A stretch of 63,604 bases of DNA, filler included, from Octopus bimaculoides (taxonomy: Eukaryota): NCBI RefSeq assembly GCF_001194135.2. It is 6 parts of 5 records of this genome, joined end to end, with 100 filler letters (N's around TTAATTAATTAA, not from the genome) between each part and the next. Parts side by side here need not be neighbours in the genome. Positions count along the whole stretch, not along the records: positions 55,465 to 61,416 come from NC_068986.1; 5 more parts are not named here. One strand, 5' to 3'. Below are positions 1 to 63,604 of the stretch, piece after piece. Numbering within the stretch: position 1 is the first letter of the stretch; each line of letters begins with the position of its first letter. The position numbers were made by a program, and so were the translations under genes. The notes beneath the pieces were generated by a model that was given only the letters and a program-made list of their open reading frames with translations, was not told the origin of the DNA and did no database searches.

Positions 1-290
1 GAGCGAAAACACCTAAAGCTCCACGAGGCTCCGGCAGGGGATGGTGGCGAACCCTGCTGTACTCTTTCACCACAACTTTCTCTCACTCTTTCATCCTGTT
101 TCTGTTGTGCCTGTAATTCAAAGGGTCAGCCTTGTAACACTGTGTCACGCTGAATATCCCCGAGAACTACGTTAAGGGTGCACGTGTCTGTGGAGTGCTC
201 AGCCACTTGCACGTTAATTTCACGAGCAGGCTGTTCCGTTGATCGGAGCAACTGGAACCCTCGACGTCGTAAGCGAGTGCCAACAAACAA
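1..290 (+). mobile_element. SINE family A, 5' part outside the window
   Basis: Matches the body and 3' end of the full copy at 51228-51611. Confidence 0.85.
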
Positions 291-902
291 TTTACCATTC
301 ACACTCTTCTTCGCTGTCACACTCACACATGCACGCTTCTGTTTTGTCACTCTGTTACATATACACATACACGCATGCACACATGCACATAATGTGTGCA
401 CACACACACGCACACACACGTACACACACACACTCGCTCATAAACACATACATACACAACTTTTTCTCTCTTATTGTCTCTTTCACTTTGTCCAATATTC
501 ACTCCTTCCGTTTCTATCCTCCTTTTTACCTCCCTTTCTCTCCCTTGTACAAACTTATGCGCATGCGTGCAAATGCACACAGAGGTGAACACAGATGAGC
601 ACATCTCCACTCTCTCGAGCCAGTGAGAGAAGTTTTATATGATAGTTCGACCTCCTCAAAATAGCAGCCAAATTTCCCCTAAGTCACACCATACTATCTT
701 AAGACAAACGGTACATAGCATAATATAGTCCTACATAAACTATTTCAGTAAACAAAATGGTGTTATCATAGGTAGAAATTACAGGTTTGCTCAACTACAG
801 TTGACCTGTAACTGAATAACTGCTGTTTCCACTCTTCTCTATAGAAATATTATACAACAAAACATCACAATACAAAAGGACACTCAAACATGGTCTACCA
901 AC

Positions 903-996
903 CTTCATGAGGAAAGTGTATAAGGTTTTATCCGACGCTTTACTGCCTCTGGTTCCTGGAAATTCCCAATCCATATCCAAACCATCGAACTTGTAT
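903..996 (-). CDS. GH18 chitinase, coding exon 4 (catalytic motif)
   Basis: Acceptor ctattgcAG and donor AAG|GTTGGT, 94 nt, phase 2/0. Encodes (K)YKFDGLDMDWEFPGTRGSKASDKTLYTFLMK with an intact FDGLDxDWE catalytic motif. No further exon was found in 1-902, so the gene runs off the window. Confidence 0.96.
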
Positions 997-1905
997 CTGC
1001 AATAGATGCACCAACACATTAAAGTAACTGATGAAATAGAAAACTAATGAAATATAAACACAAGTGAAATAAACAAAAAATGCAAACAAAACACTAATAA
1101 AGCGTAAGTGTTAACGTAAAACACGAGTAAAACATATACAATCATTAAAAAGCAACATGCAAAGAAACATGCGACATAGCTGCAAATTTATAGAACTTCT
1201 CGAGCACAAGAACATGCCTGTTGCATCGAAATCGTCTGAAATAAGCATGGCCAATAAAGTAACAGTCTCATAAGAAGAACAAGCTGAAAAAAATGTATCG
1301 GTGAGGCCAGCATTTCATTCAAGGACATTTATACACATCACATCTACACATACTGGAATATAAAGAGAAAGAAATGTAAGTCCCTGCCTGAGCACATCTA
1401 GGAGTTAAAAACCTCTCACTGTAACTGGAATCAGAAAATGGGAAATATAATATTGAACACCCTTAACCATAGATAGTACTGAAATCTTAATCTTCTCCCA
1501 ATGCATCACAGAAACATACAGCGACACACGGGACACACACTAAACAAGAGAACAGAGAACATGTCAAGACGCAGACACAAAGCCAAAAATTAATCTCCAA
1601 GAAATAGTTTGAACTCCAAACAGGGCAAATCAACCGCCAATGCAAACAGCCCAACAGCACACACATGCACTCACACACATACAAGCAATTCTTGAAACAC
1701 AAAGACAAAAAATCCAAACAGTCATTCACAAAAAGCCACTCAGCTGTGAATCCTAAAGTCAGCTCCTATATAATACAATACAAAACATTCACAAAAGTCA
1801 ACATTTTCCAGAAACAAATAACCGGTTGATGAAACACATTCACAAATTATATATATTATGTGCGCATGCTTATATTCCAACATATATTCCAGCATATATG
1901 TTTAC

Positions 1906-1944
<39 letters not shown>

Positions 1945-2721
1945 TAGATAGATAGATAGATAGGTAGATATACACACATATATGTAGAATCGTGACACTG
2001 GAGCTATTTGAGTAAACAGTATCACATAAATAAGGGAGTAAGAAGTTGTGCATAAGATGTCTTAAAGCTATTTCTAGAATAGGTGTGCATATGGTGCATA
2101 TCTCAGCGAACGAACATTTCCATTTAAAAGCCGACTATACCATCTTCAGGGAGAAAGAAGTACATACATACATACATGCACACACACGCATATATATATA
2201 TATATATATATANNNNNNNNNNNNNNNNNNNNNNNNNNNNNNNNNNNNNNNNNNNNNNNNNNNNNNNNNNNNNNNNNNNNNNNNNNNNNNNNNNNNNNNN
2301 NNNNNNNNNNNNNNNNNNNNNNNNNNNNNNNNNNNNNNNNNNNNNNNNNNNNNNNNNNNNNNNNNNNNNNNNNNNNNNNNNNNNNNNNNNNNNNNNNNNN
2401 NNNNNNNNNNNNNNNNNNNNNNNNNNNNNNNNNNNNNNNNNNNNNNNNNNNNNNNNNNNNNNNNNNNNNNNNNNNNNNNNNNNNNNNNNNNNNNNNNNNN
2501 NNNNNNNNNNNNNNNNNNNNNNNNNNNNNNNNNNNNNNNNNNNNNNNNGAAAGTGATTGAGAGTGTGTGAGATCGTGACAAACCCTACTAAACACATTCT
2601 TTGGTTTAGTGCTGAAGAATTGCTCAAATATTTTAGGGGTTTGATGCTGGGTTCTTTATAAAATTAAAAATTACAGAAAAAAAAAAAAGAGAAGTAAAAG
2701 AATAAGAAACAGTCCTCTCAC

Positions 2722-2884
2722 TTCCGAAGATATGTAATAACGTTTTTCACCCAAATTCTAATATTTTCTTTGTTCTTCACCACTGGCAAAAATGGTTTGG
2801 AACCAATTTTCCAGCCTCCTACTGCCATCAATATCTTTAGCTTCGGGTTGACCGTTTTCAGCGCCATCGTTCTTTTATACAGGC
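2722..2884 (-). CDS. GH18 chitinase, coding exon 3
   Basis: Acceptor caatttcAG and donor AA|GTGAGA, 163 nt, phase 1/2. Encodes GLYKRTMALKTVNPKLKILMAVGGWKIGSKPFLPVVKNKENIRIWVKNVITYLR, containing the LK..NP.LK.L.AVGGW motif. Confidence 0.95.
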
Positions 2885-2934
2885 CTGAAATTGAAGACGA
2901 AAAAAAAGGTAATAATAATAATAATAATAATAAT

Positions 2935-3130
2935 ACTTTCTACTAAGTATTTCAGTCACGAGACCCGAAATTTTGTAGGGGATAGGGCTACTCGATTATA
3001 TCAACCCCTGTGCTTGAAGATGATAAAAGGCAAAATTAACCTTGGTAGAATTTGAACTCAGAACGTAAAGACGGACGAAATGCTGCTAAGCCTTTTGTCC
3101 AGCATGCTAACGATTCTGTCAGCTCGCCGT
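2935..3130 (-). mobile_element. SINE family C (tRNA-derived, about 210 bp)
   Basis: Head GAGCTGGCAGAATCGTTAGCA, B box GAGTTCAAATTC. Other approximate copies: 3895-4420(-, split by the 4006 insertion), 10610-10715(-), 15920-16100(-), 20200-20345(-), 25560-25697(-), 26275-26410(-), 30345-30505(-), 42412-42600(-), 45278-45420(+), 46395-46612(+). Confidence 0.8.
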
Positions 3131-3139
3131 CTTAATCCC

Positions 3140-3232
3140 CTGAAATTTGAAATTGCAAGAACTTGGAATATGAAACCCGTAAAGGTCGTTCCTATAATGA
3201 TTGGTGCATTGGGAACTGTAAGTAAAGATAAA
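3140..3232 (+). mobile_element. REL LINE fragment in chitinase intron 2 (antisense to the gene)
   Basis: Encodes EIARTWNMKPVKVVPIMIGALGTVSKD, followed by poly(A). Confidence 0.65.
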
Positions 3233-3236
3233 GAAA

Positions 3237-3269
<33 letters not shown>

Positions 3270-3293
3270 AAAAATCAACAATTGTGTTCTTAC

Positions 3294-3482
3294 CATCAGG
3301 GCCTAGATCATTCCAGTTATTGGGTTTCAGATCCTTCCCATCCTTAGTGATGTCAACAAAGGCAAATATAAGATGAGAGCAAAGGAAGGGGTCAATGTAT
3401 TCAGGCCAAAATTTCCCGACGTCAGGACGAGCATTGGCCGAGCTACTGTAATAACAAAAGATATTCTTTCCACTGGCTTCAA
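3294..3482 (-). CDS. GH18 chitinase, coding exon 2
   Basis: Acceptor tcgttacAG and donor G|GTAAGA, 189 nt, phase 1/1. Encodes EASGKNIFCYYSSSANARPDVGKFWPEYIDPFLCSHLIFAFVDITKDGKDLKPNNWNDLGPD, the GH18 N-terminal pattern CYY...GKF.PE.IDPFLC.HL..AF...WND. Confidence 0.93.
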
Positions 3483-4005
3483 CTGTAACGACAGATAAAC
3501 AGACAGAATAACAGTTGCAACAAACAGCATCGTGTAAATACTTAGCAATTCAGTGTTACATTAAAACTTAACGTTTTCCCTTTTTTCTTACCTTAATCTT
3601 TTTCTTTTCTTTTTCTCTCCATTACTTATTCTTGGAACATATTAGATCAGTGATACTCCAAAGATTTAAACTTATCTAACTAGCGAACTCTATTACAGGG
3701 CTATGCAAAAGGTAGTCCACTGTGGTATTCTCTGTGTGGGCTTCAGACCTTTTCTGAAAGTTTTTCACTTTTAATGTATTGTAATTTGCTGATGTATAAG
3801 ACGCATGTTTGCATTAGACGCATCCATACTTTATTAATATATTTTGCGAAAAAACAAACAAAAAAATAAAATTTATTAAGTGTCATCACACACTTGTTGG
3901 TTTCACCTTTCGGCACAAGACCAGCAATTCCAGGGGAGGGGTAAGTCGATTACAAGGACCCCAGTGTTCAACTGGTACTTATTTTTATCAACCCGCAAAG
4001 AATGA

Positions 4006-4306
4006 GGCGCAACGGCCCAGTGGTTACGGGAGCGGACTCGTGTCGTAGGATCGCGGTTTCGATTCCCAGATCGGACGTTGTGTGTGTTTATTGAGCGAAA
4101 ACATCTAAAGCTCCATGAGGCTCCGGCAGGGGGTGGTGGTGACCCCTGTTGTACTCTTTCACCCCAACTTTCTCTCACTCTTTCTTCCTGTTTCTTGAGA
4201 AACGCTGCGATGGACTGGCGTACCGTCCAGCTGGGGGGGAACACATACGCCGTAGAAACCGGGAAACCGGGCCCATGAGCCTGGCTAGGCTTGAAAAGGG
4301 CGCGAA
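4006..4306 (+). mobile_element. SINE with a family-A head and a different 3' module, nested in a family-C SINE
   Basis: Pol III A/B boxes. The first about 190 nt match family A, then the sequence diverges (CTGCGATGGACTGGCG...GAAACCGGGAAACCGGGCCCATGAG). 10-bp TSD CAAAGAATGA at 3996-4005 and 4307-4316. Confidence 0.85.
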
Positions 4307-5231
4307 CAAAGAATGAAAGGCAAAGTCGATCTCGGTGGAATTTTCACGCAGAACGTAGACAGTCGAAACACCGGTAAGCATTTTGCCCGGCGTGCTATCG
4401 ATTCTACCAATCTAGCCGTCTCACATCAGAAACTTATTGAAAGATATTTTAAAGTGCTTTTAAGAGGAAAATGTACGATTCTGTCCTTGTAAATACAATG
4501 CTATGACAGTAAACGGGAATAAAGTATGAAACCATAAATTTGTCATATATAAACTACGTTGTACGAATACCTTGTTTCAACTTCATCGTCTTTGAGATCA
4601 TCTGTATAGTTGTTCATATTTTGGCCAAGATAATTACCATACAGGATGCAAAACTTGCATTTCTGGCTGTAATGCTTTGGGTTTCGGCGATCGGCCACCA
4701 GAGTTTTGTACCACCGCTCTGGTATTGTTGTCATCTACTTATGGTTAATAACAAACAGGTGGATGAAAATTTAACGTTCCTTTCATCTTTCTAGGAGAAT
4801 TTTCATTTAGTTAATTAGAAAAATGTTTCTTAAAGGTAACACAATTATTAAATAATGTAAAGACATTGTTTACTTGAAACTTGGCTGCTATTTAAAGCTG
4901 TACGGGTGACCATGTAGAAGTCCTTTCATTGGTTCGTCTGGCACTGAGTGGATACTACGATACTACAGGAAAATTCGTTGTTGTAAGCGATGGGAGCAAT
5001 TTTAGGTTGGCCATTATTTCATTGACTTTCCCCTCCGAGTATAACTGACTTTCATCTCTGTGTGCTATTTCTCCGTTAGGAAGAGTTACCACTTACAAAC
5101 CACCGCACTTCTCTAATCAATGCATCAGGTTTATCTCTTATTCTTTTAATACGCATGGAGAACAACTGAAGATATAGATAGTGGTACTATGGAGATTTGA
5201 TATTTTAGAAAAGAGAAGATAATTAAGGATA

Positions 5232-5723
5232 TTACTCATTTACTCTTTTATTTGTTTCAGTTTTTTTATTGCGGCCATGTTGGAGCATCGACTATAAGCG
5301 AACAAAGCGACCCTCGGACTATTCTTTGTATGCTTCGACCTTATTCTAACCATCCCTTTTGCTGAACCGCTAAGTTATGGGGGCGTAAACACACCAGCAA
5401 GCGATGGTGGGGGACAAACACACACACACACACACACACACACANNNNNNNNNNNNNNNNNNNNNNNNNNNNNNNNNNNNNNNNNNNNNNNNNNNNNNNN
5501 NNNNNNNNNNNNNNNNNNNNNNNNNNNNNNNNNNNNNNNNNNNNNNNNNNNNNNNNNNNNNNNNNNNNNNNNNNNNNNNNNNNNNNNNNNNNNNNNNNNN
5601 NNNNNNNNNNNNNNNNNNNNNNNNNNNNNNNNNNNNNNNNNNNNNNNNNNNNNNNNNNNNNNNNNNNNNNNNNNNNNNNNNNNNNNNNNNNNNNNNNNNN
5701 NNNNNNNNNNNNNNNNNNNNNNN

Positions 5724-5774
<51 letters not shown>

Positions 5775-5927
5775 CGAGGGGCTTTTTTCAGTTTCCGTCT
5801 ACCAAATTCACTCACAAGGCTTTGGTCAGTCCGAGACTATAGTAGAAGACACTTGCCCAAGGTGTTACGCAGTAGTACTGAACCCCGAACCATGTGGTTG
5901 GTAAGCAAGCTACTTATCACTCCTGCG
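5232..5927 (-). mobile_element. SINE family B (internal CA/TA microsatellite; gap inside)
   Basis: Matches the copies at 6455, 7712 and 25081. Confidence 0.8.
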
Positions 5928-6033
5928 TTACTCCATAGTGTATGAGATTCGTAATGTTCGAAACCTCTTATCCTTAATATGACAAATAAATAGATATTGT
6001 AGATATTCAAAAAGCAATATATTAGACACTTAC

Positions 6034-6088
6034 CTTCAACGTTAAATACAAACTGGAGCATCATGAGAAACAAGGCGTACTGCAACAT
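6034..6088 (-). CDS. GH18 chitinase, coding exon 1 (signal peptide)
   Basis: Acceptor ttactattgcAG, then CC-ATG. Encodes MLQYALFLMMLQFVFNVE plus 1 nt, then a G|GTAAGT donor. Phase 1 matches the next exon, giving ...NVE-V-EASGK. The peptide is hydrophobic and signal-like. Confidence 0.75.
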
Positions 6089-6454
6089 GGCTGCAATAGT
6101 AAGGAGTAATTGGTTACACATACATGTGTAGATATGTAAGTATATATGTGAATGTATATACATATGCATACATACATACATACACGCAGTAAAGTAGATT
6201 ATGTATCTGTCTATATGAATTGGACTTTGCAGACAGACAGACAGACAGACAGACACACACATACATACGCACACACACATCACGCATACACACAATCCAT
6301 TACATAGCTTTGAGGAGATACTGACCTATTGAAACACTTGTGCAATTGTAAGTTGTATATAGACATGTGCGTGTGTGTATGTTTGTGTAAGAGAGAGAGA
6401 GAGGGGGGGGAGAAGTGGGAAAGAGAACGAAAAAGTGCGAGATTCTGTAACATT

Positions 6455-6871
6455 CTTACTCTTTTACTCTTTTACTTGTTTCAGTCTTTTTGACTATGGC
6501 CATGCTGGAGCACCGCCTTTTAGTCGAGCAAATCGACCCCAGGACTTATTCTTTAGAAGCCTAGTACTTATTCTATCAATCTCTTTTGCCGAACCGCTAA
6601 GTTACGGGGACATAAACACACCAGCATCGGTTGTCAAGCGATGTTGGGGGGACAAACACACACATACAAACATACACACACACATACATATATATATATA
6701 CATATATACGACGGGCTTCTTCCAGTTTCCGTCTACCAAATCCACTCACAAGGCTTTGGTCGGCCCGAGGCTATAGTAGAAGACACTTGCCCAAGATGCC
6801 GCGCAGTGGGACTGAACCCGGGACCATGTGGTTGGTAAGCTAGCTACTTACCACACAGCCACTCCTACGCT
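6455..6871 (-). mobile_element. SINE family B, full length
   Basis: On the minus strand: head GCGTAGGAGTGGCTGTGTGGTAAG...GGGTTCAGTCCC, core GGGCAAGTGTCTTCTACTATAGCC, internal microsatellite, (AAAAGAGT)n tail. Confidence 0.85.
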
Positions 6872-7596
6872 TGCCTAAAATTAAACTACATTATAAATTA
6901 AACTACATTATAATCCTAGAGTTGATACAGGAAAAATCAACAGAGCCATTGACTGGACTAGAACCGTATATCTATCGCTTCTGCGGTGCATGTGAATTAA
7001 CCAATTACGCCACAGAGCGGATATCATTCTCTCTTCTAGCTACTTAAACTTCCCTGCTATTTTATTTCTACAAAAAATTTCTAAAGCCACTTAGCGCGTA
7101 TCAAGGTACATCAATCCAGCAGTTACAAAGTATTTTTGTCACGGACCCTTATGTGACATTTTTTCTATAAATCACGAACCCAAACCTACATTTTACGGAT
7201 AATCCCAACCACCGAAATTTTCATAGGACATGAGGGAGATTAAGAAATTGTTCCAGCAGCGGCTAGCGGGAATGCGATATCAATCAATGTTTTATTCACT
7301 GTTTTCTATATCAAAGGCAACAAATCTCGCTTAGCTATGTGGCTGGCTACCTGTGGGTATACATCACTGATTAAGCTCAATTAGGCTGAAATGCACCCGA
7401 CGTTCTCGCTATCCGCTGCTGGGACGATTTTTCGTCTGCTTCTGATATATATTACGTTTCTTAAATACTACAGGTCCATAAGAGATGTTATTTTGAACAA
7501 ATACGGCGGTAATTTGCCTTTCAACGATGTATAAACATAAAATATGATACATAGACGGCTATTTTAATTTTATACTACTTCAGTTGCATATACCTG

Positions 7597-7648
<52 letters not shown>

Positions 7649-7711
7649 GTCTGTCTGTCTGTCTGTCTATCCGTACATACGTATTATATATTGTATATAT
7701 TATATGTACAT

Positions 7712-8122
7712 AGGTGCAGAAGTGGCTATGTGGAAAGAAACTTGCTTCCTAATCTCATGGTTCCGGGTTCAGCCCCACTGCGTGGCGCCTTGGGCAAATG
7801 TCATCTACTGTAACCTCAGGACGACCAAAAGCTTGTAAGTGGATTTGGTAGACGGAAGCTGAAAGAAGCCCGTCTTATATACATGTATACATATGTGTAC
7901 ATATCTATGTATGTGCATCTTTGTGTCTGTTCGTTCCTCCACCACTGCTTGACAACCGGCGTTGGTGTGTTTACGTCCCAGTAACTTAGTAGTTCGGCAA
8001 GAGTGACCGATAGAATAAGTATTAGGCTTAAAAAGTACTGGGGTCGATTGATTCTACTAAAATTTTTCAAGGCCGTGCTTCAGCATGACCGCAATCTAAT
8101 GATTAAAACAAGAAACAGAAAG
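7712..8122 (+). mobile_element. SINE family B
   Basis: Same head, core and 3' half as 6455-6871, in the opposite orientation. Confidence 0.82.
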
Positions 8123-8147
8123 TATACAATGAACTTCACTAGCTTAC

Positions 8148-8287
8148 AGTTGTTTCTGCAATATGACACAGTGCAGTCAGAACTGTGTACTTGTTCATCT
8201 GCTTCACCTTATGACTTTCTTGGAAGGTCTAAGATAGCTAGAAGGTGATAGACAAGCACTCATCTCTTAGTTCACTGCACCTTGTAG
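8148..8287 (-). other. Possible non-coding 5' exon of the chitinase gene
   Basis: Coding exon 1 begins at an acceptor 2 nt before the ATG, so an upstream exon must exist. This unique segment has ggctgtttcAG and CT|GTAAGC signals. No transcript evidence. Confidence 0.3.
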
Positions 8288-8358
8288 CTGAAACAGCCGT
8301 AAGCTAATGAAGTTGATTGCATAATTTACTGTTAGTTGGTCATATATCTAATCTCATG

Positions 8359-8413
<55 letters not shown>

Positions 8414-10183
8414 TAGAATGTGGCACAAGAAGACGACGATGGATTAGAGACAAAATATGAAGAAACACACAAAGGACGCGAGCACACTCATCCCTCATCA
8501 GTTATCGACCAAAAAAATCATCACAATTTCGATGGCTAATTAATAATAATGTTTAATTTAGGGGTGTCAACAGCAAAAGCTGCTGGAGTATTGGAATATA
8601 AATGAGTGAACATGAAAAACAGAACGAGATGAGAATAAACGAAAGAAAAAAGCAAAACAAAGGAAAAAGACGTGATGTCTAGATAAAGCGGTGAAAAGGA
8701 CGAGTGATAAAGAGAACGAAAAATATATGAAAAGAGAAAGCAAGGACGCTAACGAAAAGTTACTATATAATAAACGATACAAGTATTTGTATACATCATA
8801 ACACACACACACACACACACACACACATTCATGCATGCATGCAAACATACACATATGTACGTATACATACATAAATACATGCATACACACATAAAATAAA
8901 AATAACTTTTCATTTATAAAAGGTCTGATTACCTGATGAGTTTTGTGAGACAGAAATGAGTCCTGAATACCTCAAATCGCTTTCTTATACTGTCAAGTTT
9001 CCCCCCACTTCTTTATCTTGGCCTTCCTTGTGTTACTTTCTTTCCTTCTTAAAGTTTTTTCTTCTTTTTATATTCTTGTTTCTCTTTACTTTAAATATTT
9101 CTTTCTTTTGCAATGAATTCCTTTTTCCTGTGAATATATTCCGTTGGAAACGTTATTTGATCATGGATGTGTAAAATATTTCAGAAGAATCTACAAACAT
9201 TTGGAATTCTTGATGTTTTAGATACCCAACTGGAAAGAGTTGGTGGAGATAGCTTTTCAACATTTAGTTTATTAAAATGATTAAGTACTTCATCAATTTG
9301 ATCCACATAATTTTAAAAAATAAATGACAATGGCAAAGAAAAATTCTTATCAAATTAGAGTTGTGTACATATCCAAATGGAAGAGGTGAGATAGCAATTC
9401 GGCATTAATTTGCAGACGATAGATGGACATCTCTGAAATACAAAATTAGATAAATTCTTTGGGATAAATACAGTTCTTATGAATATATGTATATATAGTC
9501 TGATGGAGTTCCTTAAATGATTTTTCTAGACCTGTGTCATAAAGTAACACAGTGAAAGTGTAACAAAATACTCTCGTTGTCTATATTATCCTGATGGATG
9601 GTCATTTATGAAGTATGTCCTAAAAGAACAATTAGAAACAAATGAAATTCTCACCTTTTTCATATCTTAAAGAAGAGTTGTTAGTAAATGTCCTGTACTC
9701 CAAAGCTTAAGATAAACATTTGGTAAGAACAATGGAAAAGAGTCCGAGGAAATGACAATCGTGTGGTTATGTATATCCAAGTTAAAGACAGATATTCAAC
9801 ATCTGAGGTAGAGGTGTTGGTTAGATAAAGTGAATCATAAAGCTCAATGTATCATTTGTTTGTTTAATTTTCTTTTTAAGGAAGATTCTGTCCGTCAGAC
9901 TTACGAAATTCTTTGTCAGATATATATATCCGGTGAAGATGACAGAAAATGAGCAGTGAATACCAGGCTGAGGCGTTGACGAGATCTCCTAGGTTTCTAG
10001 GTCGTAGTTTAGCGATAACTGGCTGTATCGCGAACCGATTGTTCCAACCGAAGACAGGATGAGATTTTCATCATTCGTTTTTAGCAATGTCCAACTTGGG
10101 TCAGTATTATAACAGCCAGAGCACGAATTGTAAACGTCACGATGGGGGGAATCAGCACGGGCGCAAATATTTGTAACGGTAGT

Positions 10184-10222
<39 letters not shown>

Positions 10223-10526
10223 GGAAAAGAGAAGGTTGGTTAAAGGGCGAGAAAAAGAGAGAAATAGAGAGAGGGTAAGGGTGAAAAAGAGCAAGAGAGA
10301 AAGAGTGGGTGAAGAGAAATTGAGTGAGAGAAAGAAAGGAAGGGGAGAGAAAAAATAAAGAAAAAGAGGGACAAGAATGTTGTGCAGGGGAAAGTGTGTT
10401 ACAGAGAACGAGAGAAATAAAGAGGAGTATGAAGTTCAAAGCAAAATTGGTGAAAGAGGGAGAGAGTACGAGAGAGAGGGAGAGATAGAGAGAGAGTGAC
10501 AGAGAAAGATGAAGAGGGAGGAAGTG

Positions 10527-10562
<36 letters not shown>

Positions 10563-11229
10563 GTGGGGGTGGGTAGATTAGAGAGATGAAGAGTAAAGAA
10601 GAATCGAAAGGATAAAAGACAAAGTTGACCGCGGCGATATTAGAACTCAGAACGTAAAGAGCTGGAAGAAATGTCGCTAATGATTATGTCCGGCGCGTCA
10701 GCGATTCTGCCAGCTAAGAAAAAAAATAGAGGCTATGAAATAAAAGGAAAAGGACGAGAAAGGGAAGAAGAAGAAAATAATAGCAAAGTGAAGAAGGAAA
10801 AAAGATATATTATAATTAGTTTTACTATATTAATAAATATATTTTCGTTCAAATATTTTGGATATTAGCGAACCAGTGTATTTTTAGAATCATCAGAGCA
10901 TGGGGATTCAATGTTGGCTGTTGTACAAACTCATCTACGGCTGCCATGTTGGATTTGCAAAATAGCCACCATAAAATACATATTTTGCTTTATTTTGGCT
11001 TCTAGTCAATCTTGAAACTTAAATATTCTAATCTTAAGTGTTTAAGGTCAACGAACTTAATTAAGGCCTCAAAACAATGCTCATGATTATAGAATCGCAA
11101 CAGACGAAGGTAGCTGAAAACCATTGCCTTTATATTTGTAATATAGCTGTACTATTTAACATCTGTTGCAAGTCCTTTGAAATTATAGCCATATGTTTAT
11201 AAAGCAAGAAAGCAGCCTTGTTAGTCAAC

Positions 11230-12560
11230 AGGTTGAACTATAAGTTTTATATGCAGGATATACTAAGTCGATATCATTTAGGAATATATTTTTACAGATC
11301 TTCATAATTAAGTGATATTTCATATGATAAAAGCATCCCATAGATATGCTTTTAAGATATGTGCCTTTCACAATCTCGTATTTGTTTCTTCATTGTTTTC
11401 TGTTTCAACGTAAAATGAGTCAACTAACGTAATCGAAATATGCCGTCAACACCTGGAGACCGTCAGTGTTGGCCAAAATTAGTAACTGTGATCATTGTCC
11501 CAGGTTTCTTTGCCATCTATTAGACAAACACCATTTCATCTACAACTGCAAGTTTTGAACTTTCAGAGGGCTGACGATGTTTCTTATTTTACAGATGCTT
11601 GTACATTCTGAAAAGTTTCATTGTTTTTTTTTCCTAGGCAACGTATGAGGCTTGATTCGTTAGCACATGGAAGAATTGACAACCAATGCTTCAGGTGGAA
11701 CCAGTGTAAACTCGCCGTTCCCGAACGTATTCTCCTGATCGATGTCTCAGTTTGATCTGATTAACTATAAGCCAATTATAAAATTCTTTTGTTTCTTTCA
11801 GACTCACAGATCGACACTGATCTTGTCTGTTTGTTACTGTTTCTCCTGGGTAGAATATGGCATTGTTCTGCTTTATGAATGATGTCAACAAACTAACATT
11901 ATCACTGATACATTCGAAAAAGTACTCTTCATACAGAAAGTGGCCAGAAAGAGTACGAAAACGTGTTCTTCTTGTCCACTTTTGTGGACATTTTCTTGAA
12001 TAACATAAGCGCGAGTCGTTCAATTGTAAAGCCGATTACCTTTTACAACAAAGGAATTTCCGTGACTCAGTCTGGCTACTTTGATCTTGCTGACGGCATC
12101 TTACTCTTTCTTGATTACCTGATTGTCCTTTATGGTGTTCTTGTGGTTTATGAACAGTGATGACAAATTAATCTTAGATCTCCGTGAGAAGCGTGACATC
12201 TCTGATATGGCCATCAAATACCGCTGTCGCGCGTAGGCATTAGAAGATATAGAATTAACCCAGAGTGTATCTTCATGATCCTGCTTAATTGTTCTCGTAC
12301 GTAGCCTGTACTGATGTGTCATGGAAAATGCTTATTTACCAAGCCTGAATCTTCATCGTCCTATTTAGTTGTTCACATGCGTGTTCTGCTCCAATAGAGA
12401 GAGAGAAAGTTTCTCATTTTATCGTGGCAGATATTTTCCCATCCTAATGTTCACACCAAGTTTTCGAAACACTTTTCAACTTCGGAAATACGAGTAGATA
12501 TCTTGTCTTTGGAAACACAGAATAAACATCGAATGAAAAGTTTAGAAGAGTTTTATCAAT
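11230..12560 (-). mobile_element. Degenerate Academ-like DNA transposase relic
   Basis: Ordered motifs IGAEHACEQLNRTMK (12395-12351; cf. D/EHA.EQ.N...K), NAYARQRYLMAISEMSRFS (about 12241-12187) and NEETNTRL (11395-11371; cf. HEEADTR). The Academ assignment is from memory of these motifs. Confidence 0.55.
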
Positions 12561-25423: not shown

Positions 25424-26063
25424 ATTTAGTACCATCACGTAAATACCCACTAAGTTTAGTGGTGTAATACTATTGGATAGACCAATTTACGTACGTACAT
25501 ATTAATTGTTGCCAGGGGCACCATATTTCGTTTTACAACCATAATATACTACCAAATATATTCTTTTCTACTCTAAGCACAAAGCCCGAAATTTTGGGTG
25601 AGGGGGCCAGTCGATTAGATCGACCCCAGTACGCAACTGGTACTTAATCTATCGACCCCGAAAGGATGAAAGGCAACGTTGACCTCGGCGGAATTATACT
25701 ACCAGATATATTAAAAGGTTATAACTCAATACTGTGTCCTACTTTTGAGTTAGTAGCGCAATACAATCACTTTTAAGTTTATCTCAACAGTGCTGACTTT
25801 AAATTCTATAGAAAATCTGTAGAAATAAACTTAAAAGTGATTGTAGGATTACATTAGCTAAAGTGTGTACGTTTCCAAGGCAGTAAAGTGTGATTTGAGG
25901 GTGATTTGGCTGCTAATTATCTCAGGACACGCGACCATGTAGAGGCTCACCTGTGGTAGCTGACTGGAGTAACATATATCAATGAAAGAATGGAGAATTG
26001 GTGGAAATATAATCTCTCTCAAAGATACAAGGTTAAAAAATTTGGAGATGATCTCAGGCGTAC

Positions 26064-26268
26064 TCTAGCAAATGTACTGCTTATTTATTCACATCGTTTT
26101 GAATTAGTCATGTATTATCATGTAGCTACAAGATTTCAATGATGTAATTGTTTATTTTTTAGGATGATATTGTAGGGTAGGTGTAAGAGACCAGTTCTGG
26201 CTGGTCTGAGTACAAAACAGGTTGAATATTTGGGTTTGATATGGCTGGTTTAAATGATAGAGGGTTAA
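26064..26268 (+). mobile_element. Possible piggyBac-type MITE remnant (one end)
   Basis: Ends ...ATGATAGAGGGTTAA, like a piggyBac AGGG|TTAA terminus; the partner end was not found. Confidence 0.3.
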
Positions 26269-27137
26269 TCCATTCCCAGTATTCGATTGATACTAACTAT
26301 ATTGAGCTTGGAAGAATAAACTGTAAAGTCGATCACGGTGGGATTTGAACTCAACACTTAAATGTACATAATTCAAAATATGTCTAGTGATCTTCCAATT
26401 CTAGCAGCCACCGCTTCTTCTTTATTCATGCAATGCTAGCCGTGGCGAAAATAAAAGAGCTTGCTATCGAATTTTTTTTTTTTTTTTAATCGGTAAGACA
26501 GAAACATGTGGCGATATTCTGGAATGTTTTAGGGGAAAAATAGCTTTGAGTTCAAACCTTAAGCTTTTAACCTATCACGAATCTTCCTGACAGGAAATGA
26601 ACTCATACTAACTTATTCAATTAAAATCAATAACAGTTCCAGTGGTAATTTGAATTTTTGTTTTGTGGAGAAGAAGGGAGAGGAAAGGGTAGAGGATGGA
26701 GAAACGTTTGATCAGCCACGTGATATGGTATTGCTTCAAACAAAAAGAATAATGGAGAAAATGAGGTCAATGTGTCGAACTGGGAAAGAATGTATCGATT
26801 TCTGACATATACACCAGACCTCGGTGTTACAGAAGAGAGGAGCAAGGAACTAGATTAAAAGGCATTCATTCCTTTCTCAGTAGCATAAGTAACGCAATCG
26901 ATAGGAAAATCATTTCAAAAGAAGATCGAAAACTAGTAAGATGTTAGCAGTTTGTTTATTTTTGCACTATTCACCTATAATGGATGATTTGTACAATAAA
27001 AGTGTGAAAATGTTGTTTGTAACTCTCTCAAAAGTTATCAACGGTGTGAGTGCAGTGAATTGGTCGTAATTAAGCATGAGAAGGTTCACGTAGTCGCCAA
27101 AATTTGGTCTTTATTACTGTCGTTATTTAGCCACGGT

Positions 27138-27406
27138 GGAGGCGCAATGGCCCAGTGGTTAGGGCAGCGAACTCGCGGTCATAGGATCGCGGTTTCGATT
27201 CCCAGACCGGGCGTTGTGAGTGTTTATTGAGCGAAAGCATCTAAAGCTCCACGAGGCTCCTGCAGAGGATGGTAGCGAACCCTGCTGTACTCTTTCACCA
27301 CAACTTTCTCTCACTCTTACTTCCTGTTTCTGTTGTGCCTATAATTCAAAGGGCCAGCCTTGTCACACTGTCTCACGCTGAGTATCCCCGAGAACTACGT
27401 TAAGGG
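27138..27406 (+). mobile_element. SINE family A, 3' end cut by a gap
   Basis: Head GGAGGCGCAATGGCCCAGTGG (A box) and GGTTTCGATTCCC (B box). Confidence 0.85.
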
Positions 27407-28417
27407 NNNNNNNNNNNNNNNNNNNNNNNNNNNNNNNNNNNNNNNNNNNNNNNNNNNNNNNNNNNNNNNNNNNNNNNNNNNNNNNNNNNNNNNNNNNNNN
27501 NNNNNNNNNNNNNNNNNNNNNNNNNNNNNNNNNNNNNNNNNNNNNNNNNNNNNNNNNNNNNNNNNNNNNNNNNNNNNNNNNNNNNNNNNNNNNNNNNNNN
27601 NNNNNNNNNNNNNNNNNNNNNNNNNNNNNNNNNNNNNNNNNNNNNNNNNNNNNNNNNNNNNNNNNNNNNNNNNNNNNNNNNNNNNNNNNNNNNNNNNNNN
27701 NNNNNNNNNNNNNNNNNNNNNNNNNNNNNNNNNNNNNNNNNNNNNNNNNNNNNNNNNNNNNNNNNNNNNNNNNNNNNNNNNNNNNNNNNNNNNNNNNNNN
27801 NNNNNNNNNNNNNNNNNNNNNNNNNNNNNNNNNNNNNNNNNNNNNNNNNNNNNNNNNNNNNNNNNNNNNNNNNNNNNNNNNNNNNNNNNNNNNNNNNNNN
27901 NNNNNNNNNNNNNNNNNNNNNNNNNNNNNNNNNNNNNNNNNNNNNNNNNNNNNNNNNNNNNNNNNNNNNNNNNNNNNNNNNNNNNNNNNNNNNNNNNNNN
28001 NNNNNNNNNNNNNNNNNNNNNNNNNNNNNNNNNNNNNNNNNNNNNNNNNNNNNNNNNNNNNNNNNNNNNNNNNNNNNNNNNNNNNNNNNNNNNNNNNNNN
28101 NNNNNNNNNNNNNNNNNNNNNNNNNNNNNNNNNNNNNNNNNNNNNNNNNNNNNNNNNNNNNNNNNNNNNNNNNNNNNNNNNNNNNNNNNNNNNNNNNNNN
28201 NNNNNNNNNNNNNNNNNNNNNNNNNNNNNNNAGGTAACGAGGGAGGGGTGAGGTAACGAGGGAAGGGTGAGGTAACGAGGGAGGGGTGGCGATGAAGGGA
28301 GAGGGTGGAAGGGAAAAGGTGGGTAGGAGTGAAGAGAGGAATTAGGTGCCAGAGCAAGAGAGGAGAGGTGGGTGGGAAGAAGTAGGTGTGAGAGGAAGAG
28401 AGGAGAGACGAGGAGGG

Positions 28418-28884
28418 TTAGATGAAAAGGGGACGAGAGTTGAGTCCATGTGGCGCCAAGGAGCGAAGAGAGAAGATTAATCTCTGATGGCGGCGAAGAC
28501 GGGAGTCCGGATGGCCCCTGTGCAACACAGTCCGAACACAGACAGGTGTTGTAAAGAGTGACCGGTAGATCGGAAATGGCGCGAGACCGGAGTGTCGTTG
28601 TCGAGTCTGATGTCTCGGAGGTGTTCCGCGAACCGGTCAGCCAAGCGACGTCCTGTTTGACCGATGTATAGAGAAGGACAGAGAGAGCAGGAGATGCAGT
28701 AGATAAAGTTGCGAGGAGTCAGTGATATGATAAGGTCAATGATGGGTACCTGTGAGGAGAGCGGTGTTGGAGAGGTAAGGGCAAGTGCGGCAGCGTGGTC
28801 GGGAGCATGGGAACGAGCCGGGCTGGAAGGTTGGATTAGTGAAGAAGCTGTGGACCAAGAGGTCTCGTAGGTTGTGGGCTTGTT
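28418..28884 (-). mobile_element. Penelope-like element, GIY-YIG endonuclease 3' relic
   Basis: Encodes NLRDLLVHS...PGSFPCSRPRCRTCPY, then after a frameshift FIYCISCSLCPSLYIGQTGRRLADRFAEHLRDIR...PVSRHF...GH...LAPHGLN. The 5' side is lost in a gap. Confidence 0.88.
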
Positions 28885-30861
28885 NNNNNNNNNNNNNNNN
28901 NNNNNNNNNNNNNNNNNNNNNNNNNNNNNNNNNNNNNNNNNNNNNNNNNNNNNNNNNNNNNNNNNNNNNNNNNNNNNNNNNNNNNNNNNNNNNNNNNNNN
29001 NNNNNNNNNNNNNNNNNNNNNNNNNNNNNNNNNNNNNNNNNNNNNNNNNNNNNNNNNNNNNNNNNNNNNNNNNNNNNNNNNNNNNNNNNNNNNNNNNNNN
29101 NNNNNNNNNNNNNNNNNNNNNNNNNNNNNNNNNNNNNNNNNNNNNNNNNNNNNNNNNNNNNNNNNNNNNNNNNNNNNNNNNNNNNNNNNNNNNNNNNNNN
29201 NNNNNNNNNNNNNNNNNNNNNNNNNNNNNNNNNNNNNNNNNNNNNNNNNNNNNNNNNNNNNNNNNNNNNNNNNNNNNNNNNNNNNNNNNNNNNNNNNNNN
29301 NNNNNNNNNNNNNNNNNNNNNNNNNNNNNNNNNNNNNNNNNNNNNNNNNNNNNNNNNNNNNNNNNNNNNNNNNNNNNNNNNNNNNNNNNNNNNNNNNNNN
29401 NNNNNNNNNNNNNNNNNNNNNNNNNNNNNNNNNNNNNNNNNNNNNNNNNNNNNNNNNNNNNNNNNNNNNNNNNNNNNNNNNNNNNNNNNNNNNNNNNNNN
29501 NNNNNNNNNNNNNNNNNNNNNNNNNNNNNNNNNNNNNNNNNNNNNNNNNNNNNNNNNNNNNNNNNNNNNNNNNNNNNNNNNNNNNNNNNNNNNNNNNNNN
29601 NNNNNNNNNNNNNNNNNNNNNNNNNNNNNNNNNNNNNNNNNNNNNNNNNNNNNNNNNNNNNNNNNNNNNNNNNNNNNNNNNNNNNNNNNNNNNNNNNNNN
29701 NNNNNNNNNNNNNNNNNNNNNNNTATATATACACATATACTGATATAGGGGAAAATTAATAATTAATAATTTTACCAAGTAGTTCGGTATGTTAAAATAA
29801 CCATTATCAGTAAACTTATACAAAAAATTTTATAATTATAAGCATAATTATAATTAGGGTTCAGCAAAATTGCTTCACCACATACCGAAATTTAGAAATA
29901 GCAGTTAAATACTATTCCACTACCATAAGATATCTCCCAGACAGCAATACTCCCAACTCACGCAGGCAAAGAGAAAAAATAACGAATCCACCCGGCTTTG
30001 ATCAACTATATACGCGTCTATCGATTAAAGAGATGTAAAACATTTTTACTCATTTATTTCCGTCTTCAATATAGTATTTCAATTATAAGTTTGAGAGTGC
30101 TAATAAAGATATATATTCGACCAAGCGCCATCGAATAGCTTATATCCCAAAACCAGCACTTCCGAATTTATATAGACGGGTGAGAACTCACAGTGTGTTA
30201 CATATCCCATGGCCCCATTAATTACAGGTATAAACCTGAACATATATATATGGAACTAATCCAATTCAATATTTGGTTATTATGAGACTATATTATTGTA
30301 TTTTCTTTATTCAGTATTTCTAACTTCGGCAGAAAACTAAAAACATACGAGAGGAGGAATTAAGTCGATTACATCTATTCCAATACTTGACTGACACAAA
30401 AGCAAGTTAACCTCAGTTGTATTTGAACTCAGAACATAAAACGCCGGCAGTTAATGCTACAAAGTATTTTATTCGTTGCGTTAATGGATCTGGTAGCTTG
30501 TCGCCTTATTCCATTTTATTAATACCACACACATACGCACGAACACATACACACACACACACATAAATATGTAGGAGCACCGGACTCACAATCTAGAGGT
30601 AGTGAGATCGATTCCTGGACCGGGCTGTGCTGTGTTCTTGAGCAAGACACTTTATTTCCAGTTCACTCAGCTGTAGAAATGAGTTGTAACGTCACTGGTG
30701 CCAAGCTGTATCGGCCTTTGATTTCCCTTGGGTAACATCGGTGACGTGGAGAGGGGGGTGGGGGGCTGGTATCCCTGGGCGACTGCTGGTCTTCCATAAA
30801 CAACTTGTGCCACGGAGAGAAAGTTTTTAAGTGCAATCCCTTGGTCATTCATGACCGAAGC

Positions 30862-31540
30862 GTATGTATGTATGTATGTATGTATGTATGTTATTATTCA
30901 GTTTATTTCAAGATTTCTTGCCAATAGAGGAAGAACCGGTTTCTAACCTAGATCCAAGGCTCCTTCATTGGAATTTCAACATCAACAACAGGGTACTTTT
31001 GTTTGTATGTATGCATGTATGTATGTATGTATGTATGTGCAGATTTGTATTTTTTATGTATGTTTTCTCATGTATATAGTTGCATCTCTAGACATGCTCA
31101 TATATATTTAAATGATAAACTTCTGGAAACTTTTACAGATGTTTAGAGTTCCAGTGATGGATTGGATCTATAGTCTTCGAATTAGCTTTCTCCTTTCTGG
31201 TCCTGAGAAACTCAATTTCTCAAGAGTGGTATATAGGCAGTGTGTTACATATCCCAGGCCCCCAATAATTACAGGTATAAACCTGAACTTGTAATCTGGA
31301 TAGAGTAAGTGCAGATTTCTCAATAGTTCAGCATAGGTGTTCTCTTTTTCACTGATCTTCAGCTTTATGTTAACATCCACTGGGCAGCTAATTTCCACGA
31401 TTGTGCATAGTTTCTCTTCTCTATCCCAAATCATTATACCAGGTCTGTTGTGCTTCCATTTTATTGAGGTCTTCACTGGTACATTCCACCAGTATTCCTT
31501 TTTTGTATGTATGTATGTATGTATGTATGTATGTATGTAT
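30862..31540 (-). mobile_element. 5'-truncated REL-endonuclease non-LTR retrotransposon (R4/NeSL/HERO-like) in a (CATA)n microsatellite
   Basis: Encodes EYWWNVPVKTSIKWKHNRPGIMIWD...IVEISCPVDVNIKLKISEKENTYAELL...FIPVIIGGLG..., the REL pattern RPD.....D...I.E...P.D....K..EK, with RPD changed to RPG and a premature stop. (TATG)n lies at both ends and inside the 3' UTR. Confidence 0.85.
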
Positions 31541-32818
31541 GAGGAGTGTCAATGAAAATGGAAGTCAACAGATTGTTTTATAGTCTATGATAGAGATTAA
31601 AATAGTAAAGATCTCAATTCTTGATAGAAAAGCAACAACAAAATTGATTCATCTCTATATGTAAAGAGAAGCCTAGACTTGATAGCAAACGTAGTGAATT
31701 AGAATGAATACCACATCATACTTAGTGTTCGTTTCTATATTCTGTATTGAACTATCGTCTTAGCCAATTTAAAATTTCATACAACTGAAAACGCAACTGT
31801 TAATATAATCACCGGAACTGAACTGCGTTGTATCCATGAACAAGATAATTCTCAAATAGTTTCAATGAGTAGAACTGATGGACGACTTCACGTTAACACT
31901 GTCGTGTATTTCGATAGTTTGCAACACTGCAATACTGATGAACCCCGGCAAGTTAACTTTTCCTAGGTACATCAAATGAAGTCATAATCCTTAAGGGTGT
32001 CTTTTATGGAAATATTCTGCATCGGGTGACAGATTCATCCCTCTCCATAAATTAAACTAGAGTAATTAATATTTTCTCCCTTAATTATTCATTGCAGTAA
32101 AGATACTGACAAAAGGAAATAAAAGCAATTTTCACTTGGCAATTAAAGATGATTGGCGTTTCAACTTTCACTTGCAGATAACACCGATAACATTATCGCA
32201 AAAAGTTAAATCTTGTGTTGAATCTAAGAATGATTTAGTTGCGTAACTAAATGATGCTTGTGTTGCCGTAACTAATGTTGTTATTACTACTTGTAGTCCT
32301 TATCTTTTTATTTTGAAACAACGTGTTAATCTTACAGGATGACAGGGAGCTCTGTTTGATTGTCTGCCAGAAATAGCAACCTAATATTAAAACACATTTT
32401 ATTGTTATAGAAGCCATATTTGTGCAGGATAATGTAGTTCTGAATATAACAGTTATTTTAAAAACAAAAAAGAAAAGAAAAGAAAGCAGGATGATTGCGG
32501 CTGGAATGCCATTGATTATAGGTCTGTCTGATTGGGGTTGATCTGAAACTAAACATCATCAACAGTATCGTAATTAGCGAAATAGTCTCTACGCAGTCGA
32601 TCAATGTGCTAGAAATAAGTCAAATCTCACTCGAGTCACACCCTTCCGTCTTACTTGAACACATTGGATAATATAGTATTAGGTATACTTTGTCTGAAAA
32701 AACTGACCGGATGATCATGGCTGTCATGCCCTTTGATCATAAGACAACTGAATTAAGACGGACCTATGGTAAAACAACGTTCATTTCTTTCTTTCTTTCT
32801 TTCTCTTTCTTTATTTTT

Positions 32819-32875
<57 letters not shown>

Positions 32876-33392
32876 TCTTGTTCTTTATCATGTACACACA
32901 TCTGAAAAGGTAACTAACTAGATGTATGAATAGACATACAAAAAGATAAACAGACAGGCAGACAGGTAAACAGGTAAAAAGATTGACACCAAATAGAAAA
33001 CAAATATATAGATATATCACTTACTTGTTGATGATTTCTTTGTATCATATGCTTCCTGATAATCTTGGCTTGGCTCGGCAGACTCCATTGGGACACCTTC
33101 AGCCTTCAAATGCATACAAATGTCGAAAAATGAATTCTAGAATGCTAAGTGACGTCATAAATCTTAAATGTATGTTTTATTGTGACAAAGTTGGAGAAGG
33201 TTATCGAGGTTGGTCAATCTATTTATTACATTAGTCTGCACTGATAATATTGAAAATACTGGCTAAAACGTCTGCCAGAAGCAATTTTTTAGAGCATCTG
33301 AATATCTTGGAAGGTTGTAGAACAACTGTAACTATCTAGTTCCGTAATTACCAGTCAAAATTTTCTGATTTTTTTAGTCTCCTTCATGTATC

Positions 33393-33426
<34 letters not shown>

Positions 33427-33514
33427 CACACACATATGAACTCAATATATAATGGAGGGAGACACAAATATCGTCCTAGCAGCAGGTAGTGAGAATGCCT
33501 GTCATTCGGCTTAG

Positions 33515-33551
<37 letters not shown>

Positions 33552-33673
33552 ATTCGTATATATATATATATATNNNNNNNNNNNNNNNNNNNNNNNNNNN
33601 NNNNNNNNNNNNNNNNNTTAATTAATTAANNNNNNNNNNNNNNNNNNNNNNNNNNNNNNNNNNNNNNNNNNNN

Positions 33674-33707
<34 letters not shown>

Positions 33708-34248
33708 CTACTAGTAAAGTTTTCATTTTGGTTTACTTTCTACCCACAATCCACAACTTTTGTGTTACTTTACATGAAATTAATCTAGCAGAACAAGTCA
33801 GAAAGCTTAGGAGTTACAGTAATATGATATGAAAGATTACCCGTGGAATGTAACTGTCAAGACTCAAATATATCAGACATAATGATCGGAGACGGTGAAA
33901 GAGAGCGTGGTGCACAAATAAGCAGATGTTAGCATAATGTTAAAGATGGGAGAACAATATATCAACAGTGGTGAAGCTAGTGAGAAATATGCAGAAAATC
34001 TACCCGACTATAGCTTTAAATTTATGTCTGAAGTTTCTGGAGCATTTACCTCAACACCAGTCTTTAGATACTGGGATTCACCAAACTAGAAAGGATACGG
34101 CTAATAAGGAAATTACAGTTGCAAGACGTTAATACAACTGGGAAAATAAGTAAAATATTCCAGTTTAGTTATATAACCGCTTATACATACGTATGGAAAT
34201 GCAAAGGTTAAGCCACGCACCTTGTGCATCAACTTCACCCTATACACG

Positions 34249-34293
<45 letters not shown>

Positions 34294-34294
34294 T

Positions 34295-34940
34295 TGATAG
34301 TTTGCATAACACAATATCTTTTCCAAAAATAATAGCATTTAAAAAAAATCACATTTTCAAGACTTCTGGAAAACTGGCACATGTGTTCCTCATTGTGTCC
34401 CTGGGAAGACCTTCGAACACCTCCTCCAGTTTGGCCTGGTCTTGCAGGCAGAGCAGTTGGTGTCTTTCTCAACAGTGCCCTACAAATAGCAATCCAAGAG
34501 ATTACAATCAGGGGAATTAGGAACCCAGAAATTGATGCTGGTGGAGTCAGAAATTATTTGACAACCACATCTGACTCTTTTTCGGAGGTATGGTGAGGAA
34601 CCGAATTCTGCTGCCACATGTGGTCTTCCAGCCAGGGATTAGCGAGCCTAACGCCCTATTTAAAGATGTGGAACAGCATGACGTCATTCTCACTGACGAC
34701 ACACCTAAAGAGCATCACATTTTAGAGGAACTTGGTTCTCATGATACGTGGGACATCACATAGATTGTAGGTAAGCGAACTACTGTTCTGTTTGTTGCGC
34801 AACTGGTCCTGACAAATTCTTTTCACCTGAGAAGAATCCTATCATCCCTGACTGAACAGGATGCTTCACTTTGTTCGAGAGCTTCTTTGCCTTCGTCTAG
34901 CAGCTCCCCTCGGCCTTAGCTGTAAAAACTTGTCACTTGC
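34295..34940 (-). mobile_element. Degenerate Tc1/mariner transposase
   Basis: Recognisable through stops and frameshifts: FFS(D>G)EKN(F)...RIMRTKF..VM.F.CV.SE.DVM...WQQNSVPHHTS...FWVPNSPDCNLLDCYL*GTVEKDTN (cf. WPPNSPDLNPLD). Confidence 0.8.
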
Positions 34941-36818
34941 AACTTTTGTACGTGTGATAGCGATGGTCGTCATTCAGGAGTAGATTCATGGTGGTGACTC
35001 CAACGCCCATCTCTTTCGCCAATGCGAAATTAAATGAAAATATTTAGATCCATATGTGCAATGACCATGCCTACTTAGACTCAAACATACGTGTGCCGAT
35101 ATGTACATATATACATAACTAATTATAAGTATATATATTTACATTTATTCATACTGTCATATTCATATACACCCATACTATCATAGTCATATACACACAT
35201 ATATATACATACATATATTAATATGTGCGTATATGTGTCTGTATGTGTATGTATGTGTGAATGTATGTATATAATAATATAAATAGTATATATATATATA
35301 TATATGCATATATGGGTACAGGACGTCACCAACTGCAAACATGAAGTACGAAAACAAACGACGACCATTCATCAGTTGTCGGCTGTCTATCTACTCGTTT
35401 CGAGCATTCGACGACAATATGATTCTTCGAAAACAGTTGCTCCCATAACTTCCGAATAAAATTTTCAATTTTATGGAGGGTCAAAGTTGGAAAAAAAGAA
35501 AACAAGACGGTGGAGACATATAAAGAAACCGAACGAAAACAAACATGGAGGGTCATTAGACCGGAACGAGGGAAAATAGTGAACGCTGAGAGAAATATTT
35601 TTCTTCAAAAGAAAAAAGATAGGAGAGAAAGATAGAAGAGTCCAGTCCTTAAGACGTCGTGCAGGAAAAGAAAGATGGTTACGTAAGGAAAAGAATGATG
35701 GATGATGGTCACGTGTGAGCAACGAGAGAGAGAGAGAGAGAGAGAAAGAGAAAGAGAGAGAGAGAGAGATAGAAAACGGTGAAGGCGAGAAAAAGGGAAT
35801 TAGAGAAGGATGGGGGAGAAAACAGTATAAAATAGAGTTGCATCGAAAAGATTAAGATAAACTTACTTGGAAATGGATGTGTGGCGTTCAATTAAATAAT
35901 AATATAAATAATATATATGTGTNNNNNNNNNNNNNNNNNNNNNNNNNNNNNNNNNNNNNNNNNNNNNNNNNNNNNNNNNNNNNNNNNNNNNNNNNNNNNN
36001 NNNNNNNNNNNNNNNNNNNNNNNNNNNNNNNNNNNNNNNNNNNNNNNNNNNNNNNNNNNNNNNNNNNNNNNNNNNNNNNNNNNNNNNNNNNNNNNNNNNN
36101 NNNNNNNNNNNNNNNNNNNNNNNNNNNNNNNNNNNNNNNNNNNNNNNNNNNNNNNNNNNNNNNNNNNNNNNNNNNNNNNNNNNNNNNNNNNNNNNNNNNN
36201 NNNNNNNNNNNNNNNNNNNNNNNNNNNNNNNNNNNNNNNNNNNNNNNNNNNNNNNNNNNNNNNNNNNNNNNNNNNNNNNNNNNNNNNNNNNNNNNNNNNN
36301 NNNNNNNNNNNNNNNNNNNNNNNNNNNNNNNNNNNNNNNNNNNNNNNNNNNNNNNNNNNNNNNNNNNNNNNNNNNNNNNNNNNNNNNNNNNNNNNNNNNN
36401 NNNNNNNNNNNNNNNNNNNNNNNNNNNNNNNNNNNNNNNNNNNNNNNNNNNNNNNNNNNNNNNNNNNNNNTGTACATGTGTATGTGTGTGTGTTTCACTG
36501 TGACCAAATAGTGTGCATGTGTATAGTGTATGTATGTGGGCGAAAGTTATCTTTGTCTATGTGTGTTGCGTATGTTTATGCGTGCATTATGTGTGTTGTG
36601 TGTGTGTGAATGTGTATATATTGTCTGTGTTTTAATATTATGTGCTTGTGTGGGTGTGGGAGTGTGAATGATGGTGTGTGGTGTGTGTACTGAGTTCATC
36701 AGTGGGTATGGGTGTGTGTGTATAGTGATGCGTGTGAATGAGAGTACTGAGATGGGGGGTATGCGGGTGTGTAGATAAAGAGTGTGGGAGGTGAGTGGAA
36801 ATCCGTGTGGGATTGTTA

Positions 36819-37231
36819 TCAGACGAAGAGAGGAGGTGAGCTGAGCCCATGTGGAGCACAGGAACGAAGCGAGAAAATTAATTCCTATTTACGACGAAGG
36901 CAGGAGTCCTGGTGGCCCCTGTGCAGAGACTGTCAGAACACAGATGCTGTAGCGAATGACCAGTAGAGCGGAAATGACGCGAGACCAGGGTGTAATTGCT
37001 GAACCTGACGTCCCGGGGCTGCTCCGCGAACCGGTCAGCCAAGCGGTGTCCCGTTTGACCAATGTACAAGGAAAGACAGAGAGAGCTGGAGATGCAGTAA
37101 ATGACATTACTAAAGGATCAGGTAAAGGAGTCAGTGACGTAATAGGGACGGTGATGGGTACCTGTGGGAGGTACGGGCAAGTGCGACAGTGTGGGTGGGA
37201 GCAGGGGAAGGAGGCAGGTAAGGTGACGGGA
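36819..37231 (-). mobile_element. Second Penelope-like GIY-YIG relic
   Basis: Encodes SFPCSHPHCRTCPYL...YIGQTGHRLADRFAEQPRDVRFSNYTLVSRHFRSTGHSLQHL, with frameshifts. Confidence 0.85.
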
Positions 37232-37264
<33 letters not shown>

Positions 37265-38095
37265 TTCTCTCGTTGCTCACCTATTCTTCTACTTCCTCCC
37301 TTTGTTTCTCCCTCTACCACTCTCTCTCTCTCTCTCTCTCTCTCCTTTACCCCTGCATGGTCACATGCTTTCGGTCACTAATCCTTTTCTTCCTTGGCTA
37401 TCGCCGAGCAAACACGCGAACTTACTTCGTCCCCACTTTCAAGTTCGTGCCTCACAGCGTTCATATACACATAATTTTTCACGTTTGGCCGCATAGCCTT
37501 TTCCGTTTGTTTTCCTGTNNNNNNNNNNNNNNNNNNNNNNNNNNNNNNNNNNNNNNNNNNNNNNNNNNNNNNNNNNNNNNNNNNNNNNNNNNNNNNNNNN
37601 NNNNNNNNNNNNNNNNNNNNNNNNNNNNNNNNNNNNNNNNNNNNNNNNNNNNNNNNNNNNNNNNNNNNNNNNNNNNNNNNNNNNNNNNNNNNNNNNNNNN
37701 NNNNNNNNNNNNNNNNNNNNNNNNNNNNNNNNNNNNNNNNNNNNNNNNNNNNNNNNNNNNNNNNNNNNNNNNNNNNNNNNNNNNNNNNNNNNNNNNNNNN
37801 NNNNNNNNNNNNNNNNNNNNNNNNNNNNNNNNNNNNNNNNNNNNNNNNNNNNNNNNNNNNNNNNNNNNNNNNNNNNNNNNNNNNNNNNNNNNNNNNNNNN
37901 NNNNNNNNNNNNNNNNNNNNNNNNNNNNNNNNNNNNNNNNNNNNNNNNNNNNNNNNNNNNNNNNNNNNNNNNNNNNNNNNNNNNNNNNNNNNNNNNNNNN
38001 NNNNNNNNCTGTACCCAGATATGCACCTATATATACAGGTAGACGTAGGTATGCACATACCTGTACGTATATATGCATATACTCATTTATTATTT

Positions 38096-38167
<72 letters not shown>

Positions 38168-38383
38168 GGGAGCGATAAACAGATTGACAGACAGGCAGGT
38201 AAACAGAGACAGTCATAGATAAAGACAGAGTTAGAGAGAGTGAGACAGAGAGAGAAAGAGTGTGTGTATGAGTATGTAAATATATATATTTATATGTGTA
38301 TACATACACTCATACACACATACCCGGTGTATCAAAAAGAAATACGGAACAACTCTGCAACACACCGTCATAACAGTGTTACG

Positions 38384-38447
<64 letters not shown>

Positions 38448-38796
38448 CAGTAGTCAAAGCGGTGGATGTCACCTGGTCGTGTCACCAATGTGTCACACCC
38501 TGCCAACAGGTTCCAAAGTGAAATGATAATCAGATAATCATATCTCATCGCAATAAGTCAACCGTGATAATCTCTGCGATAAAGGAGAGCTTATGCGCGA
38601 CCCCACATATACACACAAACATGCACACAAATGTATATGCATATACACACACAAATAATATCGTACAAACGTTTCAAAATAGGTCTTGTCCTGTCAGTTT
38701 CCTTTTAAATATATATGCATATGTCTATGTATGTGTACGTATGTGTGTGTGCGTACGTGCGTGTGTGCGTGCGTGTGTGCGTGCGTGCGTGCGCGT

Positions 38797-38856
<60 letters not shown>

Positions 38857-40866
38857 AGATGTATGCAGAGAACAGAAAATATATCTAAAATGACCGTAAT
38901 TTAGTTTTTTGAAATATATAAATTTGTAAATTTGTATTATTTTTCCCTCTTTTTTTACGATGCGTTCATTAAAACATGATGGTTTATTTCAGAAAGACTG
39001 TTGAATAGTAAGCATATTTTCACTATCGTTTATTATTATATTATTATTGCTGCACGCTTAACAAATTCTCTTCGTAAGTATATGCTTTTGAGTTCGTTCA
39101 CACAGGACACCATAAGCAAACGTCTCCTACCATAGCCTCGAGGTCAACTAAAGCATTTTGTATCTAATTAAGAAAACAAAAGCTATGTGGAATCCTCCTG
39201 AATAGACATCTCTGTTGTTGGATAGTATACTTAACTTGTCATGTTACCACTACTTTAAATGTGCCCACTGGTAGTCAATACAAATGACGTGATTAGTTTA
39301 ATTGTATTTCGTTCGTCAGGAAATATATGTGTATATGATTGTATACTTGTGTGTGCGTGTAATTGTGTGTGTATGAGAGTGTATGTGGAAATGTATATGC
39401 CCATGGAGATATGCTTGCCTCTGTGTGTGTTTCTGTACGTTTGCATCTGTATGTGTGTTTATGCCTGGGCGTGTGTCATCTTGTGTGCGTGCATCTTGAG
39501 AGACAACGTGCAAGCGTGTTTGTATTGCGTACCTGTGTGTCTGTGTTTGAATGTGTGTGCATATGCATCTGTATATGTGGAAGTGTGTGCCAATGCATGT
39601 TGGTGTGTGCTTGTATATACACATGTGTTTGTGTGTGCATGTGAGTAAATGTGGATAAGTGCATATGATACAAGAATATTTCTGTTACATACAGATTTTG
39701 CGTTCTTATTCCAGTTAAGTCAGTTGAAACAATTTCCTCCTCTCACTTGCAATATTTTCTTCGTATTTCTGTAATAAAGAACGAATCATATTCTATGTGC
39801 CACTTCCTAAAAATAGTGGCCGGAGACTGTTAGTTCTCCTCACTTGCAATGGTTTGTTCATATTCTTCAATTAAAGAAAAACTCTCTTTACCGTCATTGG
39901 AGCTTTCTAAAGAGAAATTAACACATTTCCTTGCCAGGAATATACGACACACTTATCGTTAACGTCAAGTCTCCTGTGATGTGACACAATTAATAATAAC
40001 ATATAATATTTAATGTTAACATATAATATTTCTATTTATAATAATGTAATAATGCTGGGTGGCGGGGTTGCGCAATATTCGAAGGTGACAAACACCAATA
40101 TATATTTATTTATCTTTAATTTTATATCGCAAATGGTAATCAATAGCGCCATTGGTTTCTGTATGCAAAAAACTGGAAAGATTTTTGGCCACCATTGTCA
40201 ACAACTAAAACTTATATGCTTAGGGAAATAAGATAAGTGGGTCAAACACACATACTTACATAAAGAAGGACATTTTAGTTGAGAATTATGTTACCATTCC
40301 CATACTCCATCCTTCCTTTATTTATCCTATTTGAGTTATTTCTCTTAACTCATTATGTATTTTTTACTTATACAAGTCAAAATCTTCAGAATTATTTTTC
40401 TATATGTAAACATTATTGTTAACAGGTCAAAGCAGGTTTCTATAAATTTTACTACGACGATGATATTTAATAAGGCTCAAAAGTGTCCATAGTTGTTCTT
40501 AAGCATATACATTTGGTAAAATTGATTTTGTGTTTTGTGTGTGTGTGAAATGAAAATGTTATGTAACTGCTTAATGAATCACCGTTGTATTGCCAGTGAT
40601 GGCCGAGAGAACAGTATATATATATTTGAATTGTTTTGTTTTGACCTTACACTCTTGTCACATTGTCACACGATTTCCTTTCCGTATCCCATTTTCATGA
40701 ACTGTAGGTGATGACATGAATACTCACCGAAACATCTATACGTCCCGATAGTTTTAGATTTTTGTATATTGAGGGTGGTGGTGGTGTAGGATGAATAGAA
40801 TATTTATTGTTAACAATAACTATTTACGTCGAAGTTTCTCCGATATAAGCTTCTCAAAACTGTTAT

Positions 40867-40923
<57 letters not shown>

Positions 40924-41717
40924 GTTAAAAAAGTAAATAAAGTTGAAAAAGGCACAATGTTTAATATTTTTGTTACAGTGAGTGATCTAAAATATAACCG
41001 GTTTCGATGTATCCATCTTATTGAATACTAAAAAGAATTTGGGGTGGGAGTAGTCAAACACAAAAAAATCAGGGGTAAACAGTTTGTACCCATGTTTTAG
41101 TTCTTGGTGAAATTTTACTTTTGAGTTGTTCACTTATACATGTTTTGTCTATGTAGGTTTGGGTGGAGTTCAAGAGTTCAAGTTACATGAATTCTATTGA
41201 AAAAGAAGTCTTTCGAATTGAATAGGAACGTTCTTATTGAAGGTAGTGGCCAGTTGTGTGTGTGTGTGTATGTGTGTGTTTAGAATATATTGTCAAAACA
41301 TTTTTCTTCTTTCTTCTATTGAGAGAATATGGTTTAGTTGTCACACAAACAAAATAGCACACACACATACACACATACACACACACACACAGCTGACCAT
41401 ATCCTCTCAATAGAAAAAAAGGAGAAATATGTTTTGACAATATATCCCAAACACACACACACACACAGCTGACCATACCCTACAACACATACACACCCAC
41501 ACACACACACGCACATAACAAAGCAAATGGAAAATAATTCCTCCTAAATTCTTTGAATGACCATAACCACTAAATCATATTCTCTCAATAGAAGAAAAAT
41601 GTTTCGACAATATATTTNNNNNNNNNNNNNNNNNNNNNNNNNNNNNNNNNNNNNNNNNNNNTTAATTAATTAANNNNNNNNNNNNNNNNNNNNNNNNNNN
41701 NNNNNNNNNNNNNNNNN

Positions 41718-41781
41718 AAGGCACACAGAGCTGCGCTCGGTAGTGAAGTGAAAGCACGGTATAAAAATAAAACTACTGAAC

Positions 41782-41835
<54 letters not shown>

Positions 41836-42410
41836 CACCAGGACTTACAAATATATATAACATACAGAAAATTGCACTACTGGGTACTGCACACATTCTA
41901 TGCAAAACATTTTCAATACAGTAACCATAAGAGCATCACCGCAAACCACAGCACGTACCCTAGGCACACAGAGCTGCGCTCGGTAGTGAAGTGAAAGCAC
42001 GTTATAAAAATAAAACTACTGAAGAAGAAGAAGAAGAAGAAGAAGAAGAAGAAGAAGAAGAAGAAGAAGAAGAAGAAGAAGAAGAAGAAGAAGAAGAAGA
42101 AGAAGAAGAAGAAGAAGAAGAAGAAGAAGATTTAAAGTGGGCAATACGAAAGTTGTGGTCAATGAAGAGAGAAGACGTGATACCAAATAGTAATTGGTGC
42201 ACTTGGAAGTATCAGCAGTCAGCTACCAACATGGCTGAGAAAGATCGGTGCAAGTGTGAAGGTAGAACATTGCTAGGAACTGTAAGAATTCTTCGTAGAG
42301 TTCTTGAATCGTGACCAGTAAAACAAGTGTCGCCTTAGTCTGCTGGCTGAGGAGGGCTGACACTTTCCATCGTATCCAGCAAAATAAGCTGAGAGGTTTC
42401 ATCAAATAAT
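41718..42410 (+). mobile_element. Chain of three REL LINE 3' ends joined through (TAA)n and (GAA)36 tracts
   Basis: 41718-41780 and 41834-42023 match the 55466-55830 family. 42129-42410 is a related subfamily (DLKWAIRKLW...VIGALGSIS...LLGTVRILRRVLES*, with frameshifts). Confidence 0.85.
42021..42128 (+). repeat. (GAA)36 microsatellite
   Basis: Read directly. One of many tracts: (TATG)n about 18050-18165, (TATC)n about 60645-60810 and 7598-7650, (AAT)n about 15818-15900, (GTA)n about 38384-38446, plus many (CA)n, (TA)n and (GA)n tracts. Confidence 0.95.
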
Positions 42411-43814
42411 AACGATTTCAAATTTCGGCACAAAGCCAGCAAGTTTGAGGAAAGGGGGCAGGTCGATTACATCGACCCCAGTACGTAACTGGTACTTATT
42501 TTTGCGGACCCCCGAAAAGAATGAAAAGGCAAAAATCGACCTCGGTGGAATTTGAACTCAGAACGTAAAGACGGACGAAATGCCACTAAGCATTTTGTTT
42601 TTCGTGATATAATAATAATAATAATTATGAAGGGGGGAGGNNNNNNNNNNNNNNNNNNNNNNNNNNNNNNNNNNNNNNNNNNNNNNNNNNNNNNNNNNNN
42701 NNNNNNNNNNNNNNNNNNNNNNNNNNNNNNNNNNNNNNNNNNNNNNNNNNNNNNNNNNNNNNNNNNNNNNNNNNNNNNNNNNNNNNNNNNNNNNNNNNNN
42801 NNNNNNNNNNNNNNNNNNNNNNNNNNNNNNNNNNNNNNNNNNNNNNNNNNNNNNNNNNNNNNNNNNNNNNNNNNNNNNNNNNNNNNNNNNNNNNNNNNNN
42901 NNNNNNNNNNNNNNNNNNNNNNNNNNNNNNNNNNNNNNNNNNNNNNNNNNNNNNNNNNNNNNNNNNNNNNNNNNNNNNNNNNNNNNNNNNNNNNNNNNNN
43001 NNNNNNNNNNNNNNNNNNNNNNNNNNNNNNNNNNNNNNNNNNNNNNNNNNNNNNNNNNNNNNNNNNNNNNNNNNNNNNNNNNNNNNNNNNNNNNNNNNNN
43101 NNNNNNNNNNNNNNNNNNNNNNNNNNNNNNNNNNNNNNNNNNNNNNNNNNNNNNNNNNNNNNNNNNNNNNNNNNNNNNNNNNNNNNNNNNNNNNNNNNNN
43201 NNNNNNNNNNNNNNNNNNNNNNNNNNNNNNNNNNNNNNNNNNNNNNNNNNNNNNNNNNNNNNNNNNNNNNNNNNNNNNNNNNNNNNNNNNNNNNNNNNNN
43301 NNNNNNNNNNNNNNNNNNNNNNNNNNNNNNNNNNNNNNNNNNNNNNNNNNNNNNNNNNNNNNNNNNNNNNNNNNNNNNNNNNNNNNNNNNNNNNNNNNNN
43401 NNNNNNNNNNNNNNNNNNNNNNNNNNNNNNNNNNNNNNNNNNNNNNNNNNNNNNNNNNNNNNNNNNNNNNNNNNNNNNGAATGACAATGATGATGGTAGT
43501 GGTGGTGGTGGTGGTGGTGGTGACGTTAGTAACTTATCTCTGTTGTCTCTCTGTTGTCAAAAGACAGAAACCTTAAAACAAAAAGTAACAATAAATAAAC
43601 ATACAAATAAATAAATTTTGGATATAAAAACTAATAAAAAAAAGAACGTAAATGAAACAAACGTATCAAGTTGTTTCAGCAATTTGTTGTTTTGTTTAGA
43701 TCTTAGTCAGAGGAGAAGGAAAAGGAGGAGGAGGAGGGACAACTGCGTGAGTTCTCTAAGAGTGGTGGGTGAAGGGAAAAGAAATATCCGTTCAAGTGTC
43801 ATTGTTACTGCAAT

Positions 43815-44035
43815 TGTTATTTAACCCTTGGTCTAAGCTGATCTTGTAGGCCTGTCTTCAAAGGCGTTACCATCGTGATCAACCTGTCTTATTTTTTATC
43901 AGGCATTGCGAATCAAGGACTGTTGTAGCCCCCACCCCTGTGTATTTCTTATGTTACAGATTAAGGTAGGATCCTAGGGAAGGTTGACTGACTGCAGTTT
44001 CTAGCAGGTCGAGCCGAGCTATTGTATAGATGCTT
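43815..44035 (+). repeat. Dispersed repeat of about 200 bp (unclassified)
   Basis: Shares a GTGTGAT/CTT..GGG..ATTTGGCTGCTATTTCTAGCAGGTCGAG-like block with about 610-790(-), 4870-4925(+), 25880-25950(+), 32570-32760(-) and 49540-49640(+). Confidence 0.55.
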
Positions 44036-44039
44036 CTCC

Positions 44040-44600
44040 TCACAAAAGAATAATTATCAAAAATATATAAAATATAAAATGAATGAAAATATTTATTAAA
44101 AAGAAATGAAATAAAGTATATTTTAAAAATAGAAAATAAAAAATATTGAAAAGTTTGTTGAAAAATAAATTTTAAAAACTGAGCATAAAATATAAAAATG
44201 ATAAAATAATCATAAAAAAACAAAAAAAATCGACATGAAAAATTCAAATAATAATTTGAAAAGGAATTAAAAAGTAAATTGAAAATAAATATTTCAGAAA
44301 AATTTTTCAAGAAAATATTTAGAATAATCGTTAAAAATAGTAATTTAAAGCGAGAAAATTTTAATAATTATTAAAAACTATATTTATAAATATAAAAGAA
44401 ATATAAAATCAATATGAAATAAATATATAAATATATATAAATATAATATGCAATAAATATAAATACAATATAAAATAAATCAAATATGAATATAAAATGC
44501 TAAAAATATAAATATAAATTGAAATAATTTAGAAATTTAAATAATTATTTTGAATGAAACAATAGAGAACAAATAAAACAAATAAAGCAACTAAGACAAA
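44040..44600. repeat. Extremely AT-rich low-complexity tract
   Basis: Nearly all A/T with a strong A bias on the plus strand; no periodic unit is evident. Confidence 0.7.
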
Positions 44601-45130
44601 ATTGTTTTCTGTGGAGAAAAGACAACGAATTGGTGTCATGGTGTCATTTTTTAATAGAAACCGGAAGTCGCCCAAAATATGAAACGTTGTTCGTATTTGC
44701 TGCATAAATTAGTTGTTACCTGATACGGTTATCTTATCGTCTTCATTTCCCCCTTTTCTTTATAAAATCATGTGGAACAGAATGTTATGATAATTAGTTA
44801 ATACAAACATTAGATTAGAAGATAACTAAAAAAAAAGAAAAGCATATATATATATAATTTAAAGAAAAAATACAAGAAGTCAGTAGACATGTTGTTTTGT
44901 TTTGTTTTGTTGTTTATGCTGCTTTCGTTTGTTTTGTTTGAAAATATTCAATTTAAATGATTCTTAGTCACTATTATCGTGATCGGGTTAAACAATGTAT
45001 CATCTCTTTTGATGTACGTCCGTGTGCGTGTGTATGTGTGTGTGTGTAAGAATATCTTTCTCCCCAGCATCCAACCTCCATCCCTACACTTGCACCCACA
45101 ACAACACTCACCTCACATTACAATCCTCAC

Positions 45131-45171
<41 letters not shown>

Positions 45172-45944
45172 TCCTGCACCAATTACAATTCAGTCAAAAT
45201 AAAGGAAGACATTTTTCACGCGATACAAAAAGCAGCAGCGAGGTACACCTGAAGAGAGATGCATGAAAGGTACTACTCGCCAAGGCAGTGAGCTGGCAGA
45301 ATCGGTAGCGCGTCAGACAATAATGCTTAGCGGCATTTCTTCTGGCTCTTTACGTTTTGAGTTCAAATACTACCGAAGTTAACGTTATCTTTTTTTCTTT
45401 TCGAGATCGATAAAATATAGGACCATGGCCGCATGACGAAGAAGACTGCTTCATTATCATAATGGGGAAGGTCCTACCCCAGTGAGTGGCACTTTGATCA
45501 AGTTGCTTTTTATATTAGCCACGATTCTACTGGAGTACTGTGTTTGAAATTGGTTGGATAGAAACTGAATATCGTCCAGTCAGAGGGAACGAAGTTGAAT
45601 ATACCAAATCTCCGGCCATTTGTCGCACAGTACCTGTGGAACACCAAGCTATTTACAATGGAATTCAATGAGCAGGTGATCCTTTTGATCGAACAGTTGG
45701 AATATTCAGCTCCGAAACTGATGGAACACCCATTTACTAGTTACTAACAAATTATATTAATTCCACAAATATATTTTGTAAATCAGAGAAAAGAGGTTTC
45801 TTTTGATAGCAGCGATGTCATGAATCTTAAAAGAACAATCTCCAACAGATAACTGTTTCGTTTATAAACAAAATAATATTTCCATTCAATACGTAATGGT
45901 TAAAGACTCAGTTTCTTAACAGTATCATCAAACACTGAAGGCTA

Positions 45945-46012
45945 TCATTTATTTATGCACCTCTTAAAGCCTAGTCAAGCTCATGGGCCCGTTTTCCCGG
46001 TTTCTATGGCGA
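45945..46012 (-). mobile_element. 3' fragment of the alternative SINE tail module seen at 4006-4306
   Basis: The reverse complement reads GCCATAGAAACCGGGAAAACGGGCCCATGAGCTTGACTAGGCTTTAAG, matching 4250-4300. Confidence 0.65.
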
Positions 46013-47274
46013 CATTTTGCCAGAAGATTCATGTGTCAAACAAAGTGGAAAGGTTTTCTAATGCCAAAAGCAACAATATTGTATTCGCCAAATTTTTCGA
46101 GGGTAAGGGTTCGTCGGTGGTGACATATGAAAGTAGATATCCAGTAGTGTGAGGTCTGAAGGTCTGACCACTTGAGAAGGAAACTCTTTGAGACTGTTGA
46201 CCAACTGTAATTCGCATTCTTATTGAACTTAAAACTCTTTGTTAACTAATATTATAATAAACATATATATATATATATATATAAATGGATTAGGCCTTAT
46301 ATATAAGGGGCTACTTATATATAAGGCCTAAGCTTTATATATAAGGTAAGCCAAATGTCACGAAGGTGTTTCAATATTTTAGAAAATAAGTTTAAGGCGG
46401 TGAGCTGGCAGAATCGTTAGCATACCGAACAACTTGCTTATCGACGTTTTCATCCGTCTTCACGGTCTGAGTTCAAATTCTGCCAAAGTCGGCTTTACTT
46501 TTCATCCTTTGGAGGTCAATAAAATAAGTACCATTTGAACACTGGGTTCGATGTAACCGACGTACCCACATCCCCACCAAAATTGTTGTCCTGGTGCCAC
46601 AATTTAAAAACGATATTTAACAGGTTCTTCGTTTTTCGTTATAAACTTCCATTACTCCAGCATCACAAGCAATATGTCTAGATATTAAAAAAAAAACAGT
46701 TGTAAGCTAAACTAGGTGTGAAAAGTCACATCTAAATTATAAAAGAGTAATTTAAAGAATTTAATAAAATTTCAACCTTTTCGTGACTTCTGGCTCACTC
46801 TGTATGCATACGTGTATGTGTATGTATCTGTGTGCACGNNNNNNNNNNNNNNNNNNNNNNNNNNNNNNNNNNNNNNNNNNNNNNNNNNNNNNNNNNNNNN
46901 NNNNNNNNNNNNNNNNNNNNNNNNNNNNNNNNNNNNNNNNNNNNNNNNNNNNNNNNNNNNNNNNNNNNNNNNNNNNNNNAATATATTATTTTATTTAAAA
47001 GAGTTCCAGCTCTGTCTGTTTTTTATGTTTTATTTATATTCTTGTAAAATTAATGTGGGATGTAGAATATGGAATATATAATATATAATATAAAAATGGA
47101 TGGTACAATGAAATGAAGTAATGATTGTCTTATTGAATATATGGAATATGTCTTATTGAATATATGAAATATTGAGTGTTCAATATAAAGAATTAAATAT
47201 ATAAAGGCGAATACATATTTTCAATACCTTGTGGTATTCATCATGGCCTATATCTGACAGACTGTAACAGGCTG

Positions 47275-47319
<45 letters not shown>

Positions 47320-48479
47320 TCACGCTCGTGCACACACATATACATACATGGTATATACACACAGTTTCTACCTACGAAATTCACTCGTTGCAGGACATTT
47401 GCCGAGATGCCGTGTTGTGGGACTGAACCCTAAACGACGTGGTTTGTAAGCCAGCTTCTTATTCACATGTCCGTGTCTAAGTCACATATTCCAAATGTTT
47501 TTATCGTTGAAATGGATTCCAGTGATTAAAAGCCGGATGTGTGGAAGGCTTCCAGTTTATTTCACTCTTCATGCAACATGCACTTGACAGTCAATGAAAT
47601 GCATCGAACACTTTATTTGTTCGTTTTCAAGTGACGTGTTAATGACATCGCAGCCATCATAACTCACGTGACTCTTCAGCCATTGACTCATTGGTTGTCT
47701 CACGGGAAACTTAAGTAATTATAGCAATTTTCTGTCTTCGACTGGAGAGGCATTCTTGCAATGTTATTTGTTGCCATATTTTCAGTAATATTAATTCAAT
47801 ATTCGTGTTTTGTCACCAAACCATTCTTGAAGTAGAAGAAAAGTGTGGGGGGAGACAAGGCGTGAAAGAGTGGGATAATGCGGAAGTTATATTCCTCAAA
47901 AAACGCTGCTGTTGCTAAAGTTTGAACTCCGGAGAATAGAAAGATATAATCCACGCTGGAAGGATTCGAAATACGACACCTAGCGAATCGAAACTGAATG
48001 TTAACTCTTTATTCGTTCCGTCTGTTTTGAAATTCGTGTCTTGTATACTTACAACAAGGTTGGATCCCTTTTCAAATAAACAGAACGATGAAGCAATATG
48101 TCTGGAGAAGGAAAATGAGAAACAATGACATTTATATTCGTGCTGGTATCGTTTGTGACTGGAGTGATGTGGAATGGTCGCCGCCGGTTATTAAAACCGT
48201 GACACAATCTCGGTGTGTAAGCTCGTTTTTGTACAACATTGGTCGCCATAACAATAGCGGTCTCCCGATGCAATGAACGGGTGTCTAAATTGTCACTCGA
48301 TCTGCTACTAATAAGAGTCAAAGTATCCTCTAATAACAAAAGAAAAGTGTAATAAGGAGTCCGATGTACACAATAGCTGGAAAAATACTGGGTGGTCAAG
48401 GATGGATTTGATCTTAGGTCTACTTGATCCGAGATAACCTTGGCTTAATTAACAACATAATACTTATTTCTAACCTAAG

Positions 48480-49060
48480 TCAGCGAGCTGGCAGAATCGT
48501 TAGCACGCCGGGTGAAATGCATAGCGGCATTTTGTCTGTCCTTAGGTTCTGAGTTCAAATTCCGCCGAAGTCGACTTAGCCGTTTATCCTTTCGGGGTCA
48601 ATAAATTGAAAACCAGTTGCGTACTGGAGTCGATCTAATCGACTGGCTCCCCCCACAAAAAAAAATTTCGGACTTTGTGTCTAGAGTAGAAAAGATACGT
48701 TAGCACGCCGGGCGAAATGCTTAGCGGTATTCTGTCTGTCTTTACGTTCTGAGTTCAAATTCTGCCGAAGTCGACTTTGCCGTTTATCCATTCGGGGTCA
48801 ATAAATTAAGTACCAGTTCCGTACTGGGATCGATCTAATCGACTGGCTCAAATCCCCAAAAGTTTTGGGCCTTGTGCCTAGAGTAAAAAAGAATCGTTAG
48901 CACACCGGGCAAAATGAGTTCAAATTCCATCGAGGTCGACTTTGCCTTTCGGGGGTCGAAAAAATATGTGGCAGTTGAGCCCTGGAGTTGGTGTAATCCA
49001 CTTACTCCCTCCTCTTAAAATTGCTGGCCTTGTGCGAAAATTTGAAGCAATATTTATTTC
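48480..49060 (+). mobile_element. Head-to-tail trimer of SINE family C
   Basis: Three consecutive units, about 48480-48695, 48696-48893 and 48894-49060. Units 2 and 3 start at CGTTAGCAC directly after the AAAAGA(A) end of the previous unit. Confidence 0.85.
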
Positions 49061-50155
49061 TACCTTTATTACAAGAGCAACCAATTCATAAGAGGAGAAA
49101 AATCGAATTTTTTCCGACCTCCATGTTGGATTCATAATTCATCGTCCACTGCAGAATAAGAAAAAGTGCTTAACCACACCAAAATTTGAACTCAGTTCAT
49201 AAAGGAGTCTAAGAAAATGGTTTTCTGGCATTCTACTGCTACTACAGTGACTTCATAGATCTACGATACACAAACAAACTCTGAGGTATAAAATCCTTCA
49301 TACTTATTCAATCTACGAAATGATAAAGATATTGGTGTCTGACCGATAACCATAAAAATCTATGGAGCGTAGCACTTAACACGTTCGGTTGCATAAAGCG
49401 AACACATTACTCTGGGAAACCATTCTTGTTGTGGAGGCAATCGAATGAGTAATATATTTCCATTGAAGAATTATTGTCAATCGATCTTGAAAAAAATATT
49501 GATTATTTTCTTTTACTTTTTTTTATTTGACTGAGGTGAACCATTCCATCTGTCTTAGAGGTTATCTAGGACTACATACTATACTGTGTCCGTTCCTTTG
49601 GCTGCTATTTCTTGCGGCGCCTGCGATCGTGTAAGTTAAATTGAATGTAGAATCTAAAGGGACCTAAAGAAATACCACAAGGCATTTGCTACGTCGTTCT
49701 GCCGATTTCTACCATTTATCACCATCGTTCATAATAAATGGTTTGTGATATAGAAAGAAATCGATGTGTTTTTAGGAGGAAGAGGAGGATACGGAGGAGA
49801 AGGATGAAGAAGGGGGAGGAAGAAGAGGTGAAGGGAAAAGAGGAGGATTAGAAGGAGGAAGATTAGAAGGAGGAGGAGGAGAAAGATAATAAAGAGGAGG
49901 AGAAAGAGGAGGGAAAGAGTAGTAGTAGTAGTAGTAGNNNNNNNNNNNNNNNNNNNNNNNNNNNNNNNNNNNNNNNNNNNNNNNNNNNNNNNNNNNNNNN
50001 NNNNNNNNNNNNNNNNNNNNNNNNNNNNNNNNNNNNNNNNNNNNNNNNNNNNNNNNNNNNNNNNNNNNNNNNNNNNNNNNNNNNNNNNNNNNNNNNNNNN
50101 NNNNNNNNNNNNNNNNNNNNNNNNNNNNNNNNNNNNNNNNNNNNNNNNNNNNNNN

Positions 50156-50201
<46 letters not shown>

Positions 50202-51056
50202 GGGAGGAGGAGGAGGAGGAGGAGGAGGAGGAGGTAGACGAGTTGGAAGAAGAAGAGGAGGAAGAAGAGGAGGAAGATGAAGAAGAGGAGGAAGAGGAAG
50301 GAGAGGAGGAAGATACCTTCAAAAATAATATAAATAGCGCCTGCATTTGTTGTTGTTGAACCCTAAGTAAGTGGAGCTCTATGATCAGAGGCATTCAAGA
50401 CACGACCATCGTCGCATTTTTAGAATATCAACAACTAAGAATTCTTTTTTGTTTTCATGATCTTTTAAAGAGTTGTGACAATTATTTCTAGCAAATCAAT
50501 CGACCACATAAAGAGAGCTTCTTCGATTTGCTCGCCAAGGATACGATTTGAATATTACTAAGTCTAGTTCTCGTATCGGGATTAATATAAAACCAGGCTT
50601 TGGTGACATCGGGCCATCTGTTGTGGATGTGATAATGCACATTATACATGAAATAATAGCAAAGGGGGGGAAAGCAGTCGATGCACCTGTGGGATTCTTT
50701 AAAGAAACAGCAAATATTGGCCGTGCCTCCTGGCATTCAACTATCAAAGTCTTCTTGGAACACAGGAATAGATAATCCAGCAAAATGGCGACAAGAGTTG
50801 AATCGTTGTTTGTTCTCAGTAATGTCAATGGCTTTTAAGTAGTCACGTGATGATCGTCTGAACAAGATGGAGGAGTTAAATTTACTCTGAAAAGGTTTTG
50901 TTCTTTGGTAAACAGTGGTGAGTGACGGCGGCTGTCCTGTTATCGAAAAGCATTCTGTTTGGTTTGATTAAAGGACGAGGGAGACAATCGTAAGAAGCGG
51001 AAATATAGATGACAGATGCTTCTGTTATTCCTTTTTGTCACCATGTGTGAGTGTGT

Positions 51057-51094
<38 letters not shown>

Positions 51095-51227
51095 ATGTTG
51101 ATAGGGAGATAGGTGGATAGATAGACAGATATTCACATATCAATAGTTACATATATATGTGTATAACCGTATATATATACACACACGTATGTATGTATAT
51201 ATATATATATATATATGTGCATATAAG

Positions 51228-51611
51228 TGGAGACGCAATGGCCCAGTGGTTAGGGCAGCGGACTCGCGGTCATAGGATCGCGGTTTCGATTCCCAGACCG
51301 GACGTTGTGAGTGTTTATCGAGCGAAAACACCTAAAGTTCCACGAGGCTCCGGCAGGGGATGGTGGCGAACCCTGCTGTACTCTTTCACCACAACTTTCT
51401 CTCACTCTTACTTCCTGTTTCTGTTGTGCCTGTAATTCAAAGGGTCAGCCTTGTCACACTGTGTCACGCTGAATATCTCCGAGAACTACGTTAAGGGTAC
51501 ACGTGTCTGTGGAGTGCTCAGCCACTTGCACGTTAATTTCATGAGCAGACTGTTCTGTTGATCGGATCAACTGGAACCTTCGACGTCGTAAGCGACGGAG
51601 TGCCAACATAA
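51228..51611 (+). mobile_element. SINE family A, full length
   Basis: tRNA-like head with A/B boxes; 9-bp TSD GCATATAAG at 51219-51227 and 51612-51620. Confidence 0.9.
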
Positions 51612-51665
51612 GCATATAAGCGTATACATACATACATACATTCATACATGCATATATATATACAT

Positions 51666-51697
<32 letters not shown>

Positions 51698-52653
51698 TCT
51701 TTTACATGCTTTAGGCATGTGACTGCGTCCATGCTGGAGCACCGCCTTTAGTCGAACAAATCAACTCCAGGACTTATTCTTTGTAAGTCTAGTAACTTAT
51801 TCAGTCGGTCTCTTTTGCCGAACTGCTAAGTTACGGAGACGTAATCACACCAACATCGATTCTCAAGGGATGGTGGGGGAACAAACACAGACACACACAC
51901 ACACATATATATAAGACGGGCTTGTTTTTAAATTTCGGAAAGCTAGTAAACATACAAATTCGCAACTGGTTTCGTAAATACGGTTTACCATTTGTTAAAT
52001 TCTCTGAAAAATCCAAGTTTGTACAATGGTCTGAATAAAAGTTAACAACGCTAACGGTAGCTTCGTCCAAATATCTCAAATGCAAAATAAGAGAACGATC
52101 AAACCAAAAAAATGCTTTAAAAAAAACTTTGAGGTTTAGCGGTCAATCATGGCGACTGGTTGGAAAAAAGTAGTTGGACAGGAGAGATAGGAAAAAGGGG
52201 AGATAATGAAGTATTGGTGATCCCAAAACGAAGGTGTGCGTGCGCATGCGTGTATGTATGTGAGAGTGTGTAAGTGTGCGCGTGTGGATAGGAGCTAGGG
52301 GCTTTGATGTGTGGATGTGTGCGCATGGCCGCAGTCTAATGACCAACCAAGCAAATGGTAAAAGATGCACACGATTATTCTCCCCCTCGATTTCTCGCCC
52401 TTCCATCCTCTCTTTCTCTCTCTCTCTCTCCAACTCTCTCCCTCTCTCTGTCTGTCTGTTTGTTTCTGTCTCTGTCTCTCTCTTTCTCTCCCTCTCTCCC
52501 TGTCCCCCTTTCTGTATGTCTGTCTCTTTCTGTCTCTGTCTTTCTCTTTCTCTCTCTTTCTCTCTCTCTCCAACTCTCTCCCTCTTTGTCTGTTTGTCCG
52601 TTTCTGTCTCTGTCTCTCTCTGTCTCTCTCTTTCTCTCCCTCTCTCTCTCTGT

Positions 52654-52709
<56 letters not shown>

Positions 52710-52888
52710 NNNNNNNNNNTCTCTCTCTCTCTCTCTCTCTTTCTCTCCCTCTCTCACTGTCCCCCTTTCTGTATGTCTGTCTCTTTCTGTCTCTGTCTTT
52801 CTCTTTCTCTCTCTCTCCAACTCTCTCCCACTTTGTCTGTTTGTCCGTTTCTGTCTTTGTCTCTCTGTTTCTCTCCCTCTCTCTCTGT

Positions 52889-52931
<43 letters not shown>

Positions 52932-53988
52932 GCACACAGGTATAAATGATGCGTAACAGATTGCTTTCCTAAGTTCTGCCAGCATCCTTCATTAACCGAG
53001 GACCACAAATGATGGGGGGACCAACCGTCAGAGAGGGCCAGTCGTATGCGTTTGATGCGGGATGGGTTGACGTAAAGGGGTTATTACATATAGCGTATGT
53101 GTGTGTCTGTGNNNNNNNNNNNNNNNNNNNNNNNNNNNNNNNNNNNNNNNNNNNNNNNNNNNNNNNNNNNNNNNNNNNNNNNNNNNNNNNNNNNNNNNNN
53201 NNNNNNNNNNNNNNNNNNNNNNNNNNNNNNNNNNNNNNNNNNNNNNNNNNNNNNNNNNNNNNNNNNNNNNNNNNNNNNNNNNNNNNNNNNNNNNNNNNNN
53301 NNNNNNNNNNNNNNNNNNNNNNNNNNNNNNNNNNNNNNNNNNNNNNNNNNNNNNNNNNNNNNNNNNNNNNNNNNNNNNNNNNNNNNNNNNNNNNNNTATG
53401 ATAGCGTTTGCGTGCTGCCGGAGTGTGATCATCAGTCTGTCTGTTTGTCTGTATGTATGCATGCTTGTGTATATGTATCTACGCATGTATGTTTGTATAT
53501 GTGCGTGTGTGTATGTATGTGTGTATATGTATGTGTATATGTGTGTGTGTATGTATGCGTGCAAGTGATGTCTATAGCTTATATATGGTTTGTCAAATCA
53601 TTATACTGCACTGTTTGCGTGCAAGAATATATTTGTGTGTGTATGTATGTATGCATGTATGAGTGCGTGGATGTATATGTGTATATGTGCGGGTCCTTTT
53701 AAAAGTGTGTGTTTGTGTGTGTGTATCTACGTTCGGCTTCTCTTTTTGTTTCACGAGATTAGATGTGATTACATCCTTACTTGCAACCATGTGTATATGT
53801 TTGTGCTTGTATTGCTGTATGTGCGTCCGTGTGTATGTTTGTATGTGTGGCGAGGAAGTATGCGTGCGTTCGTGTAAGATGGACGAGTGAAGAAATGAGT
53901 GTGTGCGTGTGTGTGCGTGTGTGTGCGTGTGTGTGTGTGTGTGTGGCTTGCAACGATAAGAATTAGATATCGTATGTGTAGATGATTG

Positions 53989-53989
<1 letters not shown>

Positions 53990-54020
<31 letters not shown>

Positions 54021-54405
54021 TGTCATTGTTCAGCTTTATTTCTTGCCAACAAAGAAAGAGCCGGTTTCTAACCTAGATTCAAGGCTCCTTCATTGGAATT
54101 TCAACATGAATAACAGGATTATGTATGTATGTATGTATGAATTCTCATGCATATAGTTGCATATCTAGACATGCTCATATATATTTAAATGATAAACTCC
54201 TGGAAAGTTTTACAGATTTTTACAGTTCCAGTGGTGGATTCGATCTGTAGTCTTCGAATTAGCTTTCTCCTTTCTGGCTTTGTCAAGCCTAATTTCTCAA
54301 GATTGGTATTTAGGCAGTGTGTTACATATCCCAGGGCCCCAATAATTACGGGTATAAACCTGAACTTGTAATCTGGATAGAGTAATTGCATGTATGTATG
54401 TATGT
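53990..54405 (-). mobile_element. Second 5'-truncated copy of the (CATA)n-associated REL LINE
   Basis: Encodes QLLYPDYKFRFIPVIIGALGYVTHCLNTNLEKLGLTKPERRKLIRRLQIESTTGTVKICKTFQEFII*. Same 3' UTR; (TATG)n at both ends. Confidence 0.85.
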
Positions 54406-54544
54406 GACAGTAATGAGCGTGTGTGTATGCTGTGACGATATGTAACTGTAAGTACCAGTAATACATATGGGTTGATCAAATTCACTGTATTTTCCTTCCA
54501 AAGCATCGGGGTGGTGAATAGTGGGTGGTGGTGGAAGGACTATG

Positions 54545-54990
54545 TTACTATCGATTTCAAATATTAGCACACGGCCAGCAATCTCGGGGGACGTGATAAG
54601 TTGATTACATCAACCCTAGTGTTTCACTGATATTAAATTTAGCGACCCCAAAAGATGAAAGGCAAAGTCAGCCTCGGCGGAATTTGAACTCAGAACGTAA
54701 AGACGGACGAAATGCCGCTATGCATTTCGTCCGGCGTGCTACCGATTCTACCATGGCCAATGTTAATATCAGAAACCATGATAGGGCGACGAGCTGGCAG
54801 AATGTCCAACACGCCGGACAAAATGCTTACCGGCATTTTGTCCGTTTTTATGTTCTGAGTTCAAATTCCACCGAGGTCGACTTTGGGGGTCGATTAATTA
54901 AGTACCAGTTACGCACTGAGGTCGATGTAATTGATTTACACACCCTCCCCTCTAAACTGCCTGTCCTTTGCCAAAATTTGAAACAATTAT
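54545..54990. mobile_element. Divergent inverted pair of SINE family C
   Basis: Minus copy at about 54545-54753 and plus copy at about 54784-54990, with a spacer of about 30 nt. Confidence 0.8.
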
Positions 54991-55299
54991 TATAAACCAT
55001 AATAGCAGTTTTTAGACTTCAGTTCAATCCTGGCTAAACAGATCAAAGGCGCTCCAGCCACGACCATCCCATCATTTCCACAGACATTGCATATTTATGA
55101 ACACATCAGTTGTGTCCACCCCTTTCTCTGGCGGACGGGTAGGAGTGTCTGTGTGGTAAGTAGCTTGATTACCAATCACATGCTTCCGGGTTCAGTCCCA
55201 CTGCGTGGCACCTTGGGCAAGTGTCTTCTACTGTAGCCTCGGGCTGACCAAAGCCTTGTGAGTGGATTTGGTAGACAGAAACTGAAAAGAAGCCCGTCG

Positions 55300-55364
<65 letters not shown>

Positions 55365-55465
55365 NNNNNNNNNNNNNNNNNNNNNNNNNNNNNNNNNNNN
55401 NNNNNNNNTTAATTAATTAANNNNNNNNNNNNNNNNNNNNNNNNNNNNNNNNNNNNNNNNNNNNT

Positions 55466-55830
55466 GGAAAAACTTTCAAAATACAAAGACCTGGAAATAG
55501 AGATAACTCGAATGTGGAATCTAAAAACAGAAACAATTCCTATCATAGTAGGTGCCTTAGGTATAATAAAAAAATATTCAGACAAATACATAACAAAAAC
55601 ACCAGGACTTACAAATATATATAACATACAGAAAATTGCACTACTGGGTACTGCACACATTCTACGCAAAACACTTTCAATACAGTAAACATAAGAGCAC
55701 CACAGCAAACCACAGCACATACCCAAGGCGCACAGAGCTGCGCTCGGTAGTGAAGTGAAAGCACGTTATAAAAATAAAACTACTGAATAATAATAATAAT
55801 AATAATATTAATAATAATAATAATTATAAA
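55466..55830 (+). mobile_element. 3' end of a REL LINE with a (TAA)n tail; 5' end cut by a gap
   Basis: Encodes KYKDLEIEITRMWNLKTETIPIIVGALGIIKKYSDKYITKTPGLTNIYNIQKIALLGTAHILRKTLSIQ*. The 3' UTR ends AAAACTACTGAA followed by (TAA)n. Confidence 0.88.
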
Positions 55831-55913
55831 TGAATAGTTTAATTGACTTACTAACTAAATTTAATGGCCACAATAATAACTATTATAGTATTGTATAGTT
55901 CAACAACGTCTTA

Positions 55914-57170
55914 TTACAACAATATTATTTTGTTACTTATAAAAGAATTAATAAAATTTAGATATATTCTATTTATAGTCTGTTGGTTGTGGCTGTATGT
56001 TCCTTGTGTTTTGCATAAATGGTTGCTGAGAGCCCGTTGTATCTCATGGCTTAGGTCGGCTTTCATATTTTCTAGATAAGTTAGTAAGAAAGATTTGCCT
56101 CTTTGATTTGCCATTTGGTCAGAGGGTACATGGTTCATGTTTATGTTATTTGGTGTTATGGTTTTCCCATAGTTCTGTCTTCGTTGTTTGGTTGTAGGAG
56201 GTGAAATGTGGTTGTGTTTTGTTTTTGTTGTCATAGGACTCCTCTGTTGCTGTTTATATTTATTTTTCGAACGTTTTCTGCCCTTCAGATGGTGGTGGTT
56301 ACATTCTGGGTTCAAGCACATTCTTAGTGACACAGAAGTTTGGCACAGTTTAGGATGGAAGAAGGTGCATCCATATATAGGATCAGGGCCATGGACTCTG
56401 TATTTAGCACAGTATTTGGGGTGGAGGTGAGGGCAGTTTTTTCCCGTTACGCCATATGGACAGGTGCCCTTAACAAGTCTACGGCATAAGGTAGGATGGG
56501 AAAAAGCACAGCGTCCATTGTTGGTGCCGCTGGGGTTAAATCTACAGTTACCTTGAGAATGGTAACGACAGGGTTTTTGACGTGGGCATATTAGAGGCTT
56601 TTCTGTACTGGCAGGCTCGTTGGTCAGTGGTCCTATTTTAGTAGCAATAGCAGACTGTTGTTGTTGCTGTAGCGGCAGTGAAATTTGATTTGCAACAGTA
56701 GGGCTGGATGGAATCAGGTCAGATAGTGGTGCCAAACAAGGTGCTTCCAATGTAGTAGCAGTAGCAAGCTGTTGTTGTTGTGGTAGTGAGTCCTGGCTTG
56801 CCACGGTAGTGTTGGGTGGAATTAGGTCAGAAAGCGATATCGATGAGGATGTTGTTTGTTGCTGGCTAGCGGGTCCATGAAATGACCCCTTACCTGTTGG
56901 AGTTGGGTCAGTGGGTGCACTACATCCATTGACAAGTATGGCTTCTAGTGTTGCCATGTGCGTGTGTAAAGTATGAAATGATCGTGTGATTTCTTTTATT
57001 TTGTTTTCGATCTGTTTTACAGATCTGCAAAAGGATTGTGGCGCTAATGTTTCAGCGATTTTACCGTAGACATTAGCATTTACACAGTCATTATGGTGAG
57101 TGTACCAAGCGTTTATCAGTGCACTGATTTCGTTTTCCACCCGGTGCCGTTTTAGAGTATTATTGGCCAT
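55914..57170 (-). CDS. Intronless 418-aa ORF: Myb/SANT-like (trihelix) domain, S/T/P/Q-rich linker, 4 CCCH-type zinc fingers, basic tail; resembles a stand-alone retroelement ORF1
   Basis: Uninterrupted ORF from the ATG at 57170. The N-terminus E.SALINAW...NANVYGKIAETL...SFCRSVKQIENKIKEITRSF (about 57152-56967) fits the Myb_DNA-bind_4 pattern. Fingers at 56570-56289 are CX7CX11CX3H, CX7CX8CX3H, CX13CX3H (degenerate) and CX8CX4CX3H, joined by HP linkers and ending HLKG. Confidence 0.8.
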   Translation of the reverse strand: MANNTLKRHRVENEISALINAWYTHHNDCVNANVYGKIAETLAPQSFCRSVKQIENKIKEITRSFHTLHTHMATLEAILVNGCSAPTDPTPTGKGSFHGPASQQQTTSSSISLSDLIPPNTTVASQDSLPQQQQLATATTLEAPCLAPLSDLIPSSPTVANQISLPLQQQQQSAIATKIGPLTNEPASTEKPLICPRQKPCRYHSQGNCRFNPSGTNNGRCAFSHPTLCRRLVKGTCPYGVTGKNCPHLHPKYCAKYRVHGPDPIYGCTFFHPKLCQTSVSLRMCLNPECNHHHLKGRKRSKNKYKQQQRSPMTTKTKHNHISPPTTKQRRQNYGKTITPNNINMNHVPSDQMANQRGKSFLLTYLENMKADLSHEIQRALSNHLCKTQGTYSHNQQTINRIYLNFINSFISNKIILL

Positions 57171-58047
57171 ATTCAGTGGCACAGTATTATACAGAATACG
57201 TTAGTTATTGGTGACTTGATGTAATAGGGAATGTACCGTTGTAAAGTTTGTGTCGATATATTCGGAAATGCGTGGGTGTGCGTGAGAGAGTTCAGTGTAT
57301 TTAGTACAAATCAGAATGAGCGGTGTGTTCAATACAAATCAAGAGAAAGGAATTGTACTCACGGCACTAATTTTAGAACTATTGTTTCTCCAGGTTTTAT
57401 ATAAATTTACGTAAATTTATCTTCCGATGATAGTAAAATAGTAGAATAGTAGAATTCAAGAGTTCTGGGACTAAAAATAAGGAAAGTTACTGCTGGTTTG
57501 AGTTGAAATCTGTTTCTTTGGTAACTGAGTGGCCGGAGCTATGAAAAGTACGTCTTGTTACGACGAACGAATGCTCGGATGTACATATATATATGTATGT
57601 GTGTGTGTATGTGTGTGTGTATGTGTGTGTGTATATAAGTTTATACACACACACATATATATGTACGTGTATATATACACATATATACATATATGTGTAT
57701 ATATACATATATGTGTATATATATACATTTATATATATATATATANNNNNNNNNNNNNNNNNNNNNNNNNNNNNNNNNNNNNNNNNNNNNNNNNNNNNNN
57801 NNNNNNNNNNNNNNNNNNNNNNNNNNNNNNNNNNNNNNNNNNNNNNNNNNNNNNNNNNNNNNNNNNNNNNNNNNNNNNNNNNNNNNNNNNNNNNNNNNNN
57901 NNNNNNNNNNNNNNNNNNNNNNNNNNNNNNNNNNNNNNNNNNNNNNNNNNNNNNNNNNNNNNNNNNNNNNNNNNNNNNNNNNNNNNNNNNNNNNNNNNNN
58001 NNNNNNNNNNNNNNNNNNNNNNNNNNNNNNNNNNNNNNNNNNNNNNN

Positions 58048-58071
<24 letters not shown>

Positions 58072-58078
<7 letters not shown>

Positions 58079-58500
58079 ACGTCATTTGGCGCCAAAATAC
58101 AGTCGCCATTACTGCGTTTTCATCCACGCATGCGCAGGGAATAGTTCCGGAAGGAACACAGCAAGAGTCCCATGCGCATGCGTGGAATTCAACATCTAAA
58201 CGTTCCCGCTCTTTTCATTCTCTTTTCTCGCCGGCCGGCGAAGAGGTAACACAGGTTCAACAGAGCTCTCTCACATGAGCATGGACGGGTCAAGCTGTCT
58301 CTCCAGCATCTCAACTCTGGGGACAGCTCATTCCAACATTCCAACGTCTCAGCGACCATGCCTATTTTCCTCCATGAATAAATACTTTTATGTTTCTGGT
58401 TTAGAGACTGCGTTATCCGTTCTTAAATTTTTCCTTAAAGTTTGATGTGAGGAATTAGTTATTTAACCTAAAGGTTGAATAAAGAAAGATATTTCTTACA
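58072..58500 (+). mobile_element. Solo LTR (429 bp), probably Gypsy-type, inserted in (TA)n
   Basis: Termini TGTA...TACA, TATA on both flanks, AATAAA at 58377 and 58478, and a GC-rich U3-like 5' part. Confidence 0.7.
58077..58185. promoter_or_regulatory. Cluster of palindromic transcription-factor-like motifs in the LTR
   Basis: TGACGTCA (58077, CRE), TTTGGCGCCAAA (58085, E2F-like), two NRF1-like GCGCATGCG sites inside an inverted repeat (58124-58140 and 58168-58185), and TTCCGGAA (58145, ETS-like) between them. Motif matches only. Confidence 0.45.
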
Positions 58501-58516
58501 TATATATATATATGTG

Positions 58517-58584
<68 letters not shown>

Positions 58585-58629
58585 GTTTGAACCAATTTTA
58601 GTTCTGGAGCTGCGGCCATACTAGGGCAC

Positions 58630-59245
58630 CACCATTGGCTTCACCTTCATTATTTGGTGGCATTTGGTGAATGAAGGAGTTTAATATTTTCTGCCGTGAG
58701 GTAGTGAGGTAGGCTCATCTGGAACTCTTGACAGAGGGAGATCTAGTGTTTTGAAGACACCTACATCCACATCATGCAGGTCTCTCGGGTATTTTGGAAA
58801 GATATTGAAGAGCAGAAGGCTCTTCAAACCCAAGCTGCTGCAATACCATGTTCTCTATTTTGATGGTGATATTGGGATCTTTAGCACTATGCAGTAGCGC
58901 CTCGTTGTGCTGCTTGTGTAACTTTCAATGCTAAAGTTTGGCAGAGGTCCTTCTAGAATGTTGCAGATGTATATCACTGTATATCTCTGCCGCCTTCATT
59001 TTGTGGAAAAAGTCTTAACTTTCAGCATTTCTCAGTAGTTCACACGTTGCATTGGGACAAATTTCTTTATGTAGCTTCGCTAGATTGCTTCAAGTTCCGC
59101 CGTTAATTTTATACTCTGTGAGGACCATATTCCGAAGTAATAGCGGTTGAGTTCATATGTCCTCCAAAGAAAACGATGGTTACTCATGTCAATGTCCAGG
59201 TCTTGCACTGATTTTGGTTAAGGGATTGCAGTTCCTCCTGGACTG
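58630..59245 (-). mobile_element. Degenerate 3' end of an APE-type LINE ORF2 (CR1/L2/Proto2/RTEX-like group)
   Basis: Encodes IWS....AELEAI*RS...NY*E.L...RRQRYTVIYICNILEG..PN...LLFNIFPKYPRDLHDVDVGVFKT.LD..LSRVPDEP...NSFIHQM, with many stops. Confidence 0.75.
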
Positions 59246-59255
59246 GTGTGTGTGT

Positions 59256-59309
<54 letters not shown>

Positions 59310-60644
59310 TTGTCCACCTACCATCACTTGAAAGCAACTGATGTATGCTTGTTTACGTTTCTGTAACATAGCAGTTTGTCAAAAGGAAACGATAGAAGAA
59401 GTACCAAACTTCTAAACAAGTTCTGTGTGCGATTTGTTCGACTAAGCCCTTGAAGGCCGTGTCCCTAAATGGCCTCACTTTAATGACTCACCAGGGAAAG
59501 GATAAAAGATATTCTGTTATACTTACTCAGACAGACAGACACACACACACGTATAATAGAAAATGAGAAAGGTTTATGCGACTTCAGCTGTTTACAGAAA
59601 CGTGTAGTTGTCCCATGTAGTAAATAGTTGCATTATTTGCAACGAGGAGTACACCTGCACCAGACCGTCACAATTTACTTGTCCTGGCCATAGACTGTGA
59701 TATGTACCAGTGGTAAGCATTAATTTGGTGATCTCGTCTGTTGATTATCGGTTCACATAATCTATTGACTCAGTCTTGTGTAGCTCTAAATAAAAACCAT
59801 GTTACACTCTATATTATAACAATAGTAGTATTTCTCTAGAGAACAATAGTTGTAGGTAACTTGTTGATCGACATGATGTTTGTATAAACTAGCCGTGTAT
59901 TAGTCTCTTCGTTTTTCGGTCTTGTTTGATTCTGTTGAATTCAATCATATTGTTGAATGCACATTATTTTGCTATATATAAAAATAGTTAGGAATAATTA
60001 GCAAAAATACAACAAAAATCAATCTCACTAACAAAAAAAAAAAAAGAATAACAAAAAAACAAACAAACAAACAAGCTTGGTGGAATCGATAATATATATT
60101 TCCTTTGCTTTGTCTTCGATATCAGTTCAATTTCTTTTTTACATTGTTTGTTTTATTTCATACCATTCTGCTTCAAGTAGTTGAATTGGAATCAATTTTG
60201 AAAGAAATGCTTGATAATTTCGCTGTCAATTTCAACAAATCGCTGAAGGCAATCTTTCAAATAAATGATGTTTTTTTTTTCAGGAATGTGGTCGTCTTCA
60301 TTAAAAGTGATTACGTTTAAAATTGTCTATTTTTTCTTCATATTATCATTTTCTTGATTTTTGTTTTTCATTCTTCGTCAAGTATGAGTGGTTTGTTTGG
60401 TGCTATTTTTTTAACATATTGCTTCAAGTTGAGATTTCTCCATTGTGTGACTTTTCTTGAGGTTTGTAGTCGTTCTTTTCTGTTATTTTATGAAATGTGT
60501 ATACTTAAAATAAATACATACGCATAAAAGTTAACCTACTAGTGTGTATAGATGTGCATGGGTTAGTGTATATATGTGTGCATAATGTACATATATACTC
60601 ACACAGTGTATATACATGTGTAGGAGTTTGTGTGTATGTATGCA

Positions 60645-60810
<166 letters not shown>

Positions 60811-60918
60811 CATACATACATACATACATACATGTCTTTCTGCCTGTCCCTCTATATAAACGTGTGCGATTTTAGTGCGTGTATGTATTCTGTGAGTGTT
60901 CATGTCAGTATGTGTGTG

Positions 60919-60959
<41 letters not shown>

Positions 60960-61210
60960 ATGAGCTACACATACAAGTCTACTACCTCAAATTACGGGCT
61001 GTGCCGCACCGGTCTAGTGATTTGACGGAAGCACAGATAGAGAAGTTAAGTTAGACTAGAACGAAACAAATAATACGTCTGTAGGAATTATTTTTAAATA
61101 AGCTAGAATATACAAGCTAGACTAGCTAGAAAAATAAAAAGAACAACTACAGAATGGAATAAAAAGCATAAAACATGAAAATTGTTCATCGACCTTCACA
61201 CAGTTTCTAA

Positions 61211-61249
<39 letters not shown>

Positions 61250-63111
61250 ATAGGGTGCGGTGCGGTGAATAAACTGTCGTCTAAATTATGCAAAAATGAA
61301 AATAACACTGACATCTCATTTTAACAGATATATTTACCAAAATTATATAAAAAATATATTGGAAAACTAAAGAGTAAATTTATTCAATGAAATTCCCATT
61401 GGCTTCAATCACGGCCNNNNNNNNNNNNNNNNNNNNNNNNNNNNNNNNNNNNNNNNNNNNTTAATTAATTAANNNNNNNNNNNNNNNNNNNNNNNNNNNN
61501 NNNNNNNNNNNNNNNNTATATATATATATATATATATATATTTGTGTGTGTCTGTGTTTATCCCTCCACTGTTGGTTGACAACCGATGTCGGTGTGTTTA
61601 CGTCCCCGTAACTTAGCAGTTTGTCTTAAGCGACCGATAGAATAAATACCAGGCTTACAAAGAATAAAAAATATAGATATAAATATGTGTATGTGTGTGT
61701 GTATATATACACACACACACATATGTAGATTGTGTGTGTGTATATATATATATATATACACACACACATATACAGGATTTGGAGGTTGGGATTTTTGTTC
61801 GTAATATTATGAGACGAAACAAAACGAGAACGGAAGTTTTAATAAGTTTTAATGCGAAAAAAGAAACGTTACGAAAAATTATAAAAAAAACCATATTGAA
61901 CGTTTTAGAAGGAAAAAAAACTAAACGATACATTTTTTATGGCGAAAATTCAAAAACGAAAGGAGTTTGTCAAAATACGATTTTCATATCTCCCGCGCTA
62001 TACAAGCAGACAATATATTGGCTTGTTACTATGGAAATAGGCACCAGTATTAATTATTATGCCTTTCGATTGGCTAAAATTACCCGAAATTTGCTAACTT
62101 TGAAATTTATTAACTTCTTATTTAACAATTTATGGCGAAAATGAATTTCATTACCATAATTAGCATACAAAATTATAACACTATACCAAATTTGAAAACA
62201 AAACAAAAAATAGAATTGAAAACTGAGTAAAACAGAAAAGATTCAAAATCTTTTATGGAAATTGCCGAACAATTAGATAAACAGAGCAATTCTCAATTTC
62301 ACTTTCGTGATACCATCTCCGAAGAAATGCCTAAACCTCTCCATTGGAATACACAAAAATGTTATTTACGAAATAAAAACAGATTGCCATAACTACACAT
62401 TGATGCCATAATTCTGACGCTGTTTCCGCATAACTGTCTGAAAACAGCATATTTTTCTGTAAAATAAGTTTTCGAGGGAGTCGGTTACGATTATATCCAT
62501 AACATTTAAAAAATGGTTAAGGAGTTTCGGCTCATTTTCCTCATAATTTTTTCTAAAACGTCATATTTTTAAATAGTATACGGCAGAAATGCGTTTCCGA
62601 AATTATAGATAACAATTATTCTGACAAAATTTAGAAAAGTAATTTCTCTCTTTAGCGAAATTTCGGATCACCTTTCTTTACTCCCACCCTAACTCTCTTA
62701 TTAATTTCCGAATCTTTAACGTTTTCNNNNNNNNNNNNNNNNNNNNNNNNNNNNNNNNNNNNNNNNNNNNNNNNNNNNNNNNNNNNNNNNNNNNNNNNNN
62801 NNNNNNNNNNNNNNNNNNNNNNNNNNNNNNNNNNNNNNNNNNNNNNNNNNNNNNNNNNNNNNNNNNNNNNNNNNNNNNNNNNNNNNNNNNNNNNNNNNNN
62901 NNNNNNNNNNNNNNNNNNNNNNNNNNNNNNNNNNNNNNNNNNNNNNNNNNNNNNNNNNNNNNNNNNNNNNNNNNNNNNNNNNNNNNNNNNNNNNNNNNNN
63001 NNNNNNNNNNNNNNNNNNNNNNNNNNNNNNNNNNNNNNNNNNNNNNNNNNNNNNNNNNNNNNNNNNNNNNNNNNNNNNNNNNNNNNNNNNNNNNNNNNNN
63101 NNNNNNNNNNN

Positions 63112-63330
63112 ATTTGAGAGACATGCAAGACATGGATGCGGAGGTCTTCAAGACAAAACTTGACGCTTTCCTCTCCACGATACCAGACGAACCAATGGCT
63201 CGTAATGAGACGCAGTTTAGGGCAGCTATGTCAAGTTCTCTTATACACCAGATGTGCCATCAAAACTCTTGATTGGACCATATCAGGTGGAGGAGAAGAG
63301 CCATGCAAGGAACGTGAAGAGAGCACAGCA
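63112..63330 (+). mobile_element. 3' end of the same APE-type LINE family; 5' end cut by a gap
   Basis: Encodes LRDMQDMDAEVFKTKLDAFLSTIPDEPMARNETQFRAAMSSSLIHQMCHQNS*. Confidence 0.75.
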
Positions 63331-63476
63331 TAAAGACGGAAAATCACGGTGGTGCACCAGCATGACCGCAGCCACTTGGCTGAAACACATAAATAAATAA
63401 ATATGTATGTATATATACGTATGTATATTTATGTATATGTATATATATATATATAATGTGTATGTATATATATATG

Positions 63477-63542
<66 letters not shown>

Positions 63543-63604
63543 CGTATGTACATTTATGTATATGTATATATATATATATCTGTATATATATATATATATA
63601 TATA

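What the first reader, a model, noticed from the sequence alone, without database searches (positions are those of the whole stretch)
55914..57170. Intact stand-alone ORF fusing a Myb/SANT trihelix domain to a CCCH zinc-finger array
Seen: a 418-codon intronless ORF with no stop or frameshift, while every recognisable element ORF around it is decayed or truncated. It has a trihelix-like N-terminus, an S/T/P/Q linker and four HP-linked CCCH fingers. An AT-rich UTR-like stretch with ATTAAA follows the stop, and no APE/RT ORF2 is visible downstream. Known: Myb/SANT-like domains occur in Harbinger accessory proteins and MSANTD genes, and CCCH fingers usually bind RNA. Inference: the finger array and the FL..LE.MK-type tail resemble ORF1 of some invertebrate APE-type LINEs, and ORF2 relics of such a LINE lie at 58630-59245 and 63112-63330. 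The ORF could be (a) a LINE ORF1 that carries or captured a DNA-binding domain, (b) an ORF1-only non-autonomous element, or (c) a domesticated DNA- and RNA-binding regulator. I do not recall this architecture being described.
Basis: partly seen in the sequence, partly recalled or inferred. Interest (0 to 1): 0.78.

Follow-up and report, generated by a model that had tools for sequence, protein, structure and literature searches.

The report
Dead LINE copy with Myb-type ORF1
The open reading frame is real, but it is a decaying, cut-off copy of a jumping gene (a LINE retrotransposon) present in tens of copies, not a host gene; the notable point is that this LINE family's first protein carries a Myb/SANT-like DNA-binding domain where its relatives carry a PHD finger.

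Summary
The 418-codon ORF exists on the minus strand (57170 to 55914). Its N-terminus is a Myb/SANT-like domain: Pfam PF13837 gives 30 bits for the N-terminus alone and 42.6 bits (E 8e-11) for the family consensus. Its C-terminal half (aa ~185-397) is the zinc-finger array and helix of a large LINE ORF1 family, with 1053 relatives. On at least seven independent contigs such an ORF1 sits directly upstream of an ORF2 with an endonuclease domain, and with reverse transcriptase where the contig is long enough. Most relatives carry a PHD finger in place of the Myb domain.

The whole ORF, Myb part and 5' leader included, is a repeat of a few tens of copies at 90% identity or more, in at least five organisms. 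This copy looks dead. Against the family consensus dN/dS is about 0.9. It has lost the first Myb tryptophan and a near-invariant Thr. An 18-nt in-frame deletion removes a cysteine of finger 3. Homology stops at 55981; the last 21 codons, the stop and the "UTR" belong to another retroelement on the opposite strand. No RNA-seq read matched at 99% or more.

Verdict: an ordinary truncated LINE copy. The family-level Myb-for-PHD swap appears undescribed and is modestly interesting.

The parts
55914..57170 (-). 418-codon ORF plus stop. It is a 3'-interrupted copy of a LINE ORF1 (aa 1-397) read through into 21 unrelated codons.
56958..57149 (-). Myb/SANT-like (trihelix-type, PF13837) domain, aa 8-71. 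This copy has R10 where the family consensus has the canonical first Trp.
56589..56927 (-). Disordered S/T/P/Q-rich linker, aa 82-194, with a 38-aa (114-nt) tandem duplication (SDLIP...QQQQ; 56616-56843).
   Evidence: the SDLIP motif is also upstream of P0001 in L002
56496..56570 (-). Finger 1, C-x7-C-x11-C-x3-H (aa 201-225). Present in the closest relatives only.
56421..56486 (-). Finger 2, C-x7-C-x8-C-x3-H (aa 229-250). Ligands are near-invariant in the family.
56355..56411 (-). Finger 3, broken. An 18-nt in-frame deletion (family: GC-TKGxxC-xFFHP) removed one Cys ligand (aa 254-272).
56289..56345 (-). Finger 4, C-x8-C-x4-C-x3-H (aa 276-294), followed by KG(T>R)xR. The near-invariant Thr298 is lost.
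56115..56288 (-). Basic, low-complexity spacer (aa 295-352).
56001..56099 (-). Conserved amphipathic C-terminal helix FLLTYLENMKADLS... (aa 358-390), a likely oligomerisation helix.
   Evidence: (pLDDT about 91-93)
55981..55982 (.). End of homology to the LINE family. Other copies go on here with ...LENHTHTAPY... (the true ORF1 tail). The window switches to another repeat.
55917..55979 (-). 21 non-homologous, AT-rich codons (TINRIYLNFINSFISNKIILL) supplied by the neighbouring repeat.
55467..55980 (+). 3' end of a different retroelement on the opposite strand. It has an open 73-codon ORF tail (55467-55685, EKLSKYKDLEIEITRMWNLK...LLGTAHILRKTLSIQ*), then a 3' UTR with (AAT)14 at 55786-55829. Its copies elsewhere continue CTTTAT plus an A-rich tail beyond 55980.
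57171..57470 (-). 5' leader of the same repeat family. Depth is lower, and some copies lack about 57176-57273.

Best explanation
The ORF is one old, inactive copy of an APE-type LINE of the CR1/L2 (Jockey-superfamily) kind.

The family's ORF1 protein is built as follows:
- an N-terminal Myb/SANT-like domain;
- a disordered linker;
- an array of four CCCH-type zinc fingers;
- a basic spacer;
- an amphipathic C-terminal helix.

Most relatives have a PHD finger in the N-terminal position, so this lineage swapped a chromatin-reader module for a DNA-binding-type module.

Inferred mechanism for active family members:
- the finger array and basic spacer bind and coat the element's RNA;
- the C-terminal helix multimerises the protein;
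- the Myb/SANT-like domain tethers the RNP to DNA or chromatin, in the role proposed for PHD;
- ORF2 (APE + RT), whose start overlaps the ORF1 stop in the closest relatives, does target-primed reverse transcription.

This particular copy does nothing. It has drifted neutrally, lost key residues and one zinc ligand, and its ORF1 is cut at nt 55981. There it abuts the 3' end of another retroelement in convergent orientation. The cause is most simply a nested insertion or a deletion. The frame merely runs on for 21 codons to a chance stop.

Shown: homology, ORF1-ORF2 linkage in relatives, multi-copy status, drift, truncation, lack of matching RNA.
Inferred: the biochemical roles of the domains, the CR1/L2 assignment, and the cause of the junction.
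For: LINE ORF1 identity:
- phmmer against 1.84 billion representative proteins gave 1053 hits, all to aa ~185-400.
- The closest, P0001 (57% identity by BLASTP, 63% by phmmer), ends 12 nt inside an overlapping ORF2 that begins with an APE N-terminus.
- P0003 is followed by Exo_endo_phos.
- P0012 is followed on 4 contigs by a large ORF2, which has recorded APE Pfam hits on 2 of them (APE+RVT_1 on L007, APE on L009); the ORF2 was not looked up on L008 and L010.
- L006 shows the same layout.

PHD in relatives:
- The consensus of alignment A1 has CxxC..CxxC..HxxC..CxxC.
- The A1 profile hits PHD structures (KAT6A, E 1e-5) and the RBM22 CCCH finger (E 6e-5).

Myb domain: PF13837 scores 30 bits on this copy's N-terminus and 42.6 bits on the family consensus.

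Family-wide fusion:
- DNA depth is about 10-25 over the whole ORF, against about 0.2-0.8 for single-copy sequence in the same runs.
- Contigs in other organisms span linker, Myb domain and 5' leader.
- An RNA-run contig of 888 nt spans fingers, linker and Myb from another copy with finger 3 intact.

Decay: 32 non-synonymous against 10 synonymous changes from the consensus (dN/dS about 0.92), including W10R, T298R and the 18-nt deletion.

Truncation: all relatives stop aligning at aa 397, and family contigs read on with the true tail.

Expression: 0 of 159 laid RNA reads matched at 99% or more.

Finger array fold: pLDDT above 90, and the best (non-significant) fold matches are tandem CCCH fingers.
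Against: - No full-length element with Myb-ORF1 plus ORF2 from the window's own organism could be read. The ORF1-ORF2 link comes from relatives at 40-63% protein identity on contigs of unknown hosts.
- The junction at 55981 is not confirmed by any independent read or contig. Sampled coverage was under 1x, so it could be an assembly misjoin.
- Pfam gives no zf-CCCH hit at threshold for this copy or its relatives, and Foldseek matches are not significant.
- The N-terminal structure model is of low confidence. Its long third helix also resembles GCN4-type coiled coils.
- The CR1/L2 assignment rests on literature (PHD-type ORF1s occur only there, PMC4120745) and on my reading of RT motifs, not on a phylogeny.
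- All indels seen against the family are in frame. This is what selection would give, though most lie in CAA/TTG-type runs.
Confidence: 0.8

Rival explanations
1. Domesticated host gene. A LINE ORF1 fused to a Myb domain has been co-opted as a DNA- and RNA-binding regulator, and this locus is the functional gene.
For: A 418-codon frame without stops or frameshifts. All indels relative to the family are in frame.
Against: - A few tens of copies at 90% identity or more, Myb part included.
- dN/dS is about 0.92 against the consensus, with loss of the Myb Trp, of a near-invariant Thr and of a zinc ligand.
- The C-terminus and stop come from another repeat.
- No RNA read matched at 99% or more in three samples of about 1.7-1.9 Gb each.
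- P(no stop by chance) is about 0.1.
Confidence: 0.03
2. ORF1-only non-autonomous retroelement. The truncated form with its AT-rich 3' end is itself a mobile unit, copied in trans by an autonomous LINE.
For: The sequence beyond the stop is AT-rich, has (AAT)n and ATTAAA, and no ORF2 is seen in the 449 nt available.
Against: - Family copies in five organisms continue past 55982 into the normal ORF1 tail.
- Contigs carrying the left-hand repeat continue past 55980 into unrelated A-rich sequence, so the two halves are separate repeats.
- No read or contig carries the junction.
- The left-hand sequence encodes the tail of another retroelement ORF on the opposite strand.
Confidence: 0.04
3. Assembly artefact at the 3' end. 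The join at 55980/55981 between two repeat families is a misassembly, and the real locus carries a longer (possibly full) LINE copy.
For: - No read or contig at 96% or more covers 55984-56001 in eight runs.
- A 171-173-nt contig identical to 55909/55911-55980 then diverges.
- An N gap lies about 600 nt upstream of the ATG (57746-58047).
Against: Sampled single-copy coverage was only about 0.2-0.8x per raw run. Logan contigs of roughly 1x runs rarely hold unique joins, so absence is expected. The diverging contigs have multi-copy depth and so are other copies of the repeat.
Confidence: 0.12
4. The N-terminal domain is a coiled coil, as in L1-type ORF1 proteins, and not a Myb/SANT DNA-binding domain.
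For: PDB sequence hits of aa 31-81 to GCN4-type coiled coils (E 0.003-0.05). AlphaFold draws one long helix over aa 44-80.
Against: - PF13837 matches profile positions 2-72 of 89 at 42.6 bits for the consensus, including the W-x3-E-x3-L start and the RS..Q...K signature of helix 3.
- The GCN4 similarity covers only the last helix.
- The single-sequence model has three helices in the expected order.
Confidence: 0.1

Closest known systems
Type III (PHD-containing) ORF1 of CR1/L2-lineage LINEs (Kapitonov & Jurka 2003; Khazina & Weichenrieder 2009; Metcalfe & Casane 2014, PMC4120745)
   Same: - The Cys/His finger array, basic spacer and FLxxLxxxK helix are homologous (E down to 1e-62).
- ORF1 lies directly upstream of, or overlapping, an APE/RT ORF2 in relatives.
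- The family is dispersed and multi-copy.
- ORF1 is modular with an exchangeable N-terminal domain.
   Different: - The N-terminal PHD finger is replaced by a Myb/SANT-like (PF13837) domain.
- There is an extra first finger and a duplicated Q/S/T/P linker.
- The published ORF1 domain catalogue for this superfamily lists PHD, RRM, CCHC, esterase, coiled coil, CTD and zf/lz. The words Myb, SANT and CCCH do not occur in that paper.
Myb domains of site-specific non-LTR elements (R2 N-terminal ZF+Myb; TRAS Myb-like region) - from my own knowledge, not tested here
   Same: A Myb-type helix-turn-helix module carried by a non-LTR retrotransposon protein, thought or shown to bind target DNA.
   Different: In those elements the Myb motif is in the RT-bearing protein (the single ORF of R2, or ORF2 of TRAS), and they are canonical Myb repeats. 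Here the domain is of the Myb_DNA-bind_4/trihelix-MADF kind and sits in ORF1. No target-site specificity has been shown.
Myb/SANT-like accessory proteins of PIF/Harbinger transposons and the derived MSANTD/HARBI1-partner genes
   Same: The same Pfam superfamily of Myb/SANT-like domain, associated with a mobile element.
   Different: Those are DNA-transposon proteins that pair with a DDE transposase and have no CCCH array. Here the rest of the protein is a LINE ORF1, and no transposase or TIRs are nearby.
Tandem CCCH RNA-binding zinc fingers (CPSF30, TIS11d, ZAP, MBNL, RBM22, Nab2)
   Same: C-x7-8-C-x4-11-C-x3-H spacing. The family profile hits RBM22's CCCH finger (E 6e-5). The best fold matches are CPSF30 and TIS11d. 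The expected role is binding single-stranded RNA.
   Different: No Pfam CCCH model reaches threshold. The spacings are atypical (x11 and x14 loops), the HP(K) linkers are family-specific, and Foldseek E-values are 0.17 or worse.

Membership tests
APE-type LINE ORF1 (CR1/L2-lineage, PHD type III relatives) | Significant sequence homology to ORF1 proteins of the family | tested here: met
   1053 hits at E<=1e-3 and 92 at E<=1e-10, all over aa ~185-400. Near-invariant Cys/His/Gly/Pro columns are shared.
APE-type LINE ORF1 (CR1/L2-lineage, PHD type III relatives) | ORF1 is followed on the same strand by an ORF2 encoding APE endonuclease and reverse transcriptase | tested here: inconclusive
   Met for relatives: L001, L002, L006 and L007-L010. 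Not seen at this locus: ORF1 is cut at 55981 and only 449 nt remain before the piece's edge.
APE-type LINE ORF1 (CR1/L2-lineage, PHD type III relatives) | Dispersed, multi-copy, with copies diverging from a consensus | tested here: met
   Depth is about 10-25 against about 0.2-0.8 for single-copy sequence. Most reads are 90-95% alike. The same consensus is found in five organisms.
APE-type LINE ORF1 (CR1/L2-lineage, PHD type III relatives) | N-terminal PHD finger | tested here: not met
   There is no Cys4-His-Cys3 pattern in aa 1-190. Pfam finds Myb_DNA-bind_4 instead. Relatives have PHD.
APE-type LINE ORF1 (CR1/L2-lineage, PHD type III relatives) | RT phylogeny places the element's ORF2 in the CR1 or L2 clade | not testable with these tools
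   No ORF2 is available for this family in this organism, and no reference RT set was at hand. The RT motifs of relative L007 (HGFRKGRNC, YLDYSKAFD, FADD) look CR1-like to me, from memory only.
Myb/SANT-like DNA-binding domain, Pfam PF13837 (Myb_DNA-bind_4) | Profile score at or above the gathering threshold (27 bits) | tested here: met
   25.6 bits on the whole protein (below threshold), 30.0 bits on aa 1-90 alone, and 42.6 bits (E 8e-11) on the family consensus of aa 1-90.
Myb/SANT-like DNA-binding domain, Pfam PF13837 (Myb_DNA-bind_4) | Three-helix bundle fold with conserved aromatic core | tested here: inconclusive
   The single-sequence AlphaFold model has three helices (2-31, 34-41, 44-80), but pLDDT is 71 and pTM 0.37, and there are no Foldseek matches. 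The consensus restores the first Trp, W10.
Myb/SANT-like DNA-binding domain, Pfam PF13837 (Myb_DNA-bind_4) | Binds DNA | not testable with these tools
   Needs EMSA, SELEX or ChIP.
CCCH-type zinc finger (Pfam zf-CCCH clan) | Cys3His ligand pattern with C-x(4-15)-C-x(4-6)-C-x3-H-like spacing | tested here: inconclusive
   The spacings read directly are C-x7-C-x11-C-x3-H, C-x7-C-x8-C-x3-H and C-x8-C-x4-C-x3-H. Only the last has a canonical middle loop. The other finger is broken to C-x13-C-x3-H.
CCCH-type zinc finger (Pfam zf-CCCH clan) | Profile or structural match to known CCCH fingers | tested here: inconclusive
   No Pfam hit for this copy, and only sub-threshold hits in relatives. The family profile hits RBM22 at E 6e-5. 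Foldseek's top six matches are CCCH proteins, but E is 0.17 or worse.
Domesticated transposon-derived host gene | Single-copy locus, purifying selection, locus-specific expression | tested here: not met
   Multi-copy, dN/dS about 0.92 with loss of conserved residues, and 0 RNA reads at 99% or more. Synteny across species could not be tested.
PIF/Harbinger Myb-like accessory gene | Lies within a TIR-bounded element beside a DDE transposase gene | tested here: not met
   There is no transposase ORF and no terminal inverted repeats in the piece. The C-terminal half is LINE ORF1.

The most novel reading that the evidence does not exclude
The family, not this copy, represents a previously undescribed LINE ORF1 type. 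In it a trihelix/MADF-like Myb/SANT DNA-binding domain has replaced the PHD chromatin reader. This would give an APE-type LINE an ORF1-borne DNA-recognition module that steers where the RNP docks and integrates. The family is kept with one shared consensus in at least five related organisms and is still transcribed.
Probability: 0.3. Interest if true: 0.6.

Novelty: new variant of a known kind. Interest (0 to 1): 0.35.

Why it matters
For annotation, this locus should be masked as a LINE fragment and not called as a gene. The tidy 418-codon ORF is a chance survivor whose end is borrowed from a neighbouring repeat.

For transposon biology, the family adds a clear case to the picture of ORF1 as a modular, shuffling protein in CR1/L2-type LINEs. 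The same finger array and helix are found with either a PHD finger or a Myb/SANT-like domain at the N-terminus. That supports the idea that the N-terminal module is an exchangeable chromatin- or DNA-docking device. It also offers a natural pair of constructs to test what that module does in retrotransposition, such as insertion-site choice, nuclear retention or RNP assembly.

The finger array itself is conserved in over a thousand relatives, folds confidently, and is not captured by Pfam. It deserves a family definition.

Tried and rejected
Shorter stretches were used instead.
- Exact-protein look-up of the 418-aa product found nothing on record.
- Homologue searches with the N-terminal 194 aa and with the 90-aa consensus Myb domain found nothing. 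The origin of the Myb module is therefore untraced.
- A PDB sequence search with the N-terminus gave only GCN4-type coiled-coil noise.
- Foldseek on the N-terminal model gave no match.
- Foldseek on the full model gave only non-significant CCCH hits.
- Cluster look-up of ten relatives gave no names or hosts.
- The claimed ORF2 relic at 58630-59245 has no Pfam hit in six frames and no tblastx similarity to related ORF2s.
- The tRNA and Rfam scans of the piece were empty.
- The junction at 55981 was tested in eight runs without a spanning read. This is uninformative because coverage was under 1x.
- Literature searches for Myb/SANT or CCCH in LINE ORF1 found no description. This is not proof of absence, because Repbase and Dfam could not be consulted.

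Readings considered and rejected:
- A Harbinger accessory gene: there is no transposase or TIRs, and the C-terminal half is LINE ORF1.
- A processed retrogene with a poly(A) signal: the 3' sequence belongs to another retroelement on the other strand.
Full report
**1. The observation**

The piece (55465-61416) holds a minus-strand ORF from the ATG at 57170 to the stop at 55916-55914. It is 418 codons long with no internal stop.

Pfam finds one family on the whole protein: Myb_DNA-bind_4 (PF13837), aa 12-71, E 1.6e-5, 25.6 bits against a cut-off of 27. Scanned alone, the first 90 residues reach 30.0 bits.

Behind the Myb region lie:
- an S/T/P/Q-rich linker containing a 114-nt tandem duplication;
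- four Cys/His units separated by HP(K/T);
- a basic spacer;
- the helix FLLTYLENMKADLS....

Two ATTAAA motifs follow the stop.

**2. The C-terminal half is a LINE ORF1**

An exhaustive phmmer search of 1.84 billion representative proteins gave 1053 hits at E<=1e-3. Every one of the 150 listed aligns to aa ~185-400. The contigs behind these proteins show the context:
- P0003 is followed by an ORF with Exo_endo_phos domains.
- The closest relative, P0001 (57% identity by BLASTP, 63% by phmmer), ends at nt 883 of its contig, while an ORF starting at 871 encodes an APE N-terminus.
- L006 has the same arrangement.
- P0012 is followed on four independent contigs by a large ORF2. APE Pfam hits are recorded on two of them (with RVT_1 on the longest contig, L007); the other two ORF2s were not looked up.

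An alignment of 150 relatives (A1) has this consensus: helical region, CxxC..CxxC..HxxC..CxxC, three Cys3His units, KGTxR, FLxxLxxxK. A profile of A1 hits solved PHD fingers (KAT6A, E 1e-5) and the CCCH finger of RBM22 (E 6e-5).

PHD-bearing ORF1s are known only from the CR1 and L2 lineages of the Jockey superfamily (Metcalfe & Casane 2014, PMC4120745). So the relatives are type III-like ORF1s, and the window's protein is the same thing with a different N-terminus.

AlphaFold with A1 models aa ~225-300 and the helix 361-385 at pLDDT above 90, and the linker below 50. The top Foldseek matches are all tandem CCCH RNA-binding fingers (CPSF30, TIS11d, ZAP, MBNL2), but none is significant. No Pfam CCCH model reaches threshold on this copy or on ten relatives. 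'CCCH-type' is therefore a well-founded description, not a demonstrated membership.

**3. The Myb part belongs to the element, not to the locus**

Raw genomic reads of the same organism cover the whole ORF at a summed depth of about 10-25 at 90% identity or more, from 55982 to 57170. Depth is about 4-8 over the leader up to 57480. Most reads are 90-95% alike and few are 99% or more. Apparently unique sequence in the same piece is covered only about 0.2-0.8x in the same samples. The ORF is thus a repeat of a few tens of copies.

Contigs of four other organisms show the same picture and the same consensus letters where the window differs. Individual contigs run from the linker through the Myb region into the leader, for example 56820-57223 and 56936-57201. 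A contig of an RNA-labelled run (888 nt) covers 56225-57085 at about 93% identity and carries the 18 nt that this copy lacks. A different copy is therefore transcribed with fingers, linker and Myb domain in one piece.

I replaced 12 window letters in 56953-57157 by the majority letter of the family. This changes T5I, R10W, N31K, T41K, P44S, C48Y and A73V. The resulting 90-aa consensus scores 42.6 bits, E 8e-11, on PF13837, with the canonical first tryptophan restored. The Myb/SANT call is thus supported, and better for the family than for this copy. That is what one expects if the domain was functional in the active elements.

One caveat remains. The long last helix also resembles GCN4-type coiled coils, and the structure models of the N-terminus are of low confidence.

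**4. This copy is decayed and cut**

Forty-two well-supported consensus-to-window differences split into 32 non-synonymous and 10 synonymous. Sites split 974 to 280, which gives dN/dS of about 0.92. The losses include:
- the first Myb tryptophan;
- Thr298, conserved in at least 90% of relatives;
- a near-invariant cysteine of finger 3, removed by an 18-nt in-frame deletion that is absent from all relatives and from other copies.

Since 4.3% of random substitutions create stops, 42-60 substitutions leave no stop with P of about 0.07-0.17. The open frame needs no selection to explain it.

All relatives stop aligning at aa 397 (nt 55981/55982). Family contigs in three other organisms read on there with TAGAAAATCATACACACACAGCTCCATACA on the coding strand. 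This encodes ..LENHTHTAPY.., matching the true tail ..TAPYESHAQCCL* of P0038, after which ORF2 starts.

In the window the frame instead enters AT-rich sequence for 21 codons. That sequence is a separate repeat. Contigs identical to 55909/55911-55980 continue with CTTTAT plus A-rich, variable sequence. On the plus strand it carries an open 73-codon ORF tail (55467-55685, EKLSKYKDLEIEITRMWNLK...LLGTAHILRKTLSIQ*), followed by a 3' UTR with (AAT)14. Two retroelements therefore meet tail-to-body in convergent orientation.

A nested insertion of the second element into ORF1, or a deletion, explains this. In the first case the rest of ORF1 and ORF2 would lie beyond the piece's left edge.

No read or contig at 96% or more spans 55984-56001 in eight runs. 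With coverage under 1x this neither confirms nor refutes the join, so a misassembly remains possible.

**5. Expression**

Three raw RNA-seq runs were sampled at about 1.7-1.9 Gb each. They gave 82, 48 and 29 reads at 90% identity or more. None was at 99% or more, and nearly all were only partly on the sequence. The family is transcribed at a low level. This copy shows no sign of it.

**6. Other claims**

The 'ORF2 relic' at 58630-59245 has no Pfam hit in six frames and no tblastx similarity to the ORF2s of L001, L002 or L006. No tRNA or Rfam family is present in the piece.

**7. How it most likely works (family level; inferred)**

By analogy with other ORF1 proteins:
- The finger array and basic spacer bind the element's RNA.
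- The conserved amphipathic helix multimerises. It has a weak resemblance to tetramerisation helices.
- The N-terminal module docks the RNP on chromatin. This is the role proposed for PHD in PMC4120745.

Here that module is a Myb/SANT-like domain, which would recognise DNA or histone tails instead of methyl-lysine marks. ORF2, which overlaps the ORF1 stop in the closest relatives, carries out target-primed reverse transcription. None of these activities was tested.

**8. Comparison and novelty**

Myb motifs are known in non-LTR elements, but in the RT-bearing protein of site-specific elements (R2, TRAS; my own knowledge). Myb/SANT-like proteins of the PF13837 kind are known from Harbinger DNA transposons.

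The published catalogue of ORF1 domains in the Jockey superfamily does not use the words Myb, SANT or CCCH. Full-text searches found no paper combining Myb/SANT, ORF1 and non-LTR retrotransposons. No protein among about 15 billion carries both halves, although cephalopod-like or other host proteomes are poorly represented there. Repbase and Dfam could not be checked.

I therefore rate the family's ORF1 as a new variant of a known kind. The locus itself is ordinary.

**9. Verdict**

The locus is an ordinary dead LINE fragment. Interest is 0.35, carried by the PHD-to-Myb module swap and by the large, unannotated CCCH-type ORF1 family.

Noticed in passing
window 55467-55688 (+): An open 73-codon frame runs in from the piece's left edge and ends in a stop: EKLSKYKDLEIEITRMWNLKTETIPIIVGALGIIKKYSDKYITKTPGLTNIYNIQKIALLGTAHILRKTLSIQ*. 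It looks like the conserved C-terminal tail of another retroelement's ORF. It has no Pfam hit. Its 3' UTR runs to about 55980 and contains (AAT)14.
   Followed up: partly
window 57382-57542: Short segments here have very high depth in an RNA-labelled run (60-nt contigs at about 5000x), and raw RNA reads reach a depth of about 30. In other copies the segment borders (CTAT)n/(CT)n microsatellites at 57542. It is a separate, abundant, transcribed repeat just upstream of the LINE leader.
   Followed up: no
window 57746-58047: An assembly gap of 302 N, flanked by (TG)n/(TA)n microsatellites, lies about 600 nt upstream of the ORF's ATG.
   Followed up: no
window 56616-56843 (-): A 38-aa (114-nt) tandem duplication inside the ORF1 linker (..SDLIP..QQQQ.. 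twice, 78% identity over the 46-nt repeat core). The SDLIP motif also occurs upstream of the ORF1 remnant in the distant relative L002.
   Followed up: partly
window 59424-59467 and 59512-59555: Two short islands are covered about 15-20x by genomic reads at 90-95% identity, while their surroundings are at single-copy depth. They are fragments of other repeats, the second next to a (CA)n tract.
   Followed up: no
What it is remains unknown.
   Followed up: partly
window 60645-60810: A long (TATC)42 microsatellite.
   Followed up: no
loci L001-L010 and alignment A1: The ORF1 family (PHD plus three Cys3His units plus the FLxxLxxxK helix) has more than 1000 members in public data, all unnamed. Most lie on ENA metagenome or Logan contigs of unknown hosts. 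The finger array folds at pLDDT above 90 yet matches no Pfam model at threshold, so it is a candidate for a new family definition.
   Followed up: partly
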